Of a stretch of DNA of 64,000 bases, positions 1 to 64,000 are shown in pieces. The DNA is from Candidatus Micrarchaeia archaeon (GTDB lineage Archaea > Micrarchaeota > Micrarchaeia > Micrarchaeales > Micrarchaeaceae): assembly GCA_049964795.1 (NCBI GenBank), contig JBMFWY010000001.1:1-64000 (forward strand), given 5' to 3'. The first letter of the stretch is position 1, and each line of letters opens with the position of its first letter. The position numbers and the translations under genes were made by a program. The notes under the pieces are model-generated. The model was not told the DNA's origin and did not search any database. It worked only from the letters and a program-made list of their open reading frames with translations.

Positions 1-213
1 TTCCAACTACAAGATCGTTGCAGTATGTCCCTGAAGAGAATGAGCAGGAAGAAGGAACTATAACGTGCGGCACTACCATATAAAGGTATAAAAGAGATGC
101 GATTATTGCAATTAAAAGCACTGCCCAACCATAGGTAAGCAAGTATTCCATTGCGCTTTGGCCGGATTCGTCTTCTATACTGATTTTTTTAGTGTTTGCA
201 GAGTTTTTCGCAT
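1..213 (-). CDS. Archaeal type IV pilin-like protein with class III signal peptide (partial, runs off window start)
   Basis: Not in the ORF track; manual translation from ATG at 213 gives MRKTLQTLKKISIEDESG|QSAMEYLLTYGWAVLLIAIIASLLYLY...CSFSSGTYC, with the G|QxxxE + YGWA hydrophobic helix typical of archaeal pilins. Confidence 0.8.
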
Positions 214-415
214 GGCGCACGGTAGAAGAGTGGCTGTGAGCTAAACCGCGCGTACGCCTTTTGCCAGCCATTTTACCCTATTACTAATTGCATAAATATG
301 TATTTAAAGATAATTGAAAAGAGCAATTTTGCAAGATTCGCCGCAGGGCAAGCTTTCTTGAGGCAAAGACTGCGGCAGGTGACAAATGTGCGCGCTGCAA
401 TAAGACACAAGAGCC

Positions 416-1624
416 TCAGAAGTTGCTTGCTGTAGACATTTCCTGCAAATACGAGCTTTCGGGCAGAGAAGAAGGAACAGATTCATAAGCTTCGCGCGAA
501 ACAAGCAGCGTTATTAGTGCCACAAAGCTGGAGATGGCTATCATGATCGCATAAAGCCGGGTTGTGTTAAGATACCCGTAACTGAAGACGAAGATGTCAA
601 ATGCAGCTATTCCAAATCCGATGGAAAACCATTTTTCAGAACGTGCAAAAATCAATATTCCTGCAACAAGGTTAAAAACAGAAAGTACGGTGCCTAATAT
701 TGTAATACCGTATGCGAAATTCATTTTCGCAAGAAAATCGAAAAAACCAAGGCCATTGGCGTATTTTACCACGTATGCGACTTGCGCATTTGCGAAATAG
801 ACAAAGAGCATGAAAGAGAGCACAAAAAAGGATGCGGATATGATGGAAAGGTTGTTGTATTTCACAGATGTCTCCCTTGAAGCTCCTGTAGACACTTTGT
901 CTATGTCCTCAAGGCAGTAGTAATTGTTGTTGTACTCTACTATATCTTCGTAGCAAAATGGCCTTGAGCAATAGTTGCATATCGCGTAAGCGGGCCTCCA
1001 AGGATGCCAGACGCAGGTTTGCCCTTTTGCTTCCTGCCTGCTTTGCTCCTCTGACCGTGAGATCTTTGTCTTCTTGGCAATCCCAGCTCCAGAAGTGCTG
1101 AATTCGTTATTTATTATCGATTCTATTTCTTCTTCGCTAGGCTGTATTGAAGCATAAATGCTTGAAAGTGTAGGCCCCTGCTCTTGCACGACAGTTGCAT
1201 TGCGCGGCGCCTGTGATAATTCTTCCTTTTTGGTAGACCTTTGCTGGCTTGAAAAAGAAGAAGCCGGAGTTTGGGAAGTATAAGCATTCGCTCCTGAAAG
1301 AGAAGAAGCTTGTGGCTGTTGCGCTGATTTTTGGGCTTGAAGGCCCTGGCTTTGCTTTGGCTGTTCCTGTGAAGGTGCGCTTTGGCTTGCTGGCCTTGCT
1401 TGATAAGAGGATATTGAAGGCTTAGGCTGTGCTATCTTGGGAGGTTGCGGCGCAGGCTTTTGAGAAGCTGGAGCCTGAGGCTTGGGCTTCTCTTGCTGCG
1501 GAGGTGCTTCCCTCTCCTTTACTGGAGGAGCCGAAACTGTGCTTGCTGCTTTAGGCTTGGCTGCCTTTTTCTCCTTTTCGTTCCTTTCGCTGAATATCAG
1601 CAGGTCATCCGGATTTAAAGCCAT
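416..1624 (-). CDS. Membrane protein: Pro/Gln/Ser-rich disordered N-terminus, B-box-like zinc finger, about 4 C-terminal TM helices
   Basis: CVWHPWRPAYAICNYCSRPFCYED...YCLED motif followed by hydrophobic segments; start overlaps the rps26e stop (TAATG). Confidence 0.7.
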   Translation of the reverse strand: MALNPDDLLIFSERNEKEKKAAKPKAASTVSAPPVKEREAPPQQEKPKPQAPASQKPAPQPPKIAQPKPSISSYQARPASQSAPSQEQPKQSQGLQAQKSAQQPQASSLSGANAYTSQTPASSFSSQQRSTKKEELSQAPRNATVVQEQGPTLSSIYASIQPSEEEIESIINNEFSTSGAGIAKKTKISRSEEQSRQEAKGQTCVWHPWRPAYAICNYCSRPFCYEDIVEYNNNYYCLEDIDKVSTGASRETSVKYNNLSIISASFFVLSFMLFVYFANAQVAYVVKYANGLGFFDFLAKMNFAYGITILGTVLSVFNLVAGILIFARSEKWFSIGFGIAAFDIFVFSYGYLNTTRLYAIMIAISSFVALITLLVSREAYESVPSSLPESSYLQEMSTASNF

Positions 1625-1857
1625 TATACCAGCTTCTCTTTGCGCTCGGCTGCCATGCGCTTTTTCTTCTCAAATATCCCCCTGTGCTTTGCACAGCTTA
1701 TGCAGTAATAAACCTTCTGCTTTTCAAAAAACCTTATGTCATTTGTAGTGTGCATGTCGGTGCTGAAGCTTACCCCCCTTTCGAACACTACTGCCTTGTT
1801 CCTTGGGATTTTTCTTCCGCATGAAGCACATACTACTATTGTAGATCTTCCTCGCAA
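1624..1857 (-). CDS. rps26e: 30S ribosomal protein eS26 (S26e)
   Basis: RGR...CASCGRKIPRNKAV...YYCISCAKHRGI zinc-binding signature; TTG start preceded by GAGGTG. Confidence 0.9.
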   Translation of the reverse strand: MRGRSTIVVCASCGRKIPRNKAVVFERGVSFSTDMHTTNDIRFFEKQKVYYCISCAKHRGIFEKKKRMAAERKEKLV

Positions 1858-1979
1858 ATTAACACCTCATTTATTTAAGTATAAAAAGATTAAAAAGAGT
1901 TGGTTTGCATTATCTAATAGCAAATAGCCAAGGCAGGAATATAAAATTAGGCCAAAATGCCTAAACAAGTGGTAATAAA

Positions 1980-2591
1980 ATGAAGGTTTATATAGACAGC
2001 GAGGATAAGGAGCTGGGGATTGCCGTTGCAAATCTGTTGAATAGAAGGCAGAATATGAACGCAATAATAGCCGAAACTGAGATAGAAAGCTACGAGGACT
2101 TAGTGCAAGAGGCAAAAGACAATGCGAATAGAGGGTTTGACTATGTGCTTGTATTGTCTAGCGATCCGTACAAAGCAGGCATAGACATAAACAAGTCCAA
2201 CTATGCAAGGGCGGTAGCGTGCAGGACAAGGACAGACGTAGATGCAGCATGCAAAGCCGCAAACGCAAATGTGATAGTTCTTGATTCTACAAAGGGCAGG
2301 GCGCAAATAGCCGAGCTTGTTGAAGAGTTTTCTGATGTTTCATTCGGAGGCACAGGCAATGAAGGGGCCAAGGAAGCCAGCGAGGAAGAAGAAAAAGAGA
2401 ATCAAGTCAAAAATGCAGTGAAAAACATACTGGGCTCTTTCGGCAAAGCTTCATACAAGGAAAGGAACAATGCTGCGACAAAGAAAAAACAGAGTAAGAA
2501 GAAAGATATTGAAGAAGAGGAAGAAGAGCCAGGACCTGAAGGCAAAAAAGGCTTTTTTGGAAGTATAAAAAATGCCTTGGGAATTGAATAA
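1980..2591 (+). CDS. RpiB/LacAB-fold protein, catalytically degenerate, with charged tail
   Basis: GIDINKSNYARAVACRT...ANANVIVL resembles the RpiB ANK..RAA.C...NANVL pattern, but the CGTG catalytic motif is replaced by SSDP. Confidence 0.55.
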   Translation: MKVYIDSEDKELGIAVANLLNRRQNMNAIIAETEIESYEDLVQEAKDNANRGFDYVLVLSSDPYKAGIDINKSNYARAVACRTRTDVDAACKAANANVIVLDSTKGRAQIAELVEEFSDVSFGGTGNEGAKEASEEEEKENQVKNAVKNILGSFGKASYKERNNAATKKKQSKKKDIEEEEEEPGPEGKKGFFGSIKNALGIE

Positions 2592-2634
2592 AGGCAATGG
2601 TGTGGAATCCGACTCAAGCGTCAAGCGTATGCCT

Positions 2635-3282
2635 TTATCTTTTTGAGCTTCTTTGTGGCCTGTTCTTAAACGAGAGGATTTCTGTGCCTGCATTTTCTAT
2701 TTGTATTCTTGCAACATCCTGCTTCTTTCTAAATCCTTGGAGAACAGCTTCGGCAAAACGTATTGGACGAGTAGTGTCGTATATTGTCCGCATAGCGTTA
2801 AAATAATAATCAGCCTTTGATACGTTGCCTTTCCTAAGCTCCTCAAGTATCTCGCGCTTCAGCTCCCCTACGCAATCCATAAGCCCAAGAAGGTAAGCTT
2901 CGCGTTCCACACCTATTTCCTTTGCAGAAGGTATCTTTCCTTTGATCTTTATGCTGTAAAAAGCGTGCGCTTCGGCAAATTCCTGCTGCGCTTGCAGCGA
3001 GTAGTAGGAGAATCTTGGGTCTTTGAACGCTTTCGAGGATACCAGCTCGGCGATCTTGGCAAGCGCTTGCCTTGATTCCTTCTCCATGCCGTTATGAAGA
3101 TGGGTGATTGCTTGGGCAGACGCCCTTATTATCTCCCTGCTCAAGTCTGATACCTTGTCAAAAGCTTCTTGCTTGGATTTGAGGTATTCCGCGATTTCGG
3201 AAACTTCTAGCGCAAGGCATGAGTCATCTGCAAATTTTTTGGATTTTTTAAGATTTCCAACCACAAAAACACCATGTGCCAA
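2635..3282 (-). CDS. Translin/TRAX (C3PO) family protein
   Basis: QQEFAEA, AYLLGLMDCVGELKR and FRKKQDVARIQIE motifs; start uncertain (GTG at 3264 plausible). Confidence 0.85.
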   Translation of the reverse strand: MAHGVFVVGNLKKSKKFADDSCLALEVSEIAEYLKSKQEAFDKVSDLSREIIRASAQAITHLHNGMEKESRQALAKIAELVSSKAFKDPRFSYYSLQAQQEFAEAHAFYSIKIKGKIPSAKEIGVEREAYLLGLMDCVGELKREILEELRKGNVSKADYYFNAMRTIYDTTRPIRFAEAVLQGFRKKQDVARIQIENAGTEILSFKNRPQRSSKR

Positions 3283-3287
3283 AGCTG

Positions 3288-4169
3288 TTATCTTAGATAA
3301 TGCATGCCATGCCAGTAAATATACTGCTGCGCATAGCCTGCTAGACCATTCCAGCGTTCTTTGGCGAACTCGTGTATTTCTTTTATTGTCTTCTTCTTAT
3401 TAAAATATATGTTTTCAACGGTCCTTTTTATCCATGTGTCTATAGGAAACGCCTCGAGCTTGCCGTAGCCCATGAGGGCTATGCAGTCTGCAACCTTGTC
3501 TCCTACTCCGCTCATCTCAAGAAGCGATTCTTTAAGGTCTTCGTATCTTTTCCCCTCTAGCTTGTGCAGATCTATGTTATTAGAGCAGTAATCCGCAGAA
3601 GCTTTTATGTACTTGGAACGGAAGCCGGCGCCACATTTCCAGATGTCTTCGATCGAAGCGCTAGCGAGTGTCTGGGGCTCTGGAAAACTTTTGCCTATTA
3701 TCCTGCCATCGTAAACTATTTCGCTTCCAAAACGCTCTATAAGCTTTTTTATTATTAGGCGTATGCGCTTTATGTTGTTAAACTGCGAAACGATAAATGA
3801 TAGAGTAGTTACCCAAGGGTCATCAAGGGTAAGACGCATGCCATGGTAGCGACTTATAGCTTCCTCGATGAATTTATCTGAGGATATCATGCGGTAGATT
3901 TCTGGCATGTTGTCTTTAAGCCTGAAAAGCTTTTTTGCTTCTGCAATGCCGAATTTTGTTTCGCCGCGCACGCTTGCTATGCGGAAAACGCCTTTGTGCG
4001 AATCCCCTTTAAAACCCATGGAGACTATGCTCCTGCCAAATGGAAAGGTTATCTCTTCGCCAGAAAAATCCGCATAGAAGGAGACAGGTTGCGCACTCTC
4101 AAAAGTATATTTAAGGCTGAAATTCTTTGTTTCCAAAGACGGCAACAACTCCACTTTATTACCTTTCAC
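3288..4169 (-). CDS. 8-oxoguanine DNA glycosylase, OGG1-like HhH-GPD family
   Basis: SFIVSQFNNIKRI, GAGFRSKY, GVGDKVADCIAL (HhH Lys), FPIDTW, AGYAQQY. Confidence 0.9.
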   Translation of the reverse strand: MKGNKVELLPSLETKNFSLKYTFESAQPVSFYADFSGEEITFPFGRSIVSMGFKGDSHKGVFRIASVRGETKFGIAEAKKLFRLKDNMPEIYRMISSDKFIEEAISRYHGMRLTLDDPWVTTLSFIVSQFNNIKRIRLIIKKLIERFGSEIVYDGRIIGKSFPEPQTLASASIEDIWKCGAGFRSKYIKASADYCSNNIDLHKLEGKRYEDLKESLLEMSGVGDKVADCIALMGYGKLEAFPIDTWIKRTVENIYFNKKKTIKEIHEFAKERWNGLAGYAQQYIYWHGMHYLR

Positions 4170-4211
4170 GCTTGCCCAGATTGCTGAATATCAATACGCA
4201 TTGAATAGGGG

Positions 4212-5690
4212 TTACCGCAGATCGCTTATGCGTACCCTTTCCTGCTTTGTGGTGATAATATCCCTTTCCGTTACGGTATCATCTTCCAATGTTGTATAGT
4301 CTATAGTAAGCGCTTTGTTTATTCCTATCTCGTCGGAGCGCGCATATCTTTTGCCTATGCTGCCCGAAGTGCTGTAGAATACAGATTTGCCCATTTCTAC
4401 AAGCGCGTCCCTAACTTGCAATGCTTTGCCAATCAGCTTGTCATCTTTCTGCAATGGAAAGACTGCATAGTCATACGGCGAGGTAATGCTGTTAAGCTTG
4501 AGCACTTCCCACCCCCGCTCGTCCTTGTAAATCGAATTTGCGATAAGTGCAAAAAACAGTCTATCCAAACCAATACTAAGCTCTACTACATGCGGCAGTA
4601 GCTTCTTGGTGCCATCTACTACGTGCAAATCTTCTTTTGAAAGAAGCTCGTGATTCCTGAGATCGTAATCAGTTCTGTATGCAAGCCCTGATGCCTCTTC
4701 ATATTTTTCCCCGATTTTTATTTCCATGTCGACATTGCCCTTTGAATAATGGGGTAGCTCCTCTTTGCTTATCTGCCTGAACCGGAAGACGCTCTCTTCA
4801 AACCCAAGGCTTAGCATGAATTTTTTCTCCGAGTAAAGCAGGTATGCAAAAAGCTTATTAGGCACATCGCCTCTTGCAAGCAGCTCCGCGAGCTTTACTG
4901 CTTTTGCCTCTTCGCCTTCTGAAGCGCCCACGAAATTTATTGTTTCTTCGAATAGCGAGTCGCCTATTGGAATGCCGTTTATTTCAAGCTCAGCTTTTTC
5001 AGGATCAAAAAAGTATTCAAGCTCCATCTGAGAAAACTCGCGCATCCTTATTAGGAGGTTCCTCGGCGAGATCTCGTTTCTGAAAGCCTTCCCTGACTGA
5101 GCTATCCCTATTGGAAGCTTTAGCCCATAAATGCGGTAGAGGTTCTTGAAATCCAGGAATATGCCTTGCGCAGTCTCGGGCCTGAGATAGCCCTCTATGC
5201 CGCCCAAAGGACCTATCTTTGTTGCAAGCATCAAATTGAACACTTCGACCCCTTCCAGCTTTGCGCCGCACCTTTCGCAATGGACATCGGCGCTTTTAAG
5301 CATCTCCCTTAGCTCGTCTATCGTGCTATGCTTCAGCTTCCCCAAAGAAGTGCTATCGCCCTTCTTTTCGTAATATGCTTCCAGCACCTTGTCTGTCCTG
5401 TGGCTGTATCCGCACTTTGAGCATACGGTAAGCGGGTCGGAGAAAGTCTTCAAGTGCCCGCTTGCCTCAAACACAGGCTTAGGCGAAACTATAGATGTTT
5501 CAATTTCAAGGTTCCCCATTTTCTCGACAAACGTCATGCGCCATGCTGCCTCAAGCTTTTTCTTTATTCTTAAGCCTATAGGACCATAATCGTAGAAGCC
5601 ACCTATTTCACCGTAGATTTGAGCTGAAGGCACAACTATGCCCCTGCGCACGATAAGGTTTATCGCATATTCAAGATTCTCTTTTTCCAT
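4212..5690 (-). CDS. glyS: Glycine--tRNA ligase (archaeal/eukaryal alpha2 type)
   Basis: YDYGPIG, YLRPETAQGIF, FRNEISPR..L.RMREFSQMELE, GSIGKRYAR.DEIG; start taken at MEKENL. Confidence 0.95.
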   Translation of the reverse strand: MEKENLEYAINLIVRRGIVVPSAQIYGEIGGFYDYGPIGLRIKKKLEAAWRMTFVEKMGNLEIETSIVSPKPVFEASGHLKTFSDPLTVCSKCGYSHRTDKVLEAYYEKKGDSTSLGKLKHSTIDELREMLKSADVHCERCGAKLEGVEVFNLMLATKIGPLGGIEGYLRPETAQGIFLDFKNLYRIYGLKLPIGIAQSGKAFRNEISPRNLLIRMREFSQMELEYFFDPEKAELEINGIPIGDSLFEETINFVGASEGEEAKAVKLAELLARGDVPNKLFAYLLYSEKKFMLSLGFEESVFRFRQISKEELPHYSKGNVDMEIKIGEKYEEASGLAYRTDYDLRNHELLSKEDLHVVDGTKKLLPHVVELSIGLDRLFFALIANSIYKDERGWEVLKLNSITSPYDYAVFPLQKDDKLIGKALQVRDALVEMGKSVFYSTSGSIGKRYARSDEIGINKALTIDYTTLEDDTVTERDIITTKQERVRISDLR

Positions 5691-5890
5691 GTAAATCAAG
5701 TTAGGTGATGCATTCTGCATTGCACCATATGGCAAATAGCTAGGGCCTTGCCAATGCCGTCTTTTAGCAATGGCAAAGCAGCCAGTTGCCGCACGTTGAG
5801 TTTACCATGGAAAATATATAAAAAGATGGCGCAAGCGAGGGCTGCACCAAAGCTGCAAGGCGATGACGTTTTCACAAATAGCGCGCGAGC

Positions 5891-6196
5891 TTAGGCATAG
5901 GGCTTTACAAGATCTCCTATTACCGGAATCTCTATGTCATTGCCTTTACCTGCTTCATAACCTATATACAACCCGTATATCCAAAGCAGGAAGCTTATTA
6001 TTTTCACAAATGGCACAAACCCTATTATTACTATAATTATGCCGAGCACAAGGGCTTGCAGTCCATGAAACTTCATGCTTTTATCATCTTTTGCAAGCAA
6101 AACCGCTATCAACCCCCCAAGCCATGTAAAAAAGTATATGGCAAGGTACAATACTAAATTCCTGTTCCCGGAACTTTTTTTGTTGACCATGAACAA
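5891..6196 (-). CDS. DUF4870-like small membrane protein
   Basis: KFHGLQAL, three TM segments, C-terminal IPVIG. Confidence 0.75.
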   Translation of the reverse strand: MFMVNKKSSGNRNLVLYLAIYFFTWLGGLIAVLLAKDDKSMKFHGLQALVLGIIIVIIGFVPFVKIISFLLWIYGLYIGYEAGKGNDIEIPVIGDLVKPYA

Positions 6197-6303
6197 ACCT
6201 ATTGCGGCAAAGCCTTTATTCTTTCACCGCAAGCTAAACGATATCAGTAATAAAGAATTATAAACCTTCTTGATATTGGATTTTTGAAAGCGTGCGAAGC
6301 ACT

Positions 6304-8697
6304 TTATCGTATATTCAATCTCTTGAAAAAGTAGATCTTGAAAAAGTCCAAGCAGGATGCGAAAACTATGCTTACTATTAGGAGGAGCGTTATGGAATAG
6401 GCACTTATAGGATATACCATTATACCATAATAAGCTATTACAATTCCAAAGATTATGCCTGCCGCGGAAGCCAGAAGGAGAGGTATGCTTGGCATATTCT
6501 TCCACATGCTGCCTTTTGTCCTTACATTGAATATGTAGAACTTGTCCGTAACATCGAACATCAGGAAGATCAGCGTTTGAAATCCAAGCATACTCAAGGC
6601 AAGGTAGCGCGAGATTGGCACAAAGGCAAGAGAAAATAGGAGCAGGAAAGAGCCAAGGATTAGTGAAGTTTCGGTTATGCGCTTTGTATTCCATGCATCT
6701 GGAGAATTGGAATAGCTGGCATTGTCCGTGGATATTGAAATATTTACGATATCGTTCGTGAAGATCAGCAGAATCAATTCGAAAGGCCTTATTGCTATCA
6801 CGCGAAAAACAAGAAGCATTATTGCAAGGAAAAACACTATTTGCACTATTTTTCCCACTTTTGCAAGGGTATATGTCATCATCCTTTCAAAGATCCTGCG
6901 GCTTTCTTTTACTGCGTCAACTAGCACTTCTATGCCGTCTTTTACTAATACAAGATCCGCAACGCTCTTTGCCACGTCTGTGGCGTTGCTTACTGCTATG
7001 CCCACTTCCGCCTGCTTAAGCGCTGGTGAATCGTTTACTCCATCGCCTGTCATCGCCACCCTGTAGCCTTTTTTCTGCAGCGCTTGCACTATCTTGTATT
7101 TGTCTTCGGGAAAGATTCCGGCAAAGCCGTCAGCCTTTTCAACTATATCCTCAAAATTTTCATTGTCTTCCCTCAGATCGCTAAAATCCACTATGTTGCT
7201 TCCTATGCCGACTTCCTTTGCTATCTCTTTCGCTATGAATATGTTGTCGCCCGTAAGCATCTTTGTCTTTACGCCGAGCGAACGCAGCTCTTTTATCAAC
7301 GACTTGGCGTCTTTTCTCGGCTCGTCGCGCAGCGCTATCGCTCCGAGCACTTCCGTCCTATTGCCAATTTTCCGTGAAACTACAATAGTCCTGAATTTGC
7401 TTATGGAAAATTCGTTGGTTTTTTTCTTCAGCTGCTGCACTTCTTTGCTTTTTTCGCTCTGGTTGCTGATTATCTTTTCCAGAGCGCCTTTTGCAACCTC
7501 GATGCTTTTGCCGTTTGCATAAACCAACGCGCTTGACATCTTGGTCTTTGGCTGAAAGGGAGTAAACTTTAGGACTTTGAATTCTTTGAAGCTAATGCCG
7601 TGGCTTGCAGCATAGTCTATTACAGCGCTGTCTATTGGATCCTTGTCTTCTATTCTTGATGCAAGGCCCGCGGCTTCTATCACTTCTTTTTGGCTGTGAT
7701 TGCCCACAGCATAAACATCTGCTACGCTCAGCCTGTTTTCGGTTATTGTACCTGTTTTGTCAAAGCAGACGACGTTTACGGATGAGGTCTCCTCTATCGC
7801 ATCAAGTTTTGTTACAAGAATAGACTTCTTTGCAAGCTTCTCCGTTCCAAGAGCCATTGACACAGTAAACGCGGCTGGAAGAGCCACAGGAATCGAAGCG
7901 ATGAGGAGGTTAAGGGAAAAAAGCACTATTGTAGCTGCGGCGCTGTGCATTATGTATATCCCAAAGATTACCATTACGGCTACAAGAACTAGGTCTATAA
8001 GTATCAGATACTTCAGCAAGCCTAGAATCATGCGCTCGAGATGCAATTGAGGTCTGGCTTCCTGCACAAGCTTTACGGTATGCCCATAGTATGTGTTTGT
8101 GCCTATTGCAGATACAGCACATACTGCCTCCCCTTCCACGATTGTTGAGCCAGAATAAACCACACTGCCCGTATCTTTTTTGGAAGGCATTGATTCTCCC
8201 GTAAGCACTGACTGATCTACCTTCAAGTCCGATTCCGAAATCACCACCGCATCGGCAGGCACTATATCCCCAAGCCGGATGCGTATTATGTCTCCCGTTA
8301 CCAGCTCCCTCGCGGGCTTGAGCTTCCATTCACCGGAACGCAAAACCCTCGCAGTTACAGTTATCCTTTTCTTGAGCAACTCGATAGAATTGTCCGCCTT
8401 GTATTCCTCAAAAAATCCAGTTATCGCGTTGAAAAGCAATAGGGCAATGATTATATACATATCAGCATAATGCCGTAGGAAATAAGTCATTACCACTACT
8501 AGCTCTAGCATTACAGGTATGGGGCCATAAAACTTTTTCAGGAACTTTACGGCCTGGCTTTCCTTATGCTCGCTAATCTCGTTGTAGCCTTTTTCCGCAA
8601 GCCGGGAAGCTGCTTCTTCTTCACTGAGGCCCTTGACACTGCTGCCCAAGTCCTTTAAGACTTTTTGCAAATTTTTTTTAGTTTTAGAATCTTCCAT
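6304..8697 (-). CDS. Plasma-membrane proton-efflux P-type ATPase (P3A)
   Basis: TGES, IPVALPA, DKTGT, TGDN, GDGVNDSPALK and FTND motifs. Confidence 0.92.
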   Translation of the reverse strand: MEDSKTKKNLQKVLKDLGSSVKGLSEEEAASRLAEKGYNEISEHKESQAVKFLKKFYGPIPVMLELVVVMTYFLRHYADMYIIIALLLFNAITGFFEEYKADNSIELLKKRITVTARVLRSGEWKLKPARELVTGDIIRIRLGDIVPADAVVISESDLKVDQSVLTGESMPSKKDTGSVVYSGSTIVEGEAVCAVSAIGTNTYYGHTVKLVQEARPQLHLERMILGLLKYLILIDLVLVAVMVIFGIYIMHSAAATIVLFSLNLLIASIPVALPAAFTVSMALGTEKLAKKSILVTKLDAIEETSSVNVVCFDKTGTITENRLSVADVYAVGNHSQKEVIEAAGLASRIEDKDPIDSAVIDYAASHGISFKEFKVLKFTPFQPKTKMSSALVYANGKSIEVAKGALEKIISNQSEKSKEVQQLKKKTNEFSISKFRTIVVSRKIGNRTEVLGAIALRDEPRKDAKSLIKELRSLGVKTKMLTGDNIFIAKEIAKEVGIGSNIVDFSDLREDNENFEDIVEKADGFAGIFPEDKYKIVQALQKKGYRVAMTGDGVNDSPALKQAEVGIAVSNATDVAKSVADLVLVKDGIEVLVDAVKESRRIFERMMTYTLAKVGKIVQIVFFLAIMLLVFRVIAIRPFELILLIFTNDIVNISISTDNASYSNSPDAWNTKRITETSLILGSFLLLFSLAFVPISRYLALSMLGFQTLIFLMFDVTDKFYIFNVRTKGSMWKNMPSIPLLLASAAGIIFGIVIAYYGIMVYPISAYSITLLLIVSIVFASCLDFFKIYFFKRLNIR

Positions 8698-9099
8698 GTT
8701 CTGCCTGCCTATCAGCTTACTTTAACTTATGCTATGTACGCATTTGCATTGGTGCCAATGCTCTTTTAGGTAGCCATGTGGTCCGCACAAGGCACCTCCT
8801 GTACACGCTGCCATGCTTTTTCTTTTCCAACTACATTTTATATTATTGGCATAAATATCTGCGCCTCTTTCTTGGAATAGTAGCCTGCCAAGTGCGCGCT
8901 CTTCGGCTCTATTCCTATGCGCACGGCAAGCTGCTTTTTATCTTCTGCTTTGCAAAACAGGGCAACCTAAAAATGCGCTTTGCATGTAGCAGACAGCAGC
9001 TAAGCATAATAAAGCCGCGACGATACCAGCGGACATCAACTTATTATAGTTTATTTTGCAAAAGGTAAGCGGCGATGCAAGAAAGCAAGAGGTGTAAAA

Positions 9100-9651
9100 A
9101 TGCCTGGAAAAACAAATGCTGCGAAAAAAAAGCTCGAATGGTATGAGGATATTTCTGGAAAGGGTAAAAAACTTAGGAAAGTAACCCTTATGTATTTGAT
9201 AAAAGAGAGGGAAAAGAAAGTGCTTCTAGCAATGAAAAAAAGGGGATTTGGAGCAGGAAGGCTAAACGGCGTCGGCGGCAAGCAAGAGAAACAGGAGAGC
9301 ATAGAGGAAACGGCATGCAGGGAGGCGAAGGAGGAGATAGGTATTACACCACTAAAGTATGAGAAAGCAGGTGCCATAAGATTTTATTTCGATGGACCGC
9401 AGAGCGATGAATTTAACCAAGAGGTAACGGTTTTTGTAGCGAAAAAATGGAGAGGCGAACCAAAAGAAAGCGAGGAAATGAAGCCCAAATGGTTCAAGAT
9501 GGATAGATTACCATATGACAAAATGTGGCAGGATGACAAGTATTGGCTTGAAAAAGTGCTTAACGGAAAAAAGATTGACGCGGCATTCCTTTTCGGAGGG
9601 AAGGATTACAAGGAAATAATAGATTTAAGGATGAGTTTCCTAGACAAATAG
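9100..9651 (+). CDS. NUDIX hydrolase, MTH1/MutT-like 8-oxo-dGTP diphosphatase
   Basis: KKRGFGAG..NG.GGK...REAKEEIG Nudix box, ESEEMKP.WF, MWQDD.YW. Confidence 0.9.
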   Translation: MPGKTNAAKKKLEWYEDISGKGKKLRKVTLMYLIKEREKKVLLAMKKRGFGAGRLNGVGGKQEKQESIEETACREAKEEIGITPLKYEKAGAIRFYFDGPQSDEFNQEVTVFVAKKWRGEPKESEEMKPKWFKMDRLPYDKMWQDDKYWLEKVLNGKKIDAAFLFGGKDYKEIIDLRMSFLDK

Positions 9652-9676
9652 CAAAAAGCAAAAATAAGCGATATTC

Positions 9677-10096
9677 ATGGCAAGATTTATGGCATGGCAT
9701 GTGGATTACTTCAAGGCTACACCAAGCGAGCAGGGTAGGTCTACGCTCGTTGAAGAAGGAAACATAATTGATGTTGGAGAGGCTTTGCTTATTTTTATAA
9801 GCTTTGAAAAGTCTGACGAGGCCAGCGAATCCAGGATACTTGATAGGGCGTACAACGAGATATCTGCCCTTGCGAATCAGCTCAAAATTAAAACGATAGT
9901 CCTTAATCCATTTGCACATCTTTTCGGAGATCTTGCCGATCCGCAAGTTGCTTCAAGGATGACCAGCGAACTTTACGATATGCTTAAAAACAAAGGCAGT
10001 TTCGACACGCATAAGATGTCTTTTGGAAGGTTTTATGAGATAGAGCTAAAAGCCAAAGGGCACAGACTTTCAAGGGTTTCGAGAAGCATAACATGA
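9677..10096 (+). CDS. Free-standing archaeal ThrRS editing domain (DTD-like fold)
   Basis: WHVDYF, PFAHL, FG....ELKAKGH.LS..SR motifs; 139 aa, no catalytic or anticodon-binding domain. Confidence 0.85.
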   Translation: MARFMAWHVDYFKATPSEQGRSTLVEEGNIIDVGEALLIFISFEKSDEASESRILDRAYNEISALANQLKIKTIVLNPFAHLFGDLADPQVASRMTSELYDMLKNKGSFDTHKMSFGRFYEIELKAKGHRLSRVSRSIT

Positions 10097-10135
10097 TTGC
10101 GCACCACTGCCCGTTTAAATAGAAGTGTAGGTATT

Positions 10136-10747
10136 ATGATTGCAAAGATATATTCAGGCTTGAGGGTTTATTTGAGTACTCTTTCGGTAGAGGATGCAGA
10201 TGATATTGCAGAAAATGCAAACGACAAAGAGATAGCTTACAGATTAGGTGCACGCGAATTTCCTTCGCCTTATGAAAGATCCCACGCCTTGAATTTTATA
10301 GAGGCGGCGACTCAAAAGATGTTACTAAAAGAAGAAGCTCATTTCGGAATACATCTTGCAGAAGGAGGCAAACTTATTGGCGTTGAAGGGTATAACACGC
10401 TGGACTTTGCCAATAGGAAAGGGGAAATAGGCTATTGGATTGGGAGAAAGTATTGGGGCAATGGGTACGGAAAGGAAGCGGCAAGTCTTCTAATCAGATT
10501 TGGATTTGAAATTTTGAAGCTGCACAGGATAGAGGCAAAGGTGTTTGATTTCAACAGCACTTCGAAGGCGCTGCTCAAATCGCTTGGCTTTTCGCTTGAA
10601 AGCACGATGCAAGAATCATACTTTGACGGCAGCAAATACTTAAATGAGAATCTCTTTGTGGCTCTGGAAAAAGATTACAAAATAAGCTTAAACCTAAGGA
10701 TTGAGGGAGAACTGCCCTTGTTAAGCAAAGAGGATAGCATGCGCTAG
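10136..10747 (+). CDS. GNAT N-acetyltransferase, RimJ/RimL family
   Basis: GEIGYWIG..YWGNGYGKEA, N..S..LL..LGF. Confidence 0.9.
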   Translation: MIAKIYSGLRVYLSTLSVEDADDIAENANDKEIAYRLGAREFPSPYERSHALNFIEAATQKMLLKEEAHFGIHLAEGGKLIGVEGYNTLDFANRKGEIGYWIGRKYWGNGYGKEAASLLIRFGFEILKLHRIEAKVFDFNSTSKALLKSLGFSLESTMQESYFDGSKYLNENLFVALEKDYKISLNLRIEGELPLLSKEDSMR

Positions 10748-11292
10748 CCCTTGCCCATCTTTGAATAGAGCGAAATGAGCGCATTAAGCAACTCTTGCAA
10801 ACCTTTTCTGGACATTTCATCAATAAGCCTTCCCGCCTTGTCAAATTTTTGATCTGCAAAAGGTATCGCTATTTGAGGTCTGTTGACTGCCTGCACATTG
10901 AGGTATACGAAAATCTGCCTGAGATGGTACTGGGCCCTTATTCCACCAAAAGCGCCGGTGCTTGCACTTACTATTGCGGCAACCTTTCCATCAAAAACGT
11001 TATCGCCTGGCGGCCGAGAAGCCCAGTCTATTGCATTTTTCAGTACTCCTGATATGGAATGGTTGTACTCCGGAGAGGCAAAAAGTATGGCGTCTGCCTT
11101 CCTTACCGCATCTTTGAAATCGAGCACCTCTTTGGGCATGTTTTGCTCCAAGTCTTGATTGAACAAAGGCAGCTGGCCTAAGTCAAAAGTGTATAATGAG
11201 TTATTGCCAGGCAAGAGCTCTTTTGCTGCTTTTAGCAGCTGAGTGTGAAAAGAATTTGCCCTAAGGCTGCCGCTAATTCCCAATATTTGCAT
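10744..11292 (-). CDS. NAD(P)H-dependent FMN reductase (ChrR-like)
   Basis: GSLRANS, SPEYNHSISGVLKNAIDWASR, GGIRAQ. Confidence 0.92.
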   Translation of the reverse strand: MQILGISGSLRANSFHTQLLKAAKELLPGNNSLYTFDLGQLPLFNQDLEQNMPKEVLDFKDAVRKADAILFASPEYNHSISGVLKNAIDWASRPPGDNVFDGKVAAIVSASTGAFGGIRAQYHLRQIFVYLNVQAVNRPQIAIPFADQKFDKAGRLIDEMSRKGLQELLNALISLYSKMGKG

Positions 11293-11385
11293 TTATACAC
11301 CATATGTATTCTGCGCATAAAGATTAATAAATTACAAATTGGTATATTTGAAGAAGGCTACAGTTTTGCCTAAGTGCCTTGCGAG

Positions 11386-12363
11386 ATGAGCAATATGGAG
11401 ATAGAGGCCAAAAGGAAGCTTAATGCATATGTAGGGCTGTTTGCAGGATTCCTAGCCGTGCTAAGCTCGATTTATTACATAGAACAAATATCCTACTACT
11501 TAGGCGAATACATGGGAGTAATAACCGTGATAAGAAATTACAATATAAATACTACCTCTTCTTCGTTGCTTACGCTTGTTGCCGCAGGCAGCACCCTTCG
11601 GCTAGGGGCATATATAGCATACATGCTGTTTGTATTTGCGATAATATTGTTTGGGGTAGGGATTGTTTGGACCATAAAAAGGCAGTTTCCAAAGATAGAA
11701 CGCGCCGTGGAAGCAATAGCTGCGCTTTCTTTCCTGCTTATAACGTTCATATTGGAATTCAATTTTTCTTTTGGAGGATTCATTTCCGAATATTATACGT
11801 ATTATGTCAGTTCCGCGGCTGCGCTTTTCTCTGTGCTTTATCCGCTGGCATGGGAAACAAAGGCAAGGGCGCCGAGGAAGATGCAGCCGATAGAGATAAA
11901 CCCTGCTACGCCTTATACAAACATGATGATGCTGTCTAACAGACTTATGAAAAAGCTGTCCGGAGACATATGCATACTGGATCCGCACTTCGATTCGCAG
12001 GCGGTAGACAACCTTTCCAGAATGGTTATAGGGAATGAAAGCAGGTACAGAAGCTTCAGGATACTCGCAAACGGCGAAAGGTTCGGAAGAGAGTTCTGGC
12101 GCACATACCTTGATTTCAAATCGGAATTGTCATCCAAAGGTATCGACCTTGAGATAAGAATCCTGCAAAGCGAGGATGCAATAACCCAGCATGAAAGATT
12201 GATCATAGACGATTTTTCAGCATACAAGATACCCCCGCTAAATATAATAAACAAAAAGAGTGAACATATTGTGGGCGTAGGCAGGGAAGAGGTGTATAGA
12301 AGGTTTGAGGAATTGTGGTCGAGAGCTACCAAATATGAAAACCTAAAGAGCAATTCAAGCTGA
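11386..12363 (+). CDS. Four-TM membrane protein with C-terminal PLD-like (MITD1-C-like) domain
   Basis: N-terminal hydrophobic helices; ICILDPHF...RILAN...EL.SKGIDLEIRIL...HERLIID pattern. Confidence 0.6.
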   Translation: MSNMEIEAKRKLNAYVGLFAGFLAVLSSIYYIEQISYYLGEYMGVITVIRNYNINTTSSSLLTLVAAGSTLRLGAYIAYMLFVFAIILFGVGIVWTIKRQFPKIERAVEAIAALSFLLITFILEFNFSFGGFISEYYTYYVSSAAALFSVLYPLAWETKARAPRKMQPIEINPATPYTNMMMLSNRLMKKLSGDICILDPHFDSQAVDNLSRMVIGNESRYRSFRILANGERFGREFWRTYLDFKSELSSKGIDLEIRILQSEDAITQHERLIIDDFSAYKIPPLNIINKKSEHIVGVGREEVYRRFEELWSRATKYENLKSNSS

Positions 12364-12490
12364 TGGCACAAGCGTAAAAGACAAAAATGAAATATAAATA
12401 GGCAGAAAAAATCAAGGATTGCGATAAGGGTAAACACAAATTTTGCTAATCTTTAAAATAGTATCCCGCTAACAGAATAATTGTGGGTGG

Positions 12491-12955
12491 ATGTACACAG
12501 ATACGCGATCACTTTTGGTCAACGACATAATGAGCTCGCCGGTGGTAACTGCGCGGGAGGATGAAAGCGTTAAAAGCGTAGCTGCGAAAATGAAAGCGCA
12601 TAACATAGGAGGTGTTGTTGTAGTTGACAAGGAAGGCTTGCCAATAGGAATGATAACAGAAAGGGACATTGTAAGGAAATTGCTTGCTGGTACGAAACGC
12701 ACCCTGTTTTTTGCAAAGGCAGAGCACATAATGAGCAAACCATTGCTTACCATAACAAAGGATAGGAAGCTGGAAGAAGCGGCAAAATATATGGCAGACA
12801 GTAAAGTGAAGAGATTGTGCGTGGTAGACGAGAACAGGAAGCTGATAGGTATAATAACAGAAAGTGACATAACCAGAAATGCCAGCTACCTTATAGATGT
12901 GCTGAATGAAATGATAAGCACAGGCTATACAGAAGAGAGGAACAAGGAAGAGTAG
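12491..12955 (+). CDS. CBS domain pair protein
   Basis: Two IMS.P..T...VVD...IG.ITE.DI repeats. Confidence 0.92.
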   Translation: MYTDTRSLLVNDIMSSPVVTAREDESVKSVAAKMKAHNIGGVVVVDKEGLPIGMITERDIVRKLLAGTKRTLFFAKAEHIMSKPLLTITKDRKLEEAAKYMADSKVKRLCVVDENRKLIGIITESDITRNASYLIDVLNEMISTGYTEERNKEE

Positions 12956-13059
12956 CAGCTTGTTGAGAAGCTGCAAAATTCACATACCAAAGGTATTTAG
13001 CAGTTAGGCGAGCATTATCTTTACTTTTGGCGTTTTTCAGCGCCGGAGGATGTGAAGAC

Positions 13060-13701
13060 ATGCTATTTAACGTATTGCTGTTAAGCCTGAATATATCATA
13101 TTACTACAGCAACATTTACGCTATAATTACAGGATTTTTCCATGCCTATGGGTATGCTGCTGTTTTCTTCCTCATGCTCTTAGAAAGCGCCACGATACCC
13201 GTGCCAAGCGAAATTGTGATGCCGCTTGCGGGACTCTTCGCGGCAAAACATATATTCAGCTTCTACCCTGCGCTCATATCTTCCATAATAGGAAGTGGGG
13301 TTGGGATTGCAATAGATTACTATATAGGTTATTTCATAGGAAAGGATTTGGTGTATAAGCACCTTAAATTCTTCCGCATAAAGCAGTCGCAGCTTGACTC
13401 TTTCGACAAATGGTTTGAGAGGAATGGAGTTGCCGCGGTATTCATAACAAGGCTAGTCCCTGTCATAAGGACTGTGATGAGTTTCCCTGCAGGATTTGCA
13501 AAAATGAATCCAAAGGAGTTTTTTGCTTATTCGCTTTCAGGAGCTGCTATATGGAACACTGTGCTGATGGTGTTTGGATTTTATGCACTTTCAGGAACAA
13601 GCGCGGAGCAAATTCTTTCCGCTATTGGAATATTTGTGCTGGTGCTTTATGCAATCTATGCGCTTGCCTTAAGGCACCTCAATAGAAGAGGCGCGCACTA
13701 A
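13060..13701 (+). CDS. DedA family membrane protein
   Basis: LES..IPVPSE.VMP.AG, F.R.G..AVF.TRLVPVIR..MSFPAG. Confidence 0.92.
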   Translation: MLFNVLLLSLNISYYYSNIYAIITGFFHAYGYAAVFFLMLLESATIPVPSEIVMPLAGLFAAKHIFSFYPALISSIIGSGVGIAIDYYIGYFIGKDLVYKHLKFFRIKQSQLDSFDKWFERNGVAAVFITRLVPVIRTVMSFPAGFAKMNPKEFFAYSLSGAAIWNTVLMVFGFYALSGTSAEQILSAIGIFVLVLYAIYALALRHLNRRGAH

Positions 13702-13766
13702 ACCTATTTATTATTTCCTTGGGCAAAAACTGCTGTGATGAATAAGGTGATCACCGAGCAATTGCT

Positions 13767-14708
13767 ATGACGAATGGTAGACGGGCTGATTTGTTGGACT
13801 TTGATCACGGTGTTGAAACGAATATGGAAAAAAATAGCAATGTAATGGAAAAACTCCACAAGAGTGTCATAAGAGCAACGGACATTGCGGCGCAGTTCTG
13901 GTGTGAAAAGCAGATGGAGCTGGGCTATATGTACGGCAGGAAGGAGAACCCTGAGATGCGCAGTGGCAGAGAGGCGCACAAGGAGATAGAGACCATAGTG
14001 AACATACCGCTCAAGCTCAAGCCCGAGAGCTATGCGGATTCATTTTACAAAAATCTTTACGCTGGCTATCTTGCCTTCTCAACGCTAAAGGAAAGGGGAA
14101 TTGCAAGGGAGATAAGCATATACGGCTCAATAAACGGGTTCAAAATTGCTGGTAAACTTGATGAGATAAGGCTAGAAGAAGGGAAGATTGCAGTTTATGA
14201 AGATAAAACTAAAGGCAGCGACAAAGAACCTACTGCGGCACAAATATCATCGCATGCGGTTCAAGTGCAGCTTTATGTAAAAATGCTAAAGGACATAAAG
14301 AGCGGCGCGTATTCGCTTGAAAATTTTGCGAGGAGTTACTATATAGAAAATTTGAAGGTAACTCCAAACTTCACAAAGCAGCTTGAAGACGCAAAAATAA
14401 GCATGCGATATTATACGATAATGGAAGCGGCAAAAATGTACTTTGGGGAAATACTTAAAGCCCCAGAAATAAGTGATATTGCACACCTGCGCTATACATT
14501 TACCCCCACAGGAAAGGTAATAAAAATATCGGATGTAAAATATGAGGAGCAGGAGTTTTCCAAGAAGATTGGCTATGCTTTTGAATATTGGAGGGGAGAG
14601 AGAGAAGCAAAGCCAGTAGAGGAAAGCGAGAAATGGAAATGCAACTACTGCCAATTTTTTGGCAAACAATGCAAGGTCTGGTATACAGAAAAGCAGAAGG
14701 TGCTTTAA
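13767..14708 (+). CDS. Exonuclease V (Exo5)-like PD-(D/E)XK nuclease with Fe-S cluster cysteines
   Basis: RATDIAAQFWCEKQ, G..DE....EDKT, QVQLY and C-terminal CNYC-x6-C. Confidence 0.8.
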   Translation: MTNGRRADLLDFDHGVETNMEKNSNVMEKLHKSVIRATDIAAQFWCEKQMELGYMYGRKENPEMRSGREAHKEIETIVNIPLKLKPESYADSFYKNLYAGYLAFSTLKERGIAREISIYGSINGFKIAGKLDEIRLEEGKIAVYEDKTKGSDKEPTAAQISSHAVQVQLYVKMLKDIKSGAYSLENFARSYYIENLKVTPNFTKQLEDAKISMRYYTIMEAAKMYFGEILKAPEISDIAHLRYTFTPTGKVIKISDVKYEEQEFSKKIGYAFEYWRGEREAKPVEESEKWKCNYCQFFGKQCKVWYTEKQKVL

Positions 14709-14709
14709 G

Positions 14710-17394
14710 ATGCTGAGCAAGGAAGACTTAAGGAAGGATTTTTCAAAAAATTATAAGGAGTATTATAGCACGAAGCTGTTTGAAAGCGAAGGCTTTGAAA
14801 GAAAGCAGTGCAGCATTTGCGGAAAATATTTCTGGACTACGGACCACGATAGAAATTTGTGCGGAGACCCTTCGCATGAGCCTTATGCATTCATAAAAGA
14901 TAGGCCTACAAAGGAGAGCTACTCCGGTTTTTGGAAGAAGTTCGCAGAATTCTTCAAGGAAAATGGACATGAGATAATAGAGAGTTATCCTGTAGTCAGC
15001 AGGTGGAGACCTGACTTGTATTTTGTCATTGCGGGCATACAGGATTTCCAGAGGCTAGAAAATGGAAGGATAAGTTTTGAATACAGTGCGAATCCGCTCC
15101 TTGTCCCGCAAATGTGCATGAGGTTTAGCGACGTCCCTAATGTAGGGGTAAGCGGAAGGCATTTCACTTCTTTCATGATGGCAAACCAGACCGCTTTCAA
15201 CTATCCGAAGGAAGGCTATTGGAGGGATACCACTATAGACCTCAACTTCAAGGCGCTCACATCTCTTCTTGGCATAAAGAAGAAAGACATAACATACGTT
15301 GAAGATGTTTGGGCCATGGGGGATTTTTCCGAATTTGGACCTTGCCTGGAAAGCTTCTCAGGAGGCCTTGAAATAGTAAACAGCGTTTTCACACAGTTTG
15401 AGTATTCGCATGGAAAAATAAACGAGCTTGATGGGAAGGTAGTAGATGTAGGGTGGGGCTTTGAAAGGCTGCTTTGGTTTAAGACAGGGGAACAAACCGC
15501 TTATGATGCTGTTTTCCCGAAAGAGCTTGAATATATTTATTCTAGCACGGGATTTAAGCCTGACAGAAAGCTCTATGCAAAGATAGCAGGAGCTGCGAGC
15601 GCGATAGATGTAGCTGAAGAGCACAGAAGCGACGAAGAGGAAAAACTTGCAAGAAAGCTGGGGATATCCGAGGAGGAATACCTCGAGGTAATAAAGCCCA
15701 TGCAAGCAATATATGCTGTGCCAGACCACATGCGCAGCCTGCTCTTTGGAGTTAGTGGCGGCGCCCTTCCGAGCAACGTGGGAGGAGGCTATAACCTGCG
15801 CGTACTGCTCAGAAGGGTATTTGACTTTATGGCAAGATACAGCCTGGACATAGACCTAATGAGGATAATAGACATAGAGGTGAAAGAGCTTAATCCAATA
15901 TACAAAAACATAGGAGAAGGGCTTGAGGAAATCAAAGATATAATAGACATAGAGAAAAAGAGGTATGAGGAGACCAAGCGTTCAGCTAAGAGGATTGTTA
16001 CGGATATGATAGCGAAAAAGGAACAGCCTACTGCTGAAAAGCTCAAGCTTCTTTACCAAAGCAACGGGATAACGCCCGATTTCATAAGCGCAGTTGCGAA
16101 AGAGAAAGGAGTAGACATTAAGATTTCAGAAGATGCTTACTCTGGTATAATGGTAGGCGATTTCGTAGGAGGGAGGAAGAAAAAAGAGGAAGAAATAGGT
16201 ATAGAATTGGAAGGCATAAAGCCTACTAAAAAGCTGTATTACGAGTTTGCGGACAGCTCTATTTCAACTGTTCTGAAAAGCGAGGGCAACATGGTTGTAA
16301 TAGACCAAAGCCCCTTTTATCCTGAGGGTGGAGGCCAAGAAGCAGACCATGGCACCATAAGCGGGGAAAAAGTAGTGGATGTAAAAAGCGCCAATGGTGT
16401 AATAGTACATTTTCTAGAAAAAAAGCACGCTTTCAAGAAAGGAGAGAAAGTGGAATGCAAAGTGGACATGGAGCGCAGGCTTAGGCTTATGGCGCACCAT
16501 ACTGCCACGCATCTTATAAGCGCTGCGGCAAGAAAAGTGTTGGGGCAGCATGCATGGCAGGAGGGCGCGAAGAAAAGCGAGGATAAGGCGCATATAGACA
16601 TAGCGCATTACGAGAGGCTTACCGATAAGCAGCTGGAAGCCATAGAAGATACAGCTAACGACTACATAGTGAAAGGAATAAAGGTAAGCATGAAAGAGAT
16701 GGATAGGAAAAGCGCCGAGACTAAATTCGGCTTTTCAATATATCAAGGGCATGGAGTTCCCGCAAGCACACTCAGAATTGTAGAGATAGATGATACTAAA
16801 GGAAGGCTGATTGACGCGGAAGCGTGTGGGGGGCTCCATCTTGCGGGCATGGAATCCAATATAGGGCTGATAAAGATAATTTCATCCTACAGGATTCATG
16901 ATGGGATAGACAGGATAGAATTCGTTGCGGGCAAGGCGGCGGTTGATTACATAAAAGGCATGGAAGCGCAGATAAAGAAGATTGCAAGTATAGCTGGAGT
17001 AGAGCAAGCCAACATAGGCAAGGGAATAGAGGACAGAATCGCCGAACTGCGCGAGATAAAGGAAAAATACGAGGCGCTGGAGCAGGAGATGGCAGGCGTG
17101 CTTGCAGAACAAATAGCCAAAGGCAGGCATGACAATGGGGTTGTAATTGCAAAATTCGATTATGACAGGAAAATGCTGAGGCGCATAGCCACTGAAGCGA
17201 TAGAAAGAGACCACAAGCTTTCAGTGATTCTTTACAATAATTCATTAGATGCAGTTGCGATTTCAGGCCCGGCTTCTGGAAAGAACGCGGCGGAGCTTCT
17301 AAAGTCCAATGCGGGTAATATAGCAGGCAAGGATGCAGTGCTTAAAGGCGGCGGCTCAGAAAGAATAGCTGAAGGCAGGATAGAAGCAAAATAG
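14710..17394 (+). CDS. alaS: Alanine--tRNA ligase (archaeal type)
   Basis: N-terminal CxxC, GRHFTSFMM, DVGWGFER, HHTATH/CGGLH editing motifs, GGGS C-Ala end. Confidence 0.96.
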   Translation: MLSKEDLRKDFSKNYKEYYSTKLFESEGFERKQCSICGKYFWTTDHDRNLCGDPSHEPYAFIKDRPTKESYSGFWKKFAEFFKENGHEIIESYPVVSRWRPDLYFVIAGIQDFQRLENGRISFEYSANPLLVPQMCMRFSDVPNVGVSGRHFTSFMMANQTAFNYPKEGYWRDTTIDLNFKALTSLLGIKKKDITYVEDVWAMGDFSEFGPCLESFSGGLEIVNSVFTQFEYSHGKINELDGKVVDVGWGFERLLWFKTGEQTAYDAVFPKELEYIYSSTGFKPDRKLYAKIAGAASAIDVAEEHRSDEEEKLARKLGISEEEYLEVIKPMQAIYAVPDHMRSLLFGVSGGALPSNVGGGYNLRVLLRRVFDFMARYSLDIDLMRIIDIEVKELNPIYKNIGEGLEEIKDIIDIEKKRYEETKRSAKRIVTDMIAKKEQPTAEKLKLLYQSNGITPDFISAVAKEKGVDIKISEDAYSGIMVGDFVGGRKKKEEEIGIELEGIKPTKKLYYEFADSSISTVLKSEGNMVVIDQSPFYPEGGGQEADHGTISGEKVVDVKSANGVIVHFLEKKHAFKKGEKVECKVDMERRLRLMAHHTATHLISAAARKVLGQHAWQEGAKKSEDKAHIDIAHYERLTDKQLEAIEDTANDYIVKGIKVSMKEMDRKSAETKFGFSIYQGHGVPASTLRIVEIDDTKGRLIDAEACGGLHLAGMESNIGLIKIISSYRIHDGIDRIEFVAGKAAVDYIKGMEAQIKKIASIAGVEQANIGKGIEDRIAELREIKEKYEALEQEMAGVLAEQIAKGRHDNGVVIAKFDYDRKMLRRIATEAIERDHKLSVILYNNSLDAVAISGPASGKNAAELLKSNAGNIAGKDAVLKGGGSERIAEGRIEAK

Positions 17395-17910
17395 GTGTTG
17401 GATATGCCTCTTGCTTATTATGTATACAATATCGTTGCCTACCCTGTCATATACATATTGCCTGCATATGTTGCAAACGGCGCTCCTGTGATTTTTGGGG
17501 GAGGCAAGCCATTGGACATGGGGAAAAAGCTTGGAGGGCTAAGATTGTTTGGCGACAACAAAACTATAAGGGGCACTGCGGCGGCATTGCTATCAGGAAT
17601 AGCTGTTGGAGTTATAGAATTTCCATTTTTCAAGTATATGCTTGCGATATCTATTCTGCTTTCCGCAGGCACGGTATTCGGAGACCTTCTTGGAAGCTTT
17701 CTCAAAAGGAGAATAGGTCTAAAGCCAGGAGCACCTTTTCCAGTTATGGACCAGTACGGTTTCTTCATCTTTGCAATGCTTTTCGCCGCACCGCTAGGAA
17801 ATTATCCCTCTTTATATGGAATTCTGCTGCTTGTAGCCTTAACTGGAATTCTTCATGTACTTACCAATAAAGGCGCGCACAAGCTTCACCTTAAAAAAGT
17901 GCCTTGGTAA
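17395..17910 (+). CDS. carS: CDP-archaeol synthase (DUF46)
   Basis: PAYVANGAPV.FGGGKPLD.G, GDNKT.RG, GDLLGSFLKRR.G, P.MDQ, KKVPW end. Confidence 0.93.
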   Translation: MLDMPLAYYVYNIVAYPVIYILPAYVANGAPVIFGGGKPLDMGKKLGGLRLFGDNKTIRGTAAALLSGIAVGVIEFPFFKYMLAISILLSAGTVFGDLLGSFLKRRIGLKPGAPFPVMDQYGFFIFAMLFAAPLGNYPSLYGILLLVALTGILHVLTNKGAHKLHLKKVPW

Positions 17911-18004
17911 GTATTGCATTTTAGGGTCTTTTGGGAAAAACTAGGGGCAATTCTATAAAGGGTAGAAATAAAAATTTTCTCAAATCAACCAGTATAGGTG
18001 TAGA

Positions 18005-18481
18005 ATGTCGAATCTGTTTCCTGCGGAGGCAGGCATAACGCAGATGAGAGGCGTGCTCAAACTTGTCAAAGACAATGGAGACAGCATGGGCATTGCCGAG
18101 CTTGCAGATGAAGCAGAAGAAGAGATAGATGACCTTTTCCCAATACTGGATGCATGCAAAATACTGGGGCTTGCGAAAGTCGAAGACGGGAAAGTGAAGC
18201 TCACGGAAGACGGCAAAAAACTAAACCTCAAGAACATGCAGAAGATAATAAAAGGGCCGCTATGCGAGGCCGAGCCGTTTAAGACTGTGCTTATGGCTGC
18301 AAAAATAGAAGGAAGCGTAACAACAGAGAAGCTTGCCGATATACTAAAAGAGAACAATCTCGCATTCTACAGCGACAAGCTTAAATATATGGAGCAGCTG
18401 AGGAAGCTGCTCGTAAAATGGGCAGTGAGGCTAAAAATTCTTGTATATGACCAGGAAAATGATAGCTGGAGAGCAGTATAA
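18005..18481 (+). CDS. Stand-alone AAA-associated (NitT ABC ATPase C-terminal-like) winged-helix protein
   Basis: LADE....IDDLFPILDAC.ILG.A....G...LTE.G and W.......YD pattern typical of the C-terminal domain fused to NitT-type ATPases. Confidence 0.75.
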   Translation: MSNLFPAEAGITQMRGVLKLVKDNGDSMGIAELADEAEEEIDDLFPILDACKILGLAKVEDGKVKLTEDGKKLNLKNMQKIIKGPLCEAEPFKTVLMAAKIEGSVTTEKLADILKENNLAFYSDKLKYMEQLRKLLVKWAVRLKILVYDQENDSWRAV

Positions 18482-18505
18482 TACTCATTCGCATTTTGCA
18501 GCTAT

Positions 18506-19261
18506 TCATTTAGTAAGCAATTCGTAGATTCGGTCAACCGCCGCCATGAACGCCTTGCTGTGCCTGTTTCTTGGATAGCCGAGCTTTATAGGTATCTCCT
18601 GCTTTATCCTTGTGGGCTTGTTAGAAAGCACGAGTATATTGTCAGACATTTCTACGGCTTCCTCTACGTTATGGGTTACCATTATTACAGAGTTTACGGA
18701 GATATCACTGCTTTTGAGCATGTAGACTACGTCTTCCCTTAGCGCATTTGCAGTTAGCTCATCGAGGGAGCTGAAAGGCTCATCCATAAGAAGCACATTT
18801 GGATTTGAAACGATTGCCCGAGCTATACCCACCCTTTGCTTCATCCCTCCGCTCAATGCATTTGGATAGTAGCTTGCAACACTTTCCAAGCCCATTTTTT
18901 CAAGCGCTTCTTCGGCGCGCCTTTTCTTTTCCTGGTCGCCTAGCGCTGAATTTGAAAGGCCGACCTCTACATTTTCTATATTGGTCAACCAAGGAAGCAA
19001 TGCAAAATCCTGGAAGACAAAAGAGATTTCGCTAGTAGGGGCATAAAGAGGCTTGCCCTTGTATATAACTTCTCCAGATACCGGCATGATCAGCTTGGCA
19101 AGTATGCGTAGCAGGGTGCTTTTGCCGCATCCTGAAGGACCTATAAGCGAAATGAACTCGCCTTTTTGTGCTTTGAAGCTGACTCCATCTATGATCTTTT
19201 GGTTGGGGCTATCGGGATAATAAAAGGTTATTCCTTTTGCCTCAAGCATTATTTCACTCAT
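18506..19261 (-). CDS. ABC transporter ATP-binding protein, NitT/TauT family
   Basis: GPSGCGKST, VFQDFALLPWL, LSGGMKQR, LMDEPFSSLD. Confidence 0.93.
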   Translation of the reverse strand: MSEIMLEAKGITFYYPDSPNQKIIDGVSFKAQKGEFISLIGPSGCGKSTLLRILAKLIMPVSGEVIYKGKPLYAPTSEISFVFQDFALLPWLTNIENVEVGLSNSALGDQEKKRRAEEALEKMGLESVASYYPNALSGGMKQRVGIARAIVSNPNVLLMDEPFSSLDELTANALREDVVYMLKSSDISVNSVIMVTHNVEEAVEMSDNILVLSNKPTRIKQEIPIKLGYPRNRHSKAFMAAVDRIYELLTK

Positions 19262-19300
19262 TCGATTACCTAATTATTAGAGCATAAAATAATCTGCCTT

Positions 19301-20908
19301 TTACTTATAGGTGTTGGAAACTTTTCTATAAAGCCTTTTCCAAATAAAAGTATTTACTAATATTATCATTGCGGTTAGGTTGAGCAAAGCCGTTATCATC
19401 AGCGCCATATTGCCGGCCCCAAGAGACACATCGAGTAGCTTGCCTATGCCAACCCCTACAGAGCTTACCACATTGGTGCCGCTTATGCCAGTAGTTGTAA
19501 AATACTCCGCCACTATGCTTGCATTCCATTCTGCGGCTATTGCCGTTACGCTTCCGGTTACCAGGCCGGGCAGAAGCGCTTTGCTGTAAAGGTATTTCCA
19601 TGCGCTTTTGCCATTTATACCGAAGAGTTTCTTTACTTCGAATATTTCTCCGGATATTGAAGAGGAGCTGGCAATTACGCTGAATATTATATACCAAATT
19701 CCGCTAAGGAAAAATATTACGAAAGCGGTAATCTCGCTGTGCAGCGGTGAGTTCCTTAAGGCTATTACTATTATAGGCAATAGGATTGTAGCGGGAATGG
19801 AAGCTACTACCTGAAAAAACAAGAGATAGAAATTGCGGTGTCTTGAAATAAAAACCAGATAGATGCAAACGGGAAATGCAATTGCCAATATGGCTGCAAA
19901 AGCGAACCAAACCCGCGCAAAGGACGCGGCTAGAGCTAACAATGACGCATATTCATATTTTGCAAGCATTGGATAATGAAGGACAAGAGCCAGAATAAGC
20001 ATTGCAAAAGCAATCGCAAAGATCCCTGCCAAGCCTTTTTTCAATCCTTTTATCTTGAGCCTTTCGCTATCGGCTGCAATTGGTTTCGGATGCGCTTTTG
20101 CTATGCGGATTTTCGCGAAATTTCGCATGCGCAGTGAGTTCGATACATTAAGCTTCTTTGCAGGCAGATGAAACAGCTTGGGCAAATAATTGAAAGCCTT
20201 GGCAAAACCGAAATGAAGCATGTGCTTCTTTGTCTCTTCAGAAATCCTGTTATACCTGCTGAAATGCATCTCTAAAGGCCTAAAAAACAGAAAGCGCGTT
20301 GCTATTACAAAAGACACGAAAACGGCTATACCTGTTGCATAGTATAGGTAGTTGCCTGAAAAGGCGAGTTGAGCTAGAGCTACACCTATCCCATATTTTA
20401 CTGCATAATTTGAGTTGCCTATTGAAAATATTTCGCTCGTTACCAAATAGAACAGACCGATGGACCATGAAAGCACTGATTGTTCGATGACCCTAGGCAT
20501 TGCCGCAGGAACGAAAATCTTTCGAAGCCTTTTCCAGGGGCTCATACCGTATAGATCGGCGAGCTCTATGAATTCGTTTGGCAGAATCTTGACCGCTTCG
20601 TAAACGCCGAATATTATGTTCCATGCCATGCTTGTTACAATCAAGAATATTACTGCTGCATTTACCCCTATGTATCCGGGAAGCAGGAACACGAACACAT
20701 ATATGACAAACGGGAAAAATGCAAGTATTGGAAGCGTCTGGAATATATCTATGATAGGCAGTATTATCCTTTCCGCATTCTTTGAAATGGCAGCATATAT
20801 ACCTATAGCAAGGCTTATCAGTATAGAAATAAAAAGCGCAGCGAACATCCTAACCCAAGAAGCGGTTGTGTCCAGAATTATAAGTGCAAGGAATGAGAAA
20901 AGGTCCAT
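19301..20908 (-). CDS. ABC transporter permease with two fused TM modules, NitT/TauT family
   Basis: Duplicated permease halves (S..R....., Q..P..A..P, W..IF), about 12 TM segments. Confidence 0.88.
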   Translation of the reverse strand: MDLFSFLALIILDTTASWVRMFAALFISILISLAIGIYAAISKNAERIILPIIDIFQTLPILAFFPFVIYVFVFLLPGYIGVNAAVIFLIVTSMAWNIIFGVYEAVKILPNEFIELADLYGMSPWKRLRKIFVPAAMPRVIEQSVLSWSIGLFYLVTSEIFSIGNSNYAVKYGIGVALAQLAFSGNYLYYATGIAVFVSFVIATRFLFFRPLEMHFSRYNRISEETKKHMLHFGFAKAFNYLPKLFHLPAKKLNVSNSLRMRNFAKIRIAKAHPKPIAADSERLKIKGLKKGLAGIFAIAFAMLILALVLHYPMLAKYEYASLLALAASFARVWFAFAAILAIAFPVCIYLVFISRHRNFYLLFFQVVASIPATILLPIIVIALRNSPLHSEITAFVIFFLSGIWYIIFSVIASSSSISGEIFEVKKLFGINGKSAWKYLYSKALLPGLVTGSVTAIAAEWNASIVAEYFTTTGISGTNVVSSVGVGIGKLLDVSLGAGNMALMITALLNLTAMIILVNTFIWKRLYRKVSNTYK

Positions 20909-21081
20909 GATATCAAATAAGTAAAGAGCTTAGATGAAATTTATAAACATGTATGGAGAATATACTAATGCATTACGAGGGCAAGCTGAACAAGCTTCAA
21001 TAAAAAGGATTTTTACATTGCAAAAGCGTTTGAAGTTTGCTGCAAAATAGGGCAATGCAGTAGTGCTGAAAGGTGTTCATA

Positions 21082-21645
21082 ATGATAGAAAGAACTCTAG
21101 TATTGATAAAGCCAGAGGGTGTTTACCGCGCGCTCGTAGGTAAGATAATAACAACGTTTGAAGATGCAGGGCTAAAGATCGTAGGAATAAAGATAGTAAG
21201 GCCAAATGAGGACATTGCGGGCAAGCATTATGCCGCTGACGAGGAATGGCTTGCTTCTGTTGGCAGAAAAACGAAAGAGTCTGCACAAAAAAGAGGCATA
21301 GAGATAAAGGAAAGCGAGATAGAAATAGGAAACAGAGTGAGAAATTTGCTTCTTAAGCATTTGACAAGCGGGCCTGTAATTGCGATGGCTCTTGAAGGCA
21401 ATGAGGCTATATATGTAGTAAGGAAGCTAGCAGGAAGTACTGAGCCAAGGAGTGCTGACCCGTCTTCTATAAGAGGCAAATATGGCGTGGATTCTTACGA
21501 AATGGGAGACATGAAGGGGAGGCCCGTGCAAAATGTAGTCCATGCTTCTGAAGATGCAAAAGCTGCGAAAAAAGAGCTTGAGCTTTGGTTCGATGAATCT
21601 GAGCTCGTGGAATATCGCAGAGCAGATGAAGAGCATATATACTGA
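21082..21645 (+). CDS. ndk: Nucleoside diphosphate kinase
   Basis: ERTLVLIKP.GV.R.LVG, SIRG.Y, NVVHAS. Confidence 0.95.
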   Translation: MIERTLVLIKPEGVYRALVGKIITTFEDAGLKIVGIKIVRPNEDIAGKHYAADEEWLASVGRKTKESAQKRGIEIKESEIEIGNRVRNLLLKHLTSGPVIAMALEGNEAIYVVRKLAGSTEPRSADPSSIRGKYGVDSYEMGDMKGRPVQNVVHASEDAKAAKKELELWFDESELVEYRRADEEHIY

Positions 21646-21706
21646 GAGATTATTTGCGCGCACGTAGTATAATAAGTTTTGACAAGGAAAAAGCAAATCA
21701 AAAGTT

Positions 21707-22009
21707 TTAGTCCCTGTACTTGAGCGAATCGCTCATCATATCTGGACTCCATGCGGGATCCCAGACCAGCTCTATATCCACATTGCCCCCGGATTTTAGA
21801 GCTTCAAGCCTTAGTTTTACATCTGCAAGTATTATGCTTGTAACAGGACACATTGGCGAAGTCATAGTAAGTTTAACTTTTATATTTTTGCCGTCTATAA
21901 TTTTTATATCGTAAATAAGCCCGAGATCAACAATGTTGGCATTTAGTTCAGGGTCTATGCATTGTGAGAGCGCTTTTACAACGTCTTGTGTGGTAACCAT
22001 TACTATCAT
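21707..22009 (-). CDS. Metal-sulfur cluster assembly factor (SufT/DUF59)
   Basis: DPEL..NIVDLGLIY, TMTSPMCP, VWDPAWSP. Confidence 0.92.
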   Translation of the reverse strand: MIVMVTTQDVVKALSQCIDPELNANIVDLGLIYDIKIIDGKNIKVKLTMTSPMCPVTSIILADVKLRLEALKSGGNVDIELVWDPAWSPDMMSDSLKYRD

Positions 22010-22085
22010 CGAAAATATTCTCTACAATTAGCATTATATTGTTTGCCATACAATTTATTTCATAATAGGAAATTTTACGGCGGTT

Positions 22086-22904
22086 ATGGTGGATGCAAGA
22101 GTTTATACAAAAATACTTAAAGGAATTGGATCTAGCTCTCCTGCTTATACTTGTCCTTATTGCGGAATGATCAATTACAGTCCAGTTGGAGCTTTTTTCT
22201 GTTCTGGATGCGAAGCGTTTGTGCCTTCGCCGAAGGAGATAGGCCAGGAAAAAATTAGACGCGCCCAAGAGATAAGAGATTTTGTAAAGGGTAACAGTTT
22301 TGGCGAAGCGGAAAAGGCGTATGAATCTATTGAGGAATATACGACAAATCCATATTTCCCATATTCAGAGGCATTAGTATGCATTCTTGAATCAAATTAT
22401 GAAGCAGGCAAAATAGATTACATGCTTAAAGGCTTTATGGAGGACAACGTCACACACAGGAATAATTCGCTTGCCTCATTTTCAAAAGCAAAGCTTCTCT
22501 TTGCCAAGGCGATATTCACTGCAAGAAAAAACATTTCTGGAGGGGAAAATACTGCAGAGTACCTGCATGCTATGTTTATGTCTTACATAAAATCAGGAGA
22601 TCTGAAAGCAGCGCACGCTACTCTCGAAAAGGTAGAAAAGCTTGGCGATGCACTCGTGTCAGAATATGAAAATATGGTATTAAAAAGCAACTTAGGTGAT
22701 TATGAGGGAATGGCAAAGCACGCCGAAAAGCTGCTTTCGAAAGACATGTTTGCAGTAAATGCGGCATATTATTTAGCATATTCATTATTCAAAACAAAGA
22801 AGCTGAAGGAGGCGCTTATTCTTCTTGAATCCTTTCCTGACAGCACTGAAAATGAAGCAGTAAAGGCGCTTATAAAGGAGATAAAAAGGTGTTTGGAAGT
22901 TTAG
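22086..22904 (+). CDS. Zinc-ribbon plus TPR-like helical repeat protein
   Basis: CPYCG...CSGC followed by amphipathic helix pairs. Confidence 0.6.
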   Translation: MVDARVYTKILKGIGSSSPAYTCPYCGMINYSPVGAFFCSGCEAFVPSPKEIGQEKIRRAQEIRDFVKGNSFGEAEKAYESIEEYTTNPYFPYSEALVCILESNYEAGKIDYMLKGFMEDNVTHRNNSLASFSKAKLLFAKAIFTARKNISGGENTAEYLHAMFMSYIKSGDLKAAHATLEKVEKLGDALVSEYENMVLKSNLGDYEGMAKHAEKLLSKDMFAVNAAYYLAYSLFKTKKLKEALILLESFPDSTENEAVKALIKEIKRCLEV

Positions 22905-22971
22905 AAGATTATAGCAAAAGCAAAGTAGAATAAGAAAAGTAGATAACAGAAAAATAAAAAATTAGATTATT

Positions 22972-23367
22972 TTACTTGCCGAAATACGCTTTCACATTGG
23001 GTCTTGTGAAGTACCACAATATTATTATACCAACTATTGTACCGATAGGTATGTCTATAAGCTCCAGTACTCCGCCTATCAATGCGAGTATACGTGCCCA
23101 ATTTTTTCCTGTGAACAACGCAATGCCGGTTATAAGGGCAAACAAACCTATTGGTACCAATATAAATAACAGTGCGCCGCCTATTAGACCTTTGAACAAC
23201 GCCGAAGAAGTAAGACCTATAGCCAAATAGGCAATTCCGCCCAATATCTGTAGTATGGCCAGAATTGTCACCCCTGTAGGCCTAATCTTTGGTCCTGGCC
23301 CCATTCCAAAGTTGCCAGTCTGCGGCTGCATGCCGCTTTGCCCTATATTGCTTCCCATATCAGGCAT
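22972..23367 (-). CDS. Small membrane protein (RPTGVTILAI...WAR family)
   Basis: RPTGVTILAIL, G..WAR, YFTRPNVKAYF; 3-4 TM helices. Confidence 0.7.
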   Translation of the reverse strand: MPDMGSNIGQSGMQPQTGNFGMGPGPKIRPTGVTILAILQILGGIAYLAIGLTSSALFKGLIGGALLFILVPIGLFALITGIALFTGKNWARILALIGGVLELIDIPIGTIVGIIILWYFTRPNVKAYFGK

Positions 23368-23520
23368 TTATACGCCCTAATATATTTCAAAACGAAGGTT
23401 TAAAAACAGGTATTATAAGAGGGTTTAAAACTTCGGACACTTTTCTGATACAATAGGGTGATGCTTTTTTCAATAATGGAATTTGCCTAAAATTTGAAAT
23501 ATAAAATAAGTATATAAATA

Positions 23521-23629
23521 AGCCCCAGGAGGGAATTGAACCCTCGACCTCCTGTTTTCTTGCCTTCTTGGTTGAGTATTTTTCCAAAAAGTTTACGAGA
23601 CAGGCGCTCTACCACTGAGCTACTGAGGC
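23521..23629 (-). tRNA. tRNA-Thr(CGU) with 37-nt intron at canonical position 37/38 (intron 23557-23593); CCA not encoded
   Basis: Reverse complement folds as GCCTCAG/CTGGGGC acceptor, GCTC/GAGC D-stem, CCTGT-CT-CGT-A^A-ACAGG anticodon arm, GAGGG-TTCAATT-CCCTC T-arm, discriminator U; 72 nt after splicing. Confidence 0.93.
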
Positions 23630-23839
23630 AAAAGCTAAAGGTAACGACTCTGACCAAATAAATCTTAAACATATATTTATTTATTAAATGTTTTTGATTT
23701 GATTTGGCTGGTTTTGCGCTGAAGTTATCTTTTTGTTAGAAATAGATTTCCAAAAAGTTAGCTCTTGCTCTTGCAGGGATAAGTATTAAAAGTTAAACAT
23801 CGTACAAATATATGTTCATTATAAAATAGGAGCATATTT

Positions 23840-26800
23840 ATGGACCCTTCAGATAATCCAGGTCTTGATTCTTCAACCGATCAAGCCACGCCGCAAACAA
23901 ATTCGCAAGACATAGCAGGAGAAGTGCAGCCTAAAAGTTCCCAAAGCTTCAAATTTGATGTAACTCCTGAAAGCCCTATCAAAATAAGTCCTAACTCAAA
24001 ATCTAAACCTATCGCAAGCGGCAAAAAACCCTTTCAGAAAAGAAATATAGCAATAATTGCAATGATAATTATACTTGCAGGTTTGTTGGCATATATGTAT
24101 ATTGGGCCTAAACATGTATCTTCTGTAACAACCACAATCCCTCAAACTACCACAGTAAAAACTACAACTTTTTCTAAAATAAGTACATGTACGCAAATTT
24201 CAAGCCCTGGCACTTATTACCTTTCTTCTAATGTAAAGTATGGTAAAGCTTCTGGAGCATGCATAAGCATAAACGCAAGCAACGTATCGCTAATATGCAA
24301 TGGAAACTCGCTTACAGGTTCTGGCCCTTTTAGCGCAAAGCAGCCTTATACATATGGCATAGCGATAAACAAAGCAGATAACGTAGTTGTCTCCGGCTGC
24401 AACGTCGCAAACTTCTCGTACGGGATAGCAGCGTATAATTCGAAAAGGTTGTCTGCCACCCTTGACAATCTTTCTTATAATACAATGTCAGAAGTGCTGC
24501 TGAGCAACACTTCGAGCTCAAATGTTTCAAAGAGCTTCCTCTCCAGATCCCTTAGCGCACAGGGGGCCATTATGCTAGAGAATGGATCTACGAACGACAC
24601 GGTATTAAATAATACCATAGCAATAAACACCTTCTATGGCGTAAATATAAGCGCTTCTGGCAACAGGTTCGTAAACAACTATATTTACAGCTCGCCTAAC
24701 TCCTTTACGTGCACTCTTGGAAATGGCTTTCTGCACAACAATAGCGGTTATGGAAATATATGCACAAATGAGACAGGATGCAGCTTTCTCTCTTGCAAAG
24801 GCGTAAATATACCTCCAAACCTTTCAGCGATAGTGCTTCCTAAAGTGATATATTCCTGCGGGGCAATTACTTATCCCGGAAGCTACAGCTTGGGCAAAAA
24901 CATATACATGAACAATCTAATAAACACTTCTAACCCTATGTCAGCAAGCTACCCATGCATAAACATAGAATCTCCAGACGTACAGCTCAATTGCTCTGGT
25001 TATGAGATATATAATGCTACAATAGCTTTTGAAACTGAAAATAACTACAATACAAGTCTTCATGGCTGCAAAGCTTACAACTCGGCAGTGGGATTCTACG
25101 CGTTTAATTCCACAAATGCGGATGTAAATGGATTTGGCGCGTATAATACAGTTACTGCAATAAGCTATGCACTATCGAAAGGAGGTATAGCTTCAAACAT
25201 TTATGCCAACAAAGGCAGTTATGGAGTATACCTTGCAAAATCCACAGGGGTGACAATTACAAACTTCACGCTCTTGAATGAGACCTATGGAGCATATGTA
25301 AGTGGCTCTGTAGGAAACGCTTTTGCTGGAGGTCTTATCACCAACAGCACAAAGCTTTCAGTTTATGCAAGCGTAGATTCTACAAATGCGAGCGACAACT
25401 TTATGCAGACAACTTCGTGCGATTTGACAAACGCGGCCTGGGCAACATGCAAGCAGCACATCGCTCCTACAGAAACATTTATCCCTATAAGCTCATGCCA
25501 AAAGATAATAAAGCCAGGAAATTACACATTACAGCAGAATCTCGTGGTTACAGGCCCGCAGTGCTTTGAGATAAACGCTAAAAACGTGGCAATTAATTGC
25601 GCTTACCATAGCGTAACTTTGTCTACTTCAAACCCTCAAGAGGCTGCCTTCGAATTCAATAAAGAGAACAATATTTCAATAAGCAATTGCACATTGACCA
25701 ATTTCCCTTACGCGATTGCCGCATCGAATCTCTCCGGAGTGAGAATCTATAACATAAATTCTTCAGATGCAAAGACAGCTATAATGTTGTACAATGTTAG
25801 CTATGTGAACGTGCACAATACAATAATAAATGGTGCGGGCAATACAAGCATTTACATGAATGGCGTTTCAAATTCCGTAGTATATGACAACAACATTACA
25901 GGAACAGACACAAATATAGGCATATTGATAGCAAACTCTACACATAACATAATAGCAAGCAACAAAGGAATAAAGAACAGAATAGGGATTTACCTTACAG
26001 GCGACTCGCTAAACAATAATGTGTCAAATAATACGATGCAGATAAGCAGTACGAGCGACTATGCGTGCTCTGCCAAAGACAGCGCTATTGATGCAGAGCA
26101 AGGAGGTATAAATTTTGGAAGCACAAAACAGAACTGCAATTGGCTTGCTGCAGTCTCGCCTATCTCCCCATTCCCTACGTGCACCGCAATACTTTCTCCA
26201 GAAACTGTGGAATTGACTTCGGATTATGAATATACAACTGGCGCGCTCTGCTTTGGAGCTTACGCAAACGGGACTACCATAAACTGCAACGGACATACAA
26301 TAATAGCTACTTCGAACGGCACTTTCGCACTATTCAAGAACGCGCAGAATTCGAACATAGATAACTGCTATCTCAAAGGGTTCAAGACTCCAATTAAGGT
26401 ATACAATTCCAGCATAAGCGTAATCAACAATACCATATATTCTTACTCATCAAATTCAACTGCAATAAATGTCTCTAATTCAGAAAAACTTAAGATTGAG
26501 GATAATAAGTTGCTTGCTGATGGAATAGGCATTTCGCTTTCGAAAGACCAGTTCGGCATTTTGCAGAACAACATCGTAAATGCAAGCTCCATTTCCTATC
26601 TTTTGAACAACTCTTCGGCGATAAGTTTCAACAACAACACTGCACAGCCCGAAAGCGGCCTGGGGCTTATTCTTGCAAACACCACTTCGAGCACGTTCCA
26701 GAACAATATACTAAAGGGAATTGCCGGAGGTATACTATGCAGCCACGCTTCCGAATCCAGCTACAATAATACAGATTTGGGAGGAAACATATGCTCTGCA

Positions 26801-26845
26801 AGCCAGAACTGCAAGTGGATCTCCGCCTCAAAGGCTACATGCTAG
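23840..26845 (+). CDS. Large membrane-anchored parallel beta-helix (NosD/PbH1-like) surface glycoprotein
   Basis: Single TM near aa 70-88, four C..I..PG.Y.L-like modules each followed by INC.G and N-rich beta-helix repeats; many N-x-S/T sequons. Confidence 0.8.
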   Translation: MDPSDNPGLDSSTDQATPQTNSQDIAGEVQPKSSQSFKFDVTPESPIKISPNSKSKPIASGKKPFQKRNIAIIAMIIILAGLLAYMYIGPKHVSSVTTTIPQTTTVKTTTFSKISTCTQISSPGTYYLSSNVKYGKASGACISINASNVSLICNGNSLTGSGPFSAKQPYTYGIAINKADNVVVSGCNVANFSYGIAAYNSKRLSATLDNLSYNTMSEVLLSNTSSSNVSKSFLSRSLSAQGAIMLENGSTNDTVLNNTIAINTFYGVNISASGNRFVNNYIYSSPNSFTCTLGNGFLHNNSGYGNICTNETGCSFLSCKGVNIPPNLSAIVLPKVIYSCGAITYPGSYSLGKNIYMNNLINTSNPMSASYPCINIESPDVQLNCSGYEIYNATIAFETENNYNTSLHGCKAYNSAVGFYAFNSTNADVNGFGAYNTVTAISYALSKGGIASNIYANKGSYGVYLAKSTGVTITNFTLLNETYGAYVSGSVGNAFAGGLITNSTKLSVYASVDSTNASDNFMQTTSCDLTNAAWATCKQHIAPTETFIPISSCQKIIKPGNYTLQQNLVVTGPQCFEINAKNVAINCAYHSVTLSTSNPQEAAFEFNKENNISISNCTLTNFPYAIAASNLSGVRIYNINSSDAKTAIMLYNVSYVNVHNTIINGAGNTSIYMNGVSNSVVYDNNITGTDTNIGILIANSTHNIIASNKGIKNRIGIYLTGDSLNNNVSNNTMQISSTSDYACSAKDSAIDAEQGGINFGSTKQNCNWLAAVSPISPFPTCTAILSPETVELTSDYEYTTGALCFGAYANGTTINCNGHTIIATSNGTFALFKNAQNSNIDNCYLKGFKTPIKVYNSSISVINNTIYSYSSNSTAINVSNSEKLKIEDNKLLADGIGISLSKDQFGILQNNIVNASSISYLLNNSSAISFNNNTAQPESGLGLILANTTSSTFQNNILKGIAGGILCSHASESSYNNTDLGGNICSASQNCKWISASKATC

Positions 26846-26862
26846 AGGATTGTGCTACTGCA

Positions 26863-27909
26863 CTATTTGACTTCCATGGCGATTGCAAGCCTCTTCATTG
26901 CGCTGAGCTTCTCCCTATTTTCAATGCGTGCGCTGTCCAGTATGTCTCTCATGCCAGCTATCAAATTGTCGTAGCTTTCCTTGTTTATCCTAAAGGGTAT
27001 ACCGTCCTTGCCCCCAACGTTATAAGCGTATGCAACAGGATCGCGGTAGGCAAGCTCCTTTCCAAATATAAGAGAAGAGACGAAAGCAAGGGAGCGAAGA
27101 GTTTTTCTTCCGATCCCCTTTGAGAGAAGGAGCTCTTTATAGTCTTTCGGATTCAGCTCTGAAGCATTCTTTACCGCTTCTATTCCTCTTTTTCCCAGGT
27201 CTATCTGCGGTATTATAGTGTGCCTATTGGGATATGAAACTATGCGTACGAGTTCCCCAAGCGCGTCTGTCAAAGACAACCTTGCCTCGGCGTTGACAGA
27301 ATAGGTAAGATCGAGGCTTTGCTGGCCGCCCGGTGCGGCTATTGCGGAATTGAATTCGTTGGCGATATCTTTCGCGTCAAGCAGCTCTGAATAAACTTGA
27401 AACCTTATCGCAAGACTTCTTGGAGCCTGCATTGCCTGCTGCACAACAACCCATTTTCCGTTCTTAGAAAAAGAGAAGGTATGATGGTATATACTTATAT
27501 CGTCATACACCATAGACGAATCTATCTTTGCGGCAAGGCGGCTGGCTTCTGCGAATTTTTTGTCCATGGCAGGAATCGAGAGCTTGTCTACTCCTTGGAT
27601 TATATCTTCTGGCGTGCGAAGGCCTGTCTTTCCTTTGCCTCCTGCTATAAAGATCTCTCCACTTTCGTTAAGCGCTTCTTTCATCGCCGCCATTGTTACT
27701 GTAGTAGTTCCGCTGCTGTGCCAGTCATAGCCTATAGTGCACGAAAGAGCCTGCAGCCAATTTGGGTCTGCAAGGCGGCGAAGCAGATCGTCAGGCCCGA
27801 ATTCATCCAGTATTACTTCACCTATCGCTCCTGCAAGCTTTACCATTCGCGCATAAAGCCACCTGGGCGCCTGCCCGCCATGAAGAGGCAAATATGTGAT
27901 GCTTTGCAT
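26863..27909 (-). CDS. DUF763 family protein
   Basis: LPLHGG.AP.WL..RM, RLADP.W.Q...C.IG.DWHSSGTTT, VVQQ.M, KGIG.KTLR.L, GGKDG.P. Confidence 0.9.
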   Translation of the reverse strand: MQSITYLPLHGGQAPRWLYARMVKLAGAIGEVILDEFGPDDLLRRLADPNWLQALSCTIGYDWHSSGTTTVTMAAMKEALNESGEIFIAGGKGKTGLRTPEDIIQGVDKLSIPAMDKKFAEASRLAAKIDSSMVYDDISIYHHTFSFSKNGKWVVVQQAMQAPRSLAIRFQVYSELLDAKDIANEFNSAIAAPGGQQSLDLTYSVNAEARLSLTDALGELVRIVSYPNRHTIIPQIDLGKRGIEAVKNASELNPKDYKELLLSKGIGRKTLRSLAFVSSLIFGKELAYRDPVAYAYNVGGKDGIPFRINKESYDNLIAGMRDILDSARIENREKLSAMKRLAIAMEVK

Positions 27910-28017
27910 AATTACAGCTTGCAGGATAAAGCTATTTCTTGCTTTTGCTTGTGCGCGGCTAGATGATGTGAATATGAAAATTTGGCAATGTTTTTATTTG
28001 TTGCGTGACAAATCAAA

Positions 28018-28371
28018 ATGTTGGAGCGTGAGGGTAGGGCCATGGTTTACGCTACTGTGGATAGCATAAGCAAAAAGTCAGGCAAACATTACCTTGAAGA
28101 GGCGCTGATGAGAGTAGATGCTGGTAATTCCGACATATTTTTAACGGAACACGCTGCCGTGATGATGCAGCGAAGGGAGATAAATGACAGGGCGCTGGAA
28201 GACGTAGTATATAACTATGAAGATGCGCGGGAAAGCAAAAAAGAGCCAGGCGTCATAGAGCTTACTTCTTTTGAAGGAGGAAGAAAGGTAGAGGTAGTGT
28301 GCGTTGTAGAAAAGTACAAAGAAACAAGCAAGTATAGGATAAAAGTTATAACAGTGCACCTACAGGAATAG
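28018..28371 (+). CDS. DUF4258 family protein (RelE/BrnT-like toxin fold)
   Basis: FLTEHA..MM.RR.I....L..V ... KVITV. Confidence 0.7.
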   Translation: MLEREGRAMVYATVDSISKKSGKHYLEEALMRVDAGNSDIFLTEHAAVMMQRREINDRALEDVVYNYEDARESKKEPGVIELTSFEGGRKVEVVCVVEKYKETSKYRIKVITVHLQE

Positions 28372-28488
28372 CAATCAATCGTTGGTTTTTCTCTGTTTCT
28401 TTTTGAAAAGGCAAACGAAGAGGCGCTAGCTTTGCTGTGAATCCAAAAAATAATAAATATCTGAATGGTTTAAAAAGAAGCGAGAGGC

Positions 28489-28785
28489 ATGTCAAACTTG
28501 AATAAGATAAGGGTTTTACAGCCTAAGATAGCGGAAGGCACTTCTATCACTTTCACAGAGCACGCGCAGCTAAGGTGCATAGAAAGAGGGGTAAGCATTG
28601 ATGAGGTCAACAAGGTATTGAGAATGCCAGAAAAAACGTTCATAGACAATTCAGGGGCATTTGAAAGCGTAGCGCATGTAGGAGCTAGAAGGGTAGGGGT
28701 AATTTTTAAGGGCAAAGAAAACAAAATAGTGATCATAACGGTCATTGCACAGCATCCTAATTTGCTAAGGGGGAATGAGAAATAG
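28489..28785 (+). CDS. DUF4258 family protein (RelE/BrnT-like toxin fold)
   Basis: FTEHA.LR..ERG.S..EV..VL..P ... IVIITV. Confidence 0.8.
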   Translation: MSNLNKIRVLQPKIAEGTSITFTEHAQLRCIERGVSIDEVNKVLRMPEKTFIDNSGAFESVAHVGARRVGVIFKGKENKIVIITVIAQHPNLLRGNEK

Positions 28786-28926
28786 CGTGTGCCAACAAGC
28801 CCGTGTTTTGCGGCGCCTTGAATTTAAACTTCAAAATAGGCATGAAGCAAGTATTATAAAGGTTTTTGTGCTAATAACCACTGCTGATTTTCCCGCAATT
28901 ACTGCAAATTGCAGGAGGGATTTGCT

Positions 28927-29559
28927 ATGGAAAAAGAGATGTTTGACAAGCTTGAAAAGCTTTTGCAAGAAGGCAAAGGAAAGCGCAAGTTCGTACAGAG
29001 CGTGGAGCTTGCGATAAATTTCAAAGGAGTAGATTTTTCAAAGCAGGAAAACAGGCTTAATACCGAAGTAATACTTCCAAACGGCAAAGGCAGTGAAAGC
29101 AAAGTAATAGTATTTGCGGACGACCAAAATCTGATAGGCACGGTAGGCAGATTGGGAGGCAAGGTAATAAGGGAAGCAGAGATCCCCAAAGTTTCAAACG
29201 ACAAGGCAGCGCTGCGAGAGATGCTTGAAAGCGAGCTACTTGCCCAGCCTAGCCTTATGCCAATCATAGCAAAGAATTTAGGTCAGTTCCTTGGACCGAG
29301 AAATAAGATGCCTAAGCCCATAATAGGAGGGGACGTCGAGAGAATTATTAAAAATGCGATAGGCTCGATATATTTGAGAAGCAAGGGAAAGTACCTTCCG
29401 ACTGTGCACTGCATAGTAGGCAAGGAAACCATGGAGCTGCAGAAGCTTGCGGAAAACATTGATGCTGTATTAAACGCGCTGGCAAAAAAGCCGGGCAAAC
29501 AATATGTAAAGTCGATATATGCAAAGCTTACCATGAGCGAGCCAGTAAGGCTAGCCTGA
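28927..29559 (+). CDS. rpl1: 50S ribosomal protein uL1
   Basis: RKF.QSVEL.INFK.VD, LG..LGPRNKMPKP, KLTMS.PV. Confidence 0.95.
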   Translation: MEKEMFDKLEKLLQEGKGKRKFVQSVELAINFKGVDFSKQENRLNTEVILPNGKGSESKVIVFADDQNLIGTVGRLGGKVIREAEIPKVSNDKAALREMLESELLAQPSLMPIIAKNLGQFLGPRNKMPKPIIGGDVERIIKNAIGSIYLRSKGKYLPTVHCIVGKETMELQKLAENIDAVLNALAKKPGKQYVKSIYAKLTMSEPVRLA

Positions 29560-29571
29560 AGGTGAAATGCA

Positions 29572-30405
29572 ATGCTTACAAGGCAACAGAAAATAGAGTT
29601 TGTAAACAAGGCTTCCGAAGAGCTTAAGAATTATAAGACCGTTGGAGTAGTTTCGCTCAACGCAGTTCCAGACAGGCTGCTCCAGAGAGTAAGAAATACG
29701 CTGAAAGGGGAAGGCAGGTTTATACTTGGAAGGAAAACTGCGCTTCAAAGAATTCTTGAAAGCAATGAGCATACGAAAAGGCTTGCAAAAGAGCTCACAG
29801 GAACAAGCGCGATAGTGCTCACGAATAAAGATCCTTTTGAACTTTATGAAATGTTCAAAAGCAATGCCATAAAGCTTGCGGCAAAGCCGAAGCAGGTGGC
29901 AAATGAAGACATAAAAATAAATGAAGGAGAAACGTCGCTGCAGCCAGGTCAGGCAGTGACAGAGCTTAAGAAAGCAGGCATAGACGTGCAGATGCAAAAG
30001 GGCAAGGTAGTAATAGCAAAAAGCAAGGTGCTGGTAAGCAAGGGAAGCGCAATAAGCACCGCAGTGGCCAATGCATTGCATATTCTTGGCATAACCCCTT
30101 TCACTGCCATGCTTGAGCCCAGGGTTATAGAAAGCCAGGGGGTAATATACACTAATGAAGTTTTCAAGATAACAAGAGAGGGCGTGCTTTCGGATATAAT
30201 AGCAACATTTTCAAAGGCGAGGGCGGTTGCGCTGCAGCTTAACATAGCTACGCCGTATACAATAGCCGAGATGATAGCAAAAGCTTACAGAAATGCGGTT
30301 GCGCTTGGATTGGAAGCGAAGGCTTATGATACAGGCATAGTGGAAAAGTTGATATCAAAAGCAGTTGGAGAAGCTGCATCTCTTGGCGCTTCACAAGCGC
30401 AGTAG
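29572..30405 (+). CDS. rpl10: 50S ribosomal protein uL10 (P0)
   Basis: Position in L1-L10-L12 cluster; K...V......Y, G.T.L.PG insertion domain, L..LGI.P. Confidence 0.93.
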   Translation: MLTRQQKIEFVNKASEELKNYKTVGVVSLNAVPDRLLQRVRNTLKGEGRFILGRKTALQRILESNEHTKRLAKELTGTSAIVLTNKDPFELYEMFKSNAIKLAAKPKQVANEDIKINEGETSLQPGQAVTELKKAGIDVQMQKGKVVIAKSKVLVSKGSAISTAVANALHILGITPFTAMLEPRVIESQGVIYTNEVFKITREGVLSDIIATFSKARAVALQLNIATPYTIAEMIAKAYRNAVALGLEAKAYDTGIVEKLISKAVGEAASLGASQAQ

Positions 30406-30445
30406 TTGCATGTTATGCGTGAAAAATGCTAAAAGGTGAAATGGA

Positions 30446-30760
30446 ATGGAATATGTGTACGCTGCTTTGCTGCTGAGCGAAGCAGGCAAGGAGATAAATG
30501 AGAAAAGCCTTATGGAGGTAGTGAAAGCGGCGGGATTTGAACCTGACGAAGCCAGGGCAAAAGCGATCGTTGCATCGCTCAAAGGGGTAGACATAAAGGA
30601 TGTGATAAAGAATGCCCAGGCGCAGGCGGTAGCCGCACCGGTTGCTGCTGCAGCGCCTCAGAAGGCCGACGAAAAGGCACAGCAAAAGCCGAAGGAAGAG
30701 AAGAAGGATGAAAAGAAAGAGGAAGAGGCAGCTGAAGGGCTTGCAAGCCTATTCGGTTGA
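30446..30760 (+). CDS. rpl12: 50S ribosomal stalk protein P1/L12
   Basis: [11 protein letters not shown]-terminus, Ala-rich hinge, [13 protein letters not shown] end. Confidence 0.97.
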
Positions 30761-30795
30761 AGCTTTCTTTTGATTTTGCCTAAAAGCGCTTCCGT

Positions 30796-31458
30796 ATGGC
30801 TATTGATGCAGCCTCCAGAAAGGTAGTAATGCCCGGGGATGTACTGGGCATGGAAGAGGAATACTTAGCGGAGCGCAACGCCTATTCCGAAAACGGCAAT
30901 GTTTACGCTGCCGTCTTTGGCGAGGCGGAATTTGAAAGCGGCAAGGCAAAAGTTAAGAGCTTCGGAAGGGAGATAAAGAAGATTGAAAGAGGCATGCCGG
31001 TGCTTGGCGTAGTGGTAAGCGATATAGGTAGGGTCCTTTTCGTAAAGATAGACGAGATGCAGATGGACAAAACTCTCTACGTGCCATCAAACGATGGCAA
31101 AATAGTAAAAGAAGAAGGCAGGCAAAGACACGGCTTCGGCGGCAGGGGCAGAATGCATGCAAGGCATGACGAAGCGCTTTGCAAAGAAGGCGATGTCATA
31201 CTAGCAAGGGTAGCGAGGATGGAAAATGACATGTACGAGCTTGATATGCGCGAGCCAGAAACTGGAATAATATATGCAAGGTGCACGAACTGCGGCGCTG
31301 ATTTGAAGTACAAGGAGGATATGCGTGCGCTTTTCTGCGATACGTGCAAGCGGGCAGAGCATGGCAAGATAAGCACGTTATATGGAAAACCAGACATGAT
31401 AAAAAGCTTCCTTGAGAAGCAATTACTAGGAAGGGAGCAGAAAATAGAAGAAAGATGA
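30796..31458 (+). CDS. csl4: Exosome RNA-binding protein Csl4
   Basis: VMPGD.L..EEEY, GDVI.A.V, G.I.A.C..CG...C..C...E..K; sits before rpoL. Confidence 0.88.
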   Translation: MAIDAASRKVVMPGDVLGMEEEYLAERNAYSENGNVYAAVFGEAEFESGKAKVKSFGREIKKIERGMPVLGVVVSDIGRVLFVKIDEMQMDKTLYVPSNDGKIVKEEGRQRHGFGGRGRMHARHDEALCKEGDVILARVARMENDMYELDMREPETGIIYARCTNCGADLKYKEDMRALFCDTCKRAEHGKISTLYGKPDMIKSFLEKQLLGREQKIEER

Positions 31459-31462
31459 TACC

Positions 31463-31735
31463 ATGAAGCTTAATATAAAAAAAGATGAGAGCAAGGAACT
31501 CGAGATAGAGTTTGATACAGGCGATCTCACTCTTCCAGACCTTTTGGCCGCAGAGCTGGGTAAAAATGGCGATGTCGTTTTCGCAGGAGTCTACAAGGAT
31601 CACCCAGAAATAGGCAAGCCACTGCTCGTATTGAAAACAGATAAGAAAAAGGCCAAAGACGTACTTGCTAAAACGCTTGATGGAATGGAGGAGCAGTTTG
31701 AAAAGATTAAGGACATGCTGCAGAAGAGCAAATGA
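31463..31735 (+). CDS. rpoL: DNA-directed RNA polymerase subunit L (Rpo11)
   Basis: TL..LL..EL.....V.FA.....HP....P.L...T. Confidence 0.88.
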   Translation: MKLNIKKDESKELEIEFDTGDLTLPDLLAAELGKNGDVVFAGVYKDHPEIGKPLLVLKTDKKKAKDVLAKTLDGMEEQFEKIKDMLQKSK

Positions 31736-32334
31736 CCGCGATCGATAATTTTTCAAATTCCAGCACTGATTCTTACAGTATTAAAAAAGGTGTGAGGATA
31801 CTCGCCATTGCTTCCGGCCCCGTAGAAGGAAAAAGGAGCACCATTGCAATCGGGGTAATCCAGAATGGAAATAACATAGAGGGGATCCTTTCCACGAGAA
31901 TTGCGGTGGATGGAGATGATGCTTCAGCGAAAATTGCAAAGATGGTCTTAAAATCAAAATTTGCGAGGCAGATAAGGATTGTTGCTTTTGACGGAGCGGC
32001 CATTGCAGGGCTGAATATTATTGACACCGAGTGCCTAAGAAAGAAACTAGGCGTGCACGTACTTTTCGCTACAAGGCACAAGCCAAGAAAGGAGGCGCTG
32101 AAAAATGCGATAAAGGCTTTTGGCAAGGCAGAAGGCAAGAGTACAAAACGCAAGCTTGAAGCTTATGAAAAACTCCGGTTTCTTAATGATTTCCAACTCG
32201 CAGGGTTCCGTGTGCTGTCCAGCATGAACGAGAGCTCTGCAAGATTGGTAGCTGAAAGCACAATTGGCGCATTGAGGCTTGCACACATGATTGCAAGAGG
32301 CATATCCACAGGAGAATCAAAAGGCAGGATATAA
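31732..32334 (+). CDS. DUF99/UPF0215 family protein (endonuclease V-like fold)
   Basis: IK.G.RIL, VDGDDA, DG..IAG.NIID, LRLAHMIA.G.S.GES.GR; conserved position after rpoL. Confidence 0.85.
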   Translation: MTAIDNFSNSSTDSYSIKKGVRILAIASGPVEGKRSTIAIGVIQNGNNIEGILSTRIAVDGDDASAKIAKMVLKSKFARQIRIVAFDGAAIAGLNIIDTECLRKKLGVHVLFATRHKPRKEALKNAIKAFGKAEGKSTKRKLEAYEKLRFLNDFQLAGFRVLSSMNESSARLVAESTIGALRLAHMIARGISTGESKGRI

Positions 32335-32402
32335 TGAATTAGGAAAGGCGTATATTTGTTGCCTCGCAAATTGTAATGAAAGGGATTAAAAATGGTGGTA
32401 AA

Positions 32403-32651
32403 ATGTATGAAGAAAACAAGGATTTGGATGCAAAGACCAAGGACCTTAGCAGGGCGCGGCAATCCCTCATTGAAGAGCTGCAGGCAATGATGTGGTACGA
32501 TGAAAGGATAAGCGCGACAAAAGACAAGAGTTTGGCAAAGGTGCTCGCTTACAATCGTGACGACGAGAAAGAACATGCTTCCCTGCTGCTCGCATGGCTT
32601 ATAAAACATGACAATGCGCTTAAGGAAGAGATGAAAAAAGCAGGAGTATAA
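32403..32651 (+). CDS. Small ferritin-like protein (encapsulated-ferritin EncFtn-like)
   Basis: RA.QSL.EEL.A..WY..R.......L..VL.YNRDDEKEHA..LL.WL. Confidence 0.85.
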   Translation: MYEENKDLDAKTKDLSRARQSLIEELQAMMWYDERISATKDKSLAKVLAYNRDDEKEHASLLLAWLIKHDNALKEEMKKAGV

Positions 32652-32778
32652 TCCTTTGATTTACTTTGCTAAATTTTTTTATGTGAATGCCATAAATACC
32701 TTTTTCTTCCAATATAGTTTATATTTAATCTAGTTTTAAATAAAACTATCGCGTTAAATTTAGGTTGGGGTAAGGCAG

Positions 32779-33156
32779 ATGAAAAGAAGCGGTTCAGAGG
32801 CGATAAAAAAGAGGCATTGGCTCGGATATATGAGCAGGGATATGCAGCGCACCATGATAAAGATAATAATAATGGTAAAGCTGAAGGAAAAAGGGGAAAT
32901 GTACGCTTATGAGATACTTAAGGACATGGAGAAGATTAAGCATCCCTTCATAAAGGGCAACCCTCAGATCAAAAATGAGGTATATAACACTTTAAAGTCC
33001 TTGACGGAGGCGGGGTACATAAAGGAGAAGGTCAAGATGAAGGAAAGGCGTGTCAAGGTATACTATGAGCTTACTGATGAAGGCGCAAGCGTCCTGAAGT
33101 CGACGAGAGCTTTGATTAGGGATACTGCAAGGAGCATGTCGAGGATACTTAGCTGA
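32779..33156 (+). CDS. PadR family transcriptional regulator
   Basis: YAYEI.K, VY..L..L...GYI, YYELTDEG. Confidence 0.88.
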   Translation: MKRSGSEAIKKRHWLGYMSRDMQRTMIKIIIMVKLKEKGEMYAYEILKDMEKIKHPFIKGNPQIKNEVYNTLKSLTEAGYIKEKVKMKERRVKVYYELTDEGASVLKSTRALIRDTARSMSRILS

Positions 33157-34157
33157 TGGTTATGGAGGACATTGTAGAGATAAAGGGCTTGGTTAAAAAA
33201 TTTGGCGAGAAGGCGGCGGTAAACGGCATAGACTTTAAGATAAAAGAAAAGGAAATTTTTGGCATTCTTGGACCAAATGGTGCAGGCAAGACAACTACAA
33301 TCAACCTTATCCTTGGCATACTTAAACCAACTGCAGGCACGATAAAGGTTGCTGGACTTGAAGTCTCAAGGCACGAAGAAGAGATAAAAAGCATGATAGG
33401 CTTCATGACTCAAGAGACGCTTGTGGAAGCGGACCTCACCGCCCAACAGAATTTGGAGCTCTTTTGCGAATTATACCATGTCGATAAGGAAGAGGTAAAA
33501 GGCAGGGTAGATTCGGCGTTGAAGGATGCAGGATTGGAGAACGTAGCGAACCAGAAAGCGGGCACCTTTTCAGGAGGAATGCAAAGAAGGCTTGCATTGG
33601 TAAGGTCCATGATGCACAACCCAAAGATATTGATACTTGACGAGCCGACAACAGGGCTAGACGTGCAGAACAGGGTAGAGATGTGGAGAAGAATAAGGAA
33701 ACTTCAGGAAAAAGGGGTTACAATTATACTTACGACGCAGTATCTTGAGGAGGCGGATGATCTTTGCGACAGGATCGCAATAATAGACCATGGGGAAATA
33801 AAGGCACAGGGCACTCCAGCGGAATTGAAATCGGCTATAGGAAAAGGGAATATAATCGAGATATTATCAAATTCGAAAGATGCCCCGAAAATAGCAGAGA
33901 TGCTCAGGTCAAAGTTTAAGATGCAGGCAAGTGTGGTTGGCGATAAGGTAAGCGCACCCTTGCTTGAAAAAGGAGTCAAAAGATTCAATGAGATAGTAGC
34001 AGAAATATCAAAAGAGGATTATGCCGTATTCTCAATTGGCATGCACCTCCCTACTTTGGATGATGTTTTCATAAAATTGACCGGATCAAGCCTCAGGGAT
34101 AGCGTAGGGGAAAATACCTCTAGCGATGCCAGAGCGCGCATGATGACAAGAAGGTAA
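33156..34157 (+). CDS. ABC-2 exporter ATP-binding protein (DrrA-like)
   Basis: GPNGAGKTT, FSGGMQRR, LDEPTTGLD, TTQYLEEAD, PTLDDVF..LTG. Confidence 0.93.
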   Translation: MVMEDIVEIKGLVKKFGEKAAVNGIDFKIKEKEIFGILGPNGAGKTTTINLILGILKPTAGTIKVAGLEVSRHEEEIKSMIGFMTQETLVEADLTAQQNLELFCELYHVDKEEVKGRVDSALKDAGLENVANQKAGTFSGGMQRRLALVRSMMHNPKILILDEPTTGLDVQNRVEMWRRIRKLQEKGVTIILTTQYLEEADDLCDRIAIIDHGEIKAQGTPAELKSAIGKGNIIEILSNSKDAPKIAEMLRSKFKMQASVVGDKVSAPLLEKGVKRFNEIVAEISKEDYAVFSIGMHLPTLDDVFIKLTGSSLRDSVGENTSSDARARMMTRR

Positions 34158-34161
34158 TCGC

Positions 34162-35352
34162 ATGAGTACAATAAAGGATTCATTCATAATACTTAAAAGG
34201 GAACTGCTGATATTCAGAAGCAATATCGTGCAGAACGTGGTAAGAGCAATCATGTTTCCGCTGCTCCTTCTCCTCATATTCAGTGGCATGGGAAGCGGCG
34301 TTTCCAATGTGCCGGTAGCAATAGTCAACTATGCAAACAATATGCAGTCAATCCAATTTATAAATAAACTTGAATCCGGAAATTCCCTATCTATAGTAGG
34401 AGTCACCACCCAAACTAATGCGATGCAGATGTTCAGGGCGGGAGAAGTAGACTTGGTAATAGTTATACTTCCGCAGTTTCCAAACATGAACTCAAAGAGC
34501 CCTAGCGTGGATATCTATTACACGAACAGCCAGCTGACAAGCCTTAGTGTTATTCCTTTTATACAAAGCATGGCAGAAAGCTTTGGAGCGCAAGCGGCAA
34601 GCGCAAAATATGAAAAGGCAGCAATGCAAAATGACCCCACTAGACCAAGTTCTGGCTCTTCAGGCAGCATATTGGGAGCACCAGGCAGCGAATCGGCTTC
34701 TTCGGGTAGCGTAAGCGTGATTCCCGCATTTGCTGCAGAAGGAAGTTATACAACTTTCCTTGTAGCTGGAATAATAATAATGGTGGCGGCTTTCGGCGCA
34801 ATGTTTTCAGGAGGAATGTCGATAATAACTGACAGGATAGCAGGGAACTTAAAGCTTTTTCTTATCGCCCCGATAAATAGGCTTTCGATAGTTTTTGGCA
34901 AGATTTTGTCTGGAGCGACACAGGTAATGTTTACAGTGATACTTACTATAATAATAGGGATAGCTTTTGGAGCCCAGATAGCAATGGGCTGGTATGGTTT
35001 GCTTTGGATTTTCCTGCTTGCGTTCATAGCTGCGATAGGCATGGGAGGGCTTGCAACAGCGCTTGCGGCGCGCATAAAGAGGTTTGAAATATACGCTATC
35101 GCCACCCAATCCATAACACTGCCGCTTTGGTTCGTTGCTGGGGCTTTTTTCCCAACAAGCGAGTTGCCCTCATGGCTTTATCCGCTCAGCATAGTAGATC
35201 CTTTCACTTATGCAATACAAGGCATGAGATATGTAATGATGAATGGATTCTACCCTGTAAATGCAATGATGCTTGATCTTGGAGTCACGCTTGCGTTTGC
35301 AATTGCAATGGTGCTCCTCTCTGTCAAAATGTTTAAGCAAACTATAGAGTGA
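34162..35352 (+). CDS. ABC-2 exporter permease
   Basis: Six TM segments, DR..G.L...L.AP....I.FGK, GAFFP...LP.WL. Confidence 0.9.
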   Translation: MSTIKDSFIILKRELLIFRSNIVQNVVRAIMFPLLLLLIFSGMGSGVSNVPVAIVNYANNMQSIQFINKLESGNSLSIVGVTTQTNAMQMFRAGEVDLVIVILPQFPNMNSKSPSVDIYYTNSQLTSLSVIPFIQSMAESFGAQAASAKYEKAAMQNDPTRPSSGSSGSILGAPGSESASSGSVSVIPAFAAEGSYTTFLVAGIIIMVAAFGAMFSGGMSIITDRIAGNLKLFLIAPINRLSIVFGKILSGATQVMFTVILTIIIGIAFGAQIAMGWYGLLWIFLLAFIAAIGMGGLATALAARIKRFEIYAIATQSITLPLWFVAGAFFPTSELPSWLYPLSIVDPFTYAIQGMRYVMMNGFYPVNAMMLDLGVTLAFAIAMVLLSVKMFKQTIE

Positions 35353-35406
35353 AGTGGTAAAATGCAAATAGCATATTCTATTAAAGAATTTAGGAATGGT
35401 GTGAAG

Positions 35407-37071
35407 ATGAAAGAAAAATCGGTGAAAAGAAAGATTGCAAAAGCTGCAATCCATGGAGGTTTTGCGGCGCTTGTTGCGGTGATGTTCATATCAATGCTTG
35501 CTATACTGGCGGGTGCGCAGGCTGCCCCTCAGGCAAATGGCGCCGTTTCGATAGCAAACCTTAAGATATCTCCGCAGCCTGTAATTGCGGGGGAAAATAT
35601 AACAGTTGAATTCCAGCTTTTCAACTCCTTTTCAAACGAGCTTCAAAACGTCAATATATATTTGGAGAGCCAAAGTCCTTTGATAAACGTATCACCAACC
35701 CAAACATTTTTGATAAGCGCAATGGGAACAGGGCTTTATGGTGGAAGCGGCTATGATATATTCAGCTACCAGTTCCACGTGCCTGCTTCGCTTCCCGCAG
35801 GCGAATATGTAATCAATGTGGTGGCAACATATGAGGCACAGGCAGGGGTGCAATACCCTACTCTTCCTGCCGAATCGGTAATGCCCATATACATTTACGT
35901 TTATGGGGTTCCGAACGTGCAGCTTAGCGCAAATACGCAGACGCAGATAACCCCAGGGGTGCCTTTTTCGCTTTCTCTTGATGCACTGAATTCAGGAACA
36001 GACAAGGCAAGCAATGTCTCTGTTGCGATGCTTGAAAACGCAAACTTTACGCCTGAAGGAGCATATTCATTCTCATTGGGCTCGATCGGGCAGGGTATGC
36101 AGCAGGAAGCCGTAATGCAGCTTGTCCCTTCAGAGCACATTGCCAAAGGAACACACGTAATAGGATTTTTGGTCAATTACACCTCTCAGACAGGCCAAAA
36201 ATTCAGCAGAATAGAGGAAGTCCCAATAAACATTGAGATAAGCAAACCAAGTTTCATTGTCAGCGTTGTAGGGGCTAATCCGCAGCAGCTATATGCAGGC
36301 CAGAACCAAACTCTTGAAGTGGAAATAGACAATACAGGAAATGGTGAGGCGAGAAATGTGAGCGTGCAGTTCATGAGCAGCAACGGGATAGATGTTGGTA
36401 GCTCTGCCAACTATTTCAATTTAGGCAATATGATGCCAGGGCAGGGCATGCAGGAGGAGCTCTTTGTCAGTGCAAGCAGGTATGCAAATTCAACGCAATA
36501 CTATATGCCCGTATTGATAAAGTACAAGAATGCAAATCTAGCGGAAAATTATTCCCAGCTTGAATATATTCCGATAAACATGGAGCCAAGCGCGATATTC
36601 AATGTTACTGCCGAGTACGGAAGTTTAAGCCCTGGTGACACTGATGTTCCAGTTACTTTCACGATAAGAAATACGGGCAATGAAGTTGCACAGGGGGCGC
36701 TGCTTAGCATGCAAGCGATTTATCCCATAAGCACAGTAATACCCAATGCGTATATAAGCAGCATAGCTCCTGGGCAGAGTAAAAATGTGACATTCTATGT
36801 AAGTGTGGATGTCAAAGGGGATGCAGGCTCGTATCCGGTGACATTGTACGAGCAGTGGCAGCAGCCTAATGGGGCAGCGCAGGAGCAATATTCTTACTCC
36901 AATAACTACTATGTCAACGTGAGCAAGAGCGGAGGCAGCGGGAAAGCATATGAAACGTATGCTGCAGCAATAATCGTCATTCTTATAGCGGCATACGCAT
37001 TTGCTAAAAGAAGAAAGAAGGCCCCGCAGAAGAAGCAGGAAGCGCAGCAGAAAAAAAGCGCAAGGCAGTAA
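35407..37071 (+). CDS. COG1361 S-layer-like / CARDB Ig-repeat surface protein with C-terminal anchor
   Basis: Signal peptide, repeated N.G...A.NV...PG modules, C-terminal TM plus basic tail. Confidence 0.8.
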   Translation: MKEKSVKRKIAKAAIHGGFAALVAVMFISMLAILAGAQAAPQANGAVSIANLKISPQPVIAGENITVEFQLFNSFSNELQNVNIYLESQSPLINVSPTQTFLISAMGTGLYGGSGYDIFSYQFHVPASLPAGEYVINVVATYEAQAGVQYPTLPAESVMPIYIYVYGVPNVQLSANTQTQITPGVPFSLSLDALNSGTDKASNVSVAMLENANFTPEGAYSFSLGSIGQGMQQEAVMQLVPSEHIAKGTHVIGFLVNYTSQTGQKFSRIEEVPINIEISKPSFIVSVVGANPQQLYAGQNQTLEVEIDNTGNGEARNVSVQFMSSNGIDVGSSANYFNLGNMMPGQGMQEELFVSASRYANSTQYYMPVLIKYKNANLAENYSQLEYIPINMEPSAIFNVTAEYGSLSPGDTDVPVTFTIRNTGNEVAQGALLSMQAIYPISTVIPNAYISSIAPGQSKNVTFYVSVDVKGDAGSYPVTLYEQWQQPNGAAQEQYSYSNNYYVNVSKSGGSGKAYETYAAAIIVILIAAYAFAKRRKKAPQKKQEAQQKKSARQ

Positions 37072-37162
37072 TAGGCTTGAAATAAGAGGAGCGGCAGGCT
37101 AATCTTGTTGCCTGCAGGCCGGCTTGCTGCTGATGAAGCCTTGCTTGTCCTTTTGCCTATTC

Positions 37163-38851
37163 TTACGCATTTGCCGCAACGCTCCACGCTTCTATGTCAT
37201 TCCTATGCATGCCTACGCCGTAGGTCTTTGCTTTTTCTATGTCGACCCCGTATTTTCTTGCTATTCTCTCTACAAACTTGAGCATCAGGGTTCCGCCTAC
37301 GCTTATCAAAGAACCCACCGAAACCTTTAGTGCAAGATTCTTGTCATCCATTGCCGTGTATGCGTCCCTGCTTGCCATCTTCGCCAAATGCCTGTAGGAA
37401 GCGTAATAAACTGCAAGCATTGACTGTGTGAGAGGAACATCGAAACTCTTTGATTTTATCCTTCCAAGAGGCATATTGTACAAAGGAGTTACAGTGAACT
37501 CGAAAGGCATATGGTCAACCCTAGAATTGCTTAGCCTGTTTATAAGCGCGACAGTTTCCCAATTGTCCTCTTCTGTTTCCGAAGTTTGACCTATTTGTAC
37601 GGTAAATGCCGGCCTCCAATAATTTATATTCATGTTTTTAACTCCATTCCATACTATCTCTTGCCAGCTTCCGTCAACGCCTATTTTAAGCGGTAGGGTC
37701 TTTGCAGGCATATGCTTCTTTGCGAGTGTTTCGCTTCCTGTTTCCAAGCCTACTTGTATGCCTATCCAGTTGTGCTCGGAAGCGCGCAGTATCTTCGAAA
37801 GCTTGGCGATAAGCTCGGGATATGCCGAAGGTATGGAGATTCTGCCGTGCGTGGGATTTGAACGCTTTACGCCGTCTATTGACATTATTGTAGTGAACAG
37901 TGATATTAATGCTTCCTCATTTGGCACGTAATTCTTCTGATGTTGGTAAGCAAATATCTCGTCGGAATGCAGCCACGCATTGTTGAACCCCCCGCTTCTG
38001 ATGTTTACTTTTACTTCCTCTGCAACTTTCTCTGGCGGGTAGTACCTCAGCTCCCTAAGAGTCACTTCACAAAAATCGCACCCTATCCCGCAGCCGCGCA
38101 TTGTTTCATTAAGGCTTTTGGTTGAGGGATTTACTATCGAAGGTATGGACTCAAGCTTTGGAAAAGAAGGTATTCCTTTCCCCCTACCTATAAATTTTGG
38201 ATCAGGCTTTAGCGATCTCATGAACTGATCATCGTAAGTTATAAACCCTTGGCTGAACATGTTTTGGTCTATATTGCCGCTAGAAATTTGCTCGAACAAT
38301 TCTACCGCATAATCGTCCATCTCCCCCTGGAAAAGGTAGTCTATATTGTGCTCCTCTACATAATTCCTCAATATGGTATATTCCCATATTCCCGGGCCTC
38401 CTACTACTAGTTTCGCTTTTTTGCCTTTCCTTGCGGCGTTGACTTTGGATATAAGGCTTTCCCATTCCTGCTTGACATACGCGTTGAGGTCTTTAGACTT
38501 GAAAAGAACATAATATGACATAGTGGTTGGGCCCAAGCCAAGAGGGTCCATCGTATGCATGCCAATGATTTCAGTATCGTCCTTTATGAAAGAGCTCAGA
38601 TAGTCAGGGTGGGCTACAACTACATCTTTGCTGCTATATTTCTTGAGGAGCGCTGCTTCGATCTTCCTGAGTCCGTAAGGGGCATATTTTATCCTTCCGT
38701 CAGGAAGGGCTGGGGAAATTTTGCCCTTAAGAAAGGAATAGATAAATTTGGGCAGGGAATTCCCTGGAGCGCCGGGCACAAAATCCAGGAGCGGAAAATT
38801 CCTGTAGTCATACACTAACGTATTGTCAGATATTAAAACAAATTTTGCCAT
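37163..38851 (-). CDS. B12-binding radical SAM protein, GDGT ring synthase (Grs)-like family
   Basis: APYGLRKIEAAL, MDPLGLGP, VVGGPG.W, RGCGIGCDFC (CxxxCxxC), QVGLETGS. Confidence 0.7.
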   Translation of the reverse strand: MAKFVLISDNTLVYDYRNFPLLDFVPGAPGNSLPKFIYSFLKGKISPALPDGRIKYAPYGLRKIEAALLKKYSSKDVVVAHPDYLSSFIKDDTEIIGMHTMDPLGLGPTTMSYYVLFKSKDLNAYVKQEWESLISKVNAARKGKKAKLVVGGPGIWEYTILRNYVEEHNIDYLFQGEMDDYAVELFEQISSGNIDQNMFSQGFITYDDQFMRSLKPDPKFIGRGKGIPSFPKLESIPSIVNPSTKSLNETMRGCGIGCDFCEVTLRELRYYPPEKVAEEVKVNIRSGGFNNAWLHSDEIFAYQHQKNYVPNEEALISLFTTIMSIDGVKRSNPTHGRISIPSAYPELIAKLSKILRASEHNWIGIQVGLETGSETLAKKHMPAKTLPLKIGVDGSWQEIVWNGVKNMNINYWRPAFTVQIGQTSETEEDNWETVALINRLSNSRVDHMPFEFTVTPLYNMPLGRIKSKSFDVPLTQSMLAVYYASYRHLAKMASRDAYTAMDDKNLALKVSVGSLISVGGTLMLKFVERIARKYGVDIEKAKTYGVGMHRNDIEAWSVAANA

Positions 38852-39020
38852 TGCAACACCAACTTTTATAGTTACAAGCATTTACAAAATTTTTTGGCGG
38901 TATTTTATATTGCACTATACAAAAATGCAAAACAAAAAGCTAGGCACAAAGATCAGGTTAGGATTTGAGAAACCACCTAGCTTCTGCAAATTTCTCTTTG
39001 TCAAAAGATTTTTACCGTTG

Positions 39021-39050
39021 AAAAAAGTATAAACAGCAAAGTATAAATAG
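39021..39050 (+). promoter_or_regulatory. Putative BRE/TATA promoter elements for the 16S rRNA gene
   Basis: Two AAAGTATAAA boxes (aaaaagtataaa and caaagtataaata) about 110-140 nt upstream of the processing stem. Confidence 0.45.
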
Positions 39051-40264
39051 GTTTCTTAGTAAAGTAGTATTGCTTTTTTCAGCTTTTAACTTGATTGCTG
39101 CAGCACGCGCTGCGGTGTTGTGAAAAAGGCTATTGTGAAAATTCCTGCTTGGAATTGGATGCAGTCCCGAGTTGTGCAAAAGAGAGATAGCTGATTGCTT
39201 TTAACTTGAAGCCGATTCCAGTCGATGCTGCTGGAGGGTACTGCTATCAGGTTCCGACAGCCATGCAAGTTTGCTCTACGGCTTCGTAGGGCGGCGTACG
39301 GCTCAGTAACACGTGGCTAATCTACCGTAAAGAGAGGGATACCCTTGGGAAACTGAGGTTAATACCTCATATGCTAGAGCATCTGGAAGGAGCTCTAACA
39401 AAAAAGGTTGCAAATTGCAGCATTACCGCTTTACGATGAGGCCGCGGCGGATCAGGCAGATGGCGGGGTAACGGCCCACCATACCAATAACCCGTAGGGG
39501 ATGTGAGAGCATGAGCCCCGAGAAGGGCACTGAGACAAGGGCCCTAGCGCTACGGCGTGCAGCAGGCGCGCAAACTCCACAATGCGCGTAAGCGTGATGG
39601 GGGGAACCTGAGTGGCTGACTAACGTCAGCCTTTTGCCAAGTATAGCAAGCTTGGAGAATAAGTGCTGGGCAAGACCGGTGGCAGCCGCCACGGTAATAC
39701 CGGCAGCACAAGTGGTATCCACGATTATTGGGCTTAAAGCGCCCGTAGCTGGCTGATGCCGTCTCATGTGAAATATTGGCGTTCAACGTCAATGCGAGCA
39801 CGAGATACCCATCGGCTAGGGAGTGGGTTGGGTCAGGAGTACTTATGGGGGAGGGGCTAAATCCTATAATCCTATAAGGACTAACGGTGGCGAAGGCGCC
39901 TGACCAGAACACATCCGACAGTGAGGGACGAAGGCTAGGAGAACGAATCGGATCAGATACCCGAGTAGCCCTAGCAGTAAATCATGCAGACTCTGGTGTT
40001 GCATGCATCTCGAATGCATGCAGTACCGTAGCGTAAGCGTTAAGTCTGCCGCCTGGGGAGTACGGCCGCAAGGTTGAAACTTAAAACAATTGGCGGGGGA
40101 GCACACAAGGGGTGGATGCTGCGGTTTAATTGAACCCAACGTCGGAAATATTACCAGAAGCGACGGCAGTGTGAAGGTCAGACTAAAGATCTTACCTGAC
40201 AAGCCGAGAGGTAGTGCATGGCGATCGTCAGCTCGTGGTGTGAACTGTTCGGTTAAGTCCGGTA

Positions 40265-40787
40265 AGCTGTTGAGTGAGGCTATGACTAGAAAGCTAAAAC
40301 TGGATCCAGATACCTGCTACATGCTTGGCATGTACAGCTGTAGCATGCGCTCTCCGATTTCCATAAGCACAGCCAAGAGGGAGCTGGTTGAAAAGTTTAC
40401 CAAGATAGCGCTTGAATTAGGCGTAGAGCCTGAAAAGGTGCGCATCGAAAGCATGCAAAATGGCATGCAAAAGGTATTTTTTTACCACTCCAAGCTCGAA
40501 AAGCTGTTCAAGAATGCGCTCGAGCGCAGAAGCGTTATATTCTCGCGCAAGAATGCATGCGCGCTAAGCTATGTAGCTGGCGTATTTGACAGCAACGGCG
40601 GAAAAGACCGCTTTGGGCTCTTCATAAAAAAGCTTGATCCTGCAAACGCGGTGATCATGGAGAACCTTGGCTTGCATGTGTGGGAATCAGGAGGCAGGCA
40701 TTACATATTGAATGCAAAAGTTTTCGTTACGCTTATTGCTGGATACAGCGTAATGCTTTCGTACGAGCAACATTCTTCAGCCCGGTA
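40265..40787 (+). mobile_element. 523-nt archaeal BHB-type rRNA intron, inserted between E. coli-equivalent A1101 and A1102
   Basis: Removing 40265-40787 restores GTTAAGTCCGGTAACGAGCGAGACC; boundaries form a CCGG/CCGG helix with two TAA bulges and a GCTG-TT-GAGTG/CATTC-TT-CAGC terminal stem. Confidence 0.92.
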
Positions 40788-40788
40788 A
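40282..40788 (+). CDS. Intron-encoded LAGLIDADG homing-endonuclease-like protein (168 aa, degenerate motifs)
   Basis: ATG 17 nt inside the intron; motif 1 YMLGMYSCS, motif 2 YVAGVFDSNG. Confidence 0.8.
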   Translation: MTRKLKLDPDTCYMLGMYSCSMRSPISISTAKRELVEKFTKIALELGVEPEKVRIESMQNGMQKVFFYHSKLEKLFKNALERRSVIFSRKNACALSYVAGVFDSNGGKDRFGLFIKKLDPANAVIMENLGLHVWESGGRHYILNAKVFVTLIAGYSVMLSYEQHSSAR

Positions 40789-41328
40789 CGAGCGAGACCT
40801 TCGCTAACAGTTGCCACCAGCTTAGAGATAAGTTGAGCACTCTGTTAGGACCGCCTCCGTTTAAGGAGGAGGAAGGAGAGGGCTACGATTCGTCAGTATG
40901 CTCTGAATCTTCTGGGCTACACGCGGCATACATAGGTTGGTACAATTGGATGCAATGCCGAGAGGCAAAGCCAATCCCCTAAAACCAACCGAGGTTCGGA
41001 TTGAGGGCTGAAACTCGCCCTCATGAAGCTGGAATCCCTAGTAATCGCTTGTCACTATCGAGCGGTGAATATGTCCCCGCTCCTTGCACACACCGCCTGC
41101 CAGATCACCCAAATGAGGCTCTAACGAGGCAATAGCTTTGCTGTTTTCGAGTTAGAGTTTCGTAAGGAGGGTCAAGGCATAACAAGGCATCCGTAGGGGA
41201 ACCTGCGGATAGATCACCTTTACAAAAAAATGTGTGCGTGGCTATTCTCTGCATTAATTCTCGGGACTGCTCCTCTTCTTCTTTCTTTTTTAATATAAGC
41301 GCAAGAAAAACAGGATTAGCTGTGCATA

Positions 41329-43059
41329 TCATGCGCTTATGTATATGAACTGCTTTACTTTGCCTTCATCCTTATCGAAAGTTGCGAATCCAAACCTCTC
41401 AAGCTGGACTACTTCGCCTTTTTTGAGGCTCTCAGCAAAAGACTCGATGTATCCATTGCTTTCCTGCAAGCTGTCCTGCAGGAAATTCTCATTATCATCG
41501 ACCAGATCCTTTGGAATAAGGATCTTGCAATCGAACTTGCTTTCTTCCGGTACCCATTGTATCTTTTTTATGCTTTTTGCCTCGCCAGCGCCCATCTTTA
41601 CAACTTCGGCGTGCACTGCTTCTTTTGAGATTGACAGTACCCTCAAGTCTGCGAGCTCCTTGAGCCTTACATTAGTACCCATGTCAAGCTCATTTGCGTC
41701 CGAACCGCTTATATAAAATGTATTTCCTACTGCATAGCTCCTTGAGCCGAGATCGTTCGATGGATGAAGCTTCAACGAAACCCCTTTGGGCAGTGCTTCC
41801 ACATTTTCAACGATCACCTTTACAGGATCTGCGACATAGAAAAGCCTTTTCGCTGAAGGATCGACTAGTTTCTTATTTTCGGCATAGAGCAGCGAAAGAT
41901 CTACAACGCTGTTGGTCATGCTCATCCCAAAGCGCATCACAAATTTCTTTATTGCTTCTGGCTTTATGCCGCGCCTGCGAAGCGCAGATATAGTTATGAG
42001 GCGCGGGTCGTCATAGCCGCTTATCAAACCCTTATTTATAAGATCATTGAGCTTGCGTTTTGAGGTGAGGGAGCCTTTTACTTCTAGCCTAGCTTCATGA
42101 TGCACTCTTGGAATTCTCAAATTGAGTGCTTTGAGTATCTCTACGTATATCTCCCCCCTCAGCTCATACTCCTTGCTGCGCATCGCGTCTGTAACGCCGT
42201 GCAGGGAGTCCATTACAGGAGTATTGAAATCGTAAGTAGGCCATACAATATACTTATCCCCTTGTCTGTAGTGCATATGCTTCTTTATACGCATAATTGT
42301 AGGATCGCGCATTACCGTATTGTTTGATGACATGTCGCCTCTGAAGCGCAGTATTGCCTGACCCTCATCGTAATCGCCCTCAAGCATCTCTTGGAACATC
42401 ATCATATTTTCAGATTCGGGGTTCTTTGAATGGGGGCATGAAAGCCCTTTCATTCTGTAGCTCTTTATAGTTTCGGGAGGGCATGTGCAAACATAGGCTT
42501 TGCCCATCTTTATCAGCTGCCGCGCATATTCGTAAAGCTTCTCTATGCTGTCGCTTGCATAGTATTCCTTGTCAAACTTTATACCCAGCCAGTCAAGGTC
42601 TCTTTTAATTGCGTCAACAAATTCCTGCGATTCCTTTTCGGGGTTGGTGTCATCAAAATACAGGAAAAGCTTGCCTTCGTAGATCCTGGCAAATTCCTGC
42701 TCCATGAAAACAACTTTTGCATGACCTATGTGCATGTATCCGCTCGGTTCAGGGGCGAATCTTGTGGAGAAGTTGCCTTTCACGGCGCCTTTCAGCTCCA
42801 TCCTTGGAGCAGAGGTGTTTTTTACTTTTTCTGAATACTCTTGTTCAAATTCCTCCTTGTATTTGCTGTATTCCTCCTCCTGAGAGGCCTTGCTCATAGC
42901 ATTGACTTCTTCTACAACCTTTTGGATCTCAAGCTGAAGGCTTTTTATGTCGGCAGATTTTCCTACTTTTGAAAGCACTTTGCTGAATACGCTGCCGGGA
43001 TTGGCTTTGCCTCCGTATTCCACTGCATTTTTTATTGCATACTTTCTAGCAAGCTTCAT
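41329..43059 (-). CDS. gltX: Glutamate--tRNA ligase (archaeal type)
   Basis: RFAPEPSGYMHIGH, FDDTNP, WPTYDF, TSKRKL, QLERFGF. Confidence 0.96.
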   Translation of the reverse strand: MKLARKYAIKNAVEYGGKANPGSVFSKVLSKVGKSADIKSLQLEIQKVVEEVNAMSKASQEEEYSKYKEEFEQEYSEKVKNTSAPRMELKGAVKGNFSTRFAPEPSGYMHIGHAKVVFMEQEFARIYEGKLFLYFDDTNPEKESQEFVDAIKRDLDWLGIKFDKEYYASDSIEKLYEYARQLIKMGKAYVCTCPPETIKSYRMKGLSCPHSKNPESENMMMFQEMLEGDYDEGQAILRFRGDMSSNNTVMRDPTIMRIKKHMHYRQGDKYIVWPTYDFNTPVMDSLHGVTDAMRSKEYELRGEIYVEILKALNLRIPRVHHEARLEVKGSLTSKRKLNDLINKGLISGYDDPRLITISALRRRGIKPEAIKKFVMRFGMSMTNSVVDLSLLYAENKKLVDPSAKRLFYVADPVKVIVENVEALPKGVSLKLHPSNDLGSRSYAVGNTFYISGSDANELDMGTNVRLKELADLRVLSISKEAVHAEVVKMGAGEAKSIKKIQWVPEESKFDCKILIPKDLVDDNENFLQDSLQESNGYIESFAESLKKGEVVQLERFGFATFDKDEGKVKQFIYISA

Positions 43060-43114
43060 TATTTCATCGTCCAGACAATCACCATGGCAAAATTGCTGCG
43101 CTCAAACAGGCGGT

Positions 43115-43735
43115 TCATGCAGGCGTCACCGTAGGCTGGCCATATATCATATATGTGTATCCAAGCGAACTCGAATTTTTCGGATATACAAGTGCATTGA
43201 CTTTCACGGGAAGTGTGCCTCCCACATCTATGAGGTTTTTAACGGGTAAGTAATAGGATAGGTTGCCTGAAACTACGGAATACTGGTATGCACCATAACT
43301 CAAGTACATGTCTTTCGGCAAAGCAATTATCGCTGTCGCATTTATTGAAGGTTTAAAGCCTAACAGCGACGATATTGAATTGTACAATTCGAATATGCTT
43401 GAGGTTCCTGAATAGATAGAAAGGCTTTTGTTAAAGGCAAAATAGCTTTCTACCGAGCCGTTTGACTCCATCGCTGAAAGGCTTAGATTCAGCTGTGACA
43501 ATTTTGTGGCGTTTGCACCTGCTACGCCTATGACAAAATGATTGCTATAATTTAATACGGTAGCATTCACCACCCCTGAGACAAAAGTGGTTCTTCCGTC
43601 GAATATGGTAGTAGAAGCTGTAGACCCCTGCTGTGTAGAGTTGTTGCCAAATGCCAGATATGAGGTTAGAAACATGAAGGCCACTAGCAAGGAGCCTATA
43701 AATAATACTGCTTTTTTTCTTTTTTCTGAGTCCAT
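43115..43735 (-). CDS. Hypothetical N-terminally anchored extracellular protein
   Basis: MDSEKRKK + hydrophobic helix, S/T/N-rich body with sequons. Confidence 0.65.
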   Translation of the reverse strand: MDSEKRKKAVLFIGSLLVAFMFLTSYLAFGNNSTQQGSTASTTIFDGRTTFVSGVVNATVLNYSNHFVIGVAGANATKLSQLNLSLSAMESNGSVESYFAFNKSLSIYSGTSSIFELYNSISSLLGFKPSINATAIIALPKDMYLSYGAYQYSVVSGNLSYYLPVKNLIDVGGTLPVKVNALVYPKNSSSLGYTYMIYGQPTVTPA

Positions 43736-44041
43736 TAAGTGCACCTGCCAGATACATACGTTTTTGCATAGGAATTTATTATGGAAAGTTATTTTATTTA
43801 TACAGCTGCATCGCAAGGAAGGGGCAAGGCTTTCCCGAATTGGCTGCCGCAAACTTCTCTTCCAAAGTATTGCTTTATCCCTATACCATAACTGATTCCA
43901 ACATAACCATTTATTATTTTATTGCTGCTACAATTATAAGCTTGTTTTGGGCTTTTGCTTTCAGGCCTGGGCAAATATTATTTGCAATGTAGATAGCAAG
44001 CGGAGGCACAGATAGGCAATATAATACGCTAAAGTGGTAAT

Positions 44042-44749
44042 ATGGTTTTCAAAGACGGAGACTTTCTAGAAATAGAGTACAGCGCATGGAGGGCATTGGA
44101 CAGCAAGCTCCTTTATACTACAGTAAAGGAGAAAGCGCAGGAAGCAGGAATTTATGACGAGCATGAGAGTTATGGCAGCGCACTTGTAATACTCGGGCAA
44201 AATGCTGTAGTGAAAGGGCTTGAGAGAGAGCTCAAGAACATGTCGGTTGGCGAATCAAAAAAATTCGAGCTTAAGCCTGAGGAAGCTTTCGGCAACAGGG
44301 ATGAAAACCTTGTGAGAGTAATGCCTTTGGCAGAATTTAAGGAGCAGAATATAAACCCCGTAGCGGGAATGACAATAAACATCGATGGTGTACCATCTAC
44401 AGTAAAAAGCGTCAACTCGGGCAGAGTTGTGGTTGACCAAAACCACCCTGAAGCTGGGATGAACATAATATACGAAGTAAAAGTGCTTAAGCTGCTGGAA
44501 AACGACAAGGAGAAGATAGACATGCTGGGGAAGACATATGGCGCTAGACCTTCCAAGGTAGACATAAAAGAAGGCGAAGTTGAACTTTATTATGATGACA
44601 AAGTCAAGAAGAATGCTGACTACTTTGTTGGCAGGGCTAATCTTGTTGCGTCCATATTCAATTACATTTCTTCAGCAGGCAAAGTCTATATACGAGAAGA
44701 GTATGTAAAGCCCAAGGCGGCAGAAATCGAACACGACGAGGAGAAATAG
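44042..44749 (+). CDS. FKBP-type peptidyl-prolyl isomerase (long SlyD-like)
   Basis: GDF..IEY, PEEAFG.RD, GRV.VD.NHP.AG..I.YEV. Confidence 0.92.
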   Translation: MVFKDGDFLEIEYSAWRALDSKLLYTTVKEKAQEAGIYDEHESYGSALVILGQNAVVKGLERELKNMSVGESKKFELKPEEAFGNRDENLVRVMPLAEFKEQNINPVAGMTINIDGVPSTVKSVNSGRVVVDQNHPEAGMNIIYEVKVLKLLENDKEKIDMLGKTYGARPSKVDIKEGEVELYYDDKVKKNADYFVGRANLVASIFNYISSAGKVYIREEYVKPKAAEIEHDEEK

Positions 44750-44873
44750 AAATAATAAAGCAAGTAAAGCAAACCGCGGCCAAAGGCTATGAGTGAGGCA
44801 TGCCAAAACCTGCATTCCTCAACTTTACTTTTTCTTTTGGTTTGGCACTTGCCTTTTTTTCCAATTTTTCTTT

Positions 44874-45068
44874 TTACTTTATGTTTAACGCAAAAGTGCC
44901 GTTGAGTTTTATTCCTAGCTTCTTTGCGATGTCCGACTTTTCAACGTTTGACATAAAAACGTAGCCGCTCCACTTTGTTGTAAGGTCGGTAGAGCCGCAT
45001 ATTGGACAGCTGTTGCTCTTGCTTATTATAATTCTGCAGTTCCTGCATACTTTTTCTTCCATTTTCAA
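44874..45068 (-). CDS. spt4: Transcription elongation factor Spt4 (RpoE2)
   Basis: CRNC...CPICGS...T..WSG.V......S.IAK.LGI...G.FA. Confidence 0.93.
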   Translation of the reverse strand: MKMEEKVCRNCRIIISKSNSCPICGSTDLTTKWSGYVFMSNVEKSDIAKKLGIKLNGTFALNIK

Positions 45069-45123
45069 TGCACCTTTTAATCAATTGCACGAAAGAGTAA
45101 AGGCAAAGGCAGATATGCCAACA

Positions 45124-45729
45124 TTATTTTTGCTGCTTGGACCTGCCGCTGCCTCCGCGTGGCGTTGTTTTCTTACTTGCTTGCGCGGCTGCGGAAGCCC
45201 ATTCCGGTTTGCCCAACCCTTCAGGCCTCATCGTAAGCGCAATCTTTGAATCTTTTATGGTGTTCTTCAGGCTTACTGTGGAAATTTTGGCATATACAAA
45301 ATCGCCTTTCTTCAATGAGATCCCGCTTTTTCTCGAAACAAAGGCAGGCACTTTCCTGTCGAAACTGAGGAACTCGTTTGCTATCTGTGAAACGTGGACC
45401 AACCCATCTATAGGCCCTATTTTTACAAAGGCGCCAAATTCGGCAAGCTCTGAAACTTCGCCTGCAACTATTTCATCAGGGTATGGCATATAAGCCAAAA
45501 CATCAAATTCGACTTCATGATGCGTAGCGGGATCGTTAGGATAGAGGATGCCGTCGCTTATGTTCCTTACATTAAACACTGAGAGTATTATACCCATGTC
45601 TTTGTCTATCGTGCTTTCATACCTCTTGGACAGCTCTTTCAGCGCTACCTCCTCCAGATTTTCGCCGAAACTTTCTGGTGGTACTTTGAATATGTCACTT
45701 ATACTATAAATTTTGTACATTCTTGACAC
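45124..45729 (-). CDS. rpoE: DNA-directed RNA polymerase subunit E (Rpo7)
   Basis: VPP..FG, FGAFV.IGP.DGL.HVSQI S1 domain, ALTMR..GLGK.EW. Confidence 0.95.
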   Translation of the reverse strand: MSRMYKIYSISDIFKVPPESFGENLEEVALKELSKRYESTIDKDMGIILSVFNVRNISDGILYPNDPATHHEVEFDVLAYMPYPDEIVAGEVSELAEFGAFVKIGPIDGLVHVSQIANEFLSFDRKVPAFVSRKSGISLKKGDFVYAKISTVSLKNTIKDSKIALTMRPEGLGKPEWASAAAQASKKTTPRGGSGRSKQQK

Positions 45730-45732
45730 CTT

Positions 45733-46110
45733 TCATGCATTTCTTAAAATTCCGCTTTTGCTTAGCTTAAAGACATTTGCGCCTAAAGATTTAAGCTTTT
45801 TTGCAAGTGCGCTGTCATTTGTGACTATTTTGGCGCCTTTTGACTTGCTTGCAATTCCAAGCAGCCAATCGTCACCGCTTGAATCATTGCTATCTATTTC
45901 TAGCCCCAGCGCGCCAATCTCGCGAAGGGAAGACTTCGCACATGCGCCTTTCTTTCCTTTATTATGAGATATCTTATTCAGTTCCTTTAATATACCTTTC
46001 GAAACCTTGGGAATGCACGACGGAAGCTGCGAGGCTATGGCTCCGAAGACGCTCGACTTATTTTCGAAGCCAAATATTATGGAGCTTGTGTCTATAAACA
46101 CGTTACACAT
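45733..46110 (-). CDS. PIN domain protein (Fcf1/Utp24-like)
   Basis: IDTS, EL, DD.LL, TND..L acidic tetrad; conserved position before rpoE. Confidence 0.85.
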   Translation of the reverse strand: MCNVFIDTSSIIFGFENKSSVFGAIASQLPSCIPKVSKGILKELNKISHNKGKKGACAKSSLREIGALGLEIDSNDSSGDDWLLGIASKSKGAKIVTNDSALAKKLKSLGANVFKLSKSGILRNA

Positions 46111-46235
46111 CTCATCGCCTGCAAGTGCGCTTTCAAGGAATCAAATATAGAATGCAAAATGCAGCACTTTTGGCTTTGGAGTAAGGCAAAATTTAGGCGC
46201 TGCAAGCTGAAAGGCTCAAGCGGCTGCCTTAAGGC

Positions 46236-46622
46236 TTATGCCCCTTTTTGGCCTTTTGCTTCTTCTGATTTAAGTCTGTGCTCAAGCACCTCCTTTAGCA
46301 CTATGGCATCGTTATGCTTTTCGTCTCTAGCAGCGTATATAAGAGTCACCAAGCCGCTGCTTTTTGCAAGATCTACAAGCTTTCCCAATGCCCTGCTGTC
46401 CTTTAGCTCTGCCTTATATCTTCTTTTGAATTCGCTCCATTTGGATGGTTCGTGAGAAAACCATTTTCGCAACTCGGTGCTGGGCGCCACATCTTTAAAC
46501 CAGAGGTCTATGTTTGCAGAAGTGTGCCTTATTCCTCTCGGCCAAAGCCTGTCGACAAGTATGCGCATTCCATCAGTAACATCATATTTTTCATAGACGC
46601 GCTTGATTTTTATTATTACCAT
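46236..46622 (-). CDS. DUF488 family protein
   Basis: KRVY......DG.RILVDRLWPRG, APS.ELRKWF.H, F...Y..EL. Confidence 0.92.
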   Translation of the reverse strand: MVIIKIKRVYEKYDVTDGMRILVDRLWPRGIRHTSANIDLWFKDVAPSTELRKWFSHEPSKWSEFKRRYKAELKDSRALGKLVDLAKSSGLVTLIYAARDEKHNDAIVLKEVLEHRLKSEEAKGQKGA

Positions 46623-46702
46623 CGACCCACAGCGGCCACCAATGGCGCTGATAGGAATTTGTTTAAAAACCATTAAATAATTTGCCGATATGGCAAAAAG
46701 GG

Positions 46703-47644
46703 TCAGCTTTCGTATGCAGCAGGATTTGCGTCGCCTCCCCCAGAAGATAGGAACTCAGAAACGAGAGTTTTGGCACGCTCTGGATCTGCTATCTTGCCGT
46801 TTAGAGAATGCTCTTTCGCACCACCATTGAAGATGCCTTCCTTTGAAAGTATAGCACCAAGCTCCTTCATATTTAGGCTGCTTGAACTGCCGCCCAAGCA
46901 CATTACCTGGCTGTCTCCTATTATGCATATGTTTTCTTTAGTATTTCTTGATAGGTATTTGCGCACGCTTTCATAAATGTCTGAAATATCGAAGTTCTTG
47001 AGATAAAATACCCGCGTTCCGATCTCCAGCTCATGAAAAAGCAGCGTTTCGATCTCGCTCTTCAGCTTTTCGTTGTTTTCTGAAAGAGCGCTATACCTTT
47101 CTTCTATGGATGTTGAATCGAAGTTGTGCCTTACACTTAAACGAAGCGCAGAAGCGGCGATTTTAGACATGTAATCCAATGCGTCATTGCCTGCAAAAAA
47201 CCCTATCTTTGTCTTTCCCTCTGGGTGCGATACAGATGCAAGCGAGAAGGCAATTATCTGCGAAGTGTTGCTGGCGTGCGGATGCTTGCACATGGCAAAA
47301 TCATAGTCTCCTATCTGCACAAGCCTCAATTTCTCCTTTCCTTTAAGGCGCTCTTCGTTAAGCCTGAGGGAAGGAAATCTGAGCTTTGCCTCTTCTATGC
47401 TTTCGAAAAATTGCTCGCTTACTGTAAGAGCCTGCCTTATGACCTTGTTGGCTTCCTCCTCGGCTTTTTGCAATATTTCTATTCCTATGTTTTCAGCGAA
47501 TATTGCAGAGCCCAGCGCACCGCTTTCGGTGTCTACTTTTACAACATGCAAATCTATCCCCAAGTTTTGGAGAGCTCTTGCAAATATGTGCTCTGCGGTA
47601 TGCAATTCCTTCTCTGACATAGACTCAGCCATCACAATAAACAT
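46703..47644 (-). CDS. AlaX-like trans-editing protein (tRNA_SAD domain plus C-terminal extension)
   Basis: HTAEH and CKHPH zinc ligands, LR.V.IGDYD, then coiled coil and a GG-containing C-terminal domain. Confidence 0.75.
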   Translation of the reverse strand: MFIVMAESMSEKELHTAEHIFARALQNLGIDLHVVKVDTESGALGSAIFAENIGIEILQKAEEEANKVIRQALTVSEQFFESIEEAKLRFPSLRLNEERLKGKEKLRLVQIGDYDFAMCKHPHASNTSQIIAFSLASVSHPEGKTKIGFFAGNDALDYMSKIAASALRLSVRHNFDSTSIEERYSALSENNEKLKSEIETLLFHELEIGTRVFYLKNFDISDIYESVRKYLSRNTKENICIIGDSQVMCLGGSSSSLNMKELGAILSKEGIFNGGAKEHSLNGKIADPERAKTLVSEFLSSGGGDANPAAYES

Positions 47645-47679
47645 AAGGCATAATAAATTGTGGTAGAAAAAAATAAATT

Positions 47680-47949
47680 ATGGATTACAAGGAATTTGAG
47701 AGGCTGCTCAAAGTTTGCAGGATACGCCTCAGCGATAAAGACAAAGAAGGCATGAAAAAGGAGGTAGATGAAGTACTAAATTACTTTGACAAGATAGAAA
47801 GCGTAAAATGCGAAGAAGAGCCCGCCTATCAGCCAATAGACTTGCCGGAGCAGCTCCGCGATGACATACCGGAGCCTTTCGATGACACTGATGCTATACT
47901 TGCAAACACGAAAACATACAGATTCTATGTAATAGGTCCTAAGATATGA
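47680..47949 (+). CDS. gatC: Asp/Glu-tRNA amidotransferase subunit C
   Basis: RI.L, VL.YF..I, LRDD, C-terminal PKI; directly before gatA. Confidence 0.9.
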   Translation: MDYKEFERLLKVCRIRLSDKDKEGMKKEVDEVLNYFDKIESVKCEEEPAYQPIDLPEQLRDDIPEPFDDTDAILANTKTYRFYVIGPKI

Positions 47950-49313
47950 GGAAGGAAGAGACAAGCATACAGGAGTTTATAAGCTCGCAGCCTGGAGAGG
48001 AGTACTATGCAAAGCTGGTTGAAGAGCTTGTCAAGCTGAATAAGGAGTTCGGCGCCTTCAATAACATTAACAGCGCGATAAGATCCGGCTACCCCCTTAG
48101 CGTAAAAGACAACATATGTGTCAAAGGGCTCGAAACAACCGCTTCTTCGAAAGTGCTGAAGGGGTATGTGCCGCCTTTTGACGCTACGGCAGTGGAAAGG
48201 CTTGCCGAAAAGGGGTTTGGCGTAATAGGAAAAACGAACATGGACGAATTTGGCTTTGGAAGCTTTGGTCTAAACTCCGAAAATCCTGCAAGGAATCCGT
48301 TTGACAAGAACAGAGTGGCGGGAGGTTCAAGCAGCGGCGCTGCCATAGCCGCTTCGATAATAGATAACCATGTTGCACTTGCCGAATCGACAGGAGGCTC
48401 TATAGCTGCGCCCGCATCGTTCTGCGGAGTGGTCGGCTTCACCCCTACTTACGGTGTCGTCTCGAGGTATGGCTTGATAGATTATGGCAACTCGCTAGAC
48501 AAAATAGGCTTAATGGCAAGAAAAGCCGCTAAGGTGAAGTACGCCTTTGATATCATAAGGGGAAAGGATAGGTATGATGCAACTTGCATAGATATGCCTG
48601 AGGGAAGCGAGAAGAAGAGCGCAAGCAAAAAACTGTTCGTAATAAGGAATTTGCTTGAAAATGTTGATGAAAAGGTCAAGAAAAGCTTTGAAAGGACACT
48701 CTCAACACTTTCAGGCATGGGTTTTGAGATAGAGGAAGGCGAGCTTAAGGAGCTTGACAGTGCAATAGCAGTTTATTACATAATAGCAATGTCTGAAGCT
48801 TCAACAAACCTTGCAAAATACACGGGCTTTAAATACGGCAACAAAATCGATGATTTCTCGAAAGAGTACAATGAATTTTTTACAGAAGCAAGAGAGGCAT
48901 TTGGCAAGGAAGCTAAAAGAAGGATAATATTAGGCACATACATAAGAAGCGCAAGCGTAAGGGACAGGTATTATTACAAGGCGCTGCAGATAAGAAGGCT
49001 CATAGGAAAAAAGATATTGGAGTTGGCAAAAAGGGGACATATAGTGCTGCCTACTATGCCGATGCTTCCTCCAAAAATTGAAGACGCAGGCAAGATGAGC
49101 CCGTTGCAAGCTTATATGGTAGATATACTAACTGTGCCGGCAAACCTCACGGGATTGCCGCATGTGTCATTTCCAACTGATTACATTGACGGCCTGCCGG
49201 TAGGGACGCAGATTATAGGGGCACCTTACGATGATTACGCCATATTAGACGCAGTAGACAGATGGGAAGAAGGCTTCAGCTACAAGTTTGCATATAATTT
49301 GGGGTCTTTATGA
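47946..49313 (+). CDS. gatA: Asp/Glu-tRNA amidotransferase subunit A
   Basis: KDN, GKTNMDEF, GGSSSG, STGGSI, EASTNLA.Y.G.KYG, KRRIILG. Confidence 0.95.
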   Translation: MRKEETSIQEFISSQPGEEYYAKLVEELVKLNKEFGAFNNINSAIRSGYPLSVKDNICVKGLETTASSKVLKGYVPPFDATAVERLAEKGFGVIGKTNMDEFGFGSFGLNSENPARNPFDKNRVAGGSSSGAAIAASIIDNHVALAESTGGSIAAPASFCGVVGFTPTYGVVSRYGLIDYGNSLDKIGLMARKAAKVKYAFDIIRGKDRYDATCIDMPEGSEKKSASKKLFVIRNLLENVDEKVKKSFERTLSTLSGMGFEIEEGELKELDSAIAVYYIIAMSEASTNLAKYTGFKYGNKIDDFSKEYNEFFTEAREAFGKEAKRRIILGTYIRSASVRDRYYYKALQIRRLIGKKILELAKRGHIVLPTMPMLPPKIEDAGKMSPLQAYMVDILTVPANLTGLPHVSFPTDYIDGLPVGTQIIGAPYDDYAILDAVDRWEEGFSYKFAYNLGSL

Positions 49314-50590
49314 AAATAGGGCTTGAGGTGCACGTGGCATTGCCTACTAAGACAAAGCTTTTCTGCAGTTGCAGGACTTATGTGGAAGAGCCCAACACCT
49401 CTATCTGCCCCGTATGCATGGGCATGCCAGGCTCAAAGCCCAAACTGAACAAAGAAGCGCTAAGGATAGGGCTAAGCGTTTCTGATGCACTGCATTGCAA
49501 AATAAAAAGCAGGATAGGTTTCGTAAGGAAGGTATACTTTTATCCAGACTTGCCTAAAAGCTACCAGATATCGCAGCTATATGATCCGGTAGGTTACGAA
49601 GGCTATCTAGATATAGGAAGCAAGAAGATACGCATAAGGCGTGTGCAGCTTGAAGAGGACCCCGCAAGGATTTATAGGGAGGACGATTATACGCTGCTTG
49701 ACTTCAACAGATCTGGCACCCCTCTTCTTGAGATAGTGACAGAGCCAGACATACAAAGCGAAGAAGAGCTTAGGGAATTTTATGCGGAGCTTAGGAGCGT
49801 ACTTTACTACCTTGGTATAGATATAGACCAGGAAATGAAAGCTGATCTTAACATATCACTCTCCAACTCGCGTGTTGAGATAAAAAATGTAACAGGAATA
49901 AAAAACCTTGTTGACGCGGCAAGATATGAGATCAAAAGGCAAAGTGAACTTCTTGAAAATGGAGAAGAACCGCAGATAGAAACAAGGAGCTACATCCCAG
50001 AACGCATGGTAACAGAACGCACAAGGGAAAAAGAGACTGACGAGGAATACGGATACATATTCGAACCAGACCTTACTTTCTATTCTACAGACTTTGAAAG
50101 AGCCAAGCCTATATATGCAAGCGCGATAGCAAAGGATTATGCTGAAAAATATGGGGCGAGTGAGAAAACCCTTTTAGAGCTAATAGCTTATGACAAGAAT
50201 GCACTTGAACTTTTGCAATTTAGTGCTGGAAAGCACAGCATGCAATCGATAATTTCGGCGCTTGAATCGTTGAAAAAATTCAAAATGCAGATGGATCCTG
50301 AAAAATTCGAGAAAGTCATAGCCTTGATCGAGGCGAATGTGGCTATCAACTCAGCTAACATTGGAGCAATAGCCAAAGGAGAAGAGGTAAAAATAAATAA
50401 GGCAATAAGCGAAGAGGAAATAGAAAAACGCATAGATGAGTATATCAGCTCAAATCCTGGCATTGCAGAAGAAGCCCTAAAAAATCCAAAAAGCATAAAC
50501 GCAATTGTAGGTAAGGTTGTGAAAGAAACAGGTGCCAATGCAAAAATTGTATCTCAAAAAGTAAAAGAACGTTTAGGGTTAAAGACATAG
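49310..50590 (+). CDS. gatB: Asp/Glu-tRNA amidotransferase subunit B
   Basis: IGLEVH, KLFC.C, RK.YFYPDLPK.YQISQ, LEED, DFNRSG.PL.EIVTEPD, VEIKN. Confidence 0.95.
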   Translation: MKIGLEVHVALPTKTKLFCSCRTYVEEPNTSICPVCMGMPGSKPKLNKEALRIGLSVSDALHCKIKSRIGFVRKVYFYPDLPKSYQISQLYDPVGYEGYLDIGSKKIRIRRVQLEEDPARIYREDDYTLLDFNRSGTPLLEIVTEPDIQSEEELREFYAELRSVLYYLGIDIDQEMKADLNISLSNSRVEIKNVTGIKNLVDAARYEIKRQSELLENGEEPQIETRSYIPERMVTERTREKETDEEYGYIFEPDLTFYSTDFERAKPIYASAIAKDYAEKYGASEKTLLELIAYDKNALELLQFSAGKHSMQSIISALESLKKFKMQMDPEKFEKVIALIEANVAINSANIGAIAKGEEVKINKAISEEEIEKRIDEYISSNPGIAEEALKNPKSINAIVGKVVKETGANAKIVSQKVKERLGLKT

Positions 50591-50647
50591 AAGCTGGAAT
50601 TAAGGAATAAAAATAAAAAGAGGTAAAAGAGGCTGCAAAAAGCTCGT

Positions 50648-51769
50648 TTATGCTATTGATGGTAATTTTTGGAGCACTAGCGTCTGCTTTGTCTCTTTAT
50701 CTTTCGATCTGCTGCTGTTGTCTAGTTCACCGCTTATGTTCGTTTCCATAAACTTTCTTATTATGTCAAGGTCTTTTGTCCTTGCGAGTATATACATGAG
50801 CTTTGTATTCGCGGCTTCTGTGGTCATGCATCTTCCATCTATTACGCCTGCTTCCTTTGCCTTCTTTCCTACTTCGTATTCGTCTAGGTCCACAGCCCCT
50901 TTGTTTACTTGTGTTACTAAGACGAGAGGTATCTTCTTTGAAATTTTAGATATTGCGTCAAACAGGTAATCTGGAATTCCTCCGCTTCCGAAGGCCTCAA
51001 GTATTATTCCGTCAAATTTTTCGCTTAAACTTAAAAGAGCGTCTGGGTTTAGGCCAGGAGTAAGATGTATTGCAAGCACTTTTTCGTCAAAGTTCTTTTC
51101 TAAGAGGGTGTTAGTCTCAATAAGCGATTCTTCGTGCGACCGCAGCAAGGCTTTCTCCTCTTCTGGCAGTTGACTTGGGTAATTAGTTCCTCCAAGTCTA
51201 CTATGAACTATACTTATTAAACCCAAGTCCGTATTATTAGATTTGAGGCCAAAAGCCTTGTCATCTTCCGTGTTGATTTTTGTTGCGTTGTTGCCAGGCA
51301 GTATGTCGCCACCAAAAGCTATGAGAACACCGCCTGATGTAGGGATTATTCCTGCAGCTACCCTCAGAGCAAGATTAAAATTATCTCTTGCATCACTTCC
51401 TTTGTCTTTCGCAGGGTGCATGCTGCCTGTTAAAACTATTGGCTTGCCGCTCCTGAATATAAAGCTTAAAGCAGACGCAGAGTAAGCTAGCGTATCTGTA
51501 CCGTGCAGCACGACTATACCATCATACTTTTGGATGTTTTCGTTTATTGCTTTTATCATTTTTTCCCAATCTTTAGGATCAACATTGGTACTATCCTTGT
51601 TCATAAGCTGAAGCAGCTCTATTTCTATAGACTTGCGGTTTGCCGAATCTATGAGCAGGTCTGCCAACTGCTGAGCGCCTAGCTTTGGAGAGAGCCCACC
51701 GCCCTCGGAAATTTCAGAGGCAATAGTGCCGCCTGTAGCTATTATTAACACATTGGGCTTATTACCCAT
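50648..51769 (-). CDS. ansA: L-asparaginase, type I
   Basis: ATGGTIAS, HGTDTLAY, TGS, YEVG, MT.EAA.TKL; no GatD N-terminal domain. Confidence 0.88.
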   Translation of the reverse strand: MGNKPNVLIIATGGTIASEISEGGGLSPKLGAQQLADLLIDSANRKSIEIELLQLMNKDSTNVDPKDWEKMIKAINENIQKYDGIVVLHGTDTLAYSASALSFIFRSGKPIVLTGSMHPAKDKGSDARDNFNLALRVAAGIIPTSGGVLIAFGGDILPGNNATKINTEDDKAFGLKSNNTDLGLISIVHSRLGGTNYPSQLPEEEKALLRSHEESLIETNTLLEKNFDEKVLAIHLTPGLNPDALLSLSEKFDGIILEAFGSGGIPDYLFDAISKISKKIPLVLVTQVNKGAVDLDEYEVGKKAKEAGVIDGRCMTTEAANTKLMYILARTKDLDIIRKFMETNISGELDNSSRSKDKETKQTLVLQKLPSIA

Positions 51770-51956
51770 CCAACCACATTAATTTTGCTGCTTTTATCAT
51801 ATTTAAATCTTTTCTACAGGTTCTCCACTAATAGAAGTTTTGTTACAGTTTACATGATAGTGGATTTTGTTGTATCTTTATTGGCATGTTAACGTTTGCA
51901 CGAAAATGCTTTAAATTTAGTTATTTAAATAACCTGTTCATTAGGGGGGTGGGAAA

Positions 51957-53357
51957 ATGGCGGACAAAACAGTTTTGAGCAAATGGCATTCTGGATTTGT
52001 AGAGCTCCAGTTTACTGATTTAAGCGGCAGGCTCCATGGAGTAATAATAACAGGCGAAGAATTGGATTCTGAAGAACAGTCCAAAAATGGATTTGGGAAA
52101 CTCGATGGAAGCAGCGTAAGAGGATTTGCTGAAATAAATGAAAGTGATATGGTGCTCTCTCCTGTAATAAAAACCATGCAGAGGATACCTTGGGAAAAAG
52201 ATACGTTTAGGGTTTTATGCAACATATACAAGGGCAAGGGAGGAGGAAGATTTGAAAAGGATCCAAGGAATGTGGCAGAGGAAGCGGAAAGGTATCAATT
52301 GTCAATAGGGTACAAAAGCTTTTTTGGGCCAGAGATAGAATTTTTCATTTTTGAAGGGCTAAATATAGATGCATCAAACCCAAGTGCAGGTATGGGTTAT
52401 CGCATAGAATCGAATGAAGCGCCATGGGTGCAAGGCGGAAGTATGATACAAAAGAAAGATGCGTACTATGCTGTAAGCCCTGCGGACAGGACAGGGACAG
52501 TAAGGAAGGAGATAATACGCATGCTTAGGGATGACTTTGGATTCAACATAGAAGCGACACATCATGAAGTTGCTACTTCAGGCCAAAGTGAAATCAATTT
52601 CAGGTATTCCGAATTGACTGATGCGGCAGATAATGTGCAAACCCTGAAATATGTCTCGAAAAATGTTGCTGCTGAAATGGGCAAAAAAGCAGTTTTTATG
52701 CCGAAGCCCATGTATGGAGATAACGGAAGCGGCATGCACGTGAATTTAAGCCTTTGGGACGTAGAGGGCAAGAAAAACATAATTTATGATCCTAACGACG
52801 CTTATGCGGAGATAAGCGAAAAGGGCAGATATGCCATAGGAGGAATATTGGAGCATGCGCATGCACTTTCTGCAATAGTATCTCCTACTACAAACAGCTA
52901 TCATAGGCTTATACCGGGATTTGAAGCTCCAGTATATCTTGCCTGGAGCAAATCAAACAGAAGTGCTGTAATACGCATACCTTCATACTATCAAAAGGAC
53001 GAAAAATCTAAGAGGATAGAATATAGGGCGCCAGACCCTTCTGCAAACCCTTACTTGGCATTTCCTGCGATACTAATGGCCGCGCTAGATGGAATTAAGA
53101 AAAACATAGAGCCGGGCGACCCTGTAAACAGGAACATATACCATATGGAACCTGCTGAGAGAAAGGCGCTTGGCATAAGATCGCTGCCAAAAAGCCTTGA
53201 TGAGGCATTGGATGCGTTGGAGGCAGACAATGAATTTTTAAAACCTGTTTTTGCGAAAAGCCTCGTAGATTCTTACATAGAAGTGAAAAGAGCAGAATTG
53301 AGGGAGATTGCTTCATACCCAACAGCTGTAGAGATGCTTTATTATCACGACGTGTAG
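51957..53357 (+). CDS. glnA: Glutamine synthetase type I
   Basis: [46 protein letters not shown]. Confidence 0.97.
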
Positions 53358-53467
53358 AAACAGGCAAAAAACGTGCGTTAAGGAAGCGCAAAAAGTATTT
53401 AGCTATGAGTTATCCTATTTTATATATTCTTTTGAATTTTATTTTGAATTGATCTGCATTGATTGCT

Positions 53468-55255
53468 ATGGAAACTATTGAAACGGTAAGCTGCGGAGAG
53501 ATAAATAAAAGCTATATAGGAAAAAAGGTCAGGCTTTACGGATGGTGCAGGCTTATCAGAAACCACGGTTATAAGCTCTTTGTTGACTTGGTAGACAGAT
53601 ATGGCAGCACGCAGCTTCTCCTCGAAGGGGAAAGTGATATGCGCAGCAGCATAGGCAAAGAATATGCGATAGAAGTTATAGGCACTGTGGGAAAAAGGGA
53701 TGAGGAGACAGTTGACAAGTCCAACCCTACAGGGGAAGTAGAGGTAAAAGCAGAGAGCATAAACGTGCTTGGAAAATCAAAGATTCCACCCTTTGAGCTG
53801 TTTACCGAGAAAAAAAGGTTTGTCGCAGAAGAAGAGCTAAGGCTAAAGTACAGGTTTCTAGATCTTAGAAGGAGAGAAATGCTCAATAATATGATCTTTC
53901 GCGACAAGGCAACAAAGATCATAAGGAAATACTTTTGGGATAACGACTTCATCGAAGCGGAGACCCCTATACTTATGAAGGATACGTATGAAACAGGATC
54001 AAGAACATTCCTTGTGCCATCAAGAGTCAAAAAAGGGACATTTTTTGCTTTAGCGCAATCGCCACAGATATTCAAGCAGCTTGCGATGATAGGAGGCCTT
54101 GGCAGCTACTTCCAAATAGCACGCTGCTTTAGGGACGAGGATCCTAGGGAAGACAGGCAGCCTGAGTTTACGCAGGTCGACCTTGAAGTTTCATTCAAGG
54201 ATGAGGCATATATACAATCGCTTATAGAAGGGCTTATGAAAAAGCTTTTCAAAGAAATGCTGGACGTTGATATACAAACGCCTTTCAGACATATAGGATA
54301 CAGGGATGCAATGCGCAGGTACGGAAGCGATAAGCCCGACTTGCGATTCGACATGGAGCTGGAGGATGTAACTGAAGTGCTTAAGGGAACGGGCTACAAG
54401 ATACTTGACAGAGTTGTGTCTCACGGTGGCAAAGCGTATTCTTTCAAAATTGAGGCGAAATTTGATGGTGAGAACGGCACGTTCAAGGAACAGGACGCGC
54501 TCAAGCTCATAGAGGAAGCCAAAAGGCTTGGGCTAGGCGGCCTTACCTGGCTTTATGTAAGAGGAGGCAAGATCCATTCTATACCAGAGAGCATTGCAGA
54601 AAGCTTAGGCACAAAGGCGGAAGAGCTCAAAAAAGCGGTAAATGCAAGCGATGGAGACATTATTGTAATAGGAGCGGACATGTCGGAGCAGCTCTTGCTA
54701 GAAGTGATGGGTAAGCTAAGAAGAATCGCAGGAACAAAACTGGGCGCATTTAAAGAGGATTTTGCATTCGCGTGGATTGACACTTTCCCACTTTTCGAAA
54801 AGGACGAAGTCACTGGAAAGCTAAAGCCTTCGCACAATCCGTTTACTTCTCCAACAAAAGATACTATCGCGCTGATGGATTCGGAGCCGGAAAAGGTTAT
54901 AGGCAGGCAATATGATATAGTGTTGAATGGATATGAGATAGGAGGAGGCTCCATCCGAATAAACAATCCTGAAGTCCAAAGGAAAGTGTTTAGGATAATA
55001 GGAATGAGCGATGAGAGTATAGAGAAGAGCTTCGGATTTATGATAGAAGCCTTGTCGTATGGGGCGCCAGTCCACGGTGGCATCGCGCTTGGGCTTGACC
55101 GACTTATAGCGCTTATGAACAAAGAGGAGAACATAAGGGAATTCATCCTCTTTCCTAAAAACAAGAAGCAGGAATTGCTTATAGACGGCTCGCCGACGCC
55201 TATATCGGAAAAAAGGCTAAAAACCGATTATGGGATTGTTTCTACTGGTGAATAG
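53468..55255 (+). CDS. aspS: Aspartate--tRNA ligase, bacterial type with GAD insertion domain
   Basis: About 595 aa; RLKYR.LDLRR, FLVPSR, L.QSPQ.FKQL, CFRDED.R.DRQPEFTQ.D.E, YGSDKPDLR, GL..L GAD region, HNPFT.P, YGAP.HGG.A.G.DR. Confidence 0.93.
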   Translation: METIETVSCGEINKSYIGKKVRLYGWCRLIRNHGYKLFVDLVDRYGSTQLLLEGESDMRSSIGKEYAIEVIGTVGKRDEETVDKSNPTGEVEVKAESINVLGKSKIPPFELFTEKKRFVAEEELRLKYRFLDLRRREMLNNMIFRDKATKIIRKYFWDNDFIEAETPILMKDTYETGSRTFLVPSRVKKGTFFALAQSPQIFKQLAMIGGLGSYFQIARCFRDEDPREDRQPEFTQVDLEVSFKDEAYIQSLIEGLMKKLFKEMLDVDIQTPFRHIGYRDAMRRYGSDKPDLRFDMELEDVTEVLKGTGYKILDRVVSHGGKAYSFKIEAKFDGENGTFKEQDALKLIEEAKRLGLGGLTWLYVRGGKIHSIPESIAESLGTKAEELKKAVNASDGDIIVIGADMSEQLLLEVMGKLRRIAGTKLGAFKEDFAFAWIDTFPLFEKDEVTGKLKPSHNPFTSPTKDTIALMDSEPEKVIGRQYDIVLNGYEIGGGSIRINNPEVQRKVFRIIGMSDESIEKSFGFMIEALSYGAPVHGGIALGLDRLIALMNKEENIREFILFPKNKKQELLIDGSPTPISEKRLKTDYGIVSTGE

Positions 55256-55366
55256 ACACACAAAAGCAGGAGTAGGTGCAATTCCACAAAAGGGTATTTA
55301 GCGAAAGAGTTAAAAAACTAATTAGCGATAGTATTATCGCTAAGGCGACGTGCAAATGGTGAAACC

Positions 55367-55741
55367 ATGGGAATTTTTGATAAACTAGGAAAGACCCTCG
55401 GAGTGTCCAAGGAACTTGACATAGAGCAGTACATGAATTCTGCTGAAATGGAAAATGTAGACATAATGAATGAGCCTGCTGATTTTTATATAAAGCCTGT
55501 AGCGCTAAAGGAAGAAAATGATGTAAGCTTGATAGAAGACGAGCTGCAGAAGAAGAATATAATTTTGCTCAACATCTCGGAGATGGCAAAAAGGCCGAAC
55601 ACACTTACAAAAATAGTAGACACCTTGAAGGATTATGTGAGCAAGACAAACGGAGATATAGCGAAGATAGACGAAGAAAAAATACTTATAACTCCGACAA
55701 AGGTAAAAATCATAAAGACCAAGAAGGCAGCCGAGAAGTAG
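55367..55741 (+). CDS. sepF: Cell division protein SepF
   Basis: N-terminal amphipathic MGIFDKLGK, NIILLNI, GDIA.I....ILITP..V.I. Confidence 0.88.
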   Translation: MGIFDKLGKTLGVSKELDIEQYMNSAEMENVDIMNEPADFYIKPVALKEENDVSLIEDELQKKNIILLNISEMAKRPNTLTKIVDTLKDYVSKTNGDIAKIDEEKILITPTKVKIIKTKKAAEK

Positions 55742-55803
55742 GCTTTAATTTTCTCTTCTTCTTGCCTTTTTTCTTATTGTTTCTTTTGTTGAATCTTTTT
55801 TCT

Positions 55804-56529
55804 TCATCGCTTTTTTTCGTTTTTTGGGGAGATGGCAACGGCTATAGAGTTGAGTTCTTTCTTGGTAGGGTTTGATTTTTGAATTACCCTATTGAAAGAT
55901 TCAGCTACTTCATCTTTGTTCTTTACCTTTTGATTTTTCATCACAAAAAGCTTGAATAAGCGCGATATTGCATCCTTATCCTTTTGCTCGGCATAGGCAG
56001 AGCCTAGGTCGCTGTAATCATCTATGAATTTGTCGGCTGAAAAAGCATACAACATTATAGCGAGAGCATGGGAAATATTTAGCACAGGGTAAGCAGGATC
56101 CGCAGGTATAAAGGAAACAATATTGCATTGCTCTATTTCTTCTTTTCTAAGGCCAGTGTCATCTCTGCCAAGTACTAGGGATAGCGTTTTTAAATTTGAT
56201 TTTGACACAATCCTCAAGGCGTCTTCAAGAGTATAAACGCTACCCGTTGCGGCTGAACCCTTGCGCCATATGCCTGTTGTGCCGATAGAAAAAGAGCCTT
56301 TTATTGCTTCTCCAAAATTATTAAGCGTTGACGCCGTTTCGAGAAGGTGCCTTCCAGCTTTTGAATATTTTACCGCAGTCTTGCCAAGGATATTGCAGCG
56401 AGGAGACACAAATTTGAGCTTTTTTATGCCGAAATTGGCGGAAATCCTTGCAATATAGCCGACGTTCTGCTGATATTTTGGCGACACTACTACTACAGTT
56501 ATATTAGGTCTTTGCCTTTTCATGTTCAC
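55804..56529 (-). CDS. SPOUT RNA methyltransferase, TrmJ family
   Basis: V.P.Y..N.G.IAR...NFG, GR.D.GL..EE, YP.LNISHA. Confidence 0.88.
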   Translation of the reverse strand: MNMKRQRPNITVVVVSPKYQQNVGYIARISANFGIKKLKFVSPRCNILGKTAVKYSKAGRHLLETASTLNNFGEAIKGSFSIGTTGIWRKGSAATGSVYTLEDALRIVSKSNLKTLSLVLGRDDTGLRKEEIEQCNIVSFIPADPAYPVLNISHALAIMLYAFSADKFIDDYSDLGSAYAEQKDKDAISRLFKLFVMKNQKVKNKDEVAESFNRVIQKSNPTKKELNSIAVAISPKNEKKR

Positions 56530-56570
56530 ACCGCATGCATTACGTAGTAGTCACATAGCATATTGCATAA

Positions 56571-57410
56571 CTATAAGAAAAGTACAAGTATGGTAAGCAG
56601 GTTTACCAAAGCGTGGCCGAGTATTGTGGCATAGAGCGAGTCGGTCTTTTTGAAAACGTAACCTGCAAGAAGACCAAATATGAATGCAGCCGCAAACTCA
56701 GATATGGAAAGATAACTTATATGGAATAGCGAGAAGATCAGGGCGCTCCATATTATCCCTATTCTCGGCACCAGGAATCCCCTGAAAAGTATTTCTTCAT
56801 CTATAGGCGCTACAAGGACCGAGAAGGCAATAAGATAGAAAGGCATGCCCTGAAGCAGCTGCTGCACGTTTGTTGGGAGAGGTATGTGTGTAATTGTCTG
56901 AAAGGCAGAAAGAGCGAATTCGAGCAAGAGTATCGCAAAGAATAGGAGCAAACCTGCCCCCAAAGCGCGCGTGGTTAAAGCCTGCCTGTCTAATTTAAGG
57001 CTTTTCACCGCTTCCGAAAGGCTCGCTCCTTTGTAGAACAGGTAGGAAAATGCAAGCGAAGGAAAAAGCAGGGACAGTGCTATTGTAGAATCGGCCTCGA
57101 AATAAACTGTTGAGAGCAGACCATGAGCAAACATCCATCCCAAAATAGGAAACATCAGGATAAGCAGAGATGTTGCAGTATAGAAGAACGCCTTTGGAAA
57201 TATATTGCGATTTTCACGTACGGCTTTATTTTTTCTGGATTTGGATGGATATTTTCTTAAAGCAGGGCGCTTTGCACGGAACGAAGGCTGCGACTTTGCT
57301 GTTTTTTTCTGATCGCTTGAGCGTGCTTTCGACTTTGAAGGCAATTCAGGCACCAGATTTCTTCTTGAATTCAGTATAGCCGCATCTTCCGCATGCGTAT
57401 CTGTCTGCAT
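56571..57410 (-). CDS. CPBP (Abi/CAAX) intramembrane glutamic endopeptidase
   Basis: [13 protein letters not shown]...N motifs; start uncertain (ORF open to 57515). Confidence 0.88.
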
Positions 57411-57550
57411 GTTCGCCCATTCTTGCACCGCATTTCGGGCACATTTTTCCGGGTTTGTAAGTCTTAAAACTTTTCTTTTTGCCAGAATTCTTTTTGTCAT
57501 CTGCCATAAAAACACTCATAAGGTTGCAATACTTTAAGCATTAATTGAAA

Positions 57551-57883
57551 TCACTGCTTCTTCTCTTTGTTGCCGCTTGCATCTCCCGCACCTTTTGGTG
57601 CTTCGGAGAGCAGCCCTTGTCTCTTGAGGATATATTTGGGCTCCATGCTTTCCATTGAAGCCTTGTCTTTATAGGCATAAAATATACCTGTACTTCTGCG
57701 CTCGCCGAACAGCTGCTCCACTTTCTCTACAATTGAAGTTTCGGGTTTTTCATTAAGGCGCTTGCACAGCTCCTCCTTCAACGCGGCCTTGGACATCGTA
57801 GCAGAATCGTGCAGAACTTTAAATTTCACTTCGCGCCTTTTTGTCAAAGGATTCTTCACATCGGATAATATTTCTAGTTCCAT
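57551..57883 (-). CDS. rps24e: 30S ribosomal protein eS24
   Basis: NPL.KRREV.F...H...T.S, FG...S.G....Y, EPKYILKR. Confidence 0.93.
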   Translation of the reverse strand: MELEILSDVKNPLTKRREVKFKVLHDSATMSKAALKEELCKRLNEKPETSIVEKVEQLFGERRSTGIFYAYKDKASMESMEPKYILKRQGLLSEAPKGAGDASGNKEKKQ

Positions 57884-57987
57884 TTTACCATGCCTTTTAT
57901 TGATTGAACGCGCTTTATTTTATTATGCTTCATTTTTAAATACTGATAGGTGTATAGGTGCAAGTATATTCTGACCCTGCATAGCAG

Positions 57988-58392
57988 CTACTGCTCGTTT
58001 ATTACGCGCATTATTGCTTTCTTGCCCATAGTCTCCATTACTTCCACAGTTGCTCCTGCAGAAACCGCATTTTTCAGGTCTTCGGGTACTGGAAGCTCAA
58101 AAACTTCGTAGCTTTCCGCATCCATGAGCTGTGCTGAATCTCCTGTCACAGAGACGACTTGCGCACGTTTCTTTGTTATGATAGGTATATCGACGTAGGC
58201 ATCGGAAGGCTTCAGAATTGTCCTCTTCTTACCATCAAACACGCCTATGCCCGTAATCCTCATCTTTGCTGAACCATGCTTGCCGGGGGAGCTTACATCT
58301 ATTTCGACGGCCCTGCACGGCTCGCCATCTATAAGCAAAAACCTGCCAGGCTTTATGTCCTTCATTATTACATGCTCTATTTCATCGCTCAT
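57988..58392 (-). CDS. eif5a: Translation factor aIF-5A
   Basis: SSPGKHGSAK hypusine loop, QLMD.E.YE. Confidence 0.96.
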   Translation of the reverse strand: MSDEIEHVIMKDIKPGRFLLIDGEPCRAVEIDVSSPGKHGSAKMRITGIGVFDGKKRTILKPSDAYVDIPIITKKRAQVVSVTGDSAQLMDAESYEVFELPVPEDLKNAVSAGATVEVMETMGKKAIMRVINEQ

Positions 58393-58478
58393 AAAATCCT
58401 CTGTATAAAATTCAATAGATAGAAGTTTGTAGCAAAAATATATATTTATATAATACAGGAAGTGCATGCCTGCCGCAA

Positions 58479-59075
58479 CTACTTATGTGCTGCCGGCTTT
58501 GAAAATACAAGGCAGTAATGCTGCATTTCAAAGTCAAACGATTTTTCAAGCGACAGGTTGTTGAAATATTTTATATAGTTATCTTCGGAAAGCTTAAGAT
58601 ATTGAGGCGGCCCGAAGGTAGAGTCTCTCTTCCAATCAATTACTATAAGTTTTCCGCCTTCCACAAGTATCCTTTCTACTTCCTTTGCTGCGGCTTCTTT
58701 GTCGGCCATGTCGTGGAAGGAATTCGCCATAAAAACTATATCTACTGAATTGCTGGGTAGATTTGTGTCCTCTCCGGAAACGTTTAAACAAACGAGCCTT
58801 TCGCTTTTTATGGACTCGCTTGCTGCAACGAGGGAGTCATTATTTATATCTATGCAGTATACCCTACTTGCGTAGTTAAGCAGGTACTTTGAGTAAAATC
58901 CCGTACCGCAGCCTATATCTGCTATTGATTCGACGCGGTGGGGTATTAGCGAGGATAGCAATTTGCTTGGATCTTCTCTACCTTCAGCCCCATGCGTTCT
59001 AAAGCCCATGCTGTGAGGGTGTTGCATGTAATTACCAAATCCTTCTCCTTTGCTTATATTGAAATTTTCTGACAT
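58479..59075 (-). CDS. Class I SAM-dependent methyltransferase
   Basis: DIGCGTG, DIVF.ANSFHD, GGKL..IDW......GPP. Confidence 0.88.
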   Translation of the reverse strand: MSENFNISKGEGFGNYMQHPHSMGFRTHGAEGREDPSKLLSSLIPHRVESIADIGCGTGFYSKYLLNYASRVYCIDINNDSLVAASESIKSERLVCLNVSGEDTNLPSNSVDIVFMANSFHDMADKEAAAKEVERILVEGGKLIVIDWKRDSTFGPPQYLKLSEDNYIKYFNNLSLEKSFDFEMQHYCLVFSKPAAHK

Positions 59076-59195
59076 AAACCCACATTGATGCTTTAGTTTT
59101 GATTGGTGCGACCTAGAGCCTTCAAATTAAAGCGCAAACCAGAAGCCAAAGAAGTCTTAATCGATAAAAAGAAAAAGAGTATAAAAAATTAAAAT

Positions 59196-60206
59196 TCAAA
59201 CGCTTTCTATGCCTTTCAGGAAGTCCAGATTTGCGCTGGAAGTGGCTGGAGCATATTTTGCGGTGCCAAATCTTGGCGTTACTCCTGTGACTATAGACAT
59301 TACGCGTATCTCATCCCTCATCTCTGGTACGAGCCTTGCGCCGAAAATTACGTTTGCTTTTTCGTCAAGCCCTTCCGTAACTCCGGAACCGACTTTCGTG
59401 GCCTCGTCTATAGAAAGGGAAAGCCCTCCTGCTACATGCACCATTGCTCCTTTTGCTCCTTCATAGTCTACGTCCAGCATTGGATGAGTTATTGTAGATT
59501 TTATAGCCTTCTCGACCTTTTCATTTCCTGATCCGTAGCCCAGGTTTATTACTGCCGTGCCTGCATCGCGCAAAGTTGATCTTACATCGGCGAAATCAAG
59601 GTTTATCAAGCTTGGCAACATTATTGTGTCTGAAATCCCCTTGACTGCACTCATTGCAACATTGTCTATTAGGTCAAAGGCTTTCTCTATTTGAAGATTA
59701 GGCGCATAGCTCAGAATTCTGTCGTTCTCCAAGACTATTGTGGTATCTGCATTCTTGTAAAGCTGCTGAAGCCCCCAGTCCGCTTTCTGCTTCCTTATCC
59801 TCTCAAGAGAAAAAGGATAAGTGACAAATGCCACGACTAGCGAGCCCTGCTCCCTTGCAATCTGCGCTATTACTGGTGCTGAGCCTGTTCCAGTTCCTCC
59901 GCCCATTCCTGCGCAGAGGAAGATCATGTCATAGCCGCTTATCGCTTCTATTATCTCGTTTCTGCTAGCATCGGCAGCCTTTGCTGCAACCTCTGGAAAT
60001 CCTCCTGCGCCAAGGCCTTTTGTGATTTCCTTGCCTATAAGGATCTTCTTGTCCGCGTTTATCATATTCAGATGCTTTGCGTCGGTGTTGACTGCTATGG
60101 TGGTGGCGCTCTTTATGCCACGGTTATACAGCTTGTTGACCAAGTTGCTTCCTTGGCCGCCTGCTCCTACAACCGCAATCTTCGCAACAAACTCTTCTTC
60201 TGCCAT
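59196..60206 (-). CDS. ftsZ: Cell division protein FtsZ (downstream copy)
   Basis: GAGGQGSN, NTD, GLGAGG.P, GMGGGTGTG, INLDFADV. Confidence 0.95.
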   Translation of the reverse strand: MAEEEFVAKIAVVGAGGQGSNLVNKLYNRGIKSATTIAVNTDAKHLNMINADKKILIGKEITKGLGAGGFPEVAAKAADASRNEIIEAISGYDMIFLCAGMGGGTGTGSAPVIAQIAREQGSLVVAFVTYPFSLERIRKQKADWGLQQLYKNADTTIVLENDRILSYAPNLQIEKAFDLIDNVAMSAVKGISDTIMLPSLINLDFADVRSTLRDAGTAVINLGYGSGNEKVEKAIKSTITHPMLDVDYEGAKGAMVHVAGGLSLSIDEATKVGSGVTEGLDEKANVIFGARLVPEMRDEIRVMSIVTGVTPRFGTAKYAPATSSANLDFLKGIESV

Positions 60207-60217
60207 TGCTCCCACCA

Positions 60218-61264
60218 TCAGATCATTTCAAGGTCGCCGTATGCCTGCTGCTTCTGCTTTGCTTCCATCCTTCCTACTATACTTGAGCCCTTGACCCCAG
60301 TAACTATTGCCACTATCTCAAGCTGGTCTTCGTATCCTGGAATTATCCTGGCGCCCCACTTTATATTTGCCTTTGGATCCATCCTTTCCGTTATTATGTC
60401 TCCCGCCTTTATTGCATCCCCTATTGTAAGCGAAGAGCCGCCTGATATGTGTATCAATGCTCCAGAAGCACCTTCATAATCTACGTCCAGCAGCTTGTTC
60501 TTCAGCACTGCATCTGCTGCAATGTTGACCTTGTCATTGCCCTTTCCAATTCCAACAGATATGAAACCCACATCGCCATTTGCCATTATTGACCTCACAT
60601 CTGCAAAGTCTATGTTTATAAGGCTTGGCTGTGTTATTGTCCATACAAGACCGCCTATTGCCTTTGCAAGCACTTCATCTGCAAGCGCAAAAGCATCGTT
60701 CATTGGGAGATTTGGAACCAGCTTGACAAGCCTGTTGTTGTCAAGTATTATTACGCTGTTGCTGAACTTTCTAAGATTTTGTATTCCTTCTTCTGCCTTT
60801 ACTTTTCTCACGCGCTCAAGGTCAAACGGATAAGTAACCATAGAGATTACAATTGCTCCCTGCTCCCTTGCAATCTGCGCTGCTATTGGAGCCGAGCCTG
60901 TTCCAGTTCCTCCGCCCATTCCTGCGCAAAGAAAAACAAGTTGAGCTCCAGAAAAAACATCTTCAAGTGCCTGCCTGTCCACTTCCGCAGCTTTTTCTCC
61001 TATCTTTGGATCTCCCCCTGCGCCAAGACCCTTGGTTATGGTTTTTCCGATAAGCACTTTCTTTATTCTATCATCTATTATCTTGAAGTGTTGTGCGTCT
61101 GTATTTACAGCAACAAAATCAGTACCTTTTACACCTGCTTTCACAAGTCTGTTCACTATGTTGCATCCAGCACCTCCAAACCCTACCGTTACAATTTTTA
61201 TTTCAGAAGAGCTAAACGGCTCCTCGCTTTTCTGCCCTAAGACGTCGCTGACAAGGTCGCTCAT
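60218..61264 (-). CDS. ftsZ: Cell division protein FtsZ (upstream copy)
   Basis: GGAGCN, NTDAQ, GLGAGGDP, GMGGGTGTG, INIDFADV. Confidence 0.95.
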   Translation of the reverse strand: MSDLVSDVLGQKSEEPFSSSEIKIVTVGFGGAGCNIVNRLVKAGVKGTDFVAVNTDAQHFKIIDDRIKKVLIGKTITKGLGAGGDPKIGEKAAEVDRQALEDVFSGAQLVFLCAGMGGGTGTGSAPIAAQIAREQGAIVISMVTYPFDLERVRKVKAEEGIQNLRKFSNSVIILDNNRLVKLVPNLPMNDAFALADEVLAKAIGGLVWTITQPSLINIDFADVRSIMANGDVGFISVGIGKGNDKVNIAADAVLKNKLLDVDYEGASGALIHISGGSSLTIGDAIKAGDIITERMDPKANIKWGARIIPGYEDQLEIVAIVTGVKGSSIVGRMEAKQKQQAYGDLEMI

Positions 61265-61488
61265 CTAATCGCCTAGAAATGAATACTCTAAGAAACTTTA
61301 AAAAGCTTATGCTGGTAGGCACATATATGGCAGTTTGACAAAAGCTGCCCGAATTGCATTACAAAAAAAGAACTTTAATTTACATAGATATATTTATGTT
61401 TATTGAAGTAAATGCTTTTCCAATCGAATCGCGAAAGAAATGCCAGAAAAAACAGATAATATTATGAAAAGAGAGCTTTCTCCAATAA

Positions 61489-62124
61489 CTATTTCTGCAA
61501 GGAGAAGCTGCCGAGCTTTTTGCCCATGCTGCTAAGTACTACATACTCAGAATAATTCGCGTCTGATGCCGTATAATTTACAAGCCACACATTGCTCAGG
61601 TTCATGTCAAGAGGAGTTGATGCTGGAGAAAGCTTGTTGAAGTATTGTGCAGTAGCATGCGTTTCATTATATCCAAAAAGGCTTGTGTATGACGCTGCTT
61701 CTGCGGATGCGTTGGTTGCAATCGCTATCGCAACAGGGGGAAGGCTTATCAAGTAAGAGGAAACGTTAGAAAAACCATGCACTATGCAGGGTATGGAGCC
61801 GCTTGTATAAGAGTCAAGCACGCTGGACATGGTTAGCGCGGGGTAATCAAACTCCCTTACCATTACTGTAGGGCATGCTCTGGTGCCGTTGTACGTTATG
61901 CTTACTACTATGTTCCAGCTCCCGCTTTCAAGCGAAGAAGGAGTTGCACTTACAATATTTATTGTAGCGTTGGAATTGCTTTGCATCAGGTCGGAGATTA
62001 CGAAAGATTCGGCCTGCTGCTCTGTAACCCCTGAAGGACCATGCTTCACCACTATTAAGAACAGTGCTATTGCAATTATTATTACCAAAATTGCAGCAAG
62101 CAATGTCTTTGCGAACAGGTTCAT
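61489..62124 (-). CDS. Hypothetical secreted / N-anchored glycoprotein
   Basis: N-terminal hydrophobic helix, S/T/N-rich, two Cys. Confidence 0.65.
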   Translation of the reverse strand: MNLFAKTLLAAILVIIIAIALFLIVVKHGPSGVTEQQAESFVISDLMQSNSNATINIVSATPSSLESGSWNIVVSITYNGTRACPTVMVREFDYPALTMSSVLDSYTSGSIPCIVHGFSNVSSYLISLPPVAIAIATNASAEAASYTSLFGYNETHATAQYFNKLSPASTPLDMNLSNVWLVNYTASDANYSEYVVLSSMGKKLGSFSLQK

Positions 62125-62235
62125 GATTTAACCTTGTCGGATTAGTAATTTATATATATCGCATGGTATTATGCTAGTGAAAAATTAAGAATCACAAACC
62201 CAATGAGGCATAAGGTGCTTGCAGAGAAGCAACCT

Positions 62236-63135
62236 TCACTCATTGTTTGAAAGATACAGCAGCACGGCTTTTGCTATGAGCTTTTTGTTCTTTGCTTGTT
62301 CCCAAACAATGCTTTGCGGACCGTCAAGCACATCGGAGGTAATTTCCTCGCCCCTGTGCGCAGGCAGGCAGTGCATCACAAGCGCATCGTTATTGGCGTA
62401 GGATAGGAGCTCTTTGTTCACTTGGTATCCGGAAAAAAGTTTTTTTCTCTCTTCGGCTTCTTGCTCCTGCCCCATGCTTACAAATGTGTCGGTGTATATG
62501 ACATCGGCGCCATCAAGAGCCTCGCTGGGATCTGAATAGACTTCCACTTTTCCATATTCGCGTGCCTTTGTAAAATAGAAGCTGTTTGGGGGATAGCCCT
62601 TTGGGCCCAGCAGCGCGACATCCATGCCCAATTTTGTAGCTGTTATTATTAGGGAGTTTGCAGTATTCGCTGCTATGTCGCCTACAAACACTATCTTTAC
62701 GTTCTTGAGGTTTTTCTTATGGCTGCGCACTGTATATATATCGGTAAGGGCTTGCGTAGGATGCTCGAGATCGGTAAGCGCGTTTATAACTGGTACTGTG
62801 GAGTTGTTTGCTATTTCTATTATGTCGTTGTGGTTGTACAGCCTCGCCGCAATGAAATCACAATAGCTGCTGAGCATGCGCGCAGTGTCAGAGAAACTTT
62901 CTCCCCTCTTGAGATGCGAGGTTTGAGTATCGATATAGATTCCGTAGCCCCCTAACTCTGCAATCGCAGATTCGAAGGAAACTCTTGTGCGCGTCGAGGG
63001 CTTCTCGAACAAAAGCGCCAGCACTGAATGCTCTTTTAAAGTTATTTCCTCCTTTTCCTCTTTTATTGAATCGGCAATCTCAAAAATCTTAGTTATCTGG
63101 TCTTTAGACAAGTCGTCTGAACCCAATATATTCAT
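62236..63135 (-). CDS. argF: Ornithine carbamoyltransferase
   Basis: STRTR.SFE, HPTQAL.D, D.FVSMG, HCLPAHRG.E. Confidence 0.95.
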   Translation of the reverse strand: MNILGSDDLSKDQITKIFEIADSIKEEKEEITLKEHSVLALLFEKPSTRTRVSFESAIAELGGYGIYIDTQTSHLKRGESFSDTARMLSSYCDFIAARLYNHNDIIEIANNSTVPVINALTDLEHPTQALTDIYTVRSHKKNLKNVKIVFVGDIAANTANSLIITATKLGMDVALLGPKGYPPNSFYFTKAREYGKVEVYSDPSEALDGADVIYTDTFVSMGQEQEAEERKKLFSGYQVNKELLSYANNDALVMHCLPAHRGEEITSDVLDGPQSIVWEQAKNKKLIAKAVLLYLSNNE

Positions 63136-63513
63136 TTAACCACCCAGTATAAGCCCTATGCCAAAATTACCCTTTGACTCGTCCTCCTCTATTATCTCTA
63201 TTACCTTCTTCTCCGTCTCAGGGTCTGCCCGCTTGGAGCTTGGCACTTCCTTGTGAAGCTTCTCCTCGGCGCCGTTGAAAAAATCGTCGCTTGCTTTTAG
63301 GTACAGGTAGTATTTTTCTGGATCGAGCCCTATTGCAGATCCAGATTTTATAGTATAGCTTTGCCTGGCAAAAATTATGTTCGCGTATTTGTCTTCGCTT
63401 ATCTGCTTCAACTGCTCGGAACTTAGGCTGGAGTCCGCATAAGGGTCGTACTCAAGAAGCTCCTTCAGCTTTTCATAATCAGATTTGTCGCATACGTATA
63501 CTCTTGCGGACAT
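63136..63513 (-). CDS. Conserved hypothetical acidic protein
   Basis: Abuts rps8e and argF in the same direction; FARQ.Y and C-terminal G.G.I.G. Confidence 0.65.
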   Translation of the reverse strand: MSARVYVCDKSDYEKLKELLEYDPYADSSLSSEQLKQISEDKYANIIFARQSYTIKSGSAIGLDPEKYYLYLKASDDFFNGAEEKLHKEVPSSKRADPETEKKVIEIIEEDESKGNFGIGLILGG

Positions 63514-63514
63514 T

Positions 63515-63913
63515 TCAACCCTCTATAATCTTGGCATTTACCGTGCCTTCCCTGCCCGGCCTATTTATTACTACAGCCTTGCCCAGCTCTGTTTCTATCA
63601 GCGCACCTTTTGTTATTATACCTTGCCTTGAGAAGTTCCTGTTGTCTTTGGATTCGATGACAGATTTTATCTTGACTTTTTTGTAACCTGCCTTTGTGAG
63701 CACGTTTGCAAACGCTACCTTATTGGCCCTTGGAGAGACATTGCCGCCCCTCCTTCTGAAAGATTTTATATCGCTTTCTGCCGAGGTTCGAGTTGCTGAG
63801 AAGTAATTGCCGACTTCGCTTCTTCTTCTATCCCTAAACTTGATCTTTTTCTTCCCATTTCCATTGCTCTTGGACTTTGACTTTCCGCTGAACTGTTTAC
63901 CAAATTGGCTCAT
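63515..63913 (-). CDS. rps8e: 30S ribosomal protein eS8
   Basis: R.RGGN, N.NF.R..IITKGA.I.TELG.A....RPG.EG.VNA. Confidence 0.95.
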   Translation of the reverse strand: MSQFGKQFSGKSKSKSNGNGKKKIKFRDRRRSEVGNYFSATRTSAESDIKSFRRRGGNVSPRANKVAFANVLTKAGYKKVKIKSVIESKDNRNFSRQGIITKGALIETELGKAVVINRPGREGTVNAKIIEG

Positions 63914-64000
63914 TCTATCTCCTCTGATTTTTGCGTTAGGCAAAATATAGGCAACTGCGCTTACAAGTCGCAGCTGCGTCTTGAAATTAAACAGACAAAC

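What the first reader, a model, noticed from the sequence alone, without database searches (positions are those of the whole stretch)
40259..40788. 16S intron whose protein stop codon is cut by splicing and rebuilt by circularisation
Seen: both boundaries read CCGG-TAA. The self-complementary CCGG copies form the 4-bp central helix and each TAA is a 3-nt bulge. Established: archaeal EndA cuts after the second bulge base and excised introns are ligated into circles. Cutting TA|A at both sites restores the exon (CCGGTA+ACGAG). The intron ORF's only stop, TAA at 40786-40788, is the 3' bulge itself, so the linear excised intron is a non-stop message and circle ligation (TA + A at 40265) regenerates TAA in frame. 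The likely RBS (GAGTGAGG) lies largely inside the terminal stem. Inference: proper termination on the excised intron depends on circularisation, so the circular RNA is the functional mRNA. A LAGLIDADG-bearing 16S insertion has, from recall, been reported in ARMAN-2; whether this stop-codon design was noted should be checked.
Basis: partly seen in the sequence, partly recalled or inferred. Interest (0 to 1): 0.85.

Follow-up and report, generated by a model that had tools for sequence, protein, structure and literature searches.

The report
Intron stop codon straddles splice site
A protein-coding intron in the 16S rRNA gene of a tiny ARMAN-like archaeon ends its reading frame exactly on the splice site, but related introns show that this is a quirk of a few lineages rather than proof that a circular RNA is the messenger.

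Summary
Window 40265-40787 is a 523-nt bulge-helix-bulge intron at E. coli position 1101 of the 16S rRNA gene. Both boundaries read CCGG-TAA. The 168-codon ORF (40282-40788) ends on the TAA of the 3' splice site.

The terminal stem is well supported: 95% of cells paired, 8 of 15 pairs with compensatory changes. The exon-side closing helix is missing, so the motif is a relaxed HBh'. The genome encodes an ARMAN-2-type epsilon2 EndA and RtcB. RNA contigs read across the exon-exon junction.

The functional inference is not supported. Among 49 homologous introns at this site, only 4 (2 of 24 genera) end on the bulge. In 24 the ORF runs through the splice site and stops 17 nt into exon 2; in 21 it stops inside the intron. 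The 3' bulge is TAA in only 23 of the first 46 scored. The rebuilt TAA follows automatically from two identical bulges, and the unspliced precursor already carries it. I favour translation on nascent pre-rRNA. No circle could be tested.

The protein has an I-DmoI-like fold, lacks the catalytic acidic residues, is under purifying selection, and is found across the order, inside the intron or free-standing.

The parts
39215..41222 (+). 16S rRNA gene, intron included
   Evidence: Rfam RF01959, 1313 bits, model positions 1-1478
39215..40264 (+). Exon 1. Its last base corresponds to E. coli 16S position 1101.
   Evidence: cmscan alignment. blastn to an E. coli rrs plus its annotation: window 40206-40264 = locus 1301-1359, rrs starts at 259.
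40259..40262 (+). CCGG, exon strand of the 4-bp central helix H
   Evidence: Pairs with 40782-40785 in the MFE fold. Columns 25-28 with 577-580 are paired in 18 of 18 introns.
40263..40265 (+). 5' bulge UAA. The inferred EndA cut is after 40264.
   Evidence: Unpaired in the fold. TAA in 44 of 46 related introns. The cut position is inferred from the canonical BHB rule.
40265..40787 (+). Intron, 523 nt
   Evidence: An RNA contig skips 523 nt with 7-nt ambiguity (X1). Contig ends at 40265 continue with exon-2 letters in X23 and X24.
40266..40281 (+). 5' strand of the intron-side helix h' / terminal stem
   Evidence: Pairs with 40766-40781. 8 of 11 stem pairs show changes on both sides across 18 introns.
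40272..40279 (+). SD-like box GAGUGAGG (GAGUGAU in most relatives), inside the stem
   Evidence: Sequence, alignment A1, pairing. Its role as a ribosome-binding site is inferred.
40282..40788 (+). ORF of 168 codons plus TAA. It encodes a two-domain LAGLIDADG-fold protein without catalytic acidic residues.
40766..40781 (+). 3' strand of the terminal stem. It also encodes the last codons of the ORF.
40782..40785 (+). CCGG, intron strand of central helix H
40786..40788 (+). 3' splice-site triplet UAA, which is the ORF's stop codon. The inferred cut is after 40787.
   Evidence: Sequence. Not closed by an exon-side helix; it pairs with 40253-55 in the MFE fold.
40788..41222 (+). Exon 2
40805..40807 (+). 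Exon triplet TAA, 17 nt after the 3' cut. The equivalent triplet closes the ORF in 24 related introns. It is out of frame here.

Best explanation
Window 40265-40787 is an archaeal bulge-helix-bulge intron of the relaxed HBh' kind. It lies at 16S rRNA position 1101 (E. coli numbering) in a small genome close to Ca. Micrarchaeum (ARMAN-2).

The intron encodes a 168-aa, two-domain, I-DmoI-like LAGLIDADG-fold protein. The protein has lost the catalytic acidic residue of both motifs, is under purifying selection, and is conserved across the order.

The ORF fills the intron so completely that its ends are written on the two strands of the terminal stem. In this genus a frame change near the C-terminus makes the frame end on the UAA of the 3' splice site. 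In most relatives the frame runs through the splice site and ends in exon 2.

The overlap of stop and bulge is therefore a by-product, not a device.

Most likely mechanism (inferred, not shown):
1. Ribosomes load on the SD-like box and AUG of the nascent, unspliced pre-rRNA before the 3' strand of the stem is transcribed.
2. They terminate at the intact TAA (here) or at the exon stop (relatives).
3. The stem and the central CCGG/CCGG helix then form and bury the start region.
4. The epsilon2 EndA cuts, and RtcB joins the exons and closes the intron into a circle.
5. The circle carries a TAA at its junction simply because both bulges read UAA.
For: Identity of the intron:
- Rfam places a 524-nt insertion in the 16S gene.
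- In the central helix plus stem, 95.2% of cells are paired, against 25-47% when partners are slid. 8 pairs change on both sides, and 0 of 500 shuffles reach any measure.
- One RNA contig in X1 joins 40258 to 40782. Three contigs in X23 and X24 run from 40265 into exon-2 letters.
- The EndA is 389 aa and matches 4fz2 at E 1.3e-170 over its full length. That enzyme is described as broad-specificity and able to cut HBh' (passages of PMC6379350).
- RtcB is present.

The overlap is a by-product:
- Of 49 introns at the same site, the stop lies at -2 in 4, at +17 in exon 2 in 24, and inside the intron in 21.
- The stop position changes at least 9 times on the tree.
- The 3' bulge is TAA in 23, AAA in 21, TTA in 1 and ATA in 1 of the first 46 scored; the 3 introns resolved later have TTA.
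- The last 6 residues of the model have pLDDT below 50, and they vary with the compensatory stem changes within the genus.

The precursor as template:
- All 24 run-through frames close 17 nt into exon 2.
- As circles, 6 of the 23 run-through introns with both ends in hand have an endless frame. In 8 others the frame closes only 11 to 95 nt past the junction.
- The SD-like box is paired in the stem that splicing needs. The duplex energy is -31 kcal/mol.

The protein is made and matters:
- dN/dS is 0.11-0.37 in 8 pairs.
- 181 of 248 genomes of the order have it, and 74 of 86 good-quality ones.
Against: - No experiment or read data show which RNA is translated. The single read-laying run used assembled contigs, which cannot show circles or their absence.
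- The link between run-through frames and the exon stop rests on only 1-2 independent contrasts on the tree, so it cannot be tested.
- Several circles would close the frame at or next to the junction. These are TA|A in g1 and g35, a TAG made only by ligation (T|AG) in two g36 introns, and a stop one codon past the junction in six introns of g18, g25 and g55. That is somewhat more than I would guess by chance.
- Translation of a pre-rRNA is itself unproven in archaea.
- The exon-side helix of the BHB is missing, and the MFE fold pairs the 3' UAA with exon bases. The exact cut sites are therefore inferred.
- The RNA contigs could come from close relatives.
Confidence: 0.55

Rival explanations
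1. The excised intron is translated only as a circle, RtcB ligation rebuilds the TAA, and the circular RNA is the functional mRNA.
For: - The geometry is real: cuts inside the two UAA triplets leave the linear intron without a stop, and the circle has TAA in frame.
- EndA and RtcB are present.
- 28 of 49 related introns have no complete stop inside the intron.
- In g36 a TAG would exist only in the circle.
- Six run-through introns would stop one codon after the junction.
Against: - The arrangement is kept in only 4 of 49 introns, 2 of 24 genera.
- 6 circles would have endless frames, and 8 would add 4 to 32 codons.
- The precursor holds the same TAA.
- The SD-like box stays inside a -31 kcal/mol stem in the circle.
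- The C-terminal tail is unconstrained.
- No circle was observed, because it could not be tested.
Confidence: 0.15
2. The position of the stop has no consequence. The ORF is read from whatever form is at hand (precursor, linear or circular), and ribosomes that reach an end or go round are rescued.
For: - The stop position is labile, with at least 9 changes.
- The tail is disordered and variable.
- Endless circles make up 6 of the 12 run-through introns whose length is a multiple of three. That gives no sign of selection against them.
Against: - Purifying selection shows that the protein matters, so wasteful non-stop translation should be costly in a 0.7-Mb genome.
- The buried start region argues against translation after the stem has formed.
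Confidence: 0.2
3. The ORF is a decaying relic of a homing endonuclease gene and is no longer translated, so the stop is irrelevant.
For: - Catalytic residues are missing.
- The Pfam score is below the cut-off.
- One relative, L129, has a premature stop.
Against: - dN/dS is 0.11-0.37.
- The frame is open in 48 of the 49 introns and in the free-standing copies.
- The model is confident, with pLDDT 92.3.
- The protein is present in 57 of 60 genera.
Confidence: 0.04
4. The insertion is not spliced. It stays in the mature rRNA or marks a fragmented 16S.
For: None was found. No raw reads were available.
Against: - RNA contigs join the exons.
- The BHB core and stem are conserved, with covariation.
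- The insertion interrupts a universally conserved 16S segment.
Confidence: 0.03

Closest known systems
Archaeal rRNA BHB introns with LAGLIDADG ORFs (I-DmoI in the Desulfurococcus mobilis 23S gene; 16S introns of Thermoproteales such as the one encoding I-Tsp061I)
   Same: - A protein-spliced intron in an rRNA gene, recognised through a bulge-helix-bulge core.
- The ORF nearly fills the intron.
- The protein is a monomer with two LAGLIDADG-type domains. The best fold matches are I-DmoI (TM about 0.6) and I-Tsp061I.
   Different: - The site is 1101. That is not among the loci listed for Thermoproteales (374, 548, 722, 781, 901, 907, 908, 919, 978, 1093, 1205, 1213, 1391; passages of PMC4496867).
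- The motif is a relaxed HBh'.
- The catalytic acidic residues are absent.
- The intron is inherited largely vertically across an order rather than patchily.
- The ORF often lacks its own stop.
16S rRNA introns reported in ARMAN-2, Mia14 and related clones
   Same: The lineage and gene are the same. The paper states that these 16S genes possess introns (passage of PMC5498576). This genome's EndA is nearly the ARMAN-2 enzyme.
   Different: The passages I read do not describe the ORF, the splice-site structure or the stop codon. Baker et al. 2010 was not held, so I could not check it.
Nuclease-dead LAGLIDADG proteins with host functions (bI3 maturase, WhiA)
   Same: The LAGLIDADG fold is kept, the catalytic residues are lost and selection is maintained. 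Both appear among the fold matches (2ab5, 3hyi).
   Different: No group I intron is present for the protein to assist, and there is no added HTH domain. The function here is unknown.
Eukaryotic circular RNAs whose ORF is closed by a stop formed at the back-splice junction (e.g. circ-ZNF609)
   Same: The idea that ligation creates or completes the stop codon of an ORF.
   Different: That case rests on experiments; I cite it from recall, having seen only the listing and the start of the abstract. Here the same stop already exists in the precursor, and translation of the circle is unshown.

Membership tests
Archaeal bulge-helix-bulge intron | 4-bp central helix with a 3-nt bulge after it on each strand | tested here: met
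   CCGG/CCGG is paired in 18 of 18 introns. The 5' UAA is bulged, and the 3' triplet follows the helix.
Archaeal bulge-helix-bulge intron | Intron-side closing helix h' | tested here: met
   11 pairs, 93.4% of cells paired, 8 pairs with changes on both sides.
Archaeal bulge-helix-bulge intron | Exon-side closing helix h (strict hBHBh') | tested here: not met
   U40258 faces C40789 and G40257 faces G40790, and neither can pair. RNAalifold and the MFE fold offer only non-canonical alternatives. This makes the motif a relaxed HBh'.
Archaeal bulge-helix-bulge intron | Host enzymes able to cut relaxed motifs and to ligate | tested here: met
   The EndA is 389 aa and matches the epsilon2 enzyme 4fz2 at E 1.3e-170. 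RtcB scores 568 bits.
Archaeal bulge-helix-bulge intron | Intron absent from the mature RNA, exons joined | tested here: met
   One RNA contig skips 523 nt, and 3 contig ends read into exon 2. These are contigs at 95% likeness or more, so a close relative cannot be excluded.
Archaeal bulge-helix-bulge intron | Excised intron circularised | not testable with these tools
LAGLIDADG homing endonuclease | alpha-beta-beta-alpha-beta-beta-alpha fold, in two copies | tested here: met
   AF2 model with pLDDT 92.3. Foldseek matches I-DmoI at E 8e-6, TM 0.60.
LAGLIDADG homing endonuclease | Pfam family score above the curated cut-off | tested here: not met
   LAGLIDADG_3 scores 17.1 bits against a cut-off of 22.5. 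8 of 33 members match at E up to 0.1.
LAGLIDADG homing endonuclease | Acidic catalytic residue just before the final Gly of each motif | tested here: not met
   Motif 2 reads AGxFD-x-x-G. The position aligned to the E of the FDAEG motif of PI-PfuI is variable, and is N105 here. Motif 1 has no conserved acidic residue. That this E (E250) is catalytic in PI-PfuI is recalled.
LAGLIDADG homing endonuclease | Cleavage of the intron-less site and homing | not testable with these tools
   This needs a nuclease assay.
Circular RNA acting as mRNA with a junction-made stop | Frame closed only after ligation | tested here: not met
   This holds for the excised forms, but the precursor carries the same TAA.
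Circular RNA acting as mRNA with a junction-made stop | Arrangement kept among homologues | tested here: not met
   4 of 49 introns.
Circular RNA acting as mRNA with a junction-made stop | Circle exists and is on ribosomes | not testable with these tools
   No raw RNA reads were available.

The most novel reading that the evidence does not exclude
In this genus and in g35 the only stop of the intron ORF is split by EndA and re-formed by RtcB. In g36 a TAG that is not written in the DNA arises only at the circle junction. If these circles are translated, they would be natural prokaryotic messengers whose stop codon is made by RNA ligation. Six sister introns would then be endless frames read round and round.
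Probability: 0.12. Interest if true: 0.85.

Novelty: new variant of a known kind. Interest (0 to 1): 0.5.

Why it matters
Which RNA serves as the messenger for proteins encoded in archaeal rRNA introns has never been settled. This intron family offers natural variants that give different answers for different templates. The precursor predicts tails ending ...PGNERDxx. Circles predict ...PGK, ...PG or endless products. Metaproteomes or ribosome profiling of acid-mine communities could therefore decide the question.

The family also shows a homing-endonuclease fold that has lost its catalytic residues yet is kept under selection across a whole order of ultrasmall archaea. It sits either inside the 16S gene or free-standing, in several cases just behind the 16S gene. 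That points to a domesticated function tied to the rRNA.

For this window alone, the stop on the splice site is an ordinary consequence of an ORF squeezed into a structured intron.

Tried and rejected
- **RNA cover of the intron.** None of the four RNA runs laid (X24, X22, X23, X1) covers 40287-40755. These are contigs, so this says nothing about the intron RNA or a circle.
- **Run shares.** The shares of sampled words were 0.00-0.08, and I draw no habitat from them.
- **Association test.** All 24 run-through frames have an exon stop at +17, against 1 of the 14 introns with a -10 stop. On the tree this reduces to 1-2 independent contrasts, so I do not use it as a test.
- **Word-based protein search.** It gave only 5 relatives, without names or Pfam domains. 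The full HMM scan gave 143 representatives.
- **Pfam C2_SHIP1-2_first hit.** E 0.01, below the cut-off. I take it as spurious.
- **ARAGORN.** It found no tRNA in the window, although Rfam did.
- **Free-standing copies.** Duplex folds of their flanks gave no clear BHB. I did not pursue this.
- **Literature.** Searches found no description of this ORF or of a stop on the splice site in archaeal rRNA introns. The library lacks most older subscription papers, and supplements are closed, so this is no proof that it is not in print. Baker et al. 2010 and Kjems and Garrett 1991 were not held.
Full report
**What is there**

Rfam places an archaeal 16S rRNA gene at 39215-41222 on the + strand (1313 bits). 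It carries a single long insertion in the loop after ...GUUAAG.

The sequence reads CCGG-TAA at 40259-40265 and again at 40782-40788. Removing 523 nt anywhere inside this 7-nt repeat restores the conserved ...GUCCGGUAACGAGCGAGACC.

In that register:
- The intron is 40265-40787.
- The cuts fall after the second base of each UAA.
- That rule follows from the canonical tRNA case: 5 bp of anticodon stem ending at position 31, plus 4 bp, plus 2 bulge bases, gives position 37/38. This is established knowledge; the BHB definitions are in the passages of PMC7714728 and PMC6379350.

A blastn match to an annotated E. coli rrs puts window base 40264 at 16S position 1101. That position is not among the Thermoproteales loci listed in PMC4496867, the nearest being 1093 (passages).

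**Structure**

The minimum-energy fold shows these features:
- CCGG 40259-62 pairs with CCGG 40782-85.
- The 5' UAA is bulged.
- A terminal stem then forms: 40266-69 with 40778-81, 40272-76 with 40771-75, 40279-81 with 40766-68, and further pairs.
- The duplex energy of the two ends is -31 kcal/mol.
- The SD-like GAGUGAGG lies in this stem, and the AUG sits in a 3-nt internal loop.

I tested the structure on an alignment of 18 homologous introns, using the 15 pairs of the central helix and the stem:
- They are paired in 95.2% of cells, against 25-47% when the partners are slid by 1-3 columns.
- 8 pairs change on both sides.
- 0 of 500 shuffles reach any measure.
- The central helix itself never covaries, because one strand is rRNA.

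No helix closes the 3' triplet on the exon side. In the MFE fold, 40786-88 pair with UUA 40253-55. The motif is therefore a relaxed HBh', not a strict hBHBh'.

**Machinery and RNA evidence**

- The genome has one splicing endonuclease of 389 aa. It matches the ARMAN-2 epsilon2 enzyme 4fz2 at E 1.3e-170 over its full length.
- That type is described as cutting relaxed hBH and HBh' motifs (passages of PMC6379350).
- RtcB is present.
- In RNA-derived contigs, one contig of run X1 joins 40258 to 40782. It skips 523 nt, with 7 letters fitting either side.
- One contig of X24 and two of X23 end at 40265 and continue with CGAGCGAGA(CC), which is exon 2.
- These are contigs at 95% likeness or more, so they may come from close relatives. 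They cannot show a circle.

PMC5498576 states that the 16S genes of ARMAN-2, Mia14 and a related clone possess introns (passage). I found no description of the ORF or of its stop. Supplements are closed and older papers are not held.

**The protein**

The ORF (40282-40788) encodes 168 residues. Its relation to LAGLIDADG enzymes is as follows:
- Pfam LAGLIDADG_3 scores below the cut-off (17.1 against 22.5 bits).
- An AlphaFold model built on 33 homologues is confident (pLDDT 92.3, pTM 0.88).
- The model matches I-DmoI best (E 8e-6, TM 0.60). Next come I-Tsp061I, the bI3 maturase, PI-PfuI and WhiA.

The catalytic residues are missing:
- In the alignment of 33 proteins, the invariant residues are Y13, G16, F39, D103, G106 and S156.
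- A profile search of the PDB aligns the family's AGlFDasG with the AGLFDAEG of PI-PfuI.
- The position of that glutamate (by recall, the catalytic E250) is variable in the family and is N105 here.
- Motif 1 has no conserved acidic residue.

The gene is nonetheless under purifying selection. dN/dS is 0.11-0.37 in 8 pairs, and one further pair is saturated. Free-standing copies are included.

It is a small, separate family: 143 representatives at E up to 0.001 among 1.84 billion proteins.

**Comparative test of the stop codon**

The protein is found in 35 of 41 related genomes. In the order as a whole it is found in 181 of 248 genomes, in 74 of 86 good-quality ones and in 57 of 60 genera. These tallies include two unpublished genomes that I did not otherwise use.

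I examined 135 loci: all 35 and 100 more from the top. Of these, 49 carry the ORF inside an intron at exactly this 16S site, and 86 carry it elsewhere.

Relative to the 3' cut, the first base of the stop lies at:

| Position | Introns | Notes |
|---|---|---|
| +17, in exon 2 | 24 | 14 genera |
| -10 | 14 | |
| -2, the bulge | 4 | the three genomes of this genus, and L056 of genus g35 |
| -11 | 2 | |
| -30 | 2 | |
| -33, -41, -60 | 1 each | |

Further points from the same comparison:
- In the first 46 introns the 3' triplet is TAA in 23, AAA in 21, TTA in 1 and ATA in 1. In the three introns resolved later it is TTA.
- On a tree of 46 intron proteins, the stop position changes at least 9 times.
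- Against its relatives, this genus has four extra bases shortly before the stem (alignment). They shift the frame by one, so that it reads the bulge.
- The tail this produces (...HSSAR...HSPAR...HSRAR) varies with the compensatory changes in the stem. It is disordered in the model.

**Which RNA is read**

In all, 28 of the 49 ORFs have no complete stop inside the excised intron.

For the 23 run-through introns with both ends in hand, the circle reading gives:

| Circle reading | Introns |
|---|---|
| Endless frame | 6 |
| Stop one codon after the junction | 6 |
| TAG made by the ligation itself (T\|AG; L074, L075) | 2 |
| Stop 17 nt on, overlapping the ATGA of the start | 4 |
| Stops at 11, 20, 35, 44 and 95 nt | 5 (one each) |

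- The precursor closes all 24 run-through frames 17 nt into exon 2.
- Endless circles make up 6 of the 12 run-through introns whose length is a multiple of three. That gives no sign of selection against them.
- The stem needed for splicing buries the SD-like box in every excised form.

Together these points favour translation on the nascent, unspliced transcript before the 3' strand of the stem exists. Stem formation, cutting and ligation would follow. This is inference.

The apparent link between run-through frames and the exon stop reduces to 1-2 independent contrasts. The junction-proximal stops in six genera keep the circle model alive at low odds.

**Verdict**

The structural reading is largely right, although the motif is the relaxed kind.

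The rebuilt TAA is an automatic result of two identical bulges, and the same TAA exists before splicing.

What deserves attention is the family as a whole. It is a nuclease-dead, order-wide LAGLIDADG-fold protein whose gene switches between an intron in the 16S gene and a free-standing place at least 13 times on the protein tree. Its intronic copies often borrow their stop from the exon.

Noticed in passing
L017, L031, L032, L006, L009, L010, L018, L025 (loci of related genomes): In 8 of the first 17 non-intronic loci, the homologous ORF lies on the same strand about 130-1200 nt behind the 3' end of a 16S gene. In L017, L031 and L032 the 1101 site of that 16S gene is uninterrupted. On a FastTree of 135 proteins, intronic and free-standing copies interleave with at least 13 switches.
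   Followed up: partly
L074 and L075 (genus g36): The intron is 512 nt and the 3' triplet is UUA. The ORF runs on to the exon stop at +17. In a circle, the last intron base T and the first two bases AG would form a TAG that is not written in the DNA.
   Followed up: partly
L008, L022, L034, L052, L086, L094: These six introns have lengths that are multiples of three and no in-frame stop. As circles they would carry an endless reading frame.
   Followed up: no
L129 against L056 (genus g35): The two sister introns have identical ends. L129 is one base longer, and its frame stops 60 nt before the 3' cut, while L056 ends on the bulge TAA. This may be a decaying copy or an assembly error.
   Followed up: no
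window 23521-23629, - strand: Rfam finds a tRNA whose 71 model positions span 109 bases (61.7 bits), yet ARAGORN reports no tRNA in the window. It is probably an intron-bearing tRNA gene with an unusual intron.
   Followed up: no
window 41223-43059: No 23S gene follows the 16S gene. A converging 576-aa ORF (41329-43059, - strand) starts about 100 nt behind the 16S 3' end. It carries a HIGH-like motif, so it may be a class I aminoacyl-tRNA synthetase, but I did not check this with any tool.
   Followed up: no
window 40252-40255 with 40786-40789: The exon bases GUUA can pair with the UAAC of the 3' splice site (MFE fold). In relatives with an AAA triplet, three of these pairs remain possible. 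This could be an unusual exon-side helix or a competing fold.
   Followed up: no
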